Sequence record: NC_048037.1
Reading direction: 5' to 3' (one strand)
DNA length: 37,311 nucleotides
In this document: piece by piece, positions 1 through 37,311 of the stretch
How positions within the stretch are numbered: position 1 is the stretch's first letter
How the letters are laid out: every line of letters starts with the position of its first letter
Made by a program: the position numbers and the translations under genes
Notes under the pieces: model-generated
Databases searched by the model: none
What the model was told of the DNA's origin: nothing
The model's input: the letters and a program-made list of their open reading frames with translations, nothing else

Positions 1-337
1 GCAAAATTAATTTTATTCATATGTTCGTTAGAACATCAATAAAATCCTTAACCATTGCATAGAACATCCCACGATTTAACACCTAGAACTCCCCACATCA
101 AATATCAATTTTCTAGAACTTCTTACGTCAATTTTATATTTATCATTCGGCACTATTTTCTATTTATCATTCGTCCCAATAACGCGAACCCCAACCCTAT
201 ATACATTTTCTTCACTTTTACGCACGTATTTTTCGCGACCATTTTACGCCACCCCACGTTTTTTTCACGCGAATTCCCCCCCTTATTTTTTCTATACCAA
301 CCCCCCGTATCTTCCACATTTATGCCCGAAAAAAACC
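1..337 (+). repeat. Left terminal inverted repeat (337 bp)
   Basis: Reverse complement of 36975-37311; identity ends after ...CCCGAAAAAAACC (next base G on the left, T on the right). Confidence 0.97.
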
Positions 338-392
338 GAAAAAAGCACAAAGCTTTTTAAACCAAACACTTCAATTCAGTTTATGAACTATT

Positions 393-2246
393 ATGGAAAA
401 AAATAAACAAATTTGTGTTAAACCGGCTGGAAAGTTAAGTTCAACCCTTTTTGAAAAGTACCTTTCGTTTTTTAGATTAATTGGTACGTTCAATTCTGAA
501 ACTAAGGAATGGTGTCTCAACCAAGTTAAATTTAACATTGTTGATCCTTTTTTATTGAGGAGAAATTATAATGCCGTAAAGGAGATTGCTGAGCTAATTG
601 GTTTCGTTCCTAGTGAGAATTGGGAGATAATTGTAAAAATGGTGGAGGAGAAGATAGCTAAAATACCACGAGATTTAACTTTAGGTGACCTCGAAGCTAA
701 AATTGTTCAGAACGAGGTTTACCTTTCAGCAGAAAAGTATCATTATAACGAAATCATTGAACAATTTCAGCAAGAGTTATGCAAGCAAATAAAGTATTTT
801 GACTACAAGGAGCGTAAGTATGTTACTCGTGATCTTTGTTTCTTTAACGTAATGGGTTCAATATTACGATATCTTAGAGGTTTACATCTTATTTCGGAAA
901 GGGCTTTACAACAAATTGGTTTCAAGGTAAAATTGGTTAACGAATATAATCCCGAGATCTCTAAGGTTAACGTCCCTAGTGAGATTTTCAATTATCAGTT
1001 AAGGAGTTACCAAGTTGATGCTATTTCCAATAGTCTGAAGGCAATAGCGAAAGTTGGTGGAGCTTTGATTCAGCTACCGACGGGTGCCGGGAAGACGCTT
1101 ATCGGTATGACTCTAGTAAAGCTATTGATGGATGCCGGGTTCATAAAGAACGCGTTTGTTGTTGTGAATTCCAAAACTTTAGCCATTCAGTGGTTTAACG
1201 TTTTGTCTAAACATTTTGATGACGTTGGTATGTACACGGGTGATGAAAAGAATTACGGCAAGGTTACAATTTCTACGTTTCAGAGTATATGGAGTCCTTT
1301 AAATAAGAACGCGGGGAATGACATGATTGAGAGCGGGATTATGGGGAAGTTTAAGAATACGGACTTTGTGATTTTTGATGAGGTTCATCATGTGCCTGCG
1401 GATACATTTAAAGCTGTGGCTTCTCTTAACCATAATATTCATATCGGGCTATCGGCAACACCGTATAGAGAAGACGCTTATGATGAGGTAATTTACGGTC
1501 TTACGTCATCTCCTGTGTATAAGCTGAGATTTAGCGATCTACTGGACTTTTTGATACCACCCAAGGTATATAATATCAGAGTGCCTGTGAGTGTTAACGA
1601 GGGTTTGAACTTTTTAAATGCCGTAAAGAATGCTGAGGATGAGAACGGGTTCTTCCAATGGAACCTAAACGAGGGTGAAATTTTCGGGGAGGATGAAACT
1701 TCGAATAAAAACATGAAGTACATTGATTTCATGAAAGGGGTTTTGTGGAACGATAAGGTTTGGAAGTATGCCGTATGGCTCGCTAATAAGTTAGTTGAGA
1801 AGGGTGTATACCCGGTTATTATTCATTCTCCTCTTGAAACTCCTGCTAGGTATTTCTCTGAGGCTTTTAATCTGAAGCTATTAAGCGGTAAGAGTGAGGA
1901 CAGTGAGAGGAAGGTAATATTAGAGGCATTAAATAGTCGTGCATTAAAGCTGTGTGTGGCTACGACTGTTATTGATGAGGGTGTAGATATACCTTCTTTG
2001 CAATCTTTGATTATGTTATATCCCGGTGGTTCCAGGGTCAAGTTGATACAAAGGATTGGGAGGCTTGTAAGGAAAGCACAAGGTAAGAATAACGCTTACG
2101 TGTTCTTGTTTAACTACATGACGGAGAATGAGTGGTTTAATAATATACTGGAGAGACAGAACGAGAAGAGATTAAGTGCGTTAAAAGAAGAACGAGCGTG
2201 GCAAATTGTAGACGTTTCTTATCGTGAGGTATTACAGTCCATTTAG
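393..2246 (+). CDS. Superfamily 2 helicase, XPB/Rad25-like (617 aa)
   Basis: Q motif LRSYQ, Walker A LPTGAGKT, DEVHH, motif III GLSAT, motif V DEGVDIP, motif VI QRIGRLVR. Confidence 0.95.
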   Translation: MEKNKQICVKPAGKLSSTLFEKYLSFFRLIGTFNSETKEWCLNQVKFNIVDPFLLRRNYNAVKEIAELIGFVPSENWEIIVKMVEEKIAKIPRDLTLGDLEAKIVQNEVYLSAEKYHYNEIIEQFQQELCKQIKYFDYKERKYVTRDLCFFNVMGSILRYLRGLHLISERALQQIGFKVKLVNEYNPEISKVNVPSEIFNYQLRSYQVDAISNSLKAIAKVGGALIQLPTGAGKTLIGMTLVKLLMDAGFIKNAFVVVNSKTLAIQWFNVLSKHFDDVGMYTGDEKNYGKVTISTFQSIWSPLNKNAGNDMIESGIMGKFKNTDFVIFDEVHHVPADTFKAVASLNHNIHIGLSATPYREDAYDEVIYGLTSSPVYKLRFSDLLDFLIPPKVYNIRVPVSVNEGLNFLNAVKNAEDENGFFQWNLNEGEIFGEDETSNKNMKYIDFMKGVLWNDKVWKYAVWLANKLVEKGVYPVIIHSPLETPARYFSEAFNLKLLSGKSEDSERKVILEALNSRALKLCVATTVIDEGVDIPSLQSLIMLYPGGSRVKLIQRIGRLVRKAQGKNNAYVFLFNYMTENEWFNNILERQNEKRLSALKEERAWQIVDVSYREVLQSI

Positions 2247-2278
2247 TTTAAAAAGCTTTCTTTTTTTACTTTTAACAC

Positions 2279-2719
2279 ATGATTCAAGTTGAGTTTCAAG
2301 TTAATAAGAACAATTTTAAAAATTTGTATGATATTTTTTTGGATTATGATATAAGGTTTAACTTCAAGGGTTATAACGTAACGTTTCATTTCGTTAAGTT
2401 GGGTTATCTTGTTTTTAATACCGGTTTGGTGGCTACTGAACGGCTTGTTATTGATCTGAGGCTTTTTATTATTGATGGTGGATCGGGTTTCATGGACTCT
2501 GTTACTTACGTTACTGATAATGTTAATTTTAACTTTTTGTTTTTTAGTGTAAATAGTCTACATAACAAAATAAATTACGATACATTTATACTGAAGTTAT
2601 TGTATGCTTTTCATCTTTATCACATTGAGGTTACTTTGGATGATTTGAGGGAGATAACCAGGATTGTGAGAACGTATCTTGTAAAATTGCTTAAAGATAA
2701 CTCATATCTTACGCCTTAA
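2279..2719 (+). CDS. Hypothetical protein (146 aa), shares RFxFKGY motif with 34735-35223
   Basis: Clean ATG ORF followed by T-tracts. Confidence 0.75.
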   Translation: MIQVEFQVNKNNFKNLYDIFLDYDIRFNFKGYNVTFHFVKLGYLVFNTGLVATERLVIDLRLFIIDGGSGFMDSVTYVTDNVNFNFLFFSVNSLHNKINYDTFILKLLYAFHLYHIEVTLDDLREITRIVRTYLVKLLKDNSYLTP

Positions 2720-2842
2720 ATAAGTGTTTTTTATTTTTTTTCGTGATTTAGTTTTTAATAGCAATAAGGGTTTAATTTTTAATAAAAGTAAGGTATGAAA
2801 AATATTAAGACAAAGAATATGAAAAAATGAGTTAATGTTATT
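2720..2842. terminator. Convergent oligo-T terminator region
   Basis: T-tracts on + after 2719 and A-tracts (T on -) after the gene ending at 2843; typical Sulfolobales terminators. Confidence 0.5.
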
Positions 2843-3256
2843 TCATGAAATTATTATGTAGTCATTGAATAAAGGTAAATTTTTATTGTTATTTAACAGT
2901 GCCGTTCTTATATTTTCCGGTAGTTGGTCTAAAGGCGTAACAGGTTCTTGTTTATCGAATAACCGATATTTCGTTATTGTCACATAATCTCCATTTTCAT
3001 TTATTTTTATTAGTTCTACATCAATGTAAACATTTCCTGTGTTTGTTCTGTAAGCATCGTATACTATGTATTGTTTGTTTGTTTTTAATGTATATATTCT
3101 TGCACCGTGATGTCCTGTGGATGATGTAAATAGCTGACTATCTACTATTTTACCGCTATCAAAATCTATTACAATAGTATCCTTTAATCCTCTTCCTTCT
3201 CTTGTTCTTTTGTACTCGGATTTAAGTGTTACTGTTATGCTTCGTATTTCACACAT
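2843..3256 (-). CDS. Hypothetical beta-rich protein (137 aa)
   Basis: Start overlaps stop of upstream gene; protein-like composition. Confidence 0.8.
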   Translation of the reverse strand: MCEIRSITVTLKSEYKRTREGRGLKDTIVIDFDSGKIVDSQLFTSSTGHHGARIYTLKTNKQYIVYDAYRTNTGNVYIDVELIKINENGDYVTITKYRLFDKQEPVTPLDQLPENIRTALLNNNKNLPLFNDYIIIS

Positions 3257-3572
3257 CTTTATCCCCGCATGTGATTTCTATTTTCCTTAGCTCTATTAAA
3301 AATGATCCATTTAACCTTTTTAATTTGTCTCTTACCTTTTCCGGTATTTCTATACCGTATCCATATATTGGCTGATATACTGTAGCTTCTATGTTTTGAT
3401 TTGTTTCGTTTATGGTTATATCTATAAATGTATCGGCGTATATTTCTTTTGTTATTTTTATTTTGCCTTTCTTGGATAACGATTTTTTTTCTTTTTCTTG
3501 TAATTCTTCTATTGTTTTGGCTATTTCCTCCGGGTCTGAGATATAACTTACTTTTTTTAATTGGGTTGACAT
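3249..3572 (-). CDS. Hypothetical protein (~107 aa, start MSTQLKK)
   Basis: ATG at 3572 preceded by GGGG SD-like sequence; the track start at 3623 looks over-extended. Confidence 0.7.
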   Translation of the reverse strand: MSTQLKKVSYISDPEEIAKTIEELQEKEKKSLSKKGKIKITKEIYADTFIDITINETNQNIEATVYQPIYGYGIEIPEKVRDKLKRLNGSFLIELRKIEITCGDKDV

Positions 3573-3751
3573 TTTCCCCGTATATACGCTTTTCATTAAA
3601 ACCGAATAAAAATATTTTCGCAAATAATACTATTATAATATTTGCTTGAGTTTTTTCGTTTGATGATCATTTATATATTGTAAAGGATTTGGATTAATGT
3701 TGTATTATATGAAATAACATTTAAATTGTGTTTTATATTAAGCGTTTAAAC

Positions 3752-4018
3752 ATGAGTAAGAATTTATGTAAGGTGTATGAGCAAGATATTAAAGAACTTT
3801 TTATTGATAATAGGTTAAATGATCAGTATGATGAGATACAAATAGTCCGTTTTTTATGGTATGATCACGTATCACCTGACATCAATTACTATACGTGGTT
3901 AATTAAAATCAAGGGACAAAGAGGGAAGTATGTGTTGTATAGGTATAACAGGGGTTCATATAACTATATTGCCTTGTATAGAGAGGGTAAGAGGTTATGC
4001 GAAGTTGAGTTTAAGTAA
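3752..4018 (+). CDS. Hypothetical protein (~88 aa, start MSKNLC)
   Basis: ATG at 3752 with an AT-rich TATA-like element about 25-30 nt upstream. Confidence 0.7.
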   Translation: MSKNLCKVYEQDIKELFIDNRLNDQYDEIQIVRFLWYDHVSPDINYYTWLIKIKGQRGKYVLYRYNRGSYNYIALYREGKRLCEVEFK

Positions 4019-4307
4019 CTATACTATATATTTACTAAAGAAGTATTTAGATGTGGAAGTAAAGGGTAATGCAATAAATATTTATAATTTTAAGCGTTTA
4101 TCTGTAGAGGATTTGAACGGGTATGTTGTAATCACCGCGTTTTTTGAATGGGGTTTAATTCGGAAGCATTACGAAAAGCTCATTTTTATCATATCAAATC
4201 AGAATGTAACGTTAGATATACACGGTATGACATTACGGTTTAAGGGTAGTGTGAATATCTATTCTTATGGTGACTACGTGACTTTTGTCATATATGTTTA
4301 TGAGTAG
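4005..4307 (+). CDS. Hypothetical beta-rich protein (~100 aa, probable TTG start)
   Basis: In-frame TTG at 4005 downstream of GAGGT; overlaps the stop of the previous gene. Confidence 0.6.
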   Translation: MSLSNYTIYLLKKYLDVEVKGNAINIYNFKRLSVEDLNGYVVITAFFEWGLIRKHYEKLIFIISNQNVTLDIHGMTLRFKGSVNIYSYGDYVTFVIYVYE

Positions 4308-4316
4308 TTAGTTTTT

Positions 4317-4823
4317 TTATGTTGTTATTTTTTTAATTAGTTCAATTATTTTATCTTGCATTTGTTCTATTGCTTTTTTATCTAAGCTATTTTCTACTTG
4401 TCCTATCGTTGAATTTGCTATGTAAATTATTTCGTGAATAAGTATAGATTGAAATAGTATTATATTTTTTATGTGTTTTTCAAGTAATTCATGGGCTTCC
4501 GATTCTTTTTTTAAACTCTCATTTGCTCTCAATAGGTAGTTCCTTATTTCTTCAAATTTCTTAAGGTTTTTTTCACTCAACATGTTTTTATTTATATCCG
4601 GGTTTTTGATTATTTCGTTTGTGATAGTTGCCAAATTATCAATAATTTGTATCGTATTATCTATTATTTGTTGATATACGTATAATGAGTCCTTGTTGAT
4701 TACTATGATCCCTCTGGTTATTAACGTTAGGTAAAATTTTTGACGGTCTTTTAACAATATATCTAGTACTTCCACGTATCTTTCATTTATTTCTTGAACG
4801 TCCATTTTCTTTGCCACCTTCAT
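4317..4823 (-). CDS. Hypothetical alpha-helical protein (168 aa)
   Basis: Last gene of a coupled minus-strand operon; amphipathic helices. Confidence 0.75.
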   Translation of the reverse strand: MKVAKKMDVQEINERYVEVLDILLKDRQKFYLTLITRGIIVINKDSLYVYQQIIDNTIQIIDNLATITNEIIKNPDINKNMLSEKNLKKFEEIRNYLLRANESLKKESEAHELLEKHIKNIILFQSILIHEIIYIANSTIGQVENSLDKKAIEQMQDKIIELIKKITT

Positions 4824-4832
4824 TTAAAATGA

Positions 4833-4985
4833 CTATTTAAATATGATCTTCATTTCTATTGGGTCTATATACGGTGTTTTATCTTTAACTAACGGTACCA
4901 ACGCTTTCGGGATCCTAACGTAATATATTGTCTCTTTGCCTACTTTTCTTCTCGAAAGGTTTGTTTTTATCAAACGCTCATCCAT
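4833..4985 (-). CDS. AbrB/SpoVT-like swapped-hairpin DNA-binding protein (50 aa, not in ORF track)
   Basis: Manual translation MDERLIKTNLSRRKVGKETIYYVRIPKALVPLVKDKTPYIDPIEMKIIFK; RKVG..YYVRIPKAL fits the AbrB/MazE pattern; fills the gap between two same-strand genes. Confidence 0.7.
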   Translation of the reverse strand: MDERLIKTNLSRRKVGKETIYYVRIPKALVPLVKDKTPYIDPIEMKIIFK

Positions 4986-5007
4986 GATACTATACTAATT
5001 TTTATGT

Positions 5008-5765
5008 TTAAAAATATATACTACTTTTTTGCATTTCAACAAGTGTCATAATGCTGTCCGTGTCTACCCTATTTTTTACATGTTCACGTATTGTTTCCTT
5101 TAGCTCATCGTATTCGTTTTTCTTCATTTTTAATGCGTATTCTATTGCCTCATCAAAACTTTTGATGTCAATCGTGTCTAGTACGTAGGTGTTTAGTAAC
5201 GTGTTTTTGACTACTATGTCACCCGTTACGTAAAAGTGGATTCCCGGCGTGTCTTTGTGTGTTATCGGTATACATGCGTTTGCCATTGCCTCGTAAAGGT
5301 ATAAGTCTTCGCTTTGTTTTGACAGATTTGTATAAATACAAAAATGGTGTGACGCGAATTCTTCTAATCGGTTGTTTTTAGCTTGAACTATGTCGAAAAG
5401 TTTGAAGTACTTGGATTTCCTAAGATATGAAATTCCGTACATGTCAAAATAATAGTTATCAACGATTAACATGAATAATGATTTATGTTTTTTTTCCTCT
5501 ATACGGAAAATAGGAGGCGGTAACGTTTCGTACACGTTGAAAAATTTATTGTAACGTTCTGAGGGTGTGATTATCTTTAAGTTGTATAGATTAACGGTTT
5601 TAATGTCGTATGCGTCGGTAAAGCAATAAATAAAGCGTCTTCTTGTGTCTATTGATGAGAGAAAAACATCTATTACTTTCCCGCATTCTGTAAAAACTAG
5701 TTTAGCTTTTTCAAGTGTACTATTTGTCCTTACGGGGAAGTATTTAAAAAAGGGGAATTTATCAT
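5008..5765 (-). CDS. Divergent GT-B glycosyltransferase-like protein; full length (~252 aa) needs a -1 frameshift at 5745-5751
   Basis: C-terminal part (LSKQSEDLYLYEAMANACIP..EYALKMKKNEYDEL) is paralogous to 19540-20466 (LSHSEGFGLPPVEAMGVGTIP..EYARGMKREDYEEL). The frame stays open about 86 codons upstream of the track start at 5535 with no ATG/GTG/TTG. Confidence 0.7.
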
Positions 5766-7553
5766 CTACGTAGATAGTTGGAACGATAGTAAATCATCCT
5801 CCTTTTCAATTGTTAATGTATATTCTTTATCTTCCTCTGTGGCTATTTCAACCCTTACTCCTTCGATTTTTACAGGTATGTGTGTTCCCGGTTTTGCAAT
5901 TTGGAATATTGTCCTATCAAATATGTAGTTGTCAAGTCCTAGGATTCTGGTCACGTCTTCTAGCAATGTCGGGTTCTCGTGTGCTAGGTTTAACACGTTT
6001 TCGAGGAATGTTAGATATATGCCTTCTCTTTGTATTATTTGTAATAGTGTTACGTAAGGTCTTTCGAAACTATACGTACCGTGTTCATGAATTTCGAAGT
6101 ACGCGTGTATGTATTCGTGAAATGTGGCGATCATGTATAATGTTTCTAGTGTGTCTTTCTCAGCCATTCCCAGTTCCGGGGCTTCTATTTTTGCCATTAT
6201 CCTTGGTGGGGATAGGAATATATACGGTTTTTCAGCGAATTTTGTTATTCCCAACAAATCGCTCGTTTGGTACGCGTAACTGTCCTTTAACACGAATAGG
6301 GGTATTTTTTGTAGTTTATAATCTAGTATTGCGTAATCGTTTGTTATCCCGAGGAAAGCTAATACTGTGTTAAATGCCCATAGACCTGCCAATACTCCTT
6401 TCTTTATGTCATCAGGCAGTTCTGCGAACTTGTATGAGTTGTTTAAAAGTATCATTATGTCTCTATTTTGAGAATATTCTTTTGCCGTGAATGCCTCATA
6501 TCCTTTCTTTCTAATTCTATTTACAACAGTTTCAAATATGTAATCATATTGTATATTGAATCCGAACCCGTTACCTATCATTATTATTTCTTTTAACGAT
6601 CCTACAATGATCGGCTTTACATCAAAGGCTTTAGCTATTGAGATTATTGCGTCTGCAAATACGTCATTCAGCTCTACCATGATGGGGCTATAATCACCCG
6701 GGAAGTTAAACAAGAACGCGTTCCCCTCTTTTTTCCCGTTTTCTATAATCGCTTCCTTTATTAGTTCTTTGTCTTCATTTGATAATTTGCCGAGTTGTTC
6801 GTATAACGTTGAGTTATATGGATTTACTTTTGTGCGGTACTGGTCTGCGTATACACAACATAAGTTAACGCTAAACGGTAGATCCCACTTTCCGGAATAC
6901 ATCCCGTTGTGGTATACATTACGTCCTTCTTTCAACACTTGGGTTTTTCCCTTCCACAATAAATCAATGTCAAGTTTTTTCCCTTCCACGTAAACGGTGG
7001 TTTGTCCTTTTGTTTCAGCTTTTCCCCGTAATACAACAAGTCTACACATGTCATCTACGTCTTTGATTTTTATTGTCCCGTTACAATACCCCGCGAACAT
7101 GTATGCGTGGTTATCAGTTAACACGAGTGCGGTTTTTCCGATTAGTAACATGGTACCCATTGCTTGTTTCAGCCCTACCCCGAACTTTCCTATTAAACAA
7201 CACGGAGGTTTTGTTTGAGTTGTCTTTGTCGTGAAACCCAATTCAAAGGCTTCCTCACTTATTGCTCCTTCAGACCTTATTACATAATAACCGTTTTCGT
7301 AATCCAGTTTTACGTTTCTATATGCGTTCAAGAAGTCAAGCGTTTTTTGTATTTCGTTATCAATCGCGTTCTGTAGGAATTCTCGGATAACGAATAACAG
7401 TAATTGGTTTTCATCTTGTGATGTATACGTGTAAACTGACTCGGACACAGTCCTAAAATAATGTAATCTGATATCGCTTGATATGAACGCTTCGTCGAAA
7501 GTTAGTTTTATTGGTTGGTTTATGGTGATAGGAGGTATTTTTATGAACTCCAT
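5766..7553 (-). CDS. GHKL (MutL/HSP90-like) ATPase with C-terminal HExxH metalloprotease-like motif (595 aa)
   Basis: N box IREFLQNAID, ELGFTTK, G2 box GKFGVGLK, GQTTV; HEYIH..HEHG near residue 480. Confidence 0.85.
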   Translation of the reverse strand: MEFIKIPPITINQPIKLTFDEAFISSDIRLHYFRTVSESVYTYTSQDENQLLLFVIREFLQNAIDNEIQKTLDFLNAYRNVKLDYENGYYVIRSEGAISEEAFELGFTTKTTQTKPPCCLIGKFGVGLKQAMGTMLLIGKTALVLTDNHAYMFAGYCNGTIKIKDVDDMCRLVVLRGKAETKGQTTVYVEGKKLDIDLLWKGKTQVLKEGRNVYHNGMYSGKWDLPFSVNLCCVYADQYRTKVNPYNSTLYEQLGKLSNEDKELIKEAIIENGKKEGNAFLFNFPGDYSPIMVELNDVFADAIISIAKAFDVKPIIVGSLKEIIMIGNGFGFNIQYDYIFETVVNRIRKKGYEAFTAKEYSQNRDIMILLNNSYKFAELPDDIKKGVLAGLWAFNTVLAFLGITNDYAILDYKLQKIPLFVLKDSYAYQTSDLLGITKFAEKPYIFLSPPRIMAKIEAPELGMAEKDTLETLYMIATFHEYIHAYFEIHEHGTYSFERPYVTLLQIIQREGIYLTFLENVLNLAHENPTLLEDVTRILGLDNYIFDRTIFQIAKPGTHIPVKIEGVRVEIATEEDKEYTLTIEKEDDLLSFQLST

Positions 7554-8485
7554 TTAGTACACCTCATTCCTAATGTATTAAGTCTTTCCAATTCTCTTAT
7601 AACAGTTTTTCCGTACTTTAAGCTTGTCACCTCTTCGCAGTACCCTTGTATTAAGTTCAACTCGGCAAGACGTTTAAGTAACGCTTGTACAACCTTTGAT
7701 GCGTTTGACTCATTTATTGCCATTTCAAAGTTTATTTGTGGCACGACAAGCGTGTTAACTTGTGATATGTACATGTCCAGTTCAGGTGGGTTTGGAAGCG
7801 AATATTGAATTAACGCTTGTTGGACAAAGTCCAGTAAATCTTGTTTTTCGGTTGCGGGCGGTGGTATAATTACATTTTCAGTTGTGATTTTCTTACAGAA
7901 TAAGTTGGGGTCACTTACAATGTATACCGGTTTTTTAAATATTTGGTATACGCTTTCCGCTCGTGATAATGTTGTGTTTTGTAGTACTATTATGTCAGAA
8001 CAATCCATGATTTTCTTTCTATTTTGATAAAACGCGGGACATTTGTACACGTTTTCAGCTATTTCAACACAAAACGGTTTAAGATTCAGACTATCAAGGT
8101 ATGCTTTCAATTCATCCTTAGTTACGTAGTGGTCTATGTCTATGTTTCTTCCAGTCCAATAATCTTCAACCGTCGGTACTCCGCATACCTTAGTTGCTAA
8201 CGGGTTGTAAAATATCTGTGTGTTAAAGTTTACGAAAATTGTTATATTTTTGTAAAACGATACGGTCTTTTTCATCCCGTTCTTGTCGTAACAGTAATTC
8301 TTAAAGCATACCATTTTCACTCCATCCCTTTCGTTATTGGCATAGAGTAATTCGAGTAGTCCTTTTGATGGTTTCATTGAACCCGGTGTTTCGATTTCGA
8401 TAACGTAATGCTTGGGGTTTATATTTAAGTTTTCAGTGCATACGGTTAACGCTAGGTTTTTGAAGAATTCGTTTTGGAATATCAT
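7541..8485 (-). CDS. Hypothetical protein (314 aa), coupled to the GHKL ATPase
   Basis: Long ORF overlapping the start of the ATPase gene. Confidence 0.85.
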   Translation of the reverse strand: MIFQNEFFKNLALTVCTENLNINPKHYVIEIETPGSMKPSKGLLELLYANNERDGVKMVCFKNYCYDKNGMKKTVSFYKNITIFVNFNTQIFYNPLATKVCGVPTVEDYWTGRNIDIDHYVTKDELKAYLDSLNLKPFCVEIAENVYKCPAFYQNRKKIMDCSDIIVLQNTTLSRAESVYQIFKKPVYIVSDPNLFCKKITTENVIIPPPATEKQDLLDFVQQALIQYSLPNPPELDMYISQVNTLVVPQINFEMAINESNASKVVQALLKRLAELNLIQGYCEEVTSLKYGKTVIRELERLNTLGMRCTKWSS

Positions 8486-8589
8486 CCTGTCTCACTTTTC
8501 GGGTATCTGAATGTTGATAGCAGATATCCCCATGTCAATATCTCTTTTTGCATGTCTTTTTTACTACACATAGCTTCACTATATCTCAT
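8482..8589 (-). CDS. Small leading ORF (35 aa, not in ORF track)
   Basis: MRYSEAMCSKKDMQKEILTWGYLLSTFRYPKSETG; TATA (TTTATTAA) at -23..-30; stop overlaps the next start as ATGA. Confidence 0.55.
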   Translation of the reverse strand: MRYSEAMCSKKDMQKEILTWGYLLSTFRYPKSETG

Positions 8590-8628
8590 AGGTATATTTA
8601 TATTGACGTTTTTAATAAAGTTTAATGT
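8590..8628. promoter_or_regulatory. Overlapping divergent promoters
   Basis: TTTATATT at 8597-8604 (+) and TTTATTAA at 8619-8612 (-), each about 25-30 nt upstream of an ATG. Confidence 0.65.
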
Positions 8629-9237
8629 ATGAGGTTTACGGTTTGCGTCCCGTGCGGATGGCTCGCTAAAAGCGAACCTTTATTCCGTATTTTCTCTTTT
8701 GTGCAAAGCACAGTAAAACATCAAGTGTACTTTCACATGGCTATATCAAACCGTGTGGATTTGAATAGAAGTACGTGCGTTAAGGTAGCACTTGATAGGA
8801 ACGAGGACTTAATAATGATTGACAGTGATGTTATGCCTTTACAACCCTTTGATGATGTTGTTAACGTATTGAAAGAGGATAAAAAGGGAGCTGACGTGGT
8901 ATTGGGTATAATAGCATCTAACATGGGTATACTAATTAGACCGTTTCCGAAAGATTCTTATGTAACCGAGGTGGAATGGGGAAGTCTGGGTTTCATCTAT
9001 TTACCTTTAAAAACGTTGAGGAAACTCAAAGTTATAGACTGGTATAAGTATAGTGAGAGTGTACAATACCCCATGTATTTTACATATACGCCCAATATGA
9101 GTGAAGACGTTGACTTTATCATAAGGATGAAAAAAAGCGGGTTTAAAGTAATTGCGGATAAACGTATTAGGCTTGCACACCAAAAATGGGCTAACCTTAT
9201 CGTTGAGAATAACGGTAACATTAATCTAACAATGTGA
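8629..9237 (+). CDS. GT-A fold glycosyltransferase (202 aa)
   Basis: DxD motif MIDSD, RVDLNRS, SEDVDF, late AH; paralog of 28528-29112. Confidence 0.85.
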   Translation: MRFTVCVPCGWLAKSEPLFRIFSFVQSTVKHQVYFHMAISNRVDLNRSTCVKVALDRNEDLIMIDSDVMPLQPFDDVVNVLKEDKKGADVVLGIIASNMGILIRPFPKDSYVTEVEWGSLGFIYLPLKTLRKLKVIDWYKYSESVQYPMYFTYTPNMSEDVDFIIRMKKSGFKVIADKRIRLAHQKWANLIVENNGNINLTM

Positions 9238-9802
9238 TCAAATACGCGGTATCGGAAACTTTAATTTTTGCTATTTGCGATACACGTTTTATGGTGTTAT
9301 AGTAGGGTACTTTTACGTTTATTTGTTTAACTACAGTGTTTGACGTATCGTATTCCGTTATTTTACTTATCTGTGATGCAATTAGGTATTCGTTGAATTT
9401 GAACTTTTCGATAATCCTGTAAAGTTGTGTCACATATTGCGTAACATAGATGTCCTTAGGTATCCTAGCCGATATCATTAATTTCTTTATTTCTTGTATT
9501 TTTACAATTTTCACTTGATAAGCGTTACCGTACTTTTCGAGGAGTAACATTAGACCGTTTTCGTACACGTAATAGAACGTGTTTTTGTCTTTTTTATAGC
9601 CCATCTTGATGAGTTCACTTTCAAACTGGGATGGACTATCAACGTTTAGTATGTCAACTAGTGCTACCTTGTACAACTTGTATGTTTCCACATATCCGGT
9701 TGATTGAGTGTAGGGTATTGTCTCCTTGGGTGAGTTGAAGTAATATCGTATAGGTCTCTTCATGTATATTTTTAGTTTTCCCACAGCCGTTTTAGGTTTC
9801 AT
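9221..9802 (-). CDS. Hypothetical protein (193 aa)
   Basis: Coupled downstream of the GT-B gene. Confidence 0.8.
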   Translation of the reverse strand: MKPKTAVGKLKIYMKRPIRYYFNSPKETIPYTQSTGYVETYKLYKVALVDILNVDSPSQFESELIKMGYKKDKNTFYYVYENGLMLLLEKYGNAYQVKIVKIQEIKKLMISARIPKDIYVTQYVTQLYRIIEKFKFNEYLIASQISKITEYDTSNTVVKQINVKVPYYNTIKRVSQIAKIKVSDTAYLITLLD

Positions 9803-10670
9803 GTTTCATGATTTCCTCCATTAACCTTCTTGCGATCATGAATTGGTTATATAGTGCTAGGTAATGTTTACGGTTCGGTTTTGGTAATTCGGGTAACGTT
9901 TTGGCTTTAATTACGTTATCGTAACACCCTACTTGATATATATCGTTAAGGTACTCCGTTTTACAGTATTCACCCCTAATTTCAAACGTGGGTTTAAAGT
10001 CAATAATGTAATCAAAGATTTTCCTTTGAGAGTAGTATACTTTCATCCCGAGTGCTAATGCCTCTAGGGCTTGTATTTCAAACGCTCCTCCCCTTGCCGG
10101 TATTATCATGTTCCCGGCTTTGCACATGACCTTAAGGAAAGCGTTGTGGTTTTCAACATATTGTACTGCAGTAATTACCTTCACGTCGTACTGTAACGCT
10201 ATATCCGTTCCTCTTCTATAAGGAAATGACCTCGTTTCTATATAATACCTATCATCGTTAAGTTCGCATTGGACTTCATCAATATTCTCGTGTATCGCGT
10301 GGGGTAATAATAATGGGTTGAATCCCTCTTTCATGAATAACTCGTAATTGTGCGTGGACGGGGTTATTATTAGGTCTATATTATATTTGAGCCTTTTCTT
10401 TACGAACTCTGATAACGAATTCGTATCGATTGGGTTGAAAAGTAATTGTAGTTTTGTATACCTTTTCTTTGCATGTATGAAATTCTCAAATTCAGGCGTG
10501 CGGAATGGCATCCACCATATTAGTACATCGTATTGCGTAAGGTCATCTGTAAACGTATCGTATGTGTCAACTTTCACGCCGTTTTCTTGTAGACCTTCAG
10601 TAATCAACTGATATTGAATATAGGTACTTCCTACTCTTCTGATCGGGCTATATACGATCGCTATTCTCAT
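9792..10670 (-). CDS. GT-B fold (GT4-like) glycosyltransferase (292 aa)
   Basis: MRIAIVYSP start, IITPSTHN, LLPHAI, PARGGAFEIQALEALALG. Confidence 0.85.
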   Translation of the reverse strand: MRIAIVYSPIRRVGSTYIQYQLITEGLQENGVKVDTYDTFTDDLTQYDVLIWWMPFRTPEFENFIHAKKRYTKLQLLFNPIDTNSLSEFVKKRLKYNIDLIITPSTHNYELFMKEGFNPLLLPHAIHENIDEVQCELNDDRYYIETRSFPYRRGTDIALQYDVKVITAVQYVENHNAFLKVMCKAGNMIIPARGGAFEIQALEALALGMKVYYSQRKIFDYIIDFKPTFEIRGEYCKTEYLNDIYQVGCYDNVIKAKTLPELPKPNRKHYLALYNQFMIARRLMEEIMKHET

Positions 10671-11004
10671 TTTGTATCAACATATTATATAGTGTACATC
10701 TATTTAATCTTTTACATAAAAAACTGAGATAAAAAGTATACTCATTTTTTTCTAATAACGTTAGTCCACGATAATTCATGTAAATGTAGAGGAAGCGTTC
10801 TTCTTTGCTCATATTCATATTTACGTTTTTAGTTCTCTTGAAACACACTTTTGCCTTTGCTCTCCACGTGAAAAAATTATCACGCTCAAGTATCTCATAA
10901 CTGACTATGTCTTTTCTTGTTTGAAGTTCATCCCATGTTATTATATCATCGCTTGCGTTTTGGCTCTTTACAAGTACAACGTTTACTTTTTTACAAAGTA
11001 TCAC
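10648..11004 (-). CDS. Hypothetical protein (118 aa)
   Basis: Overlaps the GT-B start; GTG start uncertain. Confidence 0.65.
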   Translation of the reverse strand: MILCKKVNVVLVKSQNASDDIITWDELQTRKDIVSYEILERDNFFTWRAKAKVCFKRTKNVNMNMSKEERFLYIYMNYRGLTLLEKNEYTFYLSFLCKRLNRCTLYNMLIQNENSDRI

Positions 11005-11032
11005 GTATGATAATGTGATAAGATGATAAAAA

Positions 11033-11239
11033 ATGTTTAGTTTGTTTTCAAGGGTACCTTGCTTGTTAACTTACCTTTACCTTATGCTAAACAACGAGGA
11101 GTACGTTGATGAGCGTGTGTTGGTTAGTATAGCCAAGGAATGTAACGTAGATGTGAATTTAAGTATAAAATTGTTGATAAATATGGGGGTGTTAAAGCCA
11201 TACAGACCCGGAATATACAAAGTACAAAGATTTTCGTAA
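11033..11239 (+). CDS. Probable winged helix-turn-helix protein (68 aa)
   Basis: Three helices followed by LINMGVLKPYRPGIYKV, a typical wing; stop/start overlap with the next gene. Confidence 0.6.
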   Translation: MFSLFSRVPCLLTYLYLMLNNEEYVDERVLVSIAKECNVDVNLSIKLLINMGVLKPYRPGIYKVQRFS

Positions 11240-12096
11240 TGAAAGGCTACGGGTGGGAGAACCAAGTAAAATATGAATACGTTAATGAATACCCGTCTCC
11301 TTCACAAGTACCTAAGTTAATAGTGATAGGTGACCATATTTTTTTGCCTCAAATAGCCACACGATATGAAAAAGTTGTAATGTGGACTGATACACCTCTC
11401 GTTGATTGTAATTTCATAAAAAGTGATAATATAGTGTTCGTACCGGCTTCAAATTTCGTTAAGGCAATACTGGAAAACTGTGAAGTTAAAAACATTACGG
11501 AGGTCGTGCATAAACCCATGACTGTGAGAAATTTAGACGTTAAGAAGGAATACGACCTTGTGACCGTTTTGACTCAGCCATTTCGAAAAGGACATGATAT
11601 ACTGGGAAGGGTTCTTAGAAAGTTAGACAACATGACAGATAAGACTGTAACGTTACGTTTACGTGTACATCAGGATATCAGGCTTTTCTTCACTAACTTT
11701 AAGAAGATAAAAATTACAGACATTCCGGAAACTTCAAATTACGTTGATTTTCTTAAGGAGGTAGGGAAAAGTAGGGTAATGTTGTTCCCGTCGCAAGTTG
11801 AAGGGATAGGTTATCCTGCCATTGAGAGTGTCGTGTTAAATCAACAACTTATAATGGGTGATATTGACGCTACAAGGGAGTTCGTGAACGTTAAGTCCGC
11901 TAGGCTCACGGATGTTAAACTTGTTTTATCACCCAATACGAATCACTGGTTCTTGTTCCAATACTATGATGAGGATGAGTATTTAGAATTGTTAATGAAA
12001 GCACTTAATGATGAGAAAGTGTGTAAGCCTACAATAAAGACTGAGGATATATTTTATGTAGAAGAATTATATAAAAAAGTATTTGAATTTATTTAA
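11239..12096 (+). CDS. GT-B fold (GT4-like) glycosyltransferase (285 aa)
   Basis: FVPASNF, FPSQVEGIGYPAIE (E-x7-E motif). Confidence 0.88.
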   Translation: MKGYGWENQVKYEYVNEYPSPSQVPKLIVIGDHIFLPQIATRYEKVVMWTDTPLVDCNFIKSDNIVFVPASNFVKAILENCEVKNITEVVHKPMTVRNLDVKKEYDLVTVLTQPFRKGHDILGRVLRKLDNMTDKTVTLRLRVHQDIRLFFTNFKKIKITDIPETSNYVDFLKEVGKSRVMLFPSQVEGIGYPAIESVVLNQQLIMGDIDATREFVNVKSARLTDVKLVLSPNTNHWFLFQYYDEDEYLELLMKALNDEKVCKPTIKTEDIFYVEELYKKVFEFI

Positions 12097-12113
12097 TACG
12101 CCTATACGGCTTG

Positions 12114-12383
12114 TTATAGTCCTCCTAATAGTCTTCTGAATACTCCACCTAAGCCTCTGAATACGCCTATTCTTCCGAACGCTCCCAGCACTAAGGCTAT
12201 TACTACTCCTATTACAGCCACAACTCCGAACAGTTGACCTAATGGGTTAGCGAAGCTACTTAAAACGTTTGCAAGGCTTTGTACGGCATATGCTATAAAG
12301 CTTATGAAGCTTGTTAACAATGATGTTAGGGCATTTGTTAAGGTCGTTATAGCTGAACTTATGCTACTCACGATCTCTAACAC
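12114..12383 (-). CDS. Small hydrophobic/amphipathic protein (89 aa), probable virion envelope protein
   Basis: S/T/L-rich amphipathic helix, hydrophobic stretch LFGVVAVIGVVIALVLGAF, basic tail. Confidence 0.75.
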   Translation of the reverse strand: MLEIVSSISSAITTLTNALTSLLTSFISFIAYAVQSLANVLSSFANPLGQLFGVVAVIGVVIALVLGAFGRIGVFRGLGGVFRRLLGGL

Positions 12384-12483
12384 CTCTTATGTATACATCT
12401 TGTGTATTTTCGTATAAAAGTAGTAAATGGTGGGTTTCGGTAAACCGGTGGGTATTTATATTTGTGCGGGATAGATTTACATT

Positions 12484-13029
12484 GTGGAGAACGAATGGCT
12501 AGCCCAACTAAAACAGGCGATGAGCAAGGAGATCAAAGCGATAAAGAAAAGAGGAGTGGACGTACAAGTAATACAAAACCCGGGGGAGTTGAAAGTAGTG
12601 ATAGACCTCAAGACGTTGATAAAGAAAATGAGGGAGGAAGCGAAACAAGAGCTAATGAAACAATTCAAACTAACCCCGTTCCAAGTGACGTTCAGGACAG
12701 TGAACAACGTGGAACTAGCGATGAGCCAAATAACGGGAGTGATGACGGAGGAGGACAAGATGAAACTGATAGCGTTGGAAAAACAATATCAAGATATGTT
12801 CCAATGGAATTACAACGACAAAAAACACCAGCTAAAAGTAGCAATAGTATTGAACAAGTTTTACGAGAAAGAATTGAACGAGATAATCCAGAGAATCAAC
12901 CAGAACTTAGCGGAAGCCCTAGCACTGATGAGAGTGCAAGGGGTGGACATGCTGGACTACGAGATCAAAGTGGACAAGAACCTGGTGGTAAGAGTCTTTA
13001 CAACATCCCAAGTTTCCAACAATTCCTGA
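12484..13029 (+). CDS. Hypothetical protein (181 aa), overlaps the 297-aa ORF over nearly its whole length
   Basis: GTG about 25 nt after TTTATATT (leaderless position); globular composition. Confidence 0.8.
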   Translation: MENEWLAQLKQAMSKEIKAIKKRGVDVQVIQNPGELKVVIDLKTLIKKMREEAKQELMKQFKLTPFQVTFRTVNNVELAMSQITGVMTEEDKMKLIALEKQYQDMFQWNYNDKKHQLKVAIVLNKFYEKELNEIIQRINQNLAEALALMRVQGVDMLDYEIKVDKNLVVRVFTTSQVSNNS

Positions 13030-13388
13030 ATAGAAAAGTTACAGGGTACACTCCCGGTAACCTAAATAAGAACGAGATTATCGCGTTATTCCGAAGCCTA
13101 CCTCTTGAGGTAAGATTAGAGGAGAGCGTGAGGACACTTAACGAGTTTCGAGGTATCGAGAAACGGTGGAAGAGTGTGATAGATGGTTTAGCACTTACGA
13201 GTGACAAGTATAAGGAGGCTGTAAGTAGGAAGCCCATTAGTACTAGATTGGTTGAACGTATTGTTGACGCGTTTGAGGGATATCTATCAAAGGCTATGGC
13301 GGGTGGGATAAGCGTCCAGGAAAGGGATAGGCTGAAACAAACGATATCAGAAGTCCTAATGGAGGAGGAAAATGAAGGACAGTCGTGA
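12495..13388 (+). CDS. Overprinted protein (~297 aa): disordered acidic N-terminal half plus helical C-terminal domain
   Basis: ATG at 12495; frame stays open through the whole 181-aa gene; unique helical part at 13030-13388 has no start codon near its beginning. Confidence 0.7.
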   Translation: MASPTKTGDEQGDQSDKEKRSGRTSNTKPGGVESSDRPQDVDKENEGGSETRANETIQTNPVPSDVQDSEQRGTSDEPNNGSDDGGGQDETDSVGKTISRYVPMELQRQKTPAKSSNSIEQVLRERIERDNPENQPELSGSPSTDESARGGHAGLRDQSGQEPGGKSLYNIPSFQQFLNRKVTGYTPGNLNKNEIIALFRSLPLEVRLEESVRTLNEFRGIEKRWKSVIDGLALTSDKYKEAVSRKPISTRLVERIVDAFEGYLSKAMAGGISVQERDRLKQTISEVLMEEENEGQS

Positions 13389-13638
13389 AAGTATAATATT
13401 TAAGGTATCAATACAAGATAGGCTCGAACTTGATGAACTCGTGAGGAGGCTTGGTTTTCCATCACGTCACGCTTTTTTTCTGGATATTGTAAGAGGTACG
13501 TTGACTGCAGTAGATAATCAAGATAGGGGTAGCTTATTCGTATATATCCCGGTACCCAGAACATTAATGCAAAAGTATTTTGAAAAAAATGAATCGCTTC
13601 AAGAAATAGTCGTAAAACTCATTTTATCACTTACTTGA
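13372..13638 (+). CDS. Ribbon-helix-helix protein, probably tandem RHH (88 aa)
   Basis: SIIFKVSIQDRLELDELVRRLGFPSRHAFFLDIV, then VYIPVPRTLMQKYF..SLQEIVVKLI. Confidence 0.7.
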   Translation: MKDSRESIIFKVSIQDRLELDELVRRLGFPSRHAFFLDIVRGTLTAVDNQDRGSLFVYIPVPRTLMQKYFEKNESLQEIVVKLILSLT

Positions 13639-14043
13639 TTGCATGTTGAATATTATATAGTTCGTTGTAGTACTCTTCAAACTGTCTATATAGTCCATAA
13701 ACTCATCTAACATTGCTTCATCCAGTCCTCTTAACCAGTATTTATGCCTTAAGGCAATCTTTAACCTCTTTATCACTTCACCGCTTTGTTTCGTATTTAA
13801 CACTTTAACGTATTCATTTGCTAACTGTCTGTAGAGTATCCTTAGGTTCCCCCCGACACCGTGAGCGTTAAGCCAAGGTATTAACGCTTGGTTTACTACA
13901 CTGTAGAAGTTCATTATGTTCTGTGCTTGTACTACCATGTCTTTCGTGGCGTTCTTATATGCGGTTTGTTCTGTCTTAGCTTTTACACTATACTTGGTAA
14001 TCGCGTCTTCGGTTGTTATACCGGTTCTTCTGGAGGGCATCAC
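13627..14043 (-). CDS. Major capsid protein 2 (SIRV fold)
   Basis: LNAHGVGGNLRILYRQLA matches the rudivirus/lipothrixvirus MCP pattern (L..yGI.G..RaIY); basic N-terminus; coupled to MCP1. Confidence 0.9.
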   Translation of the reverse strand: MMPSRRTGITTEDAITKYSVKAKTEQTAYKNATKDMVVQAQNIMNFYSVVNQALIPWLNAHGVGGNLRILYRQLANEYVKVLNTKQSGEVIKRLKIALRHKYWLRGLDEAMLDEFMDYIDSLKSTTTNYIIFNMQSSK

Positions 14044-14639
14044 GCACCACCCTTAACACCGATTATTTCCTCAGGTGATTTAGCTTGTAGAACTTCCTGG
14101 ATTGGAGCCGAGAAGCCTGTTGGCGAACTTATAGGTACTGGAGGTAATGGTGATCTAGGCGTTACAAGACACGCTCCTTCACGTTCTTCAGCCTCAAAAG
14201 GCTCTACTCCAACCCAAACTGCGAATATACTATTTATTAATGACACAGCTTCCTCACAGCTAACTCTTGTACCGTATAAGTTTTCGGTTAACGTCATAGT
14301 AGCCGTCCCTGCTACGTTGATCGCAATCTCATTTGCTCCTAACTTCTCGTTACTATACTTTAACCATGATGTGAAAATCTTCATTAAAGCTAACTTAATC
14401 TCATTTACATATGGTAAGTCTTGCGGAGAGGCTCCGCTCTTGATTGCCTCATCTATTACGTTTGCGAGATATTGTTTGAACTCGTTCTCAACCATGTGTA
14501 GTGACTTGAAACCGTTCTCAAAATTCGCTATCCTATACTTCGCTGATTCATCGTAGGCGTCACCCATAGTTTGTAATTTTCGTACATAGTTTAGGTACAT
14601 TCGCAGTGGGTCATTTTTTGATGTTCTTTTTCTAGCCAT
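14040..14639 (-). CDS. Major capsid protein 1 (199 aa, start MARKRTSK)
   Basis: Basic N-terminal arm, helical body, Pro-rich tail; paired-MCP arrangement typical of lipothrixviruses; matches my recollection of an SFV1 capsid protein. Confidence 0.85.
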   Translation of the reverse strand: MARKRTSKNDPLRMYLNYVRKLQTMGDAYDESAKYRIANFENGFKSLHMVENEFKQYLANVIDEAIKSGASPQDLPYVNEIKLALMKIFTSWLKYSNEKLGANEIAINVAGTATMTLTENLYGTRVSCEEAVSLINSIFAVWVGVEPFEAEEREGACLVTPRSPLPPVPISSPTGFSAPIQEVLQAKSPEEIIGVKGGA

Positions 14640-14678
14640 TAAGATAAATTTATATCTCAATCTACTAAACGTATATAT

Positions 14679-15236
14679 ATGAACGAGATATTACCGAAAC
14701 CTAAATTCAATAATCTAAACTTAACTCTAATTAAAACATTTTACTTGAATAGTAAAAAATTTTTTGCTGATCCATTTTTATACTCAATTGCCTTAGGTGT
14801 GTGGGCATATAATATAATGCAAGAAGCAAAAATCGTTGAATTAGCTGATAACTACTCATTATTTTATATAAAAAATGAAACCCCTTTATTAACTTTATTT
14901 TTTAACACAGCAGTACACTACTTTAACGTAGAAGCCGAACGTGACGCGTACAAAGACATATCAGCTGAACACATAAACGAGTTTTTGGCTGACCTCAAGA
15001 AGGCTACCGATAACGCGTATACGATAATAAATAACTTATACTACAAGATAGACCAAAGGATAGTGAACATGATGTATACCCAGTACACTATTTGGGTATT
15101 AGGTGTACTATATGGTTTCTATAGTGATGATTTTGATAAAGTCAGTGACGTAATTTTAAAAAGTGAGCTACCGACAATAAAATTAATTAGGGGGGAAATA
15201 AAACGCGAGCGTTTACCGTTAAGCTCAACGAAATAG
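14679..15236 (+). CDS. Hypothetical helical protein (185 aa)
   Basis: ATG with TTTATATC at -23..-30. Confidence 0.8.
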   Translation: MNEILPKPKFNNLNLTLIKTFYLNSKKFFADPFLYSIALGVWAYNIMQEAKIVELADNYSLFYIKNETPLLTLFFNTAVHYFNVEAERDAYKDISAEHINEFLADLKKATDNAYTIINNLYYKIDQRIVNMMYTQYTIWVLGVLYGFYSDDFDKVSDVILKSELPTIKLIRGEIKRERLPLSSTK

Positions 15237-15547
15237 ATGTAATGAAAATCCTAGCTAACATGAGGAGAAAAGACCAAACGTTGAGCGAAATAGTACGTAA
15301 TGCTTTAATCGAGGGGTTAAACGAAAACATAAAAGGGGACGGACAAGTTGTAGCGGATCTTAGGGTCGTTTCACTCAAGATTGATGAAGATTACTTGACT
15401 TTAATTAAGGAATACGCTAACGCATTTTATGAAGGTAATGTAAGCGAATTAGCTAGGGCATGTGTGAGACGTTATATAAAAAAGTACATGGACACAGACT
15501 TTACGGGCGTAGCTAAAGTAGAGAGAATTAAGTGGATGTTAAGCTAA
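15203..15547 (+). CDS. Tandem ribbon-helix-helix regulator; first ATG at 15242, RHH1 beta-strand lies upstream (possible ACG start at 15203)
   Basis: RHH2: RVVSLKIDEDYLTLIKEYA..GNVSELARACVR. In-frame upstream TRAFTVKLNEIDV completes RHH1 (..TLSEIVRNAL). Confidence 0.75.
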   Translation, partial: TRAFTVKLNEIDVMKILANMRRKDQTLSEIVRNALIEGLNENIKGDGQVVADLRVVSLKIDEDYLTLIKEYANAFYEGNVSELARACVRRYIKKYMDTDFTGVAKVERIKWMLS

Positions 15548-15721
15548 ATCTTTCATCAGATGTATAAAAAACTTAATCACAGTTTTCTTTTTTTCCTTAT
15601 CAAGACTATTTATAACATCTGTTATTAGTTTATATGCCTTGTCCTTATCTTCGTTCATGTATATGTTTGCAATATAATACAAACAATCTGCAATCTGTTG
15701 TGCGTTATATTCAGTTTGCAT
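15539..15721 (-). CDS. Hypothetical helical protein (60 aa)
   Basis: Start/stop overlap with the upstream gene. Confidence 0.6.
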   Translation of the reverse strand: MQTEYNAQQIADCLYYIANIYMNEDKDKAYKLITDVINSLDKEKKKTVIKFFIHLMKDLA

Positions 15722-16338
15722 TATGACACCGGTAATAGTAATTTCTGAAGCGTTGAATACTGGAAGAACAACCTAGGGAACGGGTTAGGTAAGTTAACGT
15801 TTGATGTGAATTCGTAAACTGTAAGCGGGTACGGATCCGGCATACTTAGTACAACGTTACCTGTTTGCAGAATGTAAGCCATAGGTAGGACGGGATCATA
15901 TGCCACAAGATACGACTTAAGACTTGAGGGTGTAACGTTTATCAGCGAGTAGTCTGCCGGTGGGTTCTGTTGACTAAAACCACCTTCCGGTACATGGAGG
16001 ACTGTCTTTGGAGGTACTTTAAACACGAACACGATATTCTTGAAGTTATTACTTGATAACACAGCCATCCTATAAGGGTTACTGTCCGATGTACTTTGTG
16101 ACTTATCAGTCCATAAGTCCACATACCCGTTACCAATGTAAACCTCAGCGAACGCACTACCGAATACGTAACCGTTTCTCAGTATTGACACGTAGATTTC
16201 GCTTTGTGTGGGGTTATCAATTATCCATTCTATATCGTTCTGGTCTAACCATTGAAATGAAAGTGAGGGGTTTCCCGTACCTTGAGATTGTTCTACCTTA
16301 ACTTTTTCTAATCTACTGATTCTTGACCCTATTATCAT
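15721..16338 (-). CDS. Hypothetical beta-rich protein (205 aa), possibly structural
   Basis: Long ORF rich in S/P/Y/V. Confidence 0.75.
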   Translation of the reverse strand: MIIGSRISRLEKVKVEQSQGTGNPSLSFQWLDQNDIEWIIDNPTQSEIYVSILRNGYVFGSAFAEVYIGNGYVDLWTDKSQSTSDSNPYRMAVLSSNNFKNIVFVFKVPPKTVLHVPEGGFSQQNPPADYSLINVTPSSLKSYLVAYDPVLPMAYILQTGNVVLSMPDPYPLTVYEFTSNVNLPNPFPRLFFQYSTLQKLLLPVS

Positions 16339-16361
16339 ATGATACTATGCGTTACTACAAG

Positions 16362-16640
16362 TTATAAGTTTTCCGGGAGTTCACCGTATATCTTGCTTGC
16401 CTCACCGTTTAATAGATCCGCAATTTCCTCCCTACCTATTGTTATCTTCTCTTCAGATGTTATTATAATTACACTACCGTTCATCAATCCTACGATCATG
16501 TCCGCATTGTACACTGTGCTACTTGCCACGTCAAGCTCTCCACCGACGGTAATGCACTGGTAACAATAGTATACGTGGTCTGTAACCTCACCGGGAGGGG
16601 TGAACGTAACGAAAATACCCTTATAATACCTCGCACTCAT
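16362..16640 (-). CDS. Small CxxC beta-rich protein (92 aa)
   Basis: Coupled start; resembles 17621-17857. Confidence 0.65.
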   Translation of the reverse strand: MSARYYKGIFVTFTPPGEVTDHVYYCYQCITVGGELDVASSTVYNADMIVGLMNGSVIIITSEEKITIGREEIADLLNGEASKIYGELPENL

Positions 16641-16957
16641 CCATTATCACCCGCAAAGCTCTGGAAGAAATAATCAATAACACTATTACCTTGTGACCTA
16701 CTCGTATACTTCTCTATCCTATTTAATAATTGTTCCCTTGTCACTACACGTGTTTTCTGTGCCTTCCCTCTCTCAAATATGGTCATGTAATAATTACCGT
16801 CCATGCATGAGAACATTATATGTAATCCACTTCCTACAGATGAACCTTGCGGTGCCGGTATTTCTATTTTATACTCAAAGTGGAACCTCCTTTCAAGTCT
16901 TGAACATATATCTTCCAAATCTTGGAATATTGCCTCTAAATCAGCTACGTCCACCAT
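16637..16957 (-). CDS. Hypothetical protein (106 aa, start MVDVADLE)
   Basis: ATG at 16957 with TTTATATT at -24..-31; the longer track ORF is an antisense extension over the neighbouring gene. Confidence 0.7.
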   Translation of the reverse strand: MVDVADLEAIFQDLEDICSRLERRFHFEYKIEIPAPQGSSVGSGLHIMFSCMDGNYYMTIFERGKAQKTRVVTREQLLNRIEKYTSRSQGNSVIDYFFQSFAGDNG

Positions 16958-16991
16958 TATTATTAAATATTTAAAACCAGAATATAAACAT
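16958..16991. promoter_or_regulatory. Overlapping divergent promoters
   Basis: TTATTAAA at 16960-16967 (+) and TTTATATT at 16988-16981 (-). Confidence 0.65.
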
Positions 16992-17396
16992 ATGTATTTC
17001 AACGGAGACATAGTTGAAGGGATATTACGAGTAGGTACGGCTACGCGTGTAAACGGTGAGTTATTAACGAGACCCCTGTTACTTTTTGGAAAATTTGTGT
17101 TGTATGGTAGTTTTATAACTAGGGAGGTGGAAAGGGAGACACTGGAAGGCAAAACTACTACTGTAAACGAGATAATTCCCATTAACGGTATAATATTTTC
17201 CAAATTTATACAATATATTTTTGTTTTAAGTTATATAACAGATCCCGATACGGGTTTAACATACGCGTACATGGTACTGTTGACACAGCGTACGTTAAAC
17301 AAGCTCATTAATTACTATAAGTTCTGGGATATCGTAATACCGAATATAGATCAGGAATTATATGAATATACAATTGAAATAGGTGAGTTAAGATGA
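16992..17396 (+). CDS. Hypothetical protein (134 aa, start MYFNGD)
   Basis: ATG at 16992 at leaderless distance from a TATA box. Confidence 0.7.
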   Translation: MYFNGDIVEGILRVGTATRVNGELLTRPLLLFGKFVLYGSFITREVERETLEGKTTTVNEIIPINGIIFSKFIQYIFVLSYITDPDTGLTYAYMVLLTQRTLNKLINYYKFWDIVIPNIDQELYEYTIEIGELR

Positions 17397-17596
17397 GTGC
17401 GAAAGATACTTCAGTATCTCTTGATATAGTGATAGTAATAGGGCTTGTAGCAATAGCAATAAGTATAATATTCACGTTCACTGTAAATCCTCAGTTAAGT
17501 AGTAATACAAATTTGATACAAATAGTATACGTTATCGTGACCGGTATAATAAGCATATTGAGTTATATAACGGGGAAAAATACAAGAAAACAATAA
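17393..17596 (+). CDS. Small two-TM membrane protein (67 aa)
   Basis: Two hydrophobic stretches and a basic C-terminus; GGTGA SD. Confidence 0.75.
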   Translation: MSAKDTSVSLDIVIVIGLVAIAISIIFTFTVNPQLSSNTNLIQIVYVIVTGIISILSYITGKNTRKQ

Positions 17597-17620
17597 AATA
17601 TTCGGTACAAAAATGTAAAT

Positions 17621-17857
17621 ATGCTATATAAGGGTGCTTTGAAATTCGGTAACCTCGATATAGATTGTAACCCATGTGTGGTCAGGGGTGAATACTTTTA
17701 TCAGAACGACCTCCTCGTAGTGTCAAAAGGTATAGTAATATTAAAAAGCGTTGATGATGTTATCGTGATAACCAACCAACGGGTGATAAGGATACCCATA
17801 GTAGCATTACAAACGATACTTACAAACAAAAACATGTTATCGGTGATAGGCATATGA
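17621..17857 (+). CDS. Small CxxC beta-rich protein (78 aa)
   Basis: First gene of a coupled cluster; CNPC. Confidence 0.65.
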   Translation: MLYKGALKFGNLDIDCNPCVVRGEYFYQNDLLVVSKGIVILKSVDDVIVITNQRVIRIPIVALQTILTNKNMLSVIGI

Positions 17858-18120
17858 AGTTATTAACTAATGTGGTAGTTAGAGACTACGTTACCGGTAA
17901 AGAGTTGGAAAAGAAGATGGTATTTGCACAAGTGTTCGAGAAAACGCTAGATAGAGTATATGATGTTGGTATAATCATTGAGAACGTTCAAGGTGAAACG
18001 TATATTATACAACCCCAACTTGCTATCAAGATAGATGAAGAACTATTGAAGAAGATAAATGAGACTCAGATAACGGACTCATCAATTTATATAGCTGAAT
18101 TCCCGGGGGTGTACAACTGA
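17854..18120 (+). CDS. Hypothetical protein (88 aa)
   Basis: GGTGA SD, ATGA overlap. Confidence 0.7.
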   Translation: MKLLTNVVVRDYVTGKELEKKMVFAQVFEKTLDRVYDVGIIIENVQGETYIIQPQLAIKIDEELLKKINETQITDSSIYIAEFPGVYN

Positions 18121-18323
18121 TGCCATCGTATTGGTCTATTTTCCAGTTTATTGAAAACCTATTCTGGTTAATAAAAAATAGAAAACATTATACGGAAACG
18201 ATATCTATGATGATTGACGTTGTAAACCACGCTTTCATTTGTTATGACTATGATAAAATACTTGACAGTGTAAAGGGAGACAAGGAGGCGTATGAGAGAT
18301 TAGAAAAGTTGAGGATATGCTAA
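18120..18323 (+). CDS. Hypothetical protein (67 aa)
   Basis: TGATG coupling. Confidence 0.65.
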   Translation: MPSYWSIFQFIENLFWLIKNRKHYTETISMMIDVVNHAFICYDYDKILDSVKGDKEAYERLEKLRIC

Positions 18324-18671
18324 ATGAACGGGTCATATACGCTATGTACGTATCAACTAAAAAGATACTTAAACGTTATGGTAAAGGACATTAAAGCGAT
18401 AAAGAAGAAGGGCTATACGGTTGTAGGACTCGTATACGATTTCGTTGATTTCTATTCAATCATTGCAATTGCTAATAAGGAGAACGGCTTTACTTTACAA
18501 CAGCTAAGTGAACTGGAGACGCTATGGGGTATGTTCTGTGCGAGACTGGAAGGGTATAATTACACCGAACCCCTGTGTTATGAGAAATTTAATGTAGGCA
18601 CCCAATTAAATACCTGTTGTTTCGGTGATGAGGAGTGCTTAAGTCTAGACTCTATTCTGCAATCTTTGTAA
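18324..18671 (+). CDS. Hypothetical protein (115 aa)
   Basis: Directly follows the previous stop; Cys-containing C-terminus. Confidence 0.7.
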   Translation: MNGSYTLCTYQLKRYLNVMVKDIKAIKKKGYTVVGLVYDFVDFYSIIAIANKENGFTLQQLSELETLWGMFCARLEGYNYTEPLCYEKFNVGTQLNTCCFGDEECLSLDSILQSL

Positions 18672-18937
18672 TTTTAATAATTACAGCAATAATATTAATT
18701 GTAGACCCTGATATATATACTATTATTGCTTTTGTTTCATCCGTTATCGGTATAATATATACTACTTATAACCTAATGGTAAAGGAGATAGAGAATACTG
18801 TGTATCGACTCTACGAACAAAGACTTAGGAGTGACATCCACAACGACATAGAACAAATCATATACCAAGTTTACGAGCAAAAACTAAAAAATGATATAAA
18901 GGACATGATTGAAAATTATTTACGTAATCCTAAGTAA
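18635..18937 (+). CDS. Membrane-anchored helical protein (100 aa)
   Basis: GGTGA SD; N-terminal hydrophobic segments followed by a duplicated helical motif. Confidence 0.75.
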   Translation: MLKSRLYSAIFVILIITAIILIVDPDIYTIIAFVSSVIGIIYTTYNLMVKEIENTVYRLYEQRLRSDIHNDIEQIIYQVYEQKLKNDIKDMIENYLRNPK

Positions 18938-19212
18938 TTCAGATATAGCCCGTAACCCAAGTAAATAGGTAAAACTACCAGCATCATGATTAGGTCAAAC
19001 GTGTACACTGCGTAAAAAGTGACCAGCCCTATTACATTACTTATAATAAGTGTTGAGAGTTTAAGGTTTCGCATTATCGCGAAAACGTTTTCATACGTTA
19101 GCCATACTAAAAATATACTTAATAATATATAATTATGATAACAGTGAAGTATCAGTGCAAACAAAATGTATAAAGCATATGCGAAACGTATTTCGTGATC
19201 AGTTTTTTGCAT
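18916..19212 (-). CDS. Multi-pass membrane protein (98 aa)
   Basis: Three to four hydrophobic segments. Confidence 0.7.
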   Translation of the reverse strand: MQKTDHEIRFAYALYILFALILHCYHNYILLSIFLVWLTYENVFAIMRNLKLSTLIISNVIGLVTFYAVYTFDLIMMLVVLPIYLGYGLYLNYLGLRK

Positions 19213-19462
19213 TGCTACTTACAAAGTCGTAGTGAAAGTTAATAAAATGTTTTGCGTATTGCGATGGAGCGAATTCCCTATTACATAAGACGCATTTCAC
19301 CTTATCTTCTCCCACCTTGTAATATATCGTGATTATTCTGTCAATTGACGGTAGTTTTACGTCCTTATGGATATATTCATAACACCATCCCCTTAGTCTA
19401 TGCGTTCGTGGTAGGACGGTGCCATCGCGTTTCTCTACACATTCGTAAAAGTTTTTCAGCAT
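19199..19462 (-). CDS. C2H2 zinc-finger protein (~87 aa)
   Basis: KCVLCNREFAPSQYAKHFINFH; start MLKNFY preferred over 19507. Confidence 0.7.
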   Translation of the reverse strand: MLKNFYECVEKRDGTVLPRTHRLRGWCYEYIHKDVKLPSIDRIITIYYKVGEDKVKCVLCNREFAPSQYAKHFINFHYDFVSSNAKN

Positions 19463-19539
19463 CTCATCTCCGTAGAACGATTTAATGTGACATAACTTTA
19501 GCCACACGATATAGCGTTCGGGGAATATGTATTTGTAGT

Positions 19540-20466
19540 TTAGAAGAGTTGCAATTGCTTAATCACCTCTTTAACATAAAATTTTTCAGCGTGTTTTTTA
19601 ACTTTTCTCGATAATTCTTCATAATCTTCCCGTTTCATTCCCCTTGCGTATTCCGTCAACTCCAACATTTCCTTTTCATCAAAATAATAGAAACGATGGG
19701 GCATTGCAGGAGTATCAATTACGTCGTAACCCTGACACTTGACGGAGAGACCTATTAACCAGTCCTTATAAGCGTGACACTCCGGGAAAATGGGTATCGT
19801 ACCCACTCCCATAGCCTCAACGGGAGGGAGACCGAACCCCTCACTGTGGGATAACGCTAAGTAAAACCTAGCCCTAGCTAATAACAGGTACTTCTCTTCC
19901 TGTGTTAGTGAATGGTATTTTATATCCGCAAAAGAATCATGAGATACGAGGACTTTCTTACCCTTCACGAGACGGTAAAGTTTTACATTCTTTTTATCAT
20001 ATATGACAGTGTCGTTATCCATATACACATAACGTGAAACTTTAAACCACTTTTTATCATTAGTCCTAATATTCGCTCCTATCATTACGAAATCCAGATC
20101 TTTCGTTTTCACTTCCGTTTTACTTATTGTCTTTTCATCTATGGGTCTCGGGACTATCCCGTCAACGTGGACACCGGCTTCCCTTATCATCTCTGCGTTC
20201 CAACTGGATGTGGTGTAAACTTTACCCTTGAAGTCCGGGAACTTTTTCGTTATGTGGATTGGTGTGTCAACCCATATGATAATGTCATCTCTCTCCTTGT
20301 GGTGCTGAAAACTGTTGAAAAAGTGATATGCGTCACTTATGTTCAGTTTCCCTACGCTGAACACTACGGGTATCAATGTGTAATCCGTTAGATTGTTGTT
20401 TATCGTTTGTATTATATACGTGAAACTACACGGACTACAAGGTACATGTGTTATAATACCGTACAT
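19540..20466 (-). CDS. GT-B fold (GT4-like) glycosyltransferase (308 aa)
   Basis: YTTSSWN, IVPRPID, LSHSEGFGLPPVEAMGVG. Confidence 0.9.
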   Translation of the reverse strand: MYGIITHVPCSPCSFTYIIQTINNNLTDYTLIPVVFSVGKLNISDAYHFFNSFQHHKERDDIIIWVDTPIHITKKFPDFKGKVYTTSSWNAEMIREAGVHVDGIVPRPIDEKTISKTEVKTKDLDFVMIGANIRTNDKKWFKVSRYVYMDNDTVIYDKKNVKLYRLVKGKKVLVSHDSFADIKYHSLTQEEKYLLLARARFYLALSHSEGFGLPPVEAMGVGTIPIFPECHAYKDWLIGLSVKCQGYDVIDTPAMPHRFYYFDEKEMLELTEYARGMKREDYEELSRKVKKHAEKFYVKEVIKQLQLF

Positions 20467-20498
20467 AACTAAGTATCAGAAAAAAGATGGTAAAAAAA

Positions 20499-21158
20499 CT
20501 ATGCGAACTGAATTGTAAACGGAACGAGAAGTGTGTTAGGAGCGTTTAGTTTGAATTGTAAAGCGAAAGGTAAAGTTGTGGTTGAGACGTAAGTGGTACC
20601 GGCACTATTCGTAGTATCAAAAGTAATAGTGAAGTTAGTATAAGTGGTAGACGTGGTTTCAAAACATGAAAATAGGAATGTAATGTTACTCTGTTGTACA
20701 ATTACTGATTGTAATGACGTACACGTACCACTAGCGATACTGTAACTCTTATAAGTCCCGGAAAAGCCAAAGTTTAGTATCCTTTTCACAAGTCCTACGG
20801 GGTCATCTACTATCCATATCCATTCAATTGTATACGTACCCGGTGATAGATAAAGCGTAGTATTTACTTGGCTGGCAAGAAATTGAAACCCGTTAAATGT
20901 GGCATAAAGTAAAAGGCTCGTGACCTTCACATTGGCTATAAGGCTAAACGTCCCAGTCCAAACAAAATTACTATATGTCATTGTCACATAGATACCTTCC
21001 ATATAAACCGTAGGTTTTGATGACCCGGATGGAGGTGAATTAGTGAACACTTTATAAAGTACCGAGAGTAATGATGTAAAATTTATGTTATTTTTTATCT
21101 CATATAATACTTTACCTTGCTGTTTTATCCTCACGATACCGTCAATTTTAACTTTCAC
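20499..21158 (-). CDS. Virion-end beta-sandwich protein, paralog family (219 aa)
   Basis: S/T/N-rich, N-x-S/T sequons, shares family motifs (see finding). Confidence 0.75.
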   Translation of the reverse strand: MKVKIDGIVRIKQQGKVLYEIKNNINFTSLLSVLYKVFTNSPPSGSSKPTVYMEGIYVTMTYSNFVWTGTFSLIANVKVTSLLLYATFNGFQFLASQVNTTLYLSPGTYTIEWIWIVDDPVGLVKRILNFGFSGTYKSYSIASGTCTSLQSVIVQQSNITFLFSCFETTSTTYTNFTITFDTTNSAGTTYVSTTTLPFALQFKLNAPNTLLVPFTIQFA

Positions 21159-22252
21159 TATGATGTCACCGTAATCGCTTCAAGAAAAGTAATAACGGGT
21201 TCTGATGATGATGGAGCGGGTATTTGAATGTTAAAATTACCAAATATTTCAAGACCGCATCCTAAAAATGCTTGATTAGGCGGTGCACAAGCTGAACATG
21301 ACAAGTTAACCGCTATTAAGCCCAAATTAGTAACCAAAATACCATTAATATATCCTATTTCACTACTACTACTGATCGGGTTATTGAATAACGTTAATAA
21401 TATAAAATATGGTTGTCCGTTACCTGAGATATATACAAAACCGTTTACTTTACTAACGCCTATAGTACTATAGTTTTGTCCACAATAAGTATTACTTGTC
21501 CCCGCACTAGTAATAACTAGAATACCGTTTTGAACCACAGGATAATAACCCGTATTATTATAGAACATGAATACAAGCCATGTAATTGTATTATATTGCT
21601 GTGGATTCGTATAGTTATTTATAATTTGTATCTCCCATAGGAATGAATATATAGATGAGCTATTTAATGTAAGAGACAAATTTAATTCTGCAAATATTAC
21701 AGGTCCATAATATGTAACGTAACTAGTATATGTACCACTAGCACAACCAAAATTAACATTGGGACATCCAGTACCAACGGTAGCATATGCAAAACTTATA
21801 TATAATTTTAATTGACTTATAGTCACAGTTGAACCGGGAGTATAAGTTGCAATATAATATATGATACCTGTTGTTGGACTTATAACTTGTGGAATACCTG
21901 TAACTGCAAGATTCACATTAACTCCACTATTAAGTATTATAATCAGTTGACCACTATATGAACCCGATGATACGGCGGTACTTTGTCTCAAAGCACCGCT
22001 AATCGTATTGAGAAAATAATAAGCTCCGGCTTGCGTAACTTGGTTGTGAGCAGATGTTATTTTTTTAACCTTATCCACAACCTTTACCTTTACTCTCGCT
22101 ATCTCACCCAGTTTCGGACTCCTACTAATCATATCAACTTCCCTAGTTCCGGTACCTTCAATGATATGTAAATTTAGTTTGAGTTTTATTTCTCTCTTCT
22201 TCATCTTCTTCAACAAATCCTCAAAGTTAACATTTTGAACCTTAACCTTCAT
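21158..22252 (-). CDS. Virion-end beta-sandwich protein, paralog family (364 aa)
   Basis: HNQVTQAG, TISQLKLY, SIYSFLWEI; Cys-containing inserts. Confidence 0.8.
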   Translation of the reverse strand: MKVKVQNVNFEDLLKKMKKREIKLKLNLHIIEGTGTREVDMISRSPKLGEIARVKVKVVDKVKKITSAHNQVTQAGAYYFLNTISGALRQSTAVSSGSYSGQLIIILNSGVNVNLAVTGIPQVISPTTGIIYYIATYTPGSTVTISQLKLYISFAYATVGTGCPNVNFGCASGTYTSYVTYYGPVIFAELNLSLTLNSSSIYSFLWEIQIINNYTNPQQYNTITWLVFMFYNNTGYYPVVQNGILVITSAGTSNTYCGQNYSTIGVSKVNGFVYISGNGQPYFILLTLFNNPISSSSEIGYINGILVTNLGLIAVNLSCSACAPPNQAFLGCGLEIFGNFNIQIPAPSSSEPVITFLEAITVTS

Positions 22253-22288
22253 ATAGTTATTTAAGTATCGCTAAAATAAAAATCTTAT
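22253..22288. promoter_or_regulatory. Overlapping divergent promoters
   Basis: TTATTTAA at 22257-22264 (+) and a T-rich box at about 22284-22277 (-). Confidence 0.55.
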
Positions 22289-22981
22289 ATGAGTAGTACA
22301 AATGCGGTTTACAGTGCATTAGTCAAAAACTCCCTTAGTGTAAGTTGGCAAATAATAACATCAACCGGTTCTACAATATCACCCCAAGCAATAATATTCC
22401 AAATAAACTCAAGAACTGAATTTATAATAGTACTCACGGATGATACATTTAACTCTTATACGGCTACTCAAGTCGTGTTATTAATTAACGGTTATAAGAT
22501 GTTAACCATCCCCATAAATATAGTGAAACAATCCTATCAAACACTCGCAATAGCATTACAAGTTACAGTTGAAGCACAGCCTTGGGAAGCCAACCTAACA
22601 CAAGATATACTATACGCATTAGTAGGTTATTTGTACAATTGGACGGTAACACAGTGGTATCTCGTAATAAATAGACCTATCCTAGCACACACAACAAGGA
22701 CTACCACAGCAGTACATACCACATATTATTGTGCTACATCACAAGTTTCATCCATTGGAAGCGGTAGTGCTAATTACTCTGTAGCCACAACAACACCATC
22801 AACCGTTTTATCACTCTCAATAAACTATTCCCAATGTCAAGCGATCAAACCAACAACACTTATAATCAGTGATTCATTAGGTAACAAAAACACTACATTA
22901 ATATCAGGCATTGAATCAACAACGTGTCCTTACGGTAAATCATGCACTGCAACACTTATTATCCATTTCAACGCATTTTAA
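22289..22981 (+). CDS. Virion-end beta-sandwich protein, paralog family (230 aa)
   Basis: YTATQVVLL motif, Thr-rich, four Cys. Confidence 0.75.
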   Translation: MSSTNAVYSALVKNSLSVSWQIITSTGSTISPQAIIFQINSRTEFIIVLTDDTFNSYTATQVVLLINGYKMLTIPINIVKQSYQTLAIALQVTVEAQPWEANLTQDILYALVGYLYNWTVTQWYLVINRPILAHTTRTTTAVHTTYYCATSQVSSIGSGSANYSVATTTPSTVLSLSINYSQCQAIKPTTLIISDSLGNKNTTLISGIESTTCPYGKSCTATLIIHFNAF

Positions 22982-22984
22982 AAT

Positions 22985-23341
22985 ATGGCACAAGCAGTAC
23001 TTGGTATATTGGGATCTGTAGGTGGTGGGATAGGAGGAGGACTAAGCGGTATTGCGGATGCCATAGGTAGGGTTGTAAGCGGGATAGTTAGAACTGTGGG
23101 AAGGGGGTTTGACACCATTGCTAGAGCTTTCGGTAAATTCGTTGACTGGTTTTCACGAATCGCGTCACGACTCGCAAGGCTTATATTACATTATTTCCGT
23201 ATCCTAGCACGGTACTTTTTAGTATTACTTAAATACTCAGCTAGAGTAATGATAAACTTTTACAATAATTTTCAACGTGACCCTCTAACTTCATTACAAT
23301 TTATTGGTAGTATGGCAATACTCATAAATAGTGGTCTATAA
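22985..23341 (+). CDS. Amphipathic 11-residue-repeat protein (118 aa), probably structural
   Basis: GLSGIADAIGR/VVSGIVRTVGR/GFDTIARAFGK/FVDWFSRIASR... Confidence 0.75.
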   Translation: MAQAVLGILGSVGGGIGGGLSGIADAIGRVVSGIVRTVGRGFDTIARAFGKFVDWFSRIASRLARLILHYFRILARYFLVLLKYSARVMINFYNNFQRDPLTSLQFIGSMAILINSGL

Positions 23342-23751
23342 TGAGCATCCCGATTCCTGATGAAATAAAACCGTTTACAAAAAACATACAATTTGATGTT
23401 AATTCGCAGTCGTTTATAGTAACGATATCTGCAAAACTATTCTTTTCAACACTATTAGCAAACCAGACAGTAAACCAAAACACGACAAATTTCAACATTT
23501 TAAATGTCACGAAAGCCAACGAAAAGATTTACGTTTATGTAAAGCCTAACGTTAACCTAACCGACCCTTTCGAGGGGTTTGAAGGGAGATTCGTTATTAA
23601 CCAAGCAAAATTAGATAAGATGATACTTGAGAACGCACAAAACGTAAGAATTTATTATAAACAAGAAAACGATGACCTCTTAATCCTACTTGTAGTACCG
23701 ATGGGTGATATAAGTGCCAAAAGTCCAAGTACTTCTCCAGTTGGCTGGTAA
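23341..23751 (+). CDS. Hypothetical beta-rich protein (136 aa)
   Basis: TAATG coupling inside the structural block. Confidence 0.75.
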   Translation: MSIPIPDEIKPFTKNIQFDVNSQSFIVTISAKLFFSTLLANQTVNQNTTNFNILNVTKANEKIYVYVKPNVNLTDPFEGFEGRFVINQAKLDKMILENAQNVRIYYKQENDDLLILLVVPMGDISAKSPSTSPVGW

Positions 23752-24415
23752 AGTAGAAATTGACGCTACGTACAAGAACACAATAAACAACTCGTTCATA
23801 AATTACCTAAACCAAGCGTTCCAGGGTCAACAGCCACTAATTAAATCGTACCAAATATACGAATCTATAAACAACGTTACCGTACCAGCGACAATAACTA
23901 AAACGACTACAGAGTTAAACCAAATCACGATCACACTGCAAGCCCTACTTCAGAACCTCCAGTCCAACAACGTAGACTTGCATTTACAAGCTGTCCTAAC
24001 TAACAACAGTCTGGTAGAAATAGCGTCAGTCTCAACGACAGTTCAAGTACTGTTAGGAAAAGCCGTGATAACGTGGACTATAATAATAAACATTAACACA
24101 TTCCAATCCGGTATACTCGTAAACTTCTTTCCCCTATACCAGTTCTTATTGAACTTCTTCACTAACAGTACACTATTAAAACAACAAGCTCCGCAGATTA
24201 ACGTTACTCCCACACCGTACGCACAAAATATACAAGGTCTGTCATTCACTATTATTTATAACAACTACCAACAAGGTGGGAATTGCCCGATTGTGGTAAT
24301 GACCCTTTATTACATATTACTGGGTAATACGGTATTGAGTGTTGAGTATGGCTTTATATGTACACCGTCACCATCGCTATTAAACTTCTTCGAGTTCTCA
24401 TTAAATATTTCATAA
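23714..24415 (+). CDS. Virion-end beta-sandwich protein, paralog family (233 aa)
   Basis: GGTGA SD; GKVEIDATYKNTINNSF, AVITWTI. Confidence 0.75.
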   Translation: MPKVQVLLQLAGKVEIDATYKNTINNSFINYLNQAFQGQQPLIKSYQIYESINNVTVPATITKTTTELNQITITLQALLQNLQSNNVDLHLQAVLTNNSLVEIASVSTTVQVLLGKAVITWTIIININTFQSGILVNFFPLYQFLLNFFTNSTLLKQQAPQINVTPTPYAQNIQGLSFTIIYNNYQQGGNCPIVVMTLYYILLGNTVLSVEYGFICTPSPSLLNFFEFSLNIS

Positions 24416-24492
24416 TATATAAAAATGTATAACCAAAGGATTTCATATCATTGACTATGAGACTTTTTATATTCACAATAAAATATAATTTC

Positions 24493-24801
24493 ATGCAAGC
24501 TGAAAAAATATACCTTATGGAGTTAATTGAAAAAATAAAAAATTTCGCAGACAATGAACCACCGAGCATGAAAACGTTCTCCGTTAAGCCCGACTTCACG
24601 AAAGAAGAATTAATAAACGCTATGATCCGGGTAGGTTTTGAATTAACACACATAGATTACGTGATAAGACATACTACACAAACCAACATGTGGGAAATGG
24701 AATTCAAACTAAACGAACATAAATACTGTCTTATAACTACGTTCATAATAATAACGGATGGCTCAACAACTGATTATAATATAACTTGTTACTACAGATA
24801 A
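24493..24801 (+). CDS. Hypothetical protein (~102 aa, start MQAEKI)
   Basis: ATG at 24493 with TTTTTATA about 25 nt upstream. Confidence 0.65.
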   Translation: MQAEKIYLMELIEKIKNFADNEPPSMKTFSVKPDFTKEELINAMIRVGFELTHIDYVIRHTTQTNMWEMEFKLNEHKYCLITTFIIITDGSTTDYNITCYYR

Positions 24802-24907
24802 TACGTTTACTTATATAGCACGTGATTCATGATAATCATTTTTTTACTCGTACACGTATTTTTACATATGAAAGTGAAGTTGAGAAGTAAAGTTGAGGTG
24901 AAACTTA

Positions 24908-25897
24908 GTGCAAATCAAACTGAGGGGCAGAGTACAAATAGTAATAGGAAAGACAAGAATAGCGAAAACAAATGACGTCAGTTCGGATTTCGCTATCGCA
25001 CTAGGAAAAACGGTACTTTCAGGCACATTAGGAGGTTACGGTTACGGATCCGGGTTCGCATTACCAACACAAGTAGTAATCGTATTACTTAACAATAACG
25101 CAGTAGTTACAACAATATCAACAAACATAACTAAATTCAACGACCAAATAACAACCAACGGTGAACTAACAAGTGTAACGTTCGTAGGAAGTGACGCAAC
25201 ACCGGTACAATATACATTTAACCAGCTTGAATTATACACTGTAGTCCAGAACACACTTTACCTGAAAATAGCCACAGTAACATTACAGAACCCACTAACA
25301 AAAAACATCAACGATATAGTAAACGTAACGTGGACTGAGGAAATAATATCATCATCTTCACTAATAAATTTCACAAACACACAACAAGCGTGTTCACAAT
25401 GCTCAACCACATGTAACACGTCAACGTTATCACAAGCGTCAAACACGGCAAGTGTGGTTAACCTCGTGTGGGCATTACTCATAATACCGAACGCTAATAC
25501 AATAGTCTCACAAATATCAACCCCGTTGTCAAGCTACATAACACAAGTATACACGTATTACTTAGCAAACAATAAACTACCTAACATTCTAGGAATAACA
25601 AACATTATCCTAACAGACCAATGCCTTAACGTGATAGAAAACGCGTCAATTGTATCACCTATCATAACGTATGGTTTAACCGGAACCGAAGCCATAGTAT
25701 CACTCGCAGTGTTCATTACACCCGCACAAAGCGTGTATTACGCGTTACCAGTCTTCACAATACAAGGCGTACTATCTGCGTTTTTAGGAATAGTACAAGT
25801 ACAAAACCCGAGTCAAATAACAGCAGGTCAAATAAGCATAATATTACAAATACCGTACGGCTCATCAACATTACAGGCACTAAACATAAATGAGTGA
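24908..25897 (+). CDS. Virion-end beta-sandwich protein, paralog family (329 aa)
   Basis: GAGGTGA SD at 24895-24901; YTFNQLELY, IVNVTWTE; Cys-rich linker CSQCSTTC. Confidence 0.8.
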   Translation: MQIKLRGRVQIVIGKTRIAKTNDVSSDFAIALGKTVLSGTLGGYGYGSGFALPTQVVIVLLNNNAVVTTISTNITKFNDQITTNGELTSVTFVGSDATPVQYTFNQLELYTVVQNTLYLKIATVTLQNPLTKNINDIVNVTWTEEIISSSSLINFTNTQQACSQCSTTCNTSTLSQASNTASVVNLVWALLIIPNANTIVSQISTPLSSYITQVYTYYLANNKLPNILGITNIILTDQCLNVIENASIVSPIITYGLTGTEAIVSLAVFITPAQSVYYALPVFTIQGVLSAFLGIVQVQNPSQITAGQISIILQIPYGSSTLQALNINE

Positions 25898-26777
25898 TAA
25901 AATGCCCGTTACTACCGATTTCATCAATTTAGCAGAACAACTTACACTTAACGGATATAAGAGTACATCCGCATACGTACAAGGTCTCCAAGTCCAAAGC
26001 ACGTTTTACATAGTCCTATTAAATAACGGGAACGTGGTAGCACAACTCCCCGTTTCACAATTCAAGTATAACGAAATAAGCCAAAACGAGCAAGCACTTA
26101 TCTACACTGCAATTGACAGCAGTTCAAACACGTATACGTTCAACGAGGTACAATTATGGGCTGGTAACCAATACATTATAACAGATGATATACTACAGCA
26201 GAGCGTCACGAAAAACCCGGGAATTTCCGTAACCGTAAACGTGGCAATAGAACTTTCAATAGAGACTAATACTTATCAAGGAACGATCAACATAACACGT
26301 ATAACACCCGTAGGACCTGTGAAAACACCGATCCCGGCATACTCATTCTGGTTATACGTATCGGGTAACTGTCACGCCATATCCACACCCATCTTCATAG
26401 TAAATTACATCATCCTCACGTTACTTATACCAACGTCATTCTATAATAATATACAAAACACGTTGTTCATGCAAACGTATAACCAACTAAACGTCCCCAT
26501 AAACGAGTTTAACGGAATCTCACTAATTGCCGTAGCGTTACCTTCAGCGATTATAAATATCGCAAATAGGCTAATCCCGCAAAGCGTGTCTTATCAATGT
26601 ACGACCTTACCACCTAATACACCGTTTAAACCTTCCACGACATATTCCTCAACTCTTGTAGGAGCATTCATGGACATGGGAGGAATTAAAGTACAAGTAA
26701 TAACAATACTCAATAAGCAACTACTCGCCACAACAAACTATTACATATTTCAAATAGTGGTGATACAAAATGAGTAA
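25890..26777 (+). CDS. Virion-end beta-sandwich protein, paralog family (295 aa)
   Basis: VLLNNGNVV, YTFNEVQLW, SVTKNP; clear paralog of 24908-25897. Confidence 0.8.
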   Translation: MSDKMPVTTDFINLAEQLTLNGYKSTSAYVQGLQVQSTFYIVLLNNGNVVAQLPVSQFKYNEISQNEQALIYTAIDSSSNTYTFNEVQLWAGNQYIITDDILQQSVTKNPGISVTVNVAIELSIETNTYQGTINITRITPVGPVKTPIPAYSFWLYVSGNCHAISTPIFIVNYIILTLLIPTSFYNNIQNTLFMQTYNQLNVPINEFNGISLIAVALPSAIINIANRLIPQSVSYQCTTLPPNTPFKPSTTYSSTLVGAFMDMGGIKVQVITILNKQLLATTNYYIFQIVVIQNE

Positions 26778-28521
26778 CCCACTAATAGATATCGAGAAAT
26801 TATTTACCGGCATTTTCAGACCCGTCACTAACGTACTTAGCGGAGGCATTAACACAGTAGCGTCAATTCCTCATGATATCGAAAATTTCGGGAACTCGGT
26901 TGTGAAGACATTTAACACACTAGTACGATATCTCGCACAAATACCAAGTGATATATTCAACTTTCTATCACAAATTCCCGGTGCGATCCTCACCGGGTTA
27001 CACATGTTCGGTTCATGGATACTCTCAGGGTTCCAAACTTTAGGTTCCCACATATTGGGAGCGTTAAAAATAGCGTTCTCACCACTGGTTGACGCCATAC
27101 ATTACATAGCATCCCATATACCCGACCTAATAAACTTCTTCGCTTCAATCTACACCGACCTAAGAAACATTATAAACACGATACATAACAACCTTGTAAA
27201 TATCTTCACAACAGCGTTCAGACTCGTACAAGACGCGATTGAAATCGTGTTCGGCTTCCTAAACGTGGCTCCTCAGATATTCAGAGCATTTAGTATATTT
27301 GTACAAGATGCAATAAATTTCGTAACAACACAAGCTACAACACTAGTATCATCCGCATCACAAATGTACAAACACTTTACGGACTCAGTACCCTTTGACA
27401 TCTTAAAACAAGAATCATCAAAATTCGGCAAAGCTACGGCAAGACTGATCGGGTTTAACACTGCAATGGAAATAATGAAAAGTACAATAAGAAGGAGTTG
27501 GCTATCACAAAACATATCACCCTTAACAAGGGCGTTAATGTTAGCGTTCAGCCCTGTGGTAGCGGGTATCAGCGGGATGTTTGCGGAAACAATGATACAA
27601 GCGTTCTACCCGGATATCACATCAACCACAATAAAGAGGTATACGCCACCAACCACGTCCACGACACTATTCCCGTACCATACAACTCATGTAGAACCAC
27701 CATCGTTCGCGTCAAAGAGTTACATAACAACACTGTCACAATTAACACCACCACCGGCTCCTCCATTGTTACCGCAATTCAAACCGGGTCACATAATAAG
27801 CATATACATCGAAGACGTCATAACACTAAACCAGTTCGTAGTAACCGGTGGTCTGGTATCAGCATCACAGTACGCACAAATAATATCTGACACACTGAAC
27901 TTACAGTACAATTTAGTGGTAAGACTGACACCCGTAGTTTTAATAACCGCCACAGACTTACTAAGTCCCTTACTGTCATCATCCATTACCACAGCAGTCT
28001 CACAAAACGTGAACACGATCACAGTAAACGCTTTCGCAGAAGTAGGACAACTTGCAGTACCCCTAGGCTCATCTGTGTGTACCACATTAATCGCTCCGGC
28101 TTCATACGTTTACGGTGAAAACACGGTAGATTACTTAAATGTAGCATACAACTTATGTATAAACATAAACCAGGCAATACTTGACTTCATTAACTTCTAC
28201 ATCACAACACAACCACCACCCGGTAATGTACCCACTACTACTGTAAACATCTTCATCACAACACAACCACCACCCGGTAACGTACCTACAACTGTAGTAA
28301 ACATTACGGGTACTACAATATTACCTCCTCCTAATATACCAACCACCATATTCAGTATAACAATAACACCCGGATTACCACAATTCACGGGACATACTAC
28401 TCTTGCGTTCACAACTCAAAACGTGACAACCAGAATCGGAGGGACTGCTACAACAATAGTTATAAATTACACGCCAACTATAACAATATGCCTACAAGGG
28501 GATGGATGTTATTCAGCGTGA
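26770..28521 (+). CDS. Large structural protein (583 aa): 11-residue amphipathic repeats plus Thr/Pro-rich C-terminal repeats
   Basis: Consecutive 11-mer blocks in the N-terminal part; TTQPPPGNVPTT repeats. Confidence 0.85.
   Translation: MSNPLIDIEKLFTGIFRPVTNVLSGGINTVASIPHDIENFGNSVVKTFNTLVRYLAQIPSDIFNFLSQIPGAILTGLHMFGSWILSGFQTLGSHILGALKIAFSPLVDAIHYIASHIPDLINFFASIYTDLRNIINTIHNNLVNIFTTAFRLVQDAIEIVFGFLNVAPQIFRAFSIFVQDAINFVTTQATTLVSSASQMYKHFTDSVPFDILKQESSKFGKATARLIGFNTAMEIMKSTIRRSWLSQNISPLTRALMLAFSPVVAGISGMFAETMIQAFYPDITSTTIKRYTPPTTSTTLFPYHTTHVEPPSFASKSYITTLSQLTPPPAPPLLPQFKPGHIISIYIEDVITLNQFVVTGGLVSASQYAQIISDTLNLQYNLVVRLTPVVLITATDLLSPLLSSSITTAVSQNVNTITVNAFAEVGQLAVPLGSSVCTTLIAPASYVYGENTVDYLNVAYNLCININQAILDFINFYITTQPPPGNVPTTTVNIFITTQPPPGNVPTTVVNITGTTILPPPNIPTTIFSITITPGLPQFTGHTTLAFTTQNVTTRIGGTATTIVINYTPTITICLQGDGCYSA
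28189..28350 (+). repeat. 54-bp tandem repeat (two close copies plus one degenerate) encoding 18-aa Thr/Pro units
   Basis: CATCACAACACAACCACCACCCGGTAA identical at 28200-28226 and 28254-28280. Confidence 0.9.
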
Positions 28522-28527
28522 TGTAAT

Positions 28528-29112
28528 ATGTTAGTATGCATACCTGTTGGATGGGTAACTTATACTGAACCACTTCTCAACACTGTAAAGTGGGCAAATG
28601 AGGGTAAATTCAAATTCGATTTCGCCATATCAAACCGCGTAGACTTAAATAGAAGTGTATGCATATCTAAAGCGAAACTGTTAAAGGAAGACCTAATAAT
28701 GATAGACTCAGATATAAACGTATTAAACCCACCATTACAGTTAAAAGAAATATTAAAAGAAGATGAACGGGAAGCCGATATCGTATTGGGGATAGCAGTA
28801 AGCCACCTGGGAGTTTTAATAGACCCATTACCGCCTAAGGACAAAGACCTATACGAAATAAATTGGGGATCATTATCATTCGTTTACATACCGTTCAAGA
28901 CATTAAGAAAACTGAAGCACATAGCTAAATACCCGCAAAATATAAACATGTACATGACGTACAAACCCTACACATCAGAAGACGTTGAATTCATAAGGAG
29001 ATTAAAAAAGAAAGGGTTCAAGGTTATGGCTGACAAGAGGATAGCGTTAAACCACTTTAAACTCGTACCACTGCGTTACATGTCCCTTGAGTTCGAAGTA
29101 CAAACAAAATGA
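28528..29112 (+). CDS. GT-A fold glycosyltransferase (194 aa)
   Basis: MIDSD, AISNRVDLNRS, SEDVEF; paralog of 8629-9237. Confidence 0.85.
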   Translation: MLVCIPVGWVTYTEPLLNTVKWANEGKFKFDFAISNRVDLNRSVCISKAKLLKEDLIMIDSDINVLNPPLQLKEILKEDEREADIVLGIAVSHLGVLIDPLPPKDKDLYEINWGSLSFVYIPFKTLRKLKHIAKYPQNINMYMTYKPYTSEDVEFIRRLKKKGFKVMADKRIALNHFKLVPLRYMSLEFEVQTK

Positions 29113-30590
29113 AATATTTTATCCGCGAGTTTTTCACCCAATACATCACGTATAATATCACGTTTAGAACATAAATTATACCTAGTAACACCACTCCTGA
29201 ATAGTTTGTACGCCCTCATCCTACCTATATACGGTATATCTATAAGTCTAGCTATTTCCCTAACGTTTTCTAAAGGTATGCCGTAGCGTAAAGCCAAACT
29301 TATGTCATCATACCTGTCATCCTTAAATAAAGCCATAATGTGAGCCTTATAACTAGCCTCTTGAAGTAATTTATACTCACCGTACCCTATCTTATCAAGG
29401 TTGATAGCCCTTTTGAACAACCCGTATAACTCCCTATCACTCATTACACCGAAAGCATTACACTCCTCGGCAACGTCCAAGCTTGAAGGTCTCATTAAAT
29501 AAGACAAGACACACAGTCTGTAATCATCAGAATCTATACGATAATAATCAAAGTCCATGATCCTCTTGGCGTCAACGGGGTGGACAAGGTGATAAGCAAT
29601 ACTCTTCAATAACTTGTGGTCACATATACCGTATTTCTTACATATATACTCAGTATCTCCGCCTATCATCTTCGCGAAATCAATGTCATATTCAGTAGGA
29701 GTAAACTTAGCGGGGTCACTTAAATTACGTACGTCAAATGTAACATATATAACACCTTTACCACGTCTACCGACCCTACCAGCGAACTGGATAAATGAAG
29801 TCTTATCAAGGTACCTATTTGACGTAAATATGCCGTAGTCAAAATGGTAATCAACACCGTAGTTAAGTGCTGTAGTAGTACATATAACCTTGATCTCACC
29901 TAGCTCAAGCAAACGTGACACTTTTTCTCTATCGCTAGCACTCATTTGACTGTTATAATAAGCTACACCCTTCCTAAGTAATTGACCCAAGACCGGGTCA
30001 TCGGTGTCAACGTCAACACCGTCCATGAAAAAGTCAGCAAGCTTAAGGCACATTGTCCTCGTTAATTCCGTTGAATGAACGTAAATGAAACCATACTTAC
30101 CCGGATCCACATACTTACGCCAATCATCCACCTTGATTATCTCGTATTGGCTACCGTTCTCCCCTAAATCAATTACATCATCAAACTTAACTGAAATATC
30201 AACAGGCGTAGCACTGATGAAATAACGCCTATACCCGGTCGTATTAGCAATTGAAGAGTAAATAACATGAGAAAATAACTTATTAGCTATAAGACTATAT
30301 TCATCAAAAATTATAACGTCATTGTGAGTAGCACTTGAAGGGTTATCATGAAGAGATAAAAATTGGTTAAACTGGTTATAAGTGAAAACGTATATCTTGT
30401 ACGTCTTGTCAAAATTATTACCCACAATATCTCCGTAAAGTTGACTATAACGTTGATATAATTGTATCGCTAAACTCCTTAAAGGAACAAGATGAAAAAC
30501 GCGGTGATATCTAGATACGAAATCACCGGCTTTACTTATCATCAAACGTGTTTTACCGCTTCCCGTTTTCCCCTTTACAAGTATATCCAT
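29076..30590 (-). CDS. Superfamily 2 helicase, Ski2/Hel308-like (504 aa)
   Basis: GKTGSGKT, LVPLRSLA, IFDEYS, ISAT, TTALNYGVD, QFAGRVGRRG, C-terminal HhH-like IPYIGRMRAYKL. Confidence 0.9.
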   Translation of the reverse strand: MDILVKGKTGSGKTRLMISKAGDFVSRYHRVFHLVPLRSLAIQLYQRYSQLYGDIVGNNFDKTYKIYVFTYNQFNQFLSLHDNPSSATHNDVIIFDEYSLIANKLFSHVIYSSIANTTGYRRYFISATPVDISVKFDDVIDLGENGSQYEIIKVDDWRKYVDPGKYGFIYVHSTELTRTMCLKLADFFMDGVDVDTDDPVLGQLLRKGVAYYNSQMSASDREKVSRLLELGEIKVICTTTALNYGVDYHFDYGIFTSNRYLDKTSFIQFAGRVGRRGKGVIYVTFDVRNLSDPAKFTPTEYDIDFAKMIGGDTEYICKKYGICDHKLLKSIAYHLVHPVDAKRIMDFDYYRIDSDDYRLCVLSYLMRPSSLDVAEECNAFGVMSDRELYGLFKRAINLDKIGYGEYKLLQEASYKAHIMALFKDDRYDDISLALRYGIPLENVREIARLIDIPYIGRMRAYKLFRSGVTRYNLCSKRDIIRDVLGEKLADKIFHFVCTSNSRDM

Positions 30591-30700
30591 ATAACATAAG
30601 TTTACGATAATACCCTTTTATTTTTTACGGTTAATAAGAAAATAACACGTAACAGAAAACCTTTTAAATGAAACCAACAAGTTGTTTTATAGGGGAAAAA

Positions 30701-31120
30701 ATGTCTGAAGAGGAAAACCAAGAAGAAGAGTTAACCCAAGAAGAATTAGAGGAAAAACAACAGGTAGAGGAAGACATAGTACTGGACGAATCCAAAATAA
30801 AAGAAATCAGTGAAGGCATACCGGCAAAAGTGGTAAGTATAAAAAAAGGTAGATTACTTGATTTGATAGGAGAAGTAAGGAATACTGATAGACTATCGGA
30901 AAAAGCGTTGGACTGGATAAAAGCACAAGGTGAAGAACCGTACCTATTAATAACATGCGACGTGGAAGGCTCACAAAAGAAGTTCCTAGTCCATTACACA
31001 TGGTCTAAAAACTCAACGCTCTACAAAATGGTCAAGAAGTACAAGAGAATAGCCGTAGGCACTGAAATATTAGTAAAGTTCAACCCGGAAGCAATGAGAT
31101 ACCAAATCGTAACGGATTGA
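30701..31120 (+). CDS. Acidic-tailed beta-barrel protein (139 aa), candidate OB-fold ssDNA-binding protein
   Basis: ATG at 30701 after GGGG; Glu-rich N-terminus, then AKVVSIKK..YLLITCDVEG..VGTEILVKF..YQIV. Confidence 0.6.
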   Translation: MSEEENQEEELTQEELEEKQQVEEDIVLDESKIKEISEGIPAKVVSIKKGRLLDLIGEVRNTDRLSEKALDWIKAQGEEPYLLITCDVEGSQKKFLVHYTWSKNSTLYKMVKKYKRIAVGTEILVKFNPEAMRYQIVTD

Positions 31121-31428
31121 TAGATATGGGCAGAAAAACGGAACCTGCCCGTATCGTTAACTACATCAACAAAAGCTTACCTAAACGAGTTAAGGTAATT
31201 GATTTTTTTGATAATATCCGCACACGTCTCGAGGAAATCATAACGTTCAACTTGGATCACGGAGCAAACCCAATCACTTTTTATTCAATCCAACAAATTT
31301 TCGCTTATTATAGAGAAGTAGCAATAGCGTCACTCTCAAGACAAGTACCAACACCGGAAGCCGAGAAAATCGTAGATGACATAGTACAAAGAGAACTAAA
31401 CGAACTCTTTAACAAATATTACAAGTAG
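31117..31428 (+). CDS. Hypothetical helical protein (103 aa)
   Basis: Coupled within the cluster. Confidence 0.7.
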   Translation: MIDMGRKTEPARIVNYINKSLPKRVKVIDFFDNIRTRLEEIITFNLDHGANPITFYSIQQIFAYYREVAIASLSRQVPTPEAEKIVDDIVQRELNELFNKYYK

Positions 31429-31444
31429 TAATAAGGTGAACAAA

Positions 31445-31987
31445 ATGAAAGAAGATCAACTTACGATTGAACTACCTTTCGAATTCGTACTCTATAACGG
31501 GTATTCAAAACATGCCTTAAAGAATTATAAGGGTGAAACTATGCCAAGCATAGGGATAACGAATAGGTACATGTGTAAAATACACAAACGTATCGAGTAC
31601 ATGATATTTCTTGATATAGATAAAAAAGTCAAATTAAAACAATTAATAAAATTTGTAAAAAAAAGACGGGCTATGATAACGAGAACAAAATACGGTTATC
31701 ACATAATAATAGTAACACATGAAAAATCACAATATAGAAACGAAATAGATACGACAAGACTAGCACTAAAAATGATAAATAAAAAAATACCGGTTGATGT
31801 GGGTCATATCTTAACGTGCATGAACAACAACCGATTCATATTGAGAATTTACGGAAAATACAAGGACAACCCATACGTTAAAATAGTGTATAAAAAAGAT
31901 GACCCGATCTTGAACGATATTGCGAAATTATATGAGGTGACAAAATGTCAAGAAAAATCACTATTATTATTCCAAAAAAATTTATGA
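31445..31987 (+). CDS. Compact archaeo-eukaryotic primase (AEP/PrimPol)-like catalytic domain (180 aa)
   Basis: Motif I MIFLDID, motif II RTKYGYHII, motif III VD, then FILRIYGK; AGGTGA SD before ATG 31445. Confidence 0.7.
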   Translation: MKEDQLTIELPFEFVLYNGYSKHALKNYKGETMPSIGITNRYMCKIHKRIEYMIFLDIDKKVKLKQLIKFVKKRRAMITRTKYGYHIIIVTHEKSQYRNEIDTTRLALKMINKKIPVDVGHILTCMNNNRFILRIYGKYKDNPYVKIVYKKDDPILNDIAKLYEVTKCQEKSLLLFQKNL

Positions 31988-32616
31988 AGGTGTTAGGCAT
32001 GAAGTACACAAAATCCGCATATTTACCTTTTATGATCACGTTCGGAGTAAATCTACCCGAAGATGAATTCGTGAAAACGGAAATAATAGAAAGAAGAATA
32101 GAATACATTAGCACAATTGATAGAGCAAAAAAACTAATCGAAGAGAAAACATTAGGAAAACCCATAAATACCTATCATTTAGATTTAGGTCTAAGAATAA
32201 CACAAAAAAACATAAACACAAATGAAATAAGTTTCAAAAACACAACATGCGATTACACAAAAGTAGAAAAAGAAGAATATACTAAAATATTGAGGACAGC
32301 GTACATTGAAGACGCAGTAACAAAAGCCGTACCAAAAATAAACAACAAAAAAGCCTTCGCGTACGGGTACACGTTACTCTGTTACCTCGAAAAAGACACA
32401 GAACTAAAATTCCTTAACTCATACATTGAAGCAATAGAATTTTTCAGAAAACTACATACATATTATGCGTATAAAAGAATAATGAGATACGAACCGAACG
32501 ACCAAAAACTAAAAGAAATGGTAAACGACATGAAAAAACTGTTACCGCAAAACGAACCACAAAGTAAAAAAGAAGAAATAAGAAAAGAATTAGAAGATTT
32601 GTATATAGAATTATAG
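31945..32616 (+). CDS. Hypothetical protein (223 aa), coupled to the AEP-like gene
   Basis: GAGGTGA SD; long Lys-rich ORF. Confidence 0.8.
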   Translation: MSRKITIIIPKKFMKVLGMKYTKSAYLPFMITFGVNLPEDEFVKTEIIERRIEYISTIDRAKKLIEEKTLGKPINTYHLDLGLRITQKNINTNEISFKNTTCDYTKVEKEEYTKILRTAYIEDAVTKAVPKINNKKAFAYGYTLLCYLEKDTELKFLNSYIEAIEFFRKLHTYYAYKRIMRYEPNDQKLKEMVNDMKKLLPQNEPQSKKEEIRKELEDLYIEL

Positions 32617-32625
32617 GAGATAAAA

Positions 32626-32964
32626 ATGAAATATAAAAATTGTCTCAAAAACTGTAAAACTAAAAAAATAAGGTCAAAAGAACCGTCAATACATTTATTC
32701 CTAACACTTTACTTAAAAGTCACAGGTGAAAAACTAAAGAAATGCGACAATTTTTGCAAAGTTTACATAGCGTTTCTTGACGTAGGAGAAATCATGTTCG
32801 GAGGAACATGGAAACGCATATGGAGAAAACAACTAAATATAAACAAAATAAAATTATTTAAATGCACACACTGCGGACAAGTATTTGAATTGAGAACGGG
32901 AACGGAACACATCCTCGAGTTCATGTATTCAAATAAAATAATGGAAAGGGTGTTACAAGAATGA
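32626..32964 (+). CDS. Zinc-finger-like protein (112 aa)
   Basis: FKCTHCGQVFELRTGTEH plus other Cys pairs. Confidence 0.65.
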   Translation: MKYKNCLKNCKTKKIRSKEPSIHLFLTLYLKVTGEKLKKCDNFCKVYIAFLDVGEIMFGGTWKRIWRKQLNINKIKLFKCTHCGQVFELRTGTEHILEFMYSNKIMERVLQE

Positions 32965-33542
32965 AACTAGAAGAATTAAAACAATTGGTAGAAGAAGAGA
33001 AAAAGAAACCCCATAACAAGGAAGTAAGAGTAACACGTGCAGTAACATGCCCGACGTTACAAATAAAGGAATACTACGGAATAAATATGGGAAAACTAAG
33101 ACACCAGATAATAGAAGAAAAATTAAAAAGCAAAGGGTTAGAGACGGAAGTTGAAATCGCACTAACAATTGATAACGTGCTTATAACAGGTCACGTAGAC
33201 GCCCTAGACCTAAATAACTTAACAGTATACGAAATAAAACCCTCAAGAATTTACGACAATTACATAAGACAACTGTCAATGTACGTAACAATCCTAAGAA
33301 AACTCACGGGACTAAATTTTACAGGAAAATTTATAATATATGTAGGAGAAGAAGTATACGAACTAGTACCACCATTCCTTGACACGACTATCCTCGAGAC
33401 AGTACTAGAAGTACTTCAAGAAGAAACAACAATAAAAGGAGAATATTGCACACTATGCATACACGATAAAAAATGTGATAAAAAGAGGGAATGGAAAAGG
33501 AAGATGGGATTTGAAATAGCTGAAATAACCAAATTATACTAA
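32961..33542 (+). CDS. cas4: Cas4-like PD-(D/E)xK nuclease with Fe-S cysteines (193 aa)
   Basis: N-terminal TCP, GKLRH, ITGHVD, YEIK, RQLSMY, C-terminal CTLCIHDKKC; stand-alone, no CRISPR array in the genome. Confidence 0.85.
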   Translation: MKLEELKQLVEEEKKKPHNKEVRVTRAVTCPTLQIKEYYGINMGKLRHQIIEEKLKSKGLETEVEIALTIDNVLITGHVDALDLNNLTVYEIKPSRIYDNYIRQLSMYVTILRKLTGLNFTGKFIIYVGEEVYELVPPFLDTTILETVLEVLQEETTIKGEYCTLCIHDKKCDKKREWKRKMGFEIAEITKLY

Positions 33543-33848
33543 TTTATAACAAACTCTTTCAACAACTTTCTTCAAACCCGACATGAGTATATACTCTTCT
33601 CGGTTTGTCAAAATATACTTCTTATTTGAAGCCAAAAACCTCAACCCATTAAGTATGTCCTCATATTTAGTATCACTACATGTAATCAGATAAGTAATTG
33701 AAACATCGGAAACACGAACTACAACATTAATATTAAACCTTACTATTTTCTTCCGCTCACGTTGATAATTTACAATAACATCAAATGACGCATCAACATA
33801 TTTTATATGATAAAACGACATAACACGTTCTCCACGATAAATTATCAT
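33534..33848 (-). CDS. Hypothetical beta-rich protein (104 aa)
   Basis: Part of the right-end minus-strand cluster. Confidence 0.65.
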   Translation of the reverse strand: MIIYRGERVMSFYHIKYVDASFDVIVNYQRERKKIVRFNINVVVRVSDVSITYLITCSDTKYEDILNGLRFLASNKKYILTNREEYILMSGLKKVVERVCYKLV

Positions 33849-33881
33849 ATTAAAAAACTAGCATAAAAATATATATAACTT

Positions 33882-34298
33882 TTATCGCGTATTACAAGTA
33901 CCGTCAAAACATATATTTATAACAAGTTGTTCACGATCCGGTAAAAACTCTAACTTATAACGTGACCTCAGAAACCTAGAATTATACAGAACAATACGAC
34001 CTAACACCATCCTACTCATAATAATAATTAGCGAGTCATCAAATAAGGAATTTACAAAATATATGAAGTCATTTGAATTCGAATCAGCGTAAAATAACGC
34101 ATAAGGCATAGGTTCATCCTTATCAGCTATTATTAATTGCTCAAAGTAATTCTCAACACCATCAGTAACATATAGTACCTTAAAATTTGCTTTCTTTAAA
34201 TCAACAACAATTTGTACCCTACCGTCTTCGTAATTCACATGCTCTAACACATAGTCATAAAGGTCAAGATGGTTTAGGAACATTTCAAGTTGTTCCAT
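33882..34298 (-). CDS. Hypothetical protein (138 aa)
   Basis: ATG with T-rich TATA-like element upstream. Confidence 0.7.
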   Translation of the reverse strand: MEQLEMFLNHLDLYDYVLEHVNYEDGRVQIVVDLKKANFKVLYVTDGVENYFEQLIIADKDEPMPYALFYADSNSNDFIYFVNSLFDDSLIIIMSRMVLGRIVLYNSRFLRSRYKLEFLPDREQLVINICFDGTCNTR

Positions 34299-34349
34299 GA
34301 ATAAAAGTCTATCAAAACAAAATATAAAAATAAAAACACATAATACACA

Positions 34350-34718
34350 CTACAAGCCCAAGTTCTCATAATACTTCGCAATTGTAAAAGCAATATCTTT
34401 AGCGACATCAAGCAACTCAGAACGATCAAAATCAACCTTTCTACTTAAATAAATGTCTTCAATACAAACATATACATCATTAATATCAATAGGCAAATAC
34501 TCGTTCTTATCTCTAAACTGAAAATAATAAACCCTTGTATTCTTATAATCACCTGACGTAATATAAACAATATTCAAACCGAAATAACCGAGATTAACGT
34601 AAGGGATCACCAAAACGTAAACTGTAACACTAAACTTAACATGAAATAAATTATAACGGAAAGAAAAACGTTTGAAACCCTTCAAGAACCCCATAAACCT
34701 TTCTATATCACTAACCAT
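34350..34718 (-). CDS. Hypothetical protein (122 aa)
   Basis: GAGGTAGAGG SD-like sequence upstream. Confidence 0.7.
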   Translation of the reverse strand: MVSDIERFMGFLKGFKRFSFRYNLFHVKFSVTVYVLVIPYVNLGYFGLNIVYITSGDYKNTRVYYFQFRDKNEYLPIDINDVYVCIEDIYLSRKVDFDRSELLDVAKDIAFTIAKYYENLGL

Positions 34719-34734
34719 ATGCCTCTACCTCTCA

Positions 34735-35223
34735 TTATAAGCTATAAGCCCCACACCGTTTCCCGCATATATTAGATACTTTTACAACCAAATCACCGAC
34801 AGAATGTAAATTATGATTATCACAAATATCATACTTATTTAAAGAAAACAATTTGAAAGGAGTAATACTAAAATTATATACTTTCTCAACAAGCACATCA
34901 TCACGTAATAGTAGCGTATTTATATCACGTTCACTCCCGGAAAAAACACTCCACATGCCGTTAAAAACATCCACAATATCCCTACATTTCACATTATGAA
35001 AACTAATAAGGACTATCAAATCATCCTGATCCCACGTTTTCAAATTACCCTTATATCCCTTGAATTTAAATCGTACATTCAATTCATTATCTTTATCACT
35101 TATATCAAAAATATCAAAATTATTATAAAATAAAATATCAATAATATCCCTACGAACGTTAACTTTGCGTTTCAACCAAAAATAACCTAAACCGTAAAAC
35201 GACTTAGCCCTACGAAATATCAT
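34735..35223 (-). CDS. Hypothetical protein (162 aa, start MIFRRAK), shares RFxFKGY motif with 2279-2719
   Basis: TTATATAC at -24..-31 from ATG 35223. Confidence 0.7.
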   Translation of the reverse strand: MIFRRAKSFYGLGYFWLKRKVNVRRDIIDILFYNNFDIFDISDKDNELNVRFKFKGYKGNLKTWDQDDLIVLISFHNVKCRDIVDVFNGMWSVFSGSERDINTLLLRDDVLVEKVYNFSITPFKLFSLNKYDICDNHNLHSVGDLVVKVSNICGKRCGAYSL

Positions 35224-35281
35224 GAATAAAAAATTAGCATAAAAAAGTATATAAGCTTTAACATGAAGATATACCGTAGAC

Positions 35282-35455
35282 ATGAACAAAGACGACTGGT
35301 TAGAAAAAATATACACAGCAATATCATATTATATAGGAGACATAGCAAGTGACGATGATTTATCGGAAAAAGAAAAAGAACAGCTAAAAAACATGTTATA
35401 CGATTTTCTGGGAGCAATAGAAAACTTTGATGAATATGAACAAGAAGAGGAATAA
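35282..35455 (+). CDS. Small, highly acidic protein (57 aa, not in ORF track)
   Basis: MNKDDWLEKIYTAISYYIGDIASDDDLSEKEKEQLKNMLYDFLGAIENFDEYEQEEE; TATA at 35248-35255; followed by an intergenic gap. Confidence 0.75.
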   Translation: MNKDDWLEKIYTAISYYIGDIASDDDLSEKEKEQLKNMLYDFLGAIENFDEYEQEEE

Positions 35456-35494
35456 TAAAAAAAATTTAAAAGTCATACTTTTTTATATCATATT

Positions 35495-35929
35495 ATGACA
35501 GTAAACGTAATTAACGCAATGAAATACCATGCAATTCTAGATACAACAGAATTCAACAGCGAACAACCACCCATTGTAATCCCTAATAATAACAAATTAA
35601 TAGTACCGGAAGGCGTCTACAACGTATTCGTTTACCAGAAAGACATAAGGAATTTCGGATACCTATATACCGCTTTCATATACGGTGAAAAAGTAATGTT
35701 AGGATTACAATCATATCCATTCGATAAAGTGATAATTGAATTCACAAACGTATTCAATGGTAACCTAGAAATTGACTATATGGACTTAAGTGGAAAATGG
35801 CACACATTACAAGTAGAAAATATGCAAGCAACACAAATACATACAGATCTCGAAAAACTAACAAATACGGCATACGTGAAAGTCAATAACAAATACTACC
35901 AAATAGTGAACGGCATAGTTAAAATATAA
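35495..35929 (+). CDS. Hypothetical beta-rich protein (144 aa)
   Basis: Clean ORF convergent with gmd. Confidence 0.75.
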   Translation: MTVNVINAMKYHAILDTTEFNSEQPPIVIPNNNKLIVPEGVYNVFVYQKDIRNFGYLYTAFIYGEKVMLGLQSYPFDKVIIEFTNVFNGNLEIDYMDLSGKWHTLQVENMQATQIHTDLEKLTNTAYVKVNNKYYQIVNGIVKI

Positions 35930-35932
35930 AAA

Positions 35933-36928
35933 TCAAATATAACTTTCACATGTATCGTGTTCACGCAAACACTTTTTTATATTCATTAAATCAAAGTCAA
36001 CCATCTTATGTACAAGCTCCTTAAATTTAGTTTTGGGTTTCCACCCTAACTTTTGTTCCGCTTTTGAATAATCTCCAACCAGTTTTTCAATATCCAAGGG
36101 ACGATAAAACTTCTCATCCATATATACGTAATGCCACCATTTCAAACCGACATAATCAAATGCTTCCTTAACGAAATCTAAAACCATATGGCTCTCCCCG
36201 GTGGCAATAACATAATCATCCGGCTCCTTTTGTTGCATCATTAAGTAGATAGCCTCGGTGTATTCAGGGGCATAACCCCAGTCCCTCTCATACGCTAAAC
36301 GACCTAATAATAACTCTTTCTGTAACCCGTGAACAATCTTAGCCACACCTATGGTAATCTTTCTCGTAACGAAATCCGAACCCCTTAACTCGGACTCATG
36401 GTTAAAGAGGATTCCATTAACGCAAAACATGTTATAAGCTTTCCTATACATCTTAACGAGATGATATGAAGCGAGTTTACTTATACCGTAAGGGCTGACG
36501 GGATTAAAATTAGTTTGCTCATTACATTTACTATCACAGTTCCCGTACATCTCACTTGAACCCGCAAAGTAGAATTTTATCCCTTTATCATATTGTCTGA
36601 TAGCCTCCAATAAATTAAGCGTTGAAATGGTATTAGTATCAAAAGTAACTTGAGGGTTATTAAAACTGACATGAACATGTGATTGTCCTGCTAAATGATA
36701 AACTTCATCCGGATCTGCAGTTTCAATTATATTCCTTAACGCGATGGAATCCGTAACGTCTGCGGTTATAATGTTCACACGGTCAACAATACCAAGGTAT
36801 TTCAACCTCCAAAGGTTACTTGTACTTGTCCTTCTTGCGATACCGTATACGGTATAACCCTTATCCAAGAGTTGTTTAGCTAAAAAACTACCGTCTTGAC
36901 CGGTAATACCAGTAATTAACGCTTTCAT
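35933..36928 (-). CDS. gmd: GDP-mannose 4,6-dehydratase
   Basis: GITGQDG, LAGQSHV, AGSSEMYG, SPYGISK (YxxxK), GILFNHES.RG.DFVTRKI, RDWGYA. Confidence 0.96.
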   Translation of the reverse strand: MKALITGITGQDGSFLAKQLLDKGYTVYGIARRTSTSNLWRLKYLGIVDRVNIITADVTDSIALRNIIETADPDEVYHLAGQSHVHVSFNNPQVTFDTNTISTLNLLEAIRQYDKGIKFYFAGSSEMYGNCDSKCNEQTNFNPVSPYGISKLASYHLVKMYRKAYNMFCVNGILFNHESELRGSDFVTRKITIGVAKIVHGLQKELLLGRLAYERDWGYAPEYTEAIYLMMQQKEPDDYVIATGESHMVLDFVKEAFDYVGLKWWHYVYMDEKFYRPLDIEKLVGDYSKAEQKLGWKPKTKFKELVHKMVDFDLMNIKKCLREHDTCESYI

Positions 36929-36974
36929 AATAAGTACTACACAAAAGTGAAATAAAAAGATAACGCAAAAGGAA

Positions 36975-37311
36975 GGTTTTTTTCGGGCATAAATGTGGAA
37001 GATACGGGGGGTTGGTATAGAAAAAATAAGGGGGGGAATTCGCGTGAAAAAAACGTGGGGTGGCGTAAAATGGTCGCGAAAAATACGTGCGTAAAAGTGA
37101 AGAAAATGTATATAGGGTTGGGGTTCGCGTTATTGGGACGAATGATAAATAGAAAATAGTGCCGAATGATAAATATAAAATTGACGTAAGAAGTTCTAGA
37201 AAATTGATATTTGATGTGGGGAGTTCTAGGTGTTAAATCGTGGGATGTTCTATGCAATGGTTAAGGATTTTATTGATGTTCTAACGAACATATGAATAAA
37301 ATTAATTTTGC
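36975..37311 (-). repeat. Right terminal inverted repeat (337 bp)
   Basis: Reverse complement of 1-337. Confidence 0.97.

Follow-up and report, generated by a model that had tools for sequence, protein, structure and literature searches.

The window analysed here, 37,311 nt (sequence record NC_048037.1), corresponds to the entire genome of Sulfolobus filamentous virus 1 (SFV1), whose laboratory host is S. shibatae BEU9, and the gene under study, ORF11-595 (coordinates 5766–7553, minus strand), encodes a 595-aa minor virion protein annotated as "putative ATPase VP1". It lies in a chain of minus-strand genes beginning with ORF13-35 (8482–8589), which shares a 4-nt overlap (ATGA) with the start of the gene for VP2 (ORF12-314; 7541–8485), a second minor virion protein that has seven invariant cysteines and belongs to no known family. 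The VP2 and VP1 genes overlap by 13 nt, and VP1 is followed by a glycosyltransferase gene (5008–5793), ORF09-50 (50 aa; 4833–4985) and finally ORF08-168 (168 aa; 4317–4823). As read from the sequence, TTTATTAAAAA (8609–8619, minus strand), located 20–30 nt upstream of the ORF13 ATG, is a possible archaeal TATA-like element, and a 35-aa ORF is found at the equivalent position in SBFV2. In five independent viral contigs, the gene for the VP1 homologue adjoins that for VP2, with the order of the two inverted in two of these contigs, and in five contigs it always neighbours a glycosyltransferase gene. The gene order given in a preliminary description of this locus was correct. The AbrB label it attached to the 50-aa ORF was not supported by Pfam, and the single PHROG match has no annotated function.

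The glycosyltransferase gene had also been described as frameshifted, and this is only partly borne out. The full open frame, which abuts and overlaps the VP1 stop codon, is annotated only as 5008–5535. A single open frame (5793 to 5008 on the minus strand) spans the body of the gene, which is colinear with the 253-aa glycosyltransferase of SBFV2 (45% identity). However, no in-frame ATG, GTG or TTG is present before 5535, and the sole nearby ATG (5763–5765) belongs to the VP1 frame. Translation may thus begin at a non-canonical codon of the glycosyltransferase frame, or at this ATG with a -1 shift at 5745–5751. A search for RNA structure that might stimulate frameshifting 3' of a T_TTT_TTA heptamer gave an unremarkable score (z = -1.5).

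VP1 has previously been reported as a minor virion protein with a GHKL domain (HHpred probability 98.2), for which the authors of the SFV1 study proposed a chaperone-like role, and its C-terminal half was described as being of "unknown function and provenance". Published LC-MS/MS of SFV1 virions recovered 68 VP1 peptides covering 80% of the protein, hence both halves of VP1 are present in virions. No other virion protein is as large as VP1 or VP2, and the published work assigned no protein to the terminal structures. The model and alignments divide VP1 into four domains, namely a GHKL module (approximately residues 31–250; 6804–7463), a middle alpha/beta domain (approximately residues 254–375; 6429–6794) delimited from the secondary structure of model m4e0d94c592b8, a zincin-like domain (residues 376–535; 5949–6428) defined using model mbfba67fa4943, alignments A4 and A5 and Foldseek, and a small C-terminal beta domain (residues 536–595; 5769–5948) seen in the model of residues 376–595. 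The middle and the C-terminal beta domain received no assignment.

The N-terminus of VP1 adopts a GHKL (Bergerat) fold of the Hsp90/MORC/sacsin type. The GHKL motifs noted in the preliminary description were found as an N-box, R57-E58-F-L-Q-N62-A-I-D65 (7359–7385), and a G2 box with the GxxGxG pattern, G122-K-F-G125-V-G127 (7173–7190). The N-box is kept in eight of the nine family members, which retain the catalytic Glu58 and the Mg-binding Asn62. Although Pfam HATPase_c did not match VP1, a Foldseek search with the full-length model retrieved Grp94, HtpG, ASFV Topo II, MutL and MORC2 (best E-value 1.8e-3, probability 1.0), with all matches confined to the GHKL domain, and hhalign comparisons with a GHKL-like protein from a phage and with proteins carrying HATPase_c_3 gave 92–96%. 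The NCBIfam model for the sacsin N-terminal domain gave sub-threshold matches to five of the nine members. The G1 box departs from the DxGxG pattern, and in the hhalign alignment with the HATPase_c_3 protein P0013 the Asp of IKDNGRGI, which would contact adenine N6, is paired with Ser94 of VP1 (IRSEGAIS; 7272–7274). This position is Ser in five members and Asn in two, and Asp was found in none, thus ATP binding by VP1 is predicted only. Together with one homologue, P0009, that has lost both the N-box and the G2 box and kept the HExxH..HG motif described below, this weakens the earlier proposal that VP1 is an ATP-gated clamp.

The second half of VP1 includes the segment ATFHEYIHAYFEIHEHGTYSF (residues 476–496; 6066–6128, minus strand), in which the motif H479-E-Y-I-H483 is followed after seven residues by H491. 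These residues, the proposed zinc ligands H479 (6117–6119), H483 (6105–6107) and H491 (6081–6083) and the putative catalytic E480 (6114–6116), occupy 6081–6119 from the first His to the third, precisely where the preliminary description had placed them. That description had made conservation of HEYIH in homologues a test of its proposal, and alignments showed HExxH, the third His and the Gly following it, as HExxH-x6/7-HG[TS], to be invariant in all eight homologues that span the region, at identities from 37% down to 19%. The motif contributes five of the seven invariant columns of the domain (probability of such clustering ~0.006). VP1 contains only nine His residues, its composition predicts 0.01 occurrences of HExxH, and a six-frame scan of all stretches of 100 aa or more uninterrupted by a stop codon found no other HExxH in the genome. 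An acid conserved at position 497 (E/D497) is an alternative to H491 as third metal ligand.

An AlphaFold model of residues 376–595 (mbfba67fa4943; pLDDT 90, pTM 0.88) predicts a helix (381–400), three strands (419–421, 435–439 and 443–447), a helix (465–485) that ends in HExxH, a loop carrying H491, and a further helix (494–508). Minimal zincins such as SprT, Wss1 and YgjP consist of a helix, three strands, a short helix, the HExxH helix, a loop with the third His and a final helix, and the order of elements modelled for VP1 appears to be the same, with HExxH on a helix, a sheet preceding the active-site helix and a conserved third ligand downstream. However, when the PDB and a viral library were searched with this model, only members of the domain's own family gave E-values below 0.1. 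The structure-prediction check proposed earlier yielded a confident zincin-like order of elements but no significant structural match. The sub-threshold matches in the viral library included six SprT-like proteins (ranks 3, 5, 8, 13, 19 and 26) and three other metalloproteases (ranks 6, 25 and 45), the best match of metalloprotease type having an E-value of 0.18 (probability 0.69, TM 0.46). The 31 weak matches in the PDB included the zincins deuterolysin (E-value 1.1) and BlaR1 (E-value 6). The top PDB matches were baculovirus nucleocapsid base and plug proteins, none with an E-value below 0.13 and with a TM of ~0.3, and were not considered meaningful.

Sequence profiles did not assign the domain to a family. 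In VP1 and the eight homologues, the C-terminal domain matched nothing in Pfam, NCBIfam, PADLOC or PHROGs, and neither Pfam SprT-like (PF10263) nor YgjP-like (PF01863) matched any of the nine at E-values up to 10, while E. coli SprT, used as a control, matched both. Searches of PDB sequences with VP1 alone, a full-length profile and a C-terminal profile returned only noise; the SprT profile itself found only zinc fingers in the PDB, via the SprT zinc ribbon. When compared by hhalign with alignments built from E. coli SprT, from 17 enterobacterial SprT proteins, or from a mixture of bacterial SprT-like proteins with seven from phages, VP1 aligned over no more than 18–24 columns at the motif, with probabilities of 1.5–7%, and N-terminal of the motif the score of 7.9 equalled the mean of column-shuffled controls (7.9), indicating no upstream signal. 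A second, word-indexed homologue search with the nine-sequence profile gave nothing new, pattern scans of GTDB genomes found no relatives of VP1 or P0008, a pattern scan of IMG/VR found no SprT relatives, and tblastn of the C-terminal domain against a phage collection (E-values up to 10) retrieved only SFV1, SBFV1 and SBFV2. No zincin remnant was present downstream of P0008, a truncated cellular homologue. As no significant Foldseek match was obtained and the alignment with SprT was limited to the motif, the domain is named zincin-like and its family is left unassigned. The likeness to SprT, Wss1 and YgjP proposed earlier thus persists in the signature, the order of elements and the enrichment of SprT-like proteins among sub-threshold matches, but not in profile comparisons. 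On the motif and the model, this part of VP1 is probably a metallopeptidase domain of the SprT/WLM/YgjP type that lacks a family-profile match, and it is previously undescribed.

SprT-like proteins are common in viruses, and SprT, SPRTN, Wss1 (WLM) and YgjP share with VP1 the HExxH, a short spacer and H-G-x-x-[FW]; SprT-type minimal zincins are also its best, though sub-threshold, structural neighbours. However, no sequence similarity to SprT extends beyond the motif, the spacer is 6–7 residues in the VP1 family and 9–14 in the SprT proteins compared, and the VP1 domain is followed by a beta domain rather than by a zinc ribbon or zinc-binding subdomain. VP1 also differs from SprT-type proteins in having a GHKL module as fusion partner and in being a virion component. 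In domain arrangement, VP1 parallels Tiamat, sacsin and NO VEIN, which have an N-terminal GHKL module of the sacsin/Hsp90 type, followed in Tiamat by a Wss1-like metalloprotease fold that lacks HExxH and was judged inactive (bioRxiv 10.64898/2026.09.30.754977). In VP1 the HExxH is intact, whereas the TPR repeats and PD-(D/E)xK nuclease of Tiamat are missing from this 595-aa viral protein, and the PADLOC Tiamat model matched none of the nine VP1 family members. MORC, Hsp90, MutL and Topo II share the Bergerat fold, N-box and G2 box with VP1 but not the Ser or Asn in place of the DxGxG Asp, and a transducer domain of the S5 type was not recognised in VP1. Among phage proteins, the GHKL-like members of PHROG 6077 and those of the T4 rIIA type resemble VP1 in being viral, in having a variable C-terminal domain and in a variant GHKL core with [SN]-x-G for DxGxG; however, the similarity covers only residues ~52–140, and the phage proteins have no HExxH domain.

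Taken together, the reading preferred here, to which a probability of roughly 55% is given, is that VP1 of SFV1-like viruses is a minor virion protein composed of a GHKL module, a middle domain, a predicted zincin-like metallopeptidase and a beta domain. The SFV1 particle may therefore carry a regulated protease, which would serve either assembly or an early step of infection (entry or uncoating).

The strongest competitor, though unlikely, is that VP1 and VP2 are structural proteins forming mop-like termini, in which the His cluster holds a metal solely to withstand 80 °C and acidic conditions and the GHKL module serves as a pseudo-ATPase scaffold. The size of the two proteins, the terminal structures still awaiting an assigned protein, the missing adenine-contact Asp, the loss of ATPase motifs from P0009 and the failure to match the fold of an active protease significantly are all consistent with this, as is the inactive Wss1-like fold beside GHKL in Tiamat. 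Metal binding alone does not require the Glu of HExxH. However, Glu480, which is of the catalytic type, is as invariant as the His residues, whereas inactive zincin folds such as that of Tiamat have no HExxH, and Glu58 and Asn62 of the GHKL module are kept in eight of nine members.

Rather less likely is that VP1 is a factor for assembly or maturation, an Hsp90-like chaperone with a protease that would fold virion proteins or trim them as particles assemble and be retained in these particles only by entrapment. This would agree with the chaperone-like role proposed for the GHKL domain and with proposals elsewhere in the literature that phage zincin-like peptidases are maturation enzymes. However, the number of VP1 peptides and their coverage suggest true incorporation rather than trace carry-over, and VP4 and VP5 were recovered from SFV1 virions with 99–100% peptide coverage and apparent masses that fit the full-length proteins, thus these major coat proteins are untrimmed. 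The same data argue against the earlier suggestion that VP1 matures virion proteins, at least as far as cleavage of the major coat proteins is concerned.

It is improbable that the HExxH..H site performs non-peptide chemistry, such as metal-dependent hydrolysis or oxidation on a glycan, lipid or nucleic acid. The adjoining glycosyltransferase gene in five contigs would suit such a role, HExxH enzymes with non-protease chemistry exist in the literature, and the VP1 domain has no demonstrated membership of a protease family; however, peptidases account for all of the weak structural neighbours and share the topology, and the HExxH..HG..[FW] signature is common to SprT proteins. A functionless chance motif, which its shortness and lack of a database family might suggest, is effectively refuted by the conservation of the motif in all eight homologues at 19–37% identity against an expectation of 0.01.

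If VP1 is a metallopeptidase as preferred here, a zinc ion would be held by H479 and H483, where the long helix ends, together with H491 from the next loop, with the conserved acid at 497 as an alternative third ligand, E480 would be the general base, and the three-stranded sheet (419–447) could offer an edge strand to the substrate. The enzyme might be packaged in an inactive state and become active once the particle contents reach the ATP-containing cytoplasm, where nucleotide binding and dimerisation of the GHKL module could position or unlock the protease on a DNA-bound protein. The most attractive substrate would be the virus's own VP4/VP5 coat, as in uncoating, or alternatively DNA-bound proteins of the host, and VP2 may be either a partner or a substrate. 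In its most specific form, which is speculative and has a low likelihood, VP1 would be a virion-delivered uncoating protease licensed by ATP and silent without it, in which GHKL clamps the end of the nucleocapsid and a SprT-like, DNA-dependent zincin releases the genome by cutting the arms with which VP4 and VP5 wrap around and penetrate the A-form DNA, with VP2 as adaptor or inhibitor.

These results bear on how the fully protein-wrapped, helical A-form DNA genomes of archaeal filamentous viruses (Adnaviria) are released after entry and how their terminal structures are built, in that an enzymatic candidate is now proposed for the second half of VP1, one of a small number of minor virion proteins that are conserved. 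With E480Q, H479A/H483A and E58A as defined point mutants, an unannotated domain becomes a testable hypothesis. In VP1, the recently noticed combination of sacsin/Tiamat-type GHKL ATPases and Wss1-like folds gains an example whose active site is intact, hinting that this pairing may be older or more widely spread than defence systems. If the proposal of an uncoating protease is true, VP1 would be the first enzyme known to uncoat a filamentous virus of archaea.

VP1 of Sulfolobus filamentous virus 1 (SFV1) is encoded by ORF11-595 (5766–7553, minus strand; annotated as "putative ATPase VP1") in the window, which Megablast identified as the complete 37,311-bp genome of this virus (accession number MH447526; Lipothrixviridae, Alphalipothrixvirus). 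VP1 and its 314-aa neighbour, annotated as VP2 (7541–8485, minus strand), were previously identified by LC-MS/MS as minor virion proteins, with 68 peptides and 80.3% coverage and 36 peptides and 80.6% coverage, respectively (PMC6105669).

VP1 residues 476–496 are ATFHEYIHAYFEIHEHGTYSF, and include H479 (6117–6119), E480 (6114–6116), H483 (6105–6107) and H491 (6081–6083), all on the minus strand. The HExxH motif reported in the preliminary description is real, and its limits of 6081–6119 match the H479 and H491 codons exactly. Only nine of the 595 VP1 residues are histidine, four of them within this 13-residue stretch, and 0.01 occurrences of HExxH are expected in VP1 by composition. The motif occurs once in the genome (all six frames, counting stop-free stretches of ≥100 aa).

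A profile search run exhaustively over 1.84 billion representative proteins returned just nine members of the VP1 family (E <1e-30), and homologues with context were on SFV1-like viral contigs carrying the SFV1_VP4 and SFV1_VP5 coat-protein families. In the eight homologues covering the C-terminal region (19–37% identical to SFV1), only seven columns of the 165-column domain alignment are invariant, namely H479, E480, H483, H491 and G492 together with L503 and N519, giving the family signature HExxH-x6/7-H-G-[TS]-x-x-[FW]-[ED]. The chance of five of seven falling within any one 14-column window is ~0.006. Conservation of HExxH had been set beforehand as one test of the assignment, and the motif was invariant. 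As the zincin glutamate is dispensable for mere metal binding, its invariance favours a catalytic role for E480 rather than a metal-binding role only.

A full-length VP1 model built from only three sequences was mediocre (pLDDT 68), and residues 376–595, modelled from eight sequences, reached pLDDT 90 and pTM 0.88. The latter model predicts a helix (381–400), three strands (419–421, 435–439 and 443–447), a short helix (450–454), a long helix (465–485) with HExxH at its C-terminal end, a loop with H491-G-T, a helix (494–508) carrying F496 and E497, two further helices, and a separate beta domain (536–595). This order of elements is that of SprT, WLM and other minimal zincins.

The top PDB Foldseek matches for residues 376–595 were the AcMNPV nucleocapsid base and plug proteins, and the viral-library list also held nudivirus gp13-like and baculovirus ODV proteins; these matches (E 0.13–6, TM ~0.25–0.33) are probably noise from helical bundles. 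None of the only 31 weak PDB matches fell below E 0.13, and the zincins deuterolysin (E 1.1) and BlaR1 (E 6) were among them. Against BFVD, the sole significant match was the orthologue in the related virus SBFV1. "SprT-like" proteins were at sub-threshold ranks 3, 5, 8, 13, 19 and 26 (best E 0.18, probability 0.69, target TM 0.46) and other annotated metalloproteases at ranks 6, 25 and 45, a suggestive enrichment of zincins that is visible by rank and is not a statistic.

The preliminary description had likened the domain to SprT, Wss1 and YgjP, and E. coli SprT has the same linear signature (...IRLNP...PHELAHL...PHGKEW). However, in hhalign runs against progressively more diverse SprT alignments, the HExxH...HG..[FW] block was all that aligned (18–24 columns, P 0.005–0.035, probability 1.5–7%). 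Without the motif, the part upstream of it scored 7.9, no better than 200 column-shuffled controls (mean 7.9). From sequence and model, the C-terminal domain appears to be a zincin-like HExxH domain whose signature and topology come closest to those of the SprT/WLM/YgjP group; by sequence it would form its own family, and these comparisons do not establish it as SprT-like.

The N-terminal GHKL motifs were also borne out, as the N-box and G2 box are canonical. Foldseek with the full VP1 model retrieved Grp94, HtpG, MutL, PMS2, MORC2, and ASFV and T6 topoisomerase II ATPase domains (best match E 1.8e-3, probability 1.0), and the family profile reached Pfam HATPase_c_3 proteins (hhalign probability 92–96%). 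The NCBIfam sacsin N-terminal ATP-binding-like domain gave a sub-threshold match in five of the nine members, and the GHKL core is shared with a phage protein of PHROG 6077. The DxGxG aspartate of GHKL enzymes contacts adenine N6. In VP1 this position aligns with Ser94, and across the family five members have Ser there and two have Asn, hence ATP binding is plausible rather than proven. The best-conserved stretch of the entire protein is residues 200–250 (6804–6954, minus strand; consensus LLW...VYHNGxxSGxWxLPFSVNxCCVxxDxYR; pLDDT ~26 in the three-sequence model), which may serve in this GHKL variant as the lid or as a phosphate-sensing element; the PHROG 6077 protein, on contig L006, has a similar VYxNGxY...DRxRR stretch.

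Two natural variants indicate that the halves of VP1 are separable. The 480-aa homologue P0009 (L015:1906–3348), on a 7.5-kb viral contig and flanked by VP2 and glycosyltransferase (GT) homologues, retains HExxH..HG, although the N-box and G2 box of its GHKL half are gone. P0008 (376 aa; L014:6001–7131), on a 2.5-Mb cellular chromosome (CP045687.1), comprises only the GHKL and middle parts, and no zincin remnant was found downstream, where ~875 bp contain no called gene. P0008 may lie in a defence island, since a NACHT-TPR protein is encoded nearby, as is an AAA_15/AAA_21 plus DUF4276 pair. In viruses, the zincin motif appears to be the more persistent half.

The gene order was as previously described, with ORF13 (35 aa), VP2, VP1, GT, 50-aa and 168-aa genes tightly packed (successive overlaps of 4 nt and 13 nt, direct abutment, then gaps of 22 nt and 9 nt); Pfam did not support the AbrB label given earlier to the 50-aa ORF. 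VP1 and VP2 homologues adjoin in every contig with enough sequence, VP2 preceding VP1 in SFV1, SBFV1, SBFV2, L003 and L015 and following it in L008 and L010. This adjacency survives the inversion, which argues for a functional pair. VP2 had no detectable family and no Pfam or PDB relative; its seven invariant cysteines (C16, C101, C139, C149, C162, C197 and C309) may form a metal site or disulfides. A GT gene follows the pair in five contigs, and is kept downstream despite the inversion between SFV1/SBFV2/L003/L015 and L008/L010. In the SFV1-like contig L008 (42.5 kb), the VP1 homologue has immediately upstream of it a gene (L008:9257–9760) with a precomputed Pfam match to KwaA, a Kiwa defence component; its predicted product is KwaA-like and virus-borne.

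In SFV1, the annotated 175-aa GT (5008–5535, minus strand) is separated from VP1 by a 230-bp "gap" that is coding (5535–5796, minus strand). The GT frame is open from a TGA at 5794–5796, and its upstream part matches the GT N-termini of SBFV2 and L015 (IYVDDKFPFFKYF versus VYVDTKYAFFKYL), with no ATG, GTG or TTG in this frame before 5535. The VP1 stop is followed at once by an ATG (5763–5765; TAGATG) that lies in the VP1 frame, and a T_TTT_TTA heptamer (5745–5751) five codons past it would cause a -1 shift to the frame of the GT. The identical sequence is present in SBFV1, and the RNA fold downstream of the heptamer is unremarkable (z = -1.5). The GT would be translated either from a non-canonical start or by way of a programmed frameshift.

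Beyond the demonstrated domain layout, motif, fold class of each half, virion location and VP2 pairing, a mechanism can be proposed in which H479, H483 and H491 would hold a zinc ion, E480 would act as general base and a substrate strand would dock on the sheet edge. The GHKL module would dimerise upon nucleotide binding, as in Hsp90, MutL and MORC, and control access to the protease. DNA-bound proteins are the substrates of the SprT, SPRTN and Wss1 proteases, and the particle in which VP1 is packaged is free of ATP. Cleavage of the coat during maturation is unlikely, as VP4 and VP5 were recovered essentially full length from virions (PMC6105669). On these grounds, the favoured reading is that VP1 is an entry-stage enzyme acting on DNA-bound protein, either the virus's own coat or the host's, though this is speculation with a probability of about 0.1–0.3 depending on the specificity of the claim.

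The nearest architectural parallel is Tiamat, which has a sacsin-type GHKL ATPase and, downstream of it, a Wss1-like metalloprotease fold; this fold no longer carries HExxH and was judged inactive (bioRxiv 10.64898/2026.09.30.754977). In VP1, by contrast, HExxH is intact. VP1 also has neither TPR repeats nor a nuclease, is a structural protein of a virus, and gave no match to the PADLOC Tiamat model.

Overall, the observation is real and its interpretation partly supported. In a literature search, no description of a protease-like domain turned up for SFV1 VP1 or its relatives. The GHKL half was already known from the SFV1 paper, which proposed MORC-like or chaperone-like roles for VP1 (PMC6105669), whereas the C-terminal half was not, and its assignment to the zincin-like class is new.

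Follow-up and report, generated by a model that had tools for sequence, protein, structure and literature searches.

Two proteins made from one stretch of nucleotides, from close starts on one mRNA, are known from the paramyxovirus P/C pair and from the tymovirus movement protein, which is encoded in the replicase gene. Same-strand overprinted viral pairs combine an older, folded and constrained frame with a newer, lineage-restricted frame biased towards disorder, and +2-shifted new frames give higher disorder in the novel protein (PMC8227390); archaea are not mentioned in that review of overprinting. The gene pair analysed here, A and B of Sulfolobus filamentous virus 1 (SFV1), belongs to the same +2 class and appears to share these traits. 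It differs from the P/C and tymovirus pairs in its archaeal host and 37-kb dsDNA genome. The new frame is an N-terminal extension of a downstream gene rather than a free-standing one, and initiation would take place on a leaderless mRNA, not by eukaryotic scanning.

In phage lambda Rz/Rz1 and in phiX174, a complete functional ORF lies within another in a different frame, as the complete ORF of A lies inside B. Translation of Rz1 uses a separate ribosome-binding site far within Rz. In SFV1 only 11 nt separate the two starts, which lie at the 5' end; the older gene is the contained one, A, and the overlap is far longer, at about 178 codons. The tail assembly chaperone G/GT is produced by −1 programmed frameshifting. 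As in G/GT, the second frame of the pair is shifted by −1 and carries a C-terminal domain, startless in SFV1, and the locus lies in a structural/assembly gene cluster. Unlike G/GT, A/B has no conserved slippery heptamer, a conserved canonical start opens the frame, and the −1 frame is open and selected from A's fifth codon onward.

AFV1 (ORF221 and ORF137) and AFV9 (ORF178 and ORF131) carry a gene with the fold and position of A, in the case of ORF221 also with profile similarity. It is followed directly by a gene for a helical, acidic-tailed protein of 131–137 aa, in the position that the helical domain of B occupies in SFV1. These gene pairs overlap by only 8–11 nt and the −1 frame is closed, whereas the SFV1 pair shares 535 nt and the frame is open. 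The homology of the downstream genes is positional only, because no similarity was detected between Bc, the C-terminal domain of B, and ORF137 of AFV1 or ORF131 of AFV9.

The shared stretch is very probably truly dual-coding, a case of whole-gene overprinting: two frames use the same nucleotides, both are open in the relatives, synonymous change is reduced and the ancestral frame is identified. No earlier overprinted pair with good support was found for an archaeal virus, and A/B appears to be the first.

Organization of the A/B locus

The window analysed is the complete SFV1 genome (NC_048037.1, 37,311 nt); SFV1 is an archaeal virus with a 37-kb dsDNA genome and a structurally characterised model. 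The A/B locus adjoins the capsid genes (Table 1). A previous sequence-only reading of the window had described a 181-aa ORF with a GTG start and, 11 nt later, an ATG ORF in the −1 frame that stays open through it; both are present, and what it had observed was confirmed throughout. It had interpreted them as whole-gene overprinting, an interpretation borne out by two frames open in all 13 distinct sequences compared, by the validation of A and by the signs of selection on the B frame described below.

Gene A, whose product begins MENEWLAQLK, is missing from the GenBank and RefSeq annotations of SFV1. B is annotated there as ORF21, with a TTG start at 12462 and 308 aa, as against 297 aa from the ATG at 12495. 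This TTG falls within the TATA-like element, and in the annotated ORFs the residues upstream of B's ATG are unconserved and overlap the TATA box. By these comparisons the start of ORF21 is mis-annotated in SFV1, and likewise in SBFV2. The peptide DVDKENEGGSETR lies within B residues 1–170. ORF22 is kept in all relatives with enough flanking sequence, in the same conserved gene string as A/B, and shows a faint NikA-like or ribbon-helix-helix hint; it was among the control genes for codon-position and synonymous-site comparisons.

Table 1. Coordinates of features at the A/B locus in the SFV1 genome.
Feature	Position	Strand	Description
TATA-like box TATTTATATTT	12453..12463	+	Candidate promoter of the A/B transcript; pattern match
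Gene A	12484..13029	+	GTG start; 181 aa, pI 9.1; basic α/β protein
Gene B	12495..13388	+	ATG start; 297 aa, pI 4.9; GenBank ORF21-308a, start corrected
Dual-coding stretch	12495..13029	+	535 nt; B in the −1 (+2) frame of A
A codons 4–5, GAA TGG (Glu-Trp)	12493..12498	+	Hold the B start ATG, 12495–12497
B motif SDDGGGQ, B residues 82–88	12738..12758	+	Over A's GVMTEED
B short predicted helix SIEQVLRERIER, residues 118–129	12846..12881	+	AlphaFold2
Bc, helical C-terminal domain of B, residues 172–297	13008..13385	+	Motifs LPLEVRLEE and SDKYKEA
ORF22, 88 aa	13372..13638	+	GenBank annotation; overlaps the end of B by 17 nt

Gene A is conserved and apparently carries the ancestral frame

The locus was compared among SFV1, SBFV2, L006, L007, L008, L009 and eight sequences of the L010 clade. 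These amount to 13 distinct sequences, SFV1 included, from seven deep lineages; synonymous sites are otherwise saturated. Profile searches returned free-standing A homologues of 164–201 aa and, in a further search, 70 clusters. Single-protein queries of IMG/VR and of a word-indexed protein database recovered SFV1 itself only, two metagenome DNA scans found no relatives, and no L010-type contigs were found in IMG/VR. Searches of A, B and Bc against Pfam, PHROGs and NCBIfam gave nothing above threshold, with weak recurring hints of YajQ and PHA_gran_rgn.

The AlphaFold2 model of A (pLDDT 85.3, pTM 0.72) consists of four repeats of a helix plus a β-hairpin. Foldseek found no significant match to it in the PDB. 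In BFVD it matched AFV1 ORF221 (Q70LC9; E 4.5e-8, probability 1.00, 170 aligned columns) and AFV9 ORF178 (B2CRK8; E 2e-5), with modest TM-scores of 0.32–0.42. Aligned with hhalign, the A profile matched AFV1 ORF221 with 81% probability (E 1.2e-5, 132 columns) and AFV9 ORF178 with only 3%. In AFV1 and AFV9, as in SFV1, the A-like gene has the two major capsid protein genes as its neighbours. Conservation in A's frame follows the order pos2 > pos1 > pos3, and the C-terminal tail of A varies in length and sequence. The −1 frame contains 20 stops in AFV1 ORF221 and 15 in AFV9 ORF178, and T-ending codons make up 26% and 22% of these genes, respectively. The extended B frame was found only in SFV1-like viruses. 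Judged by its relatives, A is a real, old and conserved gene; its frame is the ancestral one and is under stronger constraint than that of B.

It is hardly credible that only the annotated ORF21 is real and A a chance open frame inside it. Such a reading would match the GenBank annotation, and an open A frame given a fixed B protein (P about 0.004) is less improbable than the converse. Against it, A is confidently folded by AlphaFold2, its homologues are called as free-standing genes, those of AFV1 and AFV9 lack the overlap, and the normal pos2 > pos1 > pos3 pattern belongs to A's frame.

The B frame is open across A in all relatives

Across A, the B frame contains no stop codon in any of the 13 distinct sequences, where about 12–15 would be expected per lineage (P(0) 4e-9 to 5e-7 each). 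The previous reading had named stops in the −1 frame of relatives as evidence that would count against it, and they were found in none. Redrawing synonymous codons from genome usage under a fixed A protein of SFV1 gives an expectation of 13.8 stops, with P(0) = 2e-8. The codon-usage nulls were drawn from SFV1 tables, or from pooled local tables for metagenomic contigs. In the codon-permutation check that had been proposed, permuting A's own synonymous codons gave P = 0.013 for an open B frame in SFV1, and within-gene permutation gave P values of 0.000–0.098 per lineage. The third frame contains 36 stops over the span of A in SFV1 and 29–36 overall, against none in the B frame. The −1 frames of other SFV1 genes contain 3.4–20 stops per 100 codons, with a single exception at 0.8.

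The open frame is accompanied by a scarcity of T at the ends of A codons. The sequence-only reading had counted about seven T-ending codons, none of them before AA, AG or GA; there are exactly 7 among the 181, where SFV1 codon usage predicts 38, and none of the 64 codons that precede AA/AG/GA codons ends in T. The same holds in all 14 sequences (0 of about 60 in each lineage's A). In other SFV1 genes the T-ending fraction is 0.34 before AA/AG/GA codons and 0.26 before other codons. Across lineages it is 0.03–0.07 in A as against 0.12–0.36 in neighbouring genes. The scarcity runs against the local bias, as had been proposed from an estimated 9 of 42 T-ending codons just after the overlap: the actual count there is 10 in 42, and of all 118 codons beyond the overlap 31 are T-ending. 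Within Bc, T-ending codons are at the normal level (26%) and −1 frame stops are normal in number. A test of G- versus A-ending Lys, Glu and Gln codons in A gave no discrimination and is uninformative because the neighbouring late genes share the bias.

These data bear on the possibility that the locus contains just two genes, A and a Bc with a separate start, and that the open −1 frame is an untranslated by-product of A's composition or of a nucleic-acid constraint such as a purine-rich coding strand. Metagenome gene callers do give A and a short Bc, the long frame is startless in the L010 clade, and −1 stops are unusually scarce in two further SFV1 genes. The A homologues of AFV1 and AFV9, however, have 15–20 stops in this frame despite similar folds, T is enriched rather than avoided before AA/AG/GA codons in normal SFV1 genes, and A's third frame contains many stops. 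In addition, the frame opens at a conserved start and runs into Bc in 13 of 13 distinct sequences, and Bc of SFV1 would be left without any start. A by-product of this kind is highly improbable.

Selection on synonymous sites and on the composition of B

Synonymous-site conservation in relatives, another check that had been proposed, is raised in A. Identical synonymous codons occur at an observed/expected ratio of 1.22 between lineages and 1.28 within the SFV1 group, as against 0.96–1.05 in six control genes, in which synonymous sites are saturated. Within the L010 clade the synonymous difference is 0.31 in A and 0.41–0.45 in its neighbours. The strongest local dip is at the site of the B motif SDDGGGQ: third-position divergence of A falls there to 0.29–0.32, as against ~0.5–0.68 elsewhere (SFV1, SBFV2, L006, L007), and is as low as that of A's second position. 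At the site of the short B helix, third-position divergence of A in the L010 clade is 0.15–0.20, as against 0.30–0.38 elsewhere, and the helix motif (residues 118–129) is kept in all lineages. Measured in this way, synonymous constraint on A from selection on B is a moderate effect.

The composition of the overlapped part of B departs strongly from the null. In SFV1 it carries a net charge of −13, where null codon choice gives about +15 to +22, and in the seven lineages the charge is −9 to −25 where the null gives +13 to +29. The observed acidity was attained in 0 of 500 resamples, and the segment is more acidic even when the null uses the codon frequencies of A itself. On this evidence, the choice among synonymous codons in A is adjusted so that the overlapped half of B stays disordered and acidic.

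At the amino-acid level, conservation of the B overlap only slightly exceeds that forced by A. All 15 of 15 pairs lie above the null mean and only a few are significant, so that sequence-level constraint on this part of B appears weak. In the L010 clade the amino-acid difference of the B overlap is 0.343 and that of A 0.138, a rate 2.5 times faster. Six changes in A were found among L010-type population variants, a small sample, and all are synonymous in A and all alter B. What the codon statistics show to be selected in the overlapped part of B is an open frame, an acidic composition of low hydrophobicity, and a few short motifs.

It is unlikely that the overlapped half of B is translated merely to reach Bc, as a harmless peptide without a function of its own. 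The frame would then stay open because ribosomes must read through it to Bc; conservation barely above the level forced by A, the 2.5-fold faster evolution in the L010 clade and the lack of a start for Bc alone in SFV1 and L006 all agree with such passage. But most lineages have an ATG for Bc at A's stop and the frame is open nonetheless, the net charge is negative in every lineage where the null would be strongly basic, and local synonymous constraint falls on specific B motifs.

No conserved signal for ribosomal frameshifting

A −1 ribosomal frameshift or transcriptional slippage would produce an A–Bc fusion and leave B's ATG unused. Such a fusion would fit the position of B in A's −1 frame, the lack of a separate start for Bc in SFV1 and that of any canonical start in the B frame of the L010 clade. 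The sequence-only reading had reported no canonical heptamer. SFV1 has two X_XXY_YYZ heptamers, at A codons 31–32, but neither is shared by any relative. No heptamer was found in SBFV2, L006, L007 or L010, and the few in the remaining lineages are at differing positions, none near A's end. No lineage pair shares a position-conserved X_XXY_YYZ heptamer or homopolymer run, and frameshifting and slippage were rejected on this ground. Moreover, a shift near A's end needs no open, T-depleted, acidic −1 frame over the 170–195 codons upstream, the C-terminal tail of A is variable, and the point at which the frame opens coincides with a conserved canonical start. An A–Bc fusion is thus very unlikely.

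Start codons and the proposed A/B transcript

The B start 11 nt after the A start is ATG in SFV1, SBFV2, L006 and L008 and TTG in L007, and L009 has a B-frame ATG at +8. An NTG in the B frame requires TGN (Trp or Cys) in A, so the B start is supplied by a Trp of A: in five lineages by Trp5, in L009 by Trp4. In the L010 clade A contains neither Trp nor Cys, and the B frame is without a canonical start, the first ATG, GTG or TTG being an ATG after A's stop. This clade also has two stop codons shortly before position +11, after which the frame is open. A conserved AUU is present at +14. Either the long form of B starts non-canonically in the L010 clade or it is not made; the frame signatures are the same as in the other lineages.

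The helical domain had been described as lacking a start codon near its beginning, and the SFV1 B frame indeed contains no ATG, GTG or TTG between residue 104 (ATG 12804) and residue 212 (GTG 13128), so that Bc lacks a separate start in this virus. GTG 13128 sits inside the conserved LPLEVRLEE-x-VR motif. An internal start of this domain had been named as grounds for doubting the overprinting: SFV1 and L006 have none, whereas an in-frame ATG lies 0–6 nt from A's stop in SBFV2, L007, L009 and the L010 clade, and a short Bc-only form may be made from it.

A TATA-like box ends 21–22 nt before the A start in SFV1, SBFV2, L006, L007, L008 and the L010 clade, that is, in six of the seven deep lineages and in all L010-clade sequences; none is evident in L009, and the box is a pattern match only. 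Its centre is ~26 nt before GTG 12484, and the usual distance from TATA box to start site in Sulfolobus is ~26–27 nt. By this promoter geometry, transcription of A would start near the GTG. No convincing Shine-Dalgarno match was seen by eye before B's ATG.

A and B would be translated from one leaderless transcript that starts at or near A's GTG, some ribosomes starting at the 5'-terminal GTG to make A and others at the ATG 11 nt downstream to make B. Such use of two starts would resemble alternative-start or leaky initiation. More tentatively, and on balance doubtfully, the weak 5'-terminal GUG of A and the AUG of B, 11 nt apart, might set the A:B ratio much as eukaryotic leaky scanning does, and the L010 clade might enter the frame without AUG, GUG or UUG, for example at the AUU at +14 or by another recoding event. 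If true, archaeal initiation or recoding would include a mode that has so far gone undescribed.

Protein B and its C-terminal domain

The overlapped half of B, previously read as disordered and D/E/S/G/Q-rich, has a pI of 4.5, and in the AlphaFold2 model pLDDT is <50 at residues 1–117 and 134–170. Bc is modelled as helices at residues 172–296 with pLDDT 50–70; a Foldseek search with this low-confidence model of B gave nothing usable. Bc identity is 40–46% in SBFV2, L006 and L007 and 23–24% in L009 and L010, and in the L010 clade Bc is called as a gene of its own, of 106–124 aa. Metagenome gene callers annotate A and a short Bc.

Published virion mass spectrometry of SFV1 identified eight proteins, ORF21 not among them. 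A was not in the database that was searched, and neither A nor B is listed. The sequence-only reading had suggested a possible assembly or scaffolding role from the position beside the capsid operon. We tentatively propose that B is a non-virion assembly factor or chaperone, whose acidic tail might engage basic proteins, for example VP4 (pI 9.6), VP3 or the A protein.

Origin of the overlap

Overprinting of A by an extension of a neighbouring gene would account for the present distribution. The A family lies beside the capsid genes in lipothrixvirus-like filamentous viruses, and Bc would have been a separate gene directly downstream of A in the ancestor. In the alphalipothrixvirus lineage, Bc would then have gained an N-terminal extension of ~170 residues, acidic, Gly/Ser-rich and disordered, that spans all of A in the −1 frame. 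In most relatives the second in-frame ATG, at A's stop, probably also yields the short form of Bc; SFV1 appears to have lost this ATG and to make Bc only as part of the long protein.

The direction of change is unusually clear, with adjacent genes in the outgroups, a long and a possible short form in most relatives, and the long form only in SFV1. The locus offers a natural series for the birth of a disordered segment inside an existing gene in a hyperthermophile, and a test case for start-site choice on leaderless archaeal mRNAs. The SFV1 annotation lacks a conserved gene, A, which links SFV1 to AFV1 and AFV9. Picking the longest ORF hides A and metagenome callers hide the long B, so dual-coding loci are likely under-reported in archaeal viruses. 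Unusually open −1 frames were also observed in two other SFV1 genes, at 3249–3623 (minus strand) and 26770–28521, a hint that A/B may not be a single case.

Two overlapping reading frames at the ORF21 locus

In the complete genome of Sulfolobus filamentous virus 1 (SFV1; MH447526; Lipothrixviridae, Alphalipothrixvirus; 37,311 bp), GenBank places a single gene, ORF21-308a, between the VP3 gene and ORF22. The SFV1 publication found neither homologues nor a function for ORF21, which is absent from its list of eight virion proteins identified by mass spectrometry. All features described by the sequence-only reading are there. The locus holds two ORFs: A, and B, which stays open through A in the -1 (+2) frame and continues into a helical C-terminal domain (Bc). 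A is missing from the annotation. That reading had also counted about seven T-ending codons in A, none of them before AA, AG or GA, and T-richer codons past the overlap; exactly 7 of the 181 codons end in T, none in that context, with 38 expected from SFV1 codon usage, and the fraction rises to 10/42 directly after the overlap and 31/118 overall. Its remark that Bc lacks a nearby start holds too: the SFV1 B frame contains no ATG, GTG or TTG between residues 104 and 212, so Bc has no start of its own there.

Features of the ORF21 locus and of other loci discussed in the text
Feature	Sequence	Position	Strand	Remark
VP3 gene	SFV1	12114..12383	minus	envelope protein; one flank of ORF21-308a
ORF21-308a	SFV1	12462..13388	plus	sole GenBank gene in region; hypothetical protein; annotated start TTG
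A	SFV1	12484..13029	plus	GTG start; 181 aa
B	SFV1	12495..13388	plus	conserved ATG start; 297 aa
ORF22	SFV1			other flank of ORF21-308a, followed by capsid genes
VP4 and VP5 genes	SFV1	13627..14639	minus	capsid; beyond ORF22
ORF antisense to VP4/VP5	SFV1	13888-14556	plus	222 aa
Lys/Glu-rich gene	SFV1	3249-3623	minus	124 aa
583-aa gene	SFV1	26770-28521		144-codon open run in -1 frame
Nested TTG ORF	SFV1	27498-27890		130 aa; inside the 144-codon run
ORF31 annotated start	SBFV2 (L002)	2760
Conserved B start	SBFV2 (L002)	2826

Protein A is an old gene

AlphaFold2, given only seven sequences, models A as four repeats, each a helix followed by a β-hairpin (pLDDT 85.3, pTM 0.72). No significant structural match was found in the PDB. 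The best matches among predicted viral structures are AFV1 ORF221 (E 4.5e-8, probability 1.0) and AFV9 ORF178 (E 2e-5); profile-profile comparison also recovers ORF221 (81% probability, E 1.2e-5, 132 columns) and, weakly, ORF178. Each of these genes neighbours the pair of capsid protein genes in its virus, and the gene that comes after it encodes 131-137 aa. Conservation in the A frame follows the normal coding order (position 2 > 1 > 3), which is reversed in the B frame, indicating that A is the dominant, older frame. A is a real, old gene, and the explanation that only B is real is contradicted by its fold and homologues. The -1 frame of the A-like gene carries 20 stops in AFV1 and 15 in AFV9, and T-ending codons are at normal levels in these genes (26% and 22%). 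The open second frame seen in SFV1-like viruses is a derived trait.

A is basic and α/β; weak matches below threshold hint at a YajQ-like fold. Six L010-type A proteins (P0017, P0020, P0025, P0027, P0036, P0044) bear the JGI label 'tRNA/tmRNA/rRNA uracil-C5-methylase (TrmA/RlmC/RlmD family)', which neither Pfam nor NCBIfam supports and which looks spurious.

The second frame is kept open in all relatives

GenBank holds one diverged relative, SBFV2 (~65% nucleotide identity; A 46% identical). An A profile scored against 1.84 billion proteins matched free-standing ORFs of 164-201 aa, whose contigs yielded four further deep lineages (L006, L007, L009 and L010) as well as L008, which is more closely related to SBFV2. 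A later profile search returned 70 clusters, of which all but a few belong to the L010 type; they supplied seven further distinct sequences. JGI and ENA metagenome contigs of up to 45 kb (L010-L025) represent a sizeable population of SFV1-like filamentous viruses whose VP4 and VP5 are of SFV1 type (Pfam PF25647, PF25648) and whose capsid region is arranged in the same order; metagenomic A proteins form ~70 clusters at 90% identity. The order VP3, A, Bc, ORF22, VP4, VP5 is conserved wherever flanks suffice. The contigs L010 and L011 are nearly identical, and 12 of their 18 differences fall in the first part of Bc, in a stretch of ~80 nt (nt 611-688 counted from A's start); this clustering suggests a patch of recombination.

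In every relative, the -1 frame is stop-free from about A codon 5 to the end of Bc, and the third frame of A contains 29-36 stops (36 in SFV1). Redrawing the synonymous codons while keeping the A protein gives an expectation of 13.8 stops in the SFV1 B frame (P(0) = 2e-8); P is 0.013 when A's own synonymous codons are merely permuted. Per lineage 12-15 stops are expected (P(0) 4e-9 to 5e-7; the metagenomic contigs were modelled with SFV1 codon tables). The simple null errs on the conservative side, since T-ending codons in other SFV1 genes are commoner before AA, AG or GA codons (0.34) than elsewhere (0.26). In the -1 frames of those genes stops number 3.4-20 per 100 codons, apart from a single gene with 0.8. 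T-ending codons make up 0.03-0.07 of A versus 0.12-0.36 of neighbouring genes on the same contigs, and in all 14 sequences none of the ~60 codons before AA, AG or GA ends in T. Control genes show observed/expected identical codons of 0.96-1.05 between deep lineages; synonymous sites are thus saturated and the lineages are close to independent observations. The stops in the third frame of A, the enrichment for off-frame stops that ordinary SFV1 genes show and the closed frames of AFV1 and AFV9 contradict an origin as a by-product of composition.

The overlapped half of B is acidic, under selection and predicted to be disordered

AlphaFold2 predicts that B is disordered at residues 1-117 and 134-170, with a short helix between these stretches (118-129) and the helical domain at 172-296. 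The overlapped part has a pI of 4.3-4.8 in all lineages; that of A is ~9. Its net charge is -9 to -25 in seven of seven lineages, against +13 to +29 in a null that fixes the A protein, forces the frame open and draws genome-typical or locally typical synonymous codons (0/500 resamples). A null based on the codon usage of A itself is also less acidic than the observed segment (p 0-0.19). Across the overlap, the amino-acid identity of B exceeds by only a little the level that A conservation forces, with 15 of 15 pairs above the null mean (z up to 3.4); within the L010 clade the overlapped part differs by 0.34, versus 0.14 for A and 0.23 for Bc. Codon identity in A is 1.22 times that expected between lineages, reflecting fewer synonymous changes, and the L010-clade synonymous difference is 0.31 for A versus 0.41-0.45 for neighbouring genes. 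These effects are localised: third-position divergence of A dips to 0.29-0.32, as low as its second position, at the B motif SDDGGGQ (SFV1, SBFV2, L006, L007) and to 0.15-0.20 at B's short helix (L010 clade).

Overlapped B is under selection, mostly not for its exact sequence, and the constraint profile is what one would expect if the segment were intrinsically disordered and carried a few short functional motifs. A weaker rival, in which the segment is translated merely as a harmless passage to Bc, is improbable. As a newer +2 member with predicted disorder, overlapped B matches the general trend for the newer protein of an overlapping pair to be more disordered, especially in +2 overlaps (PMC8227390).

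Start codons and proposed reading of the two frames

A TATA-like box ends 21-22 nt before A's start in six of seven deep lineages; none is evident upstream of A in L009. In Sulfolobus the TATA centre usually lies ~26-27 nt before the transcription start site. By this spacing, the mRNA would begin at or beside A's start codon and so be leaderless. For ORF21 and SBFV2 ORF31, the annotated starts fall within or upstream of the box, and neither they nor the residues they add are conserved. The conserved B start lies 11 nt after A's start (ATG in SFV1, SBFV2, L006 and L008; TTG in L007) or, in L009, 8 nt after it (ATG). This placement has a structural reason: NTG in the B frame requires TGN in A, a codon for Trp or Cys, and the codon that supplies it is that of Trp5 (in L009, of Trp4). 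A begins with GTG in the five lineages with a B start at +11 and with ATG in L009 and L010; in this small sample the pattern fits a weak first start that would let some ribosomes use the second.

The evidence does not support entry into Bc by frameshifting or slippage: none of the heptamers or homopolymers keeps its position across lineages, and four lineages lack a heptamer. A shift near A's end would also leave unexplained 170-195 upstream codons that are open and composition-tuned and that begin at a conserved start.

An in-frame ATG lies 0-6 nt from A's stop in SBFV2, L007, L009 (overlapping it as ATGA) and the L010 clade; SFV1 and L006 have none there. This is the arrangement of translationally coupled neighbours, so a short Bc-only protein is probably also made in the former viruses.

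The L010 clade departs from the proposed two-start scheme. All eight sequences keep the B frame free of stops from +11 through Bc, and this frame, as in other lineages, is depleted of T-ending codons, acidic and locally constrained; none of the eight has an ATG, GTG or TTG in the frame before the ATG that follows A's stop. Two stop codons lie directly upstream of +11, and the A protein lacks Trp and Cys. ATT at +14 is conserved in 8/8 sequences, directly preceded by a stop in L025. Either the long form has a non-canonical start, or its start was recently lost, or another cause keeps the frame open.

Relation to known overprinting and possible function

Mechanistically the pair is a case of overprinting, familiar from many small viruses and from a few phages. 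The SFV1 pair differs in its archaeal host and 37-kb dsDNA genome. It also differs in that the new frame lengthens the N-terminus of an existing downstream gene by traversing a whole upstream gene, and in the presumed use of two start codons separated by 11 nt on a leaderless mRNA. No account of overprinting in archaeal viruses emerged from a full-text literature search, and archaea go unmentioned in a systematic review of overlapping genes in viruses (PMC8227390). The initiation mechanism, if confirmed, could set this locus apart.

In B, a small helical domain follows a disordered, acidic tail; the gene sits among the structural genes, and the protein was not reported from virions. The most economical guess, offered with low confidence, is a non-structural assembly factor or chaperone whose tail would bind a basic partner: VP4, VP3 or A (pI 9.6, 11.5 and 9.1).

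Other open frames

The 124-aa Lys/Glu-rich gene of SFV1 has one stop in 123 codons of its -1 frame. T endings occur in 1/47 codons before AA, AG or GA versus 18/76 before others (ratio 0.09; genome median 1.36). This frame has no ATG, GTG or TTG, resembling the L010-clade case, and the gene has no SBFV2 homologue. The 583-aa gene, considered together with L026 764-2611, may be a second dual-coding locus: its SBFV2 homologue, gp56 (T-ending fraction 0.13), has only five stops in 616 codons of the -1 frame and a 281-codon open run. The SFV1 ORF antisense to VP4/VP5 and a 205-aa ORF antisense to the B gene in L007 are probably by-products of a purine-rich coding strand.

Follow-up and report, generated by a model that had tools for sequence, protein, structure and literature searches.

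Here we report that six genes of Sulfolobus filamentous virus 1 (SFV1), gp41, gp42, gp43, gp46, gp48 and gp49, encode diverged paralogues of one two-domain family within a conserved gene module, and that these proteins are probably parts of the 'neck and mop' at the virion ends. The window, i.e. the whole 37,311-nucleotide stretch of DNA analysed, is the complete SFV1 genome (100% identity to MH447526.1). SFV1 is a filamentous virus whose host is an archaeon of acid hot springs, and all six genes are annotated as hypothetical.

Layout and conservation of the module

The six genes, together with the other genes of the module and its flanks that are considered below, are arranged as follows (N-domain and C-domain denote the N- and C-terminal domains of the six proteins).

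gp40, 19540..20466, minus strand: glycosyltransferase (annotation), flanks the module
gp41, 20499..21158, minus strand: 219 aa; N-domain aa 1-125 (nt 20784-21158), then a beta-rich C-terminal part; orthologues SBFV2 gp48, SSRV2 ORF35, SIFV0061
gp42, 21158..22252, minus strand: 364 aa; Lys/Glu-rich N-terminal extension aa 1-50, N-domain about aa 51-215 (nt 21608-22102) with an insertion, then the C-domain; equivalents by position (synteny) SSRV2 ORF36, SIFV0060, AFV2 ORF338
gp43, 22289..22981, plus strand: 230 aa; truncated N-domain aa 1-98 (nt 22289-22582), helix aa 101-111, C-terminal beta domain aa 116-226; orthologues SBFV2 gp50, SSRV2 ORF37, SIFV0058
gp44, 22985..23341, plus strand: 118 aa; Gly-rich, hydrophobic small helical protein, homologous to the gp50 N-terminus
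gp45, 23341..23751, plus strand: 136 aa; module gene; weak relatives SSRV2 ORF42 and SIFV0050 (phmmer, hmmscan)
gp46, 23714..24415, plus strand: 233 aa; N-domain at approximately aa 7-127 (nt 23732-24094); a hydrophobic helix leads on to the C-domain
gp48, 24908..25897, plus strand: 329 aa; best conserved of the six; N-domain, aa 1-148 (nt 24908-25357), a beta-sandwich that includes one helix (aa 26-38); hydrophobic helical connector, residues 153-221; C-terminal domain of beta type, aa 227-316 (nt 25586-25855)
gp49, 25890..26777, plus strand: 295 aa; clear gp48 paralogue; N-domain aa 2-126 (nt 25893-26267)
gp50, 26770..28521, plus strand: 583 aa; N-terminal half made up of a helical repeat, hydrophobic and periodic, that is related to gp44
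gp51, 28528..29112, plus strand: putative glycosyltransferase (annotation), opposite flank of the module

The module is conserved among lipothrixviruses. In the seven isolates compared, five to seven N-domain genes per virus lie in a single block (six or seven when SSRV2 ORF39 is counted), and in 7/7 the block also holds a glycosyltransferase, a gp50-like gene and a gp44-like gene (gp44 homologues likewise occur in 7/7). Orthologues of gp48 are present in all lipothrixviruses examined, a gp50-like gene was found alongside the paralogues in every relative, and an N-domain gene is paired with a gp50-like gene on two distant contigs of non-Sulfolobales type. Homologues of gp40 adjoin the module in SBFV2, SIFV, AFV2, AFV7 and SBFV3, and SBFV2 gp57 holds the position equal to that of gp51. 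The relationship between gp44 and gp50 was detected by hhalign (98.7%, E 2e-16; reversed E 5.8e-6); the C-terminal half of gp50 is rich in Thr and Pro, and TTQPPPGNVPTT is repeated there in tandem (nt 28204-28293). Searches of domain and family libraries, including PHROGs, returned no match for gp45.

Paralogy and predicted architecture of the six proteins

By plain BLASTP, gp48 and gp49 were the only pair found among the six (E 1.2e-5), and the HMM of the gp48 family (∼170 members in a local database) picked up gp49 in iteration 1 (E 1.7e-11). We also compared the families by hhalign, using profiles built from 65 metagenomic loci and the 7 isolates, with reversed profiles as controls. The gp48-gp49 alignment reached 99.9% (E ∼1e-37; reversed E 0.25), and direct comparison with gp48 gave 59.6% for gp41 (E 8.9e-5; reversed E 0.052) and 50.8% for gp42 (E 1.6e-4). 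Intermediate lipothrixvirus families tied gp41, gp42 and gp46 to gp48/gp49 at 82-96%, the reversed controls staying at or below 10%. Thus, gp41 aligned with AFV2 ORF258 (82%, E 1e-5) and the latter with gp48 (96%, E 1e-8); gp42 aligned with the SIFV0060 family (95.2%, E 2.5e-8; reversed E 3.4e-3) and SIFV0060 with gp48 and gp49 (88-93%); and gp46 aligned with SSRV2 ORF41 (83.7%, E 8e-6; reversed E 0.037) and SSRV2 ORF41 with gp48 (85%). Direct alignments of gp43 and gp46 with gp48 were weak (E 0.009 and 0.035, respectively), and those of gp43 generally so (E 1e-3 to 1e-2; reversed E 0.19-0.34), with the SIFV0060 HMM matching gp43 at 3e-6. The membership of gp43 draws on this weaker sequence signal and on predicted structure. 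The unrelated module genes gp40, gp44, gp45, gp47 and gp50 all gave E ≥ 0.2 against the six.

An earlier note had ascribed shared motifs to the six open reading frames; every string it quoted is present, and hhalign placed them in register with gp48. In the first motif MKVKIDGIVRIK aligned to MQIKLRGRVQIV; in the central strand SLLLY, SQLKLY and TQVVLL aligned to NQLELY; and in the last strand TYTIEWI, IYSFLWEI, TLAIALQV and AVITWTI aligned to IVNVTWT. The N-domain can be described by a three-part signature: N-x-[IV]-[TS]-x-x-F, lying within a helix, D-x-S-x3-Y-T-F-x-x-L-x-L, and then [TS]-K-x3-D-x-[IV]-x-[IV]-x-W.

The arrangement of N-domain, helix and second domain proposed in the same note is present in both AlphaFold2 (AF2) models, those of gp48 (pLDDT 85, pTM 0.87) and gp43 (pLDDT 78.6), each predicting an N-terminal beta-sandwich that a helical connector joins to a C-terminal beta domain; the gp43 N-domain is without the first beta-hairpin. 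In each of the six, the predicted beta-sandwich spans ∼100-150 residues, and the hydrophobic connector and beta-type C-domain come after it. Searched against BFVD with Foldseek, the gp48 model matched gp41 itself (E 1.5e-7, TMt 0.63) and the SBFV2 orthologues of gp42 (E 9.2e-9), gp43, gp46 (E 1.1e-4) and gp49, with E values of 9.2e-9 to 1e-3 overall. The best 14 matches of the gp43 model were all lipothrixvirus module proteins, i.e. paralogues, and Foldseek matches among the six families were reciprocal. No likeness was detectable across all six C-domains. Between SFV1 and SBFV2, the C-terminal part was more variable than the N-terminal part for gp48, gp49 and gp50, and no such excess was seen for gp41, gp42, gp43 and gp46. 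A hydrophobic helix follows the N-domain in each of the six, several having segments with a Kyte-Doolittle score >1.5; such connector helices would equally suit membrane proteins unrelated to the virion termini, a point counter to a terminal role.

Comparison with phage tail-fibre and tape-measure proteins

The earlier note likened the N-domain to caudoviral tail-fibre/baseplate anchor domains (tail-collar/DUF3751-like). Taken strictly, this would make the N-domain a true homologue of the N-terminal domain by which such tail fibres attach to the baseplate, PF12571/DUF3751 or a related uncharacterised phage family. If so, the filament end would be a module common to Adnaviria and Caudoviricetes, through descent or transfer. 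We consider this rather unlikely, although predicted structures partly support the resemblance. The gp48 model had ∼25 Caudoviricetes matches in BFVD (E 2.3e-8 to 1e-3, probability up to 1.0), including four proteins named 'tail-collar fiber protein', one 'tail protein' and a mycobacteriophage minor tail protein, and small targets of 150-190 aa aligned with it at TMt 0.45-0.65; in the PDB, a library of similar size that sets the noise floor, its best match was only E 6e-3. The PDB negative was not counted against homology because no PF12571 domain is found in the PDB by sequence. More weakly, the gp43 model likewise found small Caudovirales proteins (E 0.013-0.03) right behind its lipothrixvirus relatives, and a tail collar fiber protein at E 0.079 (probability 0.99, 123 columns, rmsd 5.2). 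However, the four tail-collar matches of gp48 were its weakest (E 2e-4 to 2.6e-3, TM ∼0.2), barely over the noise floor, the strongest phage matches were uncharacterised proteins, and every target was a predicted structure.

PF12571 (Phage_tail_fib; the N-terminal domain of tail-collar fibres, e.g. P2 gpH residues 1-151) and the SFV1 N-domain are alike in that both span ∼150 residues at the N-terminus of a modular protein with other domains after them, and in the weak Foldseek matches of gp48 and gp43 to phage proteins bearing the PF12571 name. Judged by eye, the order of elements in gp48 1-148 (one strand and one helix followed by six strands, the last of them preceded by a Lys) can also be superposed on the blocks conserved across the PF12571 alignment. 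In contrast, none of the sequence tests supported the link. Neither the six nor 66 relatives matched Pfam at E ≤ 1; PHROGs matches of the six were to lipothrixvirus families only; and an 11-sequence PF12571 profile aligned by hhalign with 16 lipothrixvirus families gave probabilities ≤ 1.7%, the same as controls. An N-domain HMM run against 1.84 billion proteins yielded 50 clusters, 0 of them caudoviral, and a broadened profile run against 5.8 billion proteins found no caudoviral member, the relatives in both scans being archaeal-virus-like only. Moreover, unlike PF12571 proteins, the SFV1 proteins have no fibre-shaft repeats (PF03406) behind the N-domain, baseplate, sheath and tube genes are all absent from the module, and SFV1, whose virion takes the form of an enveloped filament, has an archaeal host.

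The claim of tape-measure-like proteins fell away. Like phage tape measure proteins, gp50 is long and carries a periodic hydrophobic helical repeat, and it matched many tape-measure PHROGs (E 1e-8 to 1e-3); reversed gp50 matched the same PHROGs (E 3e-6), and the matches therefore reflect repeat periodicity, not homology. We rejected gp50 as a tape-measure homologue; it had no match among curated Pfam and NCBIfam tape-measure models, and no tail tube, tail chaperone or frameshift context surrounds gp50/gp44. Because the sequence tests against PF12571/DUF3751 fail and the tape-measure claim falls, the proposed link between two virus realms is not established.

Composition and putative location at the virion ends

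Within the SFV1 proteome, the six stand out as the proteins most depleted in charge and rich in Ser/Thr/Asn/Gln. Charged residues make up 6-10% of the six and gp50 (9.6% in gp41, 6.4% in gp46) compared with a proteome median of ∼25%, and Ser/Thr/Asn/Gln make up 31-39%. This pattern is that of acid-exposed extracellular proteins in Sulfolobales.

The SFV1 virion tapers at its ends, where thin fibres of unassigned protein composition form a mop, and host contact is made by lipothrixvirus termini. The designation of the six as virion-end proteins is plausible and fits their composition, but neither they nor gp44 and gp50 are among VP1-VP8, the eight virion proteins from published mass spectrometry. 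That absence is weak evidence, because the method was tryptic in-gel digestion of Coomassie-stained bands and each of the six offers just 3-6 usable tryptic peptides.

Alternatively, the six could be membrane or secreted proteins of the infected cell, acting, for example, in envelope acquisition, host-surface remodelling, superinfection exclusion or egress. Their absence from the virion proteins and the hydrophobic helix behind each N-domain would suit such roles, as would the naming of AFV2 ORF289 as a putative transmembrane protein by UniProt and the flanking glycosyltransferases, which could equally modify host-surface proteins. We regard this as unlikely: the acid-adapted extracellular composition spans entire proteins of 220-580 aa; the presence in each genome of six to seven diverged copies whose C-domains differ is the pattern expected for host-contact proteins; the termini need several proteins still to be assigned, and no other gene block shares the composition; and mass spectrometry is biased against the six. 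That their likeness is merely a product of biased, Ser/Thr/Asn/Ile/Val-rich beta composition is very improbable, for, strong as the bias is, and despite BLASTP detecting gp48-gp49 alone and the weak direct alignments of gp43 and gp46, reversed profiles of the same composition scored 2-6 orders of magnitude worse, gp50, of similar composition, reached only E ≥ 0.5 against the six by hhalign, the motifs keep the same order and register, independent AF2 and BFVD models match one another, and positional orthology is consistent over seven genomes.

Other terminal host-attachment structures known in Adnaviria are the terminal fibre protein of rudiviruses (SIRV2 P1070) and the AFV1 terminal claw. Rudiviruses have one large terminal protein, whereas lipothrixviruses have gp50 and a set of six to seven small paralogues, and no rudivirus record appeared among the tblastn or HMM matches of the family. 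The SFV1 proteins resemble the modular receptor-binding proteins of tailed phages, with their conserved N-terminal anchor and exchangeable distal domain, in having a conserved N-domain, differing C-domains and several copies within one structural module, and, for gp48, gp49 and gp50, in the better conservation of the N-terminal part. They differ in that 4/6 paralogues lack this N-versus-C difference and that library searches, including Pfam and PHROGs, found no receptor-binding or lectin domain of known type in the six.

Overall, the six proteins are the best candidates for the SFV1 end structures. As such, they would be low-copy, glycosylated, acid-exposed pieces of the 'neck and mop' into which the virion tapers at both ends, and may assemble as hetero-oligomers. 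Through their conserved N-domains, the paralogues would attach to each other, or to a scaffold of gp44/gp50 at the terminus of the envelope, and the C-domains would form thin fibres that touch the host surface and may bind receptors there.

A paralogous family in one block of the SFV1 genome

At 37,311 bases, the window is the complete genome of Sulfolobus filamentous virus 1 (SFV1; Lipothrixviridae, Alphalipothrixvirus) and matches its record MH447526.1 with 100% identity. SFV1 is a filament-shaped dsDNA virus with an envelope that infects an acidophilic hyperthermophilic archaeon; its natural host used in the laboratory is Sulfolobus (Saccharolobus) shibatae BEU9. Six of its genes, hereafter "the six", are of concern here:

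20499-21158, minus strand: gp41, deposited as hypothetical
21158-22252, minus strand: gp42, deposited as hypothetical
22289-22981, plus strand: gp43, deposited as hypothetical
23714-24415, plus strand: gp46, deposited as hypothetical
24908-25897, plus strand: gp48, deposited as hypothetical
25890-26777, plus strand: gp49, deposited as hypothetical

The genes gp44, gp45, gp47 and gp50 are interspersed with or adjoin the six, and the glycosyltransferase genes gp40 and gp51 stand at the flanks of the block; the six together with gp44, gp45 and gp50 are referred to as the module. Neighbouring genes frequently overlap: gp42 stops and gp41 starts on the shared base 21158, gp48 and gp49 share 8 nt (25890-25897), as do gp49 and gp50 (26770-26777), and gp45 and gp46 share 38 nt (23714-23751), which suggests co-transcription and possibly coupled translation. 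The divergent gp42 and gp43 are separated by a 36-bp AT-rich spacer (22253-22288). The module is broken up by gp47 (24457-24801), which has 24.6% charged residues compared with 6-10% in its neighbours. Its sole homologue, SBFV2 gp10, lies elsewhere in the SBFV2 genome, where no gene is found at the position of gp47, and gp47 looks like a recent insertion.

An earlier note, made from the sequence alone, had proposed that the six are paralogues sharing three groups of motifs. All of its motif strings were found in the proteins to which they had been assigned, and the three motif groups are in register with gp48 in hhalign alignments. BLASTP within the module proteins detected the gp48-gp49 pair alone (E 1.2e-5, 29% identity, 87 residues), and profiles were therefore needed for the remaining members. 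In iterative HMM searches of a local database (2,978 ORFs from 7 lipothrixvirus isolates, 65 metagenomic loci and a few IMG/VR loci), gp49 was recovered with gp48 at E 1.7e-11 in the first round and the gp48/gp49 superfamily reached ∼170 sequences; the families of gp41, gp43, gp42 and gp46 comprised 18, 23, 2 and 2 sequences, respectively.

Profile-profile comparison by hhalign linked gp48 to gp49 at 99.9% probability and gp41 to gp48 at 59.6% (E 8.9e-5; residues 1-125 versus 1-154). By N-domain signature (the N-domain being the shared N-terminal β-sandwich) and HMM or profile match, gp48 and gp49 belong directly to the gp48/SIFV0053-like family, and gp41, gp42 and gp46 belong to it through bridging proteins of other lipothrixviruses. 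These are AFV2 ORF258 (82% with gp41; 96%, E 1e-8, with gp48), SIFV0060 (95%, E 2.5e-8, with gp42; 88-93% with gp48 and gp49) and SSRV2 ORF41 (84%, E 8e-6, with gp46; 85% with gp48). The profile-profile matches of gp43 reached E 1e-3 to 1e-2 at best, with residues 45-97 always placed on the C-terminal half of the N-domain, although the SIFV0060 HMM matched gp43 at 3e-6. As controls, the unrelated proteins gp40, gp44, gp45, gp47 and gp50 gave E ≥ 0.2 against the six, and reversing the profiles, which leaves composition unchanged, worsened the scores by 2 to 6 orders of magnitude, with probabilities ≤10% for the bridging links.

Predicted structures agree with this relationship. The AlphaFold2 model of gp48 (66-sequence alignment; pLDDT 85, pTM 0.87) begins with a β-sandwich at residues 1-148, built from a hairpin, one helix (26-38) and six strands; a helical connector, hydrophobic in part, spans 153-221, and a second β domain (the C-domain) spans 227-316. 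The gp43 model (19 sequences; pLDDT 78.6) starts with a helix (3-13) and six strands ending at residue 93, after which come another helix (101-111) and a β domain (116-226); it is the gp48 plan minus the first hairpin, and the order of secondary-structure elements otherwise agrees. The layout read by the earlier note, an N-domain followed by a helix and a second domain, is thus correct in both models. A Foldseek search of BFVD, a library of predicted viral structures, with the gp48 model matched SFV1 gp41 (E 1.5e-7, TMt 0.63), the SBFV2 orthologues of gp42 (9.2e-9), gp49 (3.7e-11) and gp46 (1.1e-4), and gp43 orthologues from SIFV2 (9.9e-5) and SBFV2 (9.8e-4). Reciprocally, all of the best 14 matches of the gp43 model were lipothrixvirus module proteins. 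The family members share one predicted fold. Together, the profile links with their controls and the Foldseek matches establish the paralogy of five of the six and make that of gp43 well supported.

Conservation of the module and its distant relatives

An hmmscan of seven isolates (SFV1, SBFV2, SSRV2, SIFV, AFV2, AFV7 and SBFV3) revealed one and the same block throughout, comprising the glycosyltransferase gene or genes, a gp50-like gene (530-615 aa), a small gp44-like gene and several N-domain genes, and the gp48/SIFV0053-like family is syntenic in all seven. The number of N-domain genes detected was 6 in SFV1, SBFV2, AFV2 and AFV7, 7 in SIFV, and 5 in SBFV3 and SSRV2; the SBFV3 count leaves out gp29, which fell below the scan threshold, and a sixth SSRV2 gene, ORF39, was picked up by jackhmmer. 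For another relative, SBFV3 gp30, the depositor's label "putative lectin" finds no support from Pfam.

Beyond the isolates, the N-domain HMM retrieved 50 clusters from 1.84 billion representative proteins, nearly all of them lipothrixvirus-like. Atypical relatives among metagenomic proteins include P0050 and P0051 (132-137 aa), which are one N-domain alone, the Lys/Glu-rich P0048, and the Asp/Glu-rich P0046 and P0054 (219-253 aa). The contigs of these distant relatives are virus-like, and the only known genes there encode Hjc resolvase and a concanavalin-type lectin domain. Two such loci are as follows:

L084, 1562-1975: distant N-domain relative on a metagenomic virus-like contig that bears a nearby gp50-like gene
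L085, 1409-2068: distant N-domain relative on a metagenomic virus-like contig that bears a nearby gp50-like gene and also genes for Hjc resolvase and a Laminin_G_3 lectin-domain protein

These two contigs may belong to filamentous viruses of archaea, from non-acidic habitats, that have yet to be described. The contigs of P0051 and P0054, the two that were read, each have a gp50-like gene close to that for the N-domain, indicating that the pairing of N-domain and gp50 predates the Sulfolobales viruses. One candidate relative was rejected: 21 stretches of P0019 (2,888 aa, from a contig of 584 kb) aligned with the N-domain profile, and the match is spurious, arising from a low-complexity tandem repeat of ∼100 residues that contains KNEITQEF.

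The gp48 superfamily has no Pfam entry and is split in PHROGs over several families of unknown function; it belongs to no described family. The SFV1 paper lists ORFs 44, 48, 49 and 50 as common to other lipothrixviruses and makes no mention of paralogy. In the literature that we found, no paper describes these paralogues as a family, how they fold or that they might form a terminal structure, and the proteins that form lipothrixvirus terminal structures or mediate host attachment are not named.

Resemblance to proteins of tailed phages

The earlier note had likened the N-domain to a tail-collar/DUF3751-like phage domain and had inferred tape-measure-like proteins alongside; DUF3751 is PF12571 in Pfam (Phage_tail_fib, the tail-collar fibre N-terminal domain). 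Scanning the six against Pfam returned no family at E ≤ 1, and a scan of 66 superfamily members returned neither PF12571 nor any tail-fibre family; the positive control, residues 1-151 of P2 gpH, was recognised as a full PF12571 domain at E 3e-57. A PF12571 profile was then compared by hhalign (without secondary-structure scoring) with 16 lipothrixvirus family profiles and 4 single distant members. The alignment behind it held 11 diverse sequences and was built via 10 individually fetched phage loci, as homologue searches seeded by P2 gpH gave only sequences ∼98% identical and hence were unused. Probabilities did not exceed 1.7% (E ≥ 0.03) and were the same for unrelated controls. In PHROGs, all matches were to lipothrixvirus families without an assigned function; a tblastn search of 50,697 phage records matched lipothrixviruses alone, and two billion-scale profile searches yielded no caudoviral protein. 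Membership of the N-domain in PF12571 is therefore not supported.

Predicted structures give another picture. Against BFVD, the gp48 model matched about 25 Caudoviricetes entries at E 2.3e-8 to 1e-3. Among them are proteins with two domains, 286-374 aa long (from Podoviridae sp. ctlpi2, Pseudomonas phage ZC08 and Acinetobacter phage B09_Aci05), one mycobacteriophage minor tail protein and many small proteins (150-190 aa; TMt 0.45-0.65), such as those of Campylobacter phage CP8 and of HGTV-1, a tailed virus of archaea. Four of the entries carry the name tail-collar fibre protein, with E 2e-4 to 2.6e-3, a probability of 0.63-0.87 and a TM of about 0.2. With the gp43 model this pattern was weakly repeated, with one tail-collar fibre match at E 0.079. 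A PDB library of similar size gave a best E of 6e-3 for the gp48 model, with a meaningless superposition, so the stronger BFVD phage matches stand well above noise and the tail-collar matches only marginally above it. HMM and Foldseek searches of PDB gave nothing usable; a sequence search found no PF12571 domain in PDB, making this negative uninformative on PF12571. A search for the genes behind these phage matches found no 186-aa CDS in the initial 50 kb of Campylobacter phage CP8 and no 320-aa CDS in the 30-70 kb region of Pseudomonas phage ZC03 (not ZC08).

Genomic context also differs. The PF12571 genes of P2-like phages lie after gpI, in a baseplate context, whereas Pfam and PHROGs searches of the SFV1 module found neither PF03406 fibre-shaft repeats nor any homologue of baseplate, tube or sheath proteins. 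We read the model comparisons as a fold shared with, or similar to, that of a set of uncharacterised phage proteins; homology between them is unproven and rather unlikely. It is equally doubtful that the N-domain is an ancient virion-attachment domain found also in small Caudoviricetes proteins of a widespread family not yet characterised and, at a greater distance, in tail-collar fibre N-domains. If that were true, host-recognition modules would have moved between, or would predate, Adnaviria and Duplodnaviria, which have unrelated capsids. The link between two realms drawn by the earlier note, a rare virion module common to both, would follow if the Caudoviricetes likeness were homology, at present a minority reading.

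The tape-measure resemblance did not survive its control. The N-terminal half of gp50 (residues 1-360, 26770-27849) matched more than ten tape-measure PHROGs, best phrog_5493 at E 8.7e-9, gp44 matched one, and tblastn gave weak matches to Microbacterium phage tape measure genes. However, reversed gp50 1-360 matched the same PHROGs (phrog_5493 at 3.4e-6) and shuffled versions matched none, indicating that the signal is hydrophobic helical repeat periodicity and no evidence of common descent; tape-measure homology of gp50 was rejected on this ground. Curated Pfam and NCBIfam tape-measure models matched none of 7 gp50 homologues at threshold (best Tape_meas_lam_C, E 0.035, to AFV7 ORF542). PHROGs alone can thus mislead tape-measure annotation.

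Two further observations concern gp44 and gp50. Homology joins gp44 (22985-23341) to the N-terminal ∼115 residues of gp50 (hhalign E 2e-16 forward versus 6e-6 reversed); the similarity of gp44 to the envelope protein VP3 (gp20; 81%, E 1.3e-5) is untrustworthy because the reversed control is comparable (56%, E 1.1e-4). In the C-terminal half of gp50, residues 479-508 (28204-28293) carry a Thr/Pro-rich tandem repeat, TTQPPPGNVPTT, in two copies at a spacing of 18 residues, with a degenerate third one (LPPPNIPTT) after them; this region may be an extended linker or a site of glycosylation.

A candidate role at the virion ends

No other large proteins encoded by SFV1 are as poor in charged residues as the six and gp50: Lys+Arg+Asp+Glu make up 6.4-9.6% of them, compared with ∼25% in typical SFV1 proteins and 27% in the neighbouring glycosyltransferase, and Ser+Thr+Asn+Gln make up 31-39%. 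Low charge together with high Ser/Thr/Asn/Gln is the composition of proteins exposed to acid medium in Sulfolobales. Outside the module, extreme charge depletion (5.6-10.2%) is found only in gp20 (VP3; 12114-12383), gp32 (17393-17596) and gp38 (18916-19212); gp32 and gp38 may be further unrecognised envelope or surface components.

SFV1 virions end in a tapered neck, elongated in some of them, with a mop of thin fibres, and host contact in lipothrixviruses is made by the virion termini. On balance, we consider it fairly likely that the module encodes this terminal complex, in which the conserved N-domains would dock the paralogues onto one another or onto a gp44/gp50 scaffold and the C-domains would be exposed. 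The main rival explanation is that the six act in the membranes of infected cells and not in the virion. Published mass spectrometry of SFV1 identified VP1-VP8 (gp11, gp12, gp20, gp23, gp24, gp30, gp33 and gp34), with no module protein among them. That work used in-gel tryptic digestion of Coomassie-visible bands; in each of the six, trypsin would release only 3-6 peptides in the usable size range, which together span 10-48% of the sequence, and the six are probably glycosylated and of low copy number, so their absence from VP1-VP8 is a weak negative.

For a terminal complex, a conserved anchor and a variable tip would be expected, which can be checked between SFV1 and SBFV2. Identity in the N-terminal versus the C-terminal part is 67% versus 51% for gp48, 63% versus 43% for gp49 and 56% versus 44% for gp50; no such conserved-anchor/variable-tip signature was seen in gp41, gp42, gp43 or gp46. 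The "more variable" second domain of the earlier note accordingly holds for gp48 and gp49 and not for the other four. A variable C-domain as a general rule was rejected, since between orthologues it is seen for gp48, gp49 and gp50 only.

In its behaviour the gp48 family resembles the modular attachment proteins known from other viruses. The few usable tryptic peptides of the six explain how conventional trypsin-based proteomics may have overlooked them. Overall, the six to seven paralogues together with gp44 and gp50, kept family-wide and in distant archaeal virus-like contigs, provide a testable candidate set for the terminal structures and host attachment of lipothrixvirus virions.

Follow-up and report, generated by a model that had tools for sequence, protein, structure and literature searches.

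The window analysed here (37,311 nt) represents the entire genome of Sulfolobus filamentous virus 1 (SFV1; MH447526.1, 100% identity), a linear molecule with terminal inverted repeats, and the gene block of interest corresponds to the annotated genes gp52 to gp58 (Table 1). Genes gp53–gp58 all lie on the plus strand, separated by intergenic gaps of 5–16 nt or overlapping (gp55/gp56 by 43 nt, gp57/gp58 by 4 nt), and gp52 is divergently oriented, so that the layout originally described for this module was correct. No DNA polymerase or primase is present among the SFV1 annotations, in line with the earlier statement that these viruses generally lack a recognised replicative polymerase; neither a polymerase nor a member of the archaeal/eukaryotic primase (AEP) superfamily is annotated for them, and recognisable replication proteins have been noted as missing in lipothrixviruses (PMC4889955). 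The 180-residue product of gp55 is itself annotated as "hypothetical protein".

Table 1. Features of the gp52–gp58 block of SFV1 (nucleotide positions in the window).
Feature	Position	Strand	Remarks
gp52, Hel308-like superfamily-2 DNA helicase	29076..30590	-	504 aa; Pfam ResIII, DEAD, Helicase_C
Spacer	30591..30667	.	77-bp A/T-rich, divergent intergenic; from sequence reading
gp53, conserved orphan	30668..31120	+	150 aa, pI 5.0; same position in all loci
gp54, conserved orphan	31126..31428	+	100 aa, basic; position and sequence conserved
gp55, stand-alone AEP-superfamily (primase-polymerase-like) candidate	31445..31987	+	180 aa; motifs and predicted fold
AEP motif I, hhhDhD = IFLDID (D57, D59)	31604..31621	+	End of strand 49-58; DID at 31613-31621
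AEP motif II, sxH = GYH (H86)	31694..31702	+	Start of strand 85-93; TKYGYH at 31685-31702
AEP motif III, hD = VD (D118)	31793..31798	+	Sequence, conservation
AEP motif IV, Rh = RI (R134)	31844..31849	+	Strand 132-139; LRIYGK at 31841-31858
gp56, conserved orphan	31945..32616	+	223 aa, mostly helical; overlaps 3' end of gp55
gp57, metal-binding protein (predicted)	32626..32964	+	112 aa; CX3C...CX3C and CxxC...H finger
gp58, Cas4-like PD-(D/E)XK nuclease	32961..33542	+	193 aa

Sequence searches of the PDB with gp52 retrieved Hel308 of S. solfataricus and A. fulgidus, with the C-terminal domain included in the match, and Hel308 models ranked best in NCBIfam, yet far under their cut-offs. SIFV0007, a "Holliday junction branch migration helicase", was found to be a full-length homologue (E 7e-14), and gp52 is orthologous to the lipothrixvirus helicase. 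The gp58 protein matched PHROG 1706 (5.9e-10) and NCBIfam cas4 (4.4e-7, under its cut-off), its orthologues matched Pfam PDDEXK_1 with a score about at the cut-off, and hhalign linked it with SIRV2 gp19 (E 3.7e-5). Residues D80, E91, K93, Q104, Y108, C163, C166 and C172 are kept in the alignment of gp58, SIRV2 gp19 and SIFV0006, and gp58 has the D..ExK, QxxxY and Cys motifs. In gp57, annotated as a zinc finger, C6, C10, C40, C44, C80, C83 and H95 are invariant and weak matches with zf-UBP, C2H2 and MJ0042 CXXC were obtained; judged by its sequence, it is a protein binding metal via these conserved Cys and His residues. The original prediction of a Hel308-like helicase, a zinc finger and a Cas4-like nuclease at these positions is therefore borne out.

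The other neighbours of gp55 are orphans. The gp53 product, whose start is ambiguous (30668 or 30701), consists of a conserved core of approximately 105 aa preceded by an acidic N-terminal tail; no match was found in Pfam, PHROG, NCBIfam or PDB and no hhalign link with SIRV2 gp17, and a role in ssDNA binding would be only a guess. These sequence and profile searches lent no backing to the earlier labelling of gp53 as OB-like. No family (Pfam, PHROG, NCBIfam) or PDB match was obtained for gp54 either, an orphan suggested earlier as a possible accessory domain, whose length had been given as 103 aa instead of the annotated 100 aa, with the ATG at 31126. For gp56, with invariant residues P10, C102, R117, C146, Y147 and D151, a confident AF2 model was obtained (pLDDT 86.5, pTM 0.80), which matched no PDB fold (best E 0.73, TM 0.2), and profile searches were equally negative. 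Its proposed role as a PriL/PriX-like accessory domain thus found no support, and no likeness with PriL, PriX, PriCT or helix-bundle domains emerged from the fold comparison.

The gene order helicase (minus strand), (a0), gp53, gp54, gp55, gp56, gp57 is kept in about 40 metagenomic SFV1-like loci, the Cas4 gene always lies inside the block and the helicase adjoins the module in all long loci, in support of the claim of an operon-like module. No locus lacks the overlap between gp55 and gp56, which amounts to 4 or 1 nt in all but one of the 33 related loci, and gp56 is for this reason the likeliest physical partner of gp55. With regard to other Ligamenvirales, only the helicase and Cas4 pair of the cluster recurs in betalipothrixviruses and rudiviruses, whereas gp53–gp57 are absent there. 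Indeed, the Cas4-like nuclease is common to SFV1 (gp58), the SIRV2 gp17-gp18-gp19 operon (gp19) and SIFV (SIFV0006), and SIFV also shares the helicase (gp52, SIFV0007), adjacent to Cas4; however, these viruses have no gp53–gp57 block, AEP candidate included, and the SFV1 module yielded no homologue of SIRV2 gp17 or gp18. The gp53–gp57 block is specific to SFV1-like viruses.

The basic gp55 protein (pI 9.75) carries, in order and at the coordinates originally reported, the sequences IFLDID, TKYGYH, VD and LRIYGK, corresponding to AEP motifs I–IV as defined in PMC5862659, where the NTP-binding role of motif IV is also described; an invariant G137-K138-Y139 follows motif IV. The ordered pattern hhhDh[DE] ... 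sxHhh ... h[DE] ... hRh turned up once in 20,000 shuffled gp55 sequences of matched composition, and among the 72 stop-to-stop ORFs of the window that are 100 aa or longer, gp55 alone has it. Residues D57, D59, H86, D118 and R134 are invariant across the 22 family members, which share only 28–45% identity with gp55. Given 21 invariant columns out of 180 in the 22-sequence family alignment, the probability that all five residues, pre-chosen on one sequence, are invariant is P = 1.4e-5. Further invariant residues of the family are not AEP features (Y17, Y20, C44, H47, E51, H92, Y139, D153 and Y163). At the sequence level, gp55 matched no AEP or other known family in Pfam, PHROGs or NCBIfam; no AEP was found in the PDB by phmmer or by hmmsearch with three profiles, and hhalign comparison of the family with the pRN1 primase-polymerase domain was negative.

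An AF2 model of gp55, built on an alignment of 10 sequences, reached pLDDT 88 and pTM 0.83. In this model the DxD ends a strand, the GxH opens the next long strand, D118 precedes a helix and R134 lies in the following strand. Such placing of the motifs is typical of the AEP core. The position of R134 in the strand after motif III also fits the "flange" strand of PMC5862659. When the model was searched against the PDB with Foldseek, ranks 1–19 were all AEPs, as were about two thirds of the top 50, including LigD PolDom, PriS (Pyrococcus, Sulfolobus and human), the AEP domains of poxvirus D5/E5, CAPP, Prim-PolC and HP0184. The individual scores are weak (best E 0.03, TM ≤0.46, probability up to 0.98), and the alignments with PriS and LigD cover only about 100 columns at an rmsd of 5–6 Å. 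The top BFVD matches were phage primase-helicases and ORF235 of the globulovirus PSV, together with AE_Prim_S-like proteins; some parvovirus NS1 fragments appeared further down the list. An RRM-like core is common to AEPs and HUH Rep proteins. The invariant motifs and the 19 best PDB matches uphold the assignment of gp55 as a minimal AEP core.

Relatives of gp55 in Globuloviridae were not expected. The unannotated proteins PSV ORF235 and PSV2 gp26 are true distant homologues: hhalign aligned the gp55 and PSV ORF235 families along every motif (E 8.1e-5), Foldseek matched the gp55 model with PSV ORF235 (E 2.5e-3), and both proteins share with gp55 an ALKxY...PxIG element upstream of motif I and an equivalent of the conserved D153. 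Only P34, D57, D59, H86, D118, R134 and D153 are invariant in the joint alignment of the two families, and five of these seven are the AEP key residues. PSV and PSV2, however, belong to a different family from SFV1 and have Thermoproteales hosts, their proteins are longer (200–240 aa, most PSV ORF235-type proteins having an N-terminal Cys-rich insertion) and the gene neighbours are unrelated to the SFV1 module.

Among known AEPs, the best whole-length fold match was HP0184 of Helicobacter pylori (PDB 2ATZ; TM 0.46/0.47, probability 0.97), a stand-alone Campylobacterales enzyme crystallised with nucleotide bound (PMC8065100). It resembles gp55 in size (176 vs 180 aa) and in being a single domain with no fused accessory domain, but identity is about 10%, with no detectable sequence homology, and HP0184 is a bacterial chromosomal protein whose own function is unknown and whose gene context differs from that of gp55. 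The catalytic PriS subunit of the archaeal/eukaryotic PriS–PriL(–PriX) heterodimeric replicative primase depends on separate accessory subunits and has motifs I–III plus, in its flange strand, the Arg/Lys of motif IV, and its structures (1G71, 1V33, 1ZT2, 9F28 and human Pri1) are among the top matches; gp55 is nevertheless half as large, has no PriS zinc-knuckle insertion and no sequence similarity, and gp56 has neither a PriL/PriX fold nor a four-Cys Fe-S signature. Mobile elements offer a parallel in which an AEP core starts replication (pRN1 ORF904, PolpTN2, RepB', NrS-1, poxvirus D5/E5 and phage DUF927 primase-helicases); D5/E5, CAPP and phage primase-helicases are among the fold matches, and the motif IV Arg is conserved in gp55 as in the PrimPol-PV1 supergroup (PMC5862659). 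In these plasmid and viral enzymes, SF3 or MCM helicases as well as PriCT, helix-bundle or zinc domains are usually present as fusions or as separate partners (PMC4889955, PMC5862659), whereas the SFV1 protein is unfused and its companions are a Hel308-like helicase of SF2, a Cas4 nuclease and orphans.

Taken together, gp55 very probably belongs to the AEP superfamily, and most likely represents a new, highly divergent AEP family within a new module, acting as a viral primase. With a probability of roughly 0.55, we consider it a two-metal nucleotidyl transferase at the catalytic centre of a virus-encoded replication/recombination module, making primers. In the predicted active site, the metal ions would be bound by the motif I residues D57 and D59 together with D118 of motif III, and the incoming nucleotide by H86 (motif II) and R134 (motif IV). 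The enzyme, which we infer to act as a primase rather than as a polymerase, would lay primers, perhaps with short extensions, on viral single-stranded DNA exposed by the helicase gp52 and the 5'-3' nuclease gp58, and a host polymerase would elongate them; these roles of the neighbours are proposed on guilt by association. Because the gp55 core includes neither a zinc nor a helical accessory domain, other proteins probably provide template binding and initiation in trans: gp56, for which the gene overlap with gp55 suggests possible translational coupling, and gp57, a candidate module for template or DNA binding. Lying in a strictly conserved helicase-nuclease block, gp55 is a candidate, open to experimental test, for the way in which these viruses begin DNA copying.

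The same AEP fold might instead serve end repair, gap filling or terminal transfer at genome ends or recombination intermediates, as in LigD PolDom or Prim-PolC, with the Cas4 nuclease and the helicase acting in recombination-dependent replication or terminus maintenance. LigD polymerase domains do give the best Foldseek E-values, the constant partners (a Cas4-type nuclease and a Hel308-like "branch migration" helicase) are recombination/repair proteins, the genome has inverted repeats at its ends and strand-displacement replication has been reported for AFV1 (PMC4889955). Nonetheless we regard this role as unlikely: the LigD alignments span only about 98 columns, HP0184, CAPP and D5 being better over the whole length, and the SFV1 annotation includes no ligase, Ku or phosphoesterase as a partner. 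As primase and polymerase activities of AEPs are not mutually exclusive, it is in any case a variant of the primase explanation more than a rival. Similarly improbable is a role of gp55 as an origin-specific initiator resembling ColE2 Rep or RepB', which would recognise one viral site (the termini or an internal origin) and lay one unique primer there rather than work as a general lagging-strand primase. In favour of this role, ColE2 Rep-like, RepE/RepS and RepB' proteins are recognised AEP families (PMC5862659), HP0184 has been grouped with RepB'-like enzymes (PMC8065100) and gp55 is a small stand-alone protein whose putative DNA-binding partners, such as the gp57 zinc finger, are encoded separately. 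Against it, no origin or repeated binding site was identified, and neither gp55 nor its neighbours revealed a winged-helix or PriCT domain for DNA recognition; in silico, such an initiator is indistinguishable from general priming.

Very unlikely, in our opinion, is that gp55 is no nucleotidyl transferase at all, but an RRM/palm-like protein with a different function (for example that of an HUH-type nickase or Rep, or of a scaffold binding DNA) or an AEP that has lost its activity, the motif match being convergent or coincidental. Every AEP link of gp55 is under conventional significance, there is no sequence-profile match, among the additional family invariants are tyrosines that could serve a nickase, and rudiviruses encode a HUH-related Rep. 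On the other hand, the HUH (H-hydrophobic-H) motif is absent, H86 and H92 being six residues apart, no Rep is found among the 19 best PDB matches, and hhalign of SIRV2 gp16 (Rep) against the gp55 family returned nothing. Moreover, the AEP catalytic set survives across two virus families, as would be expected if an active AEP site were under purifying selection.

Finally, in the spacer separating gp52 from gp53, TAAAAAATAAAA precedes the gp52 ATG by 26–37 nt on the minus strand, and upstream of gp53 there are TTAATAAG and TTTTAAA boxes. Because this agrees with the known TATA architecture of Sulfolobales, the spacer is presumed to hold putative back-to-back archaeal promoters.

All 37,311 bp of the window match exactly the complete genome of Sulfolobus filamentous virus 1 (SFV1, MH447526.1; Lipothrixviridae, Alphalipothrixvirus). 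When this virus was described, functions in the gp52–gp58 block were given to the helicase, the zinc finger and the Cas4 protein only, and neither a primase nor a polymerase was mentioned (PMC6105669). Among lipothrixviruses, globuloviruses and the many other viruses of hyperthermophilic archaea, some were without typical replication proteins in a global survey, which suggested that highly diverged proteins or new strategies might account for it (PMC4889955).

Re-reading of the window showed that every motif position claimed for gp55, the candidate archaeo-eukaryotic primase (AEP), was correct. All four motifs of the AEP superfamily, as defined in the literature and including the later-defined motif IV in the flange strand (PMC5862659), are found in order, and the conserved Arg of that strand, which follows motif III, corresponds to motif IV of the PrimPol-PV1 supergroup or PriS type. 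Among 20,000 shuffles of gp55 with matched composition, one contained the ordered pattern; of the window's ORFs that reach 100 aa, 72 in all, gp55 itself was the only one to do so. In an alignment of 22 family sequences, whose members are 28–45% identical to gp55, 21 of the 180 positions are invariant, D57, D59, G84, H86, D118 and R134 being among them. The five residues chosen in advance all fall on invariant positions (P = 1.4e-5), and this is a fair test of conservation since they had been picked from a single sequence. AEPs have nothing that corresponds to a further set of invariant residues (Y17, Y20, K26, P34, C44-x2-H47, E51, H92, K138, Y139, D153 and Y163). Two homologues, SBFV2 gp61 and one in L005, carry an insertion of 40–45 aa between motifs I and II, with no Cys/His pattern; the zinc-knuckle insertion of PriS sits between the same two motifs.

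Features of the SFV1 genome and of the loci fetched for comparison (L numbers, coordinates local to each locus)
Feature	Sequence	Position (strand)	Annotation or content	Remark
gp50	SFV1	26770-28521		583 aa
gp52	SFV1	(-)	putative SF2 helicase	
gp53	SFV1	(+)	hypothetical	box and start region 30660-30703
gp54	SFV1	(+)	hypothetical	
gp55	SFV1	31445-31987 (+)	hypothetical	180 aa
AEP motif I (hhhDhD/E, metal ligands)	SFV1 gp55	31604-31621	IFLDID; DID at 31613-31621	D57, D59 invariant in 22 relatives and in joint alignment
AEP motif II (sxH, nucleotide binding)	SFV1 gp55	31685-31702	TKYGYH; G84-Y85-H86	G84, H86 invariant in gp55 family; H86 across both families
AEP motif III (hD/E, third metal ligand)	SFV1 gp55	31793-31798	VD; V117-D118	D118 invariant in 22-sequence and joint alignments
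AEP motif IV (Rh, flange strand)	SFV1 gp55	31841-31858	LRIYGK; R134-I135 in predicted strand 132-139	invariant
gp56	SFV1	31945-32616 (+)	hypothetical	
gp57	SFV1	(+)	zinc-finger protein	
gp58	SFV1	32961-33542 (+)	putative Cas4 nuclease	end of operon
gp55 homologue, SBFV2 gp61	L004	5983-6672		insertion between motifs I and II
gp55 homologue	L005	691-1347		insertion between motifs I and II
PSV ORF235	L013	6815-7516	hypothetical	
PSV2 gp26	L053	1300-1902	hypothetical	
a0	L007	1379-1774		
a0	L009	4201-4593		
a0	L010	8808-9200		
Cas4 gene	L019	2665-3246 (-)		
x, pair of copies	L019	7610-9047		convergent
x, pair of copies	L026	7610-9071		convergent
ThyX and ribbon-helix-helix genes	L009	678-2314		same strand as helicase
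Gene after Cas4	L010	12257-12760	KwaA (precomputed Pfam match)	

By sequence, gp55 relates to no described AEP family. Searches of Pfam, PHROGs, NCBIfam and PDB with the single sequence and with three family profiles (A2; A7, from the 22-sequence alignment; A10, from the joint alignment described below) gave noise only, with no significant similarity to any described AEP family, and by hhalign the gp55 family showed no similarity to the primase-polymerase domain of pRN1. Sequence similarity does not define the AEP superfamily, many of whose families are joined by structure alone. Word-index searches for homologues, with gp55 or with the 22-sequence profile, retrieved family members only. Among GenBank phage records, relatives were limited to SBFV1, which is near-identical, and SBFV2, at 35% identity; HMMER, run exhaustively against 1.84 billion cluster representatives, brought up only nine family clusters, with proteins of 153–230 aa, and a scan of JGI metagenomes added 36 hot-spring loci. 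No cellular relative emerged from 185,579 species genomes.

The confident gp55 model obtained with AlphaFold2 from a 10-sequence alignment (pLDDT 88, pTM 0.83) places DxD at the end of strand 49–58, GxH at the beginning of strand 85–93, D118 directly before helix 119–128 and R134 within strand 132–139. This is the arrangement expected for an AEP core. The catalytic fold of AEPs pairs an N-terminal alpha/beta unit with an RRM-like unit and gathers the motif residues in one pocket. In the Foldseek comparison of the model with the PDB, AEPs alone filled ranks 1–19, at a probability reaching 0.98, a best E of 0.03 and TM of at most 0.46, and no match had E < 1e-3; AEPs made up roughly two thirds of the best 50 matches. 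The top 19 included the polymerase domain of M. tuberculosis LigD, HP0184, Pyrococcus and Sulfolobus PriS, the primase domain of poxvirus D5/E5 and a CRISPR-associated Prim-Pol. The highest full-length TM-score (0.46) was that of HP0184 (2ATZ), which was crystallised with a nucleotide and has been described as representing an AEP subfamily new at the time (PMC8065100); at 176 aa it is a stand-alone protein like the 180-aa gp55, and thus a precedent for a stand-alone AEP of this size. The fold evidence for the predicted gp55 structure points in one direction throughout, each match being weak on its own; it is the conservation seen in the alignments that makes the case for an AEP assignment strong.

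In a viral structure library, the best non-self matches to gp55 were an unannotated protein of Pyrobaculum spherical virus (PSV), followed by phage DUF927 and primase-helicase proteins; the PFV1 protein A0A140F3J6 was a weak match. The PSV protein is most likely ORF235, as this is one of two 234-aa ORFs of the virus and the one bearing the motifs, which occur in the same order as in gp55 (IDWD, AWH, TD and ILRV). The ORF235 family, comprising PSV, PSV2 gp26 and metagenomic relatives, aligned with the gp55 family by hhalign at E = 8.1e-5 over 118 columns, with the four motifs in register. In the joint 18-sequence alignment only P34, D57, D59, H86, D118, R134 and D153 are invariant, P34 and D153 thus extending to the globulovirus family as well; the AEP catalytic set is therefore essentially all that survives between two virus families with hosts of different archaeal orders. 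Such a residue set is the signature that would be expected of an active enzyme rather than of a decayed or chance match. PSV ORF235 and PSV2 gp26 are distant gp55 homologues and share its four AEP motifs. In PSV-like members, the first strand and the ALKxY element are separated by an insertion rich in Cys (C...C...C...C), possibly a zinc module of their own. Known relatives are lacking for about 98% of globulovirus proteins, and the PSV2 preprint annotated only four proteins of that virus and reported no primase.

Taken with a probability of about 0.85, gp55 belongs to the AEP superfamily, and its family is a new AEP family, unrecognisable by sequence, in a new gene context and with homologues in Globuloviridae. 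In the literature covered, which is incomplete, no AEP was found to have been described before for SFV1, Lipothrixviridae, Adnaviria or Globuloviridae; prior knowledge is possible. As a branch of the superfamily, the gp55 family would be among the smallest and most divergent, and its thermostable form could serve as a useful enzyme; the finding carries weight for archaeal virology and for research on primase evolution.

ORF mapping revealed a rigid gene order in all fetched loci, with the helicase on the minus strand followed by gp53, gp54, gp55, gp56 and gp57 homologues. Most relatives, SFV1 and SBFV2 being the exceptions, have between the helicase and the gp53 homologue a further conserved gene of approximately 131 aa, here termed a0, with no family match and no detectable relation to gp53; hhalign gave no signal for a0 as a gp53 paralogue. 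The Cas4 gene always lies inside the block, in varying position: it closes the plus-strand operon in SFV1, SBFV2 and L010, and in the L007-like lineage (L019, L026, L028, L033 and L037) it is found on the minus strand immediately downstream of the helicase, as in the betalipothrixvirus SIFV. Downstream of the zinc-finger gene lies a 247-aa orphan gene, x, present in some loci as a convergent pair of diverged copies.

The helicase and the nuclease of the module are as first proposed. The gp52 product has SF2 motor domains (Pfam DEAD, ResIII and Helicase_C) and a Hel308-type C-terminal domain, its residues 396–495 aligning in the PDB sequence match to residues 617–705 of the Hel308 domain; NCBIfam Hel308 models rank top, and since their scores are far below the equivalog cut-offs gp52 is Hel308-like and not an equivalog. 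Its homology to SIFV0007 extends over the whole length (E 7e-14), and gp52 is the orthologue of the SIFV helicase, a role for which SFV1 gp02 was rejected. The gp58 product keeps the motifs by which Cas4/RecB-type PD-(D/E)XK nucleases are recognised (D...ExK, QxxxY, one N-terminal and three C-terminal Cys): in the alignment with SIRV2 gp19 and SIFV0006, D80, E91, K93, Q104, Y108, C163, C166 and C172 do not vary, and gp58 also has C30. It matched PHROG 1706 at 5.9e-10 and NCBIfam cas4 at 4.4e-7, the latter below its cut-off. In gp57, CX3C...CX3C and CxxC...H are invariant.

The original prediction had also proposed to look for the cluster in other Ligamenvirales, where only the helicase and Cas4 pair was found. 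When gp53, gp54, gp56, gp57, a0 and x were compared with SIRV2 gp16–gp19 and with the neighbours of the SIFV genes and of PSV ORF235, the sole relation to emerge was that of Cas4 with gp19; because no neighbour family relates to SIRV2 gp16–gp18 or to the PSV ORF235 neighbours, the gp53–gp57 block is specific to SFV1-like viruses. For gp53 and gp54 no relatives were detected outside these viruses, sequence and profile searches with gp53, labelled OB-like in the original prediction, being empty and hhalign giving no link to SIRV2 gp17. One virus family holds the candidate primase embedded in a fixed helicase-nuclease module, and another holds a homologue.

The gp55 and gp56 genes overlap everywhere. 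They share 43 nt in SFV1, and the overlap measures 4 or 1 nt in 32 of the 33 other loci, which suggests that the two are translationally coupled and, on genetic grounds, makes gp56 the likeliest partner of gp55. As a matter of homology, the PriL/PriX-like accessory domain supposed for gp56 was not borne out. The AlphaFold model of gp56 (pLDDT 86.5, pTM 0.80) consists of long helices and a β-hairpin and had no match in the PDB (best E 0.73, TM 0.2), profile searches were empty, and the invariant residues (P10, C102, R117, C146, Y147 and D151) include only two Cys, against the four Cys ligands of the 4Fe-4S cluster in PriL. PriL- and PriX-like identities were rejected for gp56 on the evidence of fold and profiles, which gave no similarity to PriCT or a helix-bundle domain either, and judging from the model gp56 may be a new fold. 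The other proteins of the module, notably the confidently modelled and unmatched gp56, merit structural study.

An AEP-like active-site signature that is strongly conserved, and the constant association of its gene with those for a Hel308-like helicase and a Cas4-type nuclease, are observed directly; together with the AEP-like predicted fold they lend good support to the minimal AEP core in a replication module that had been proposed. We consider it somewhat probable that gp55 is an active primase or polymerase serving genome replication. Unwinding by the helicase and resection by the nuclease would expose viral ssDNA, on which gp55 would make primers and perhaps short stretches of DNA, possibly while the genome replicates by strand displacement or recombination, as is reported for AFV1 (PMC4889955); binding of the template and of the initiating nucleotide might come in trans from gp56 and the metal-binding gp57, and bulk synthesis would be left to the host polymerase. 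With these partner roles included, the odds of the full explanation are only slightly better than even. It is rather doubtful that gp55, gp56 and gp57, perhaps joined by gp53 and gp54, make up a split primase holoenzyme of a new kind, in which accessory subunits unrelated to PriL, PriX or PriCT complete an AEP core of ~150–180 aa and the coupled helicase is of the Hel308 type (SF2) rather than SF3 or MCM, and that the replication enzyme of Globuloviridae is of the same ancient AEP lineage; if true, a virus-specific primase family would unite several crenarchaeal virus families thought to be without replication proteins.

The AEP repertoire also accommodates gp55 in a repair or terminal-transferase role, or as an origin-specific initiator of the ColE2/RepB' type, and these readings cannot be separated in silico. 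A non-catalytic or HUH-like gp55 is disfavoured, because the protein has no HUH motif, its top fold matches are exclusively AEPs and it is precisely the AEP residues that are kept across families. The identity of gp55 as a 'Rep-Arvir' rolling-circle endonuclease was rejected: that family, described in 2026, is marked by a TBP-like fold (DUF7845) together with a catalytic Tyr, and its description does not mention lipothrixviruses or globuloviruses (PMC13107129). A conserved candidate primase with five named catalytic residues makes the way in which these viruses copy their genomes accessible to direct experiment.

The gp52/gp53 spacer of 77 bp is A/T-rich and has suitably spaced TATA-like boxes in both directions, from which promoters are inferred. 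A TTTTAAA box abuts the annotated gp53 start (ATG 30668); the true start may lie 11 codons further downstream, since a second ATG (30701, M12) sits at typical promoter distance. The N-terminus of gp53 is not conserved among relatives. In one distant relative, L009, genes for a ThyX thymidylate synthase and a 248-aa ribbon-helix-helix protein adjoin the module helicase. The KwaA (Kiwa defence) match of the gene following Cas4 in L010 was not reproduced by hmmscan at E <= 0.1. Outside the block, the C-terminal part of gp50 contains near-identical Thr/Pro-rich repeats (ITTQPPPGNVPTT twice, and a degenerate third copy), a segment that looks glycosylation-prone or fibre-like.
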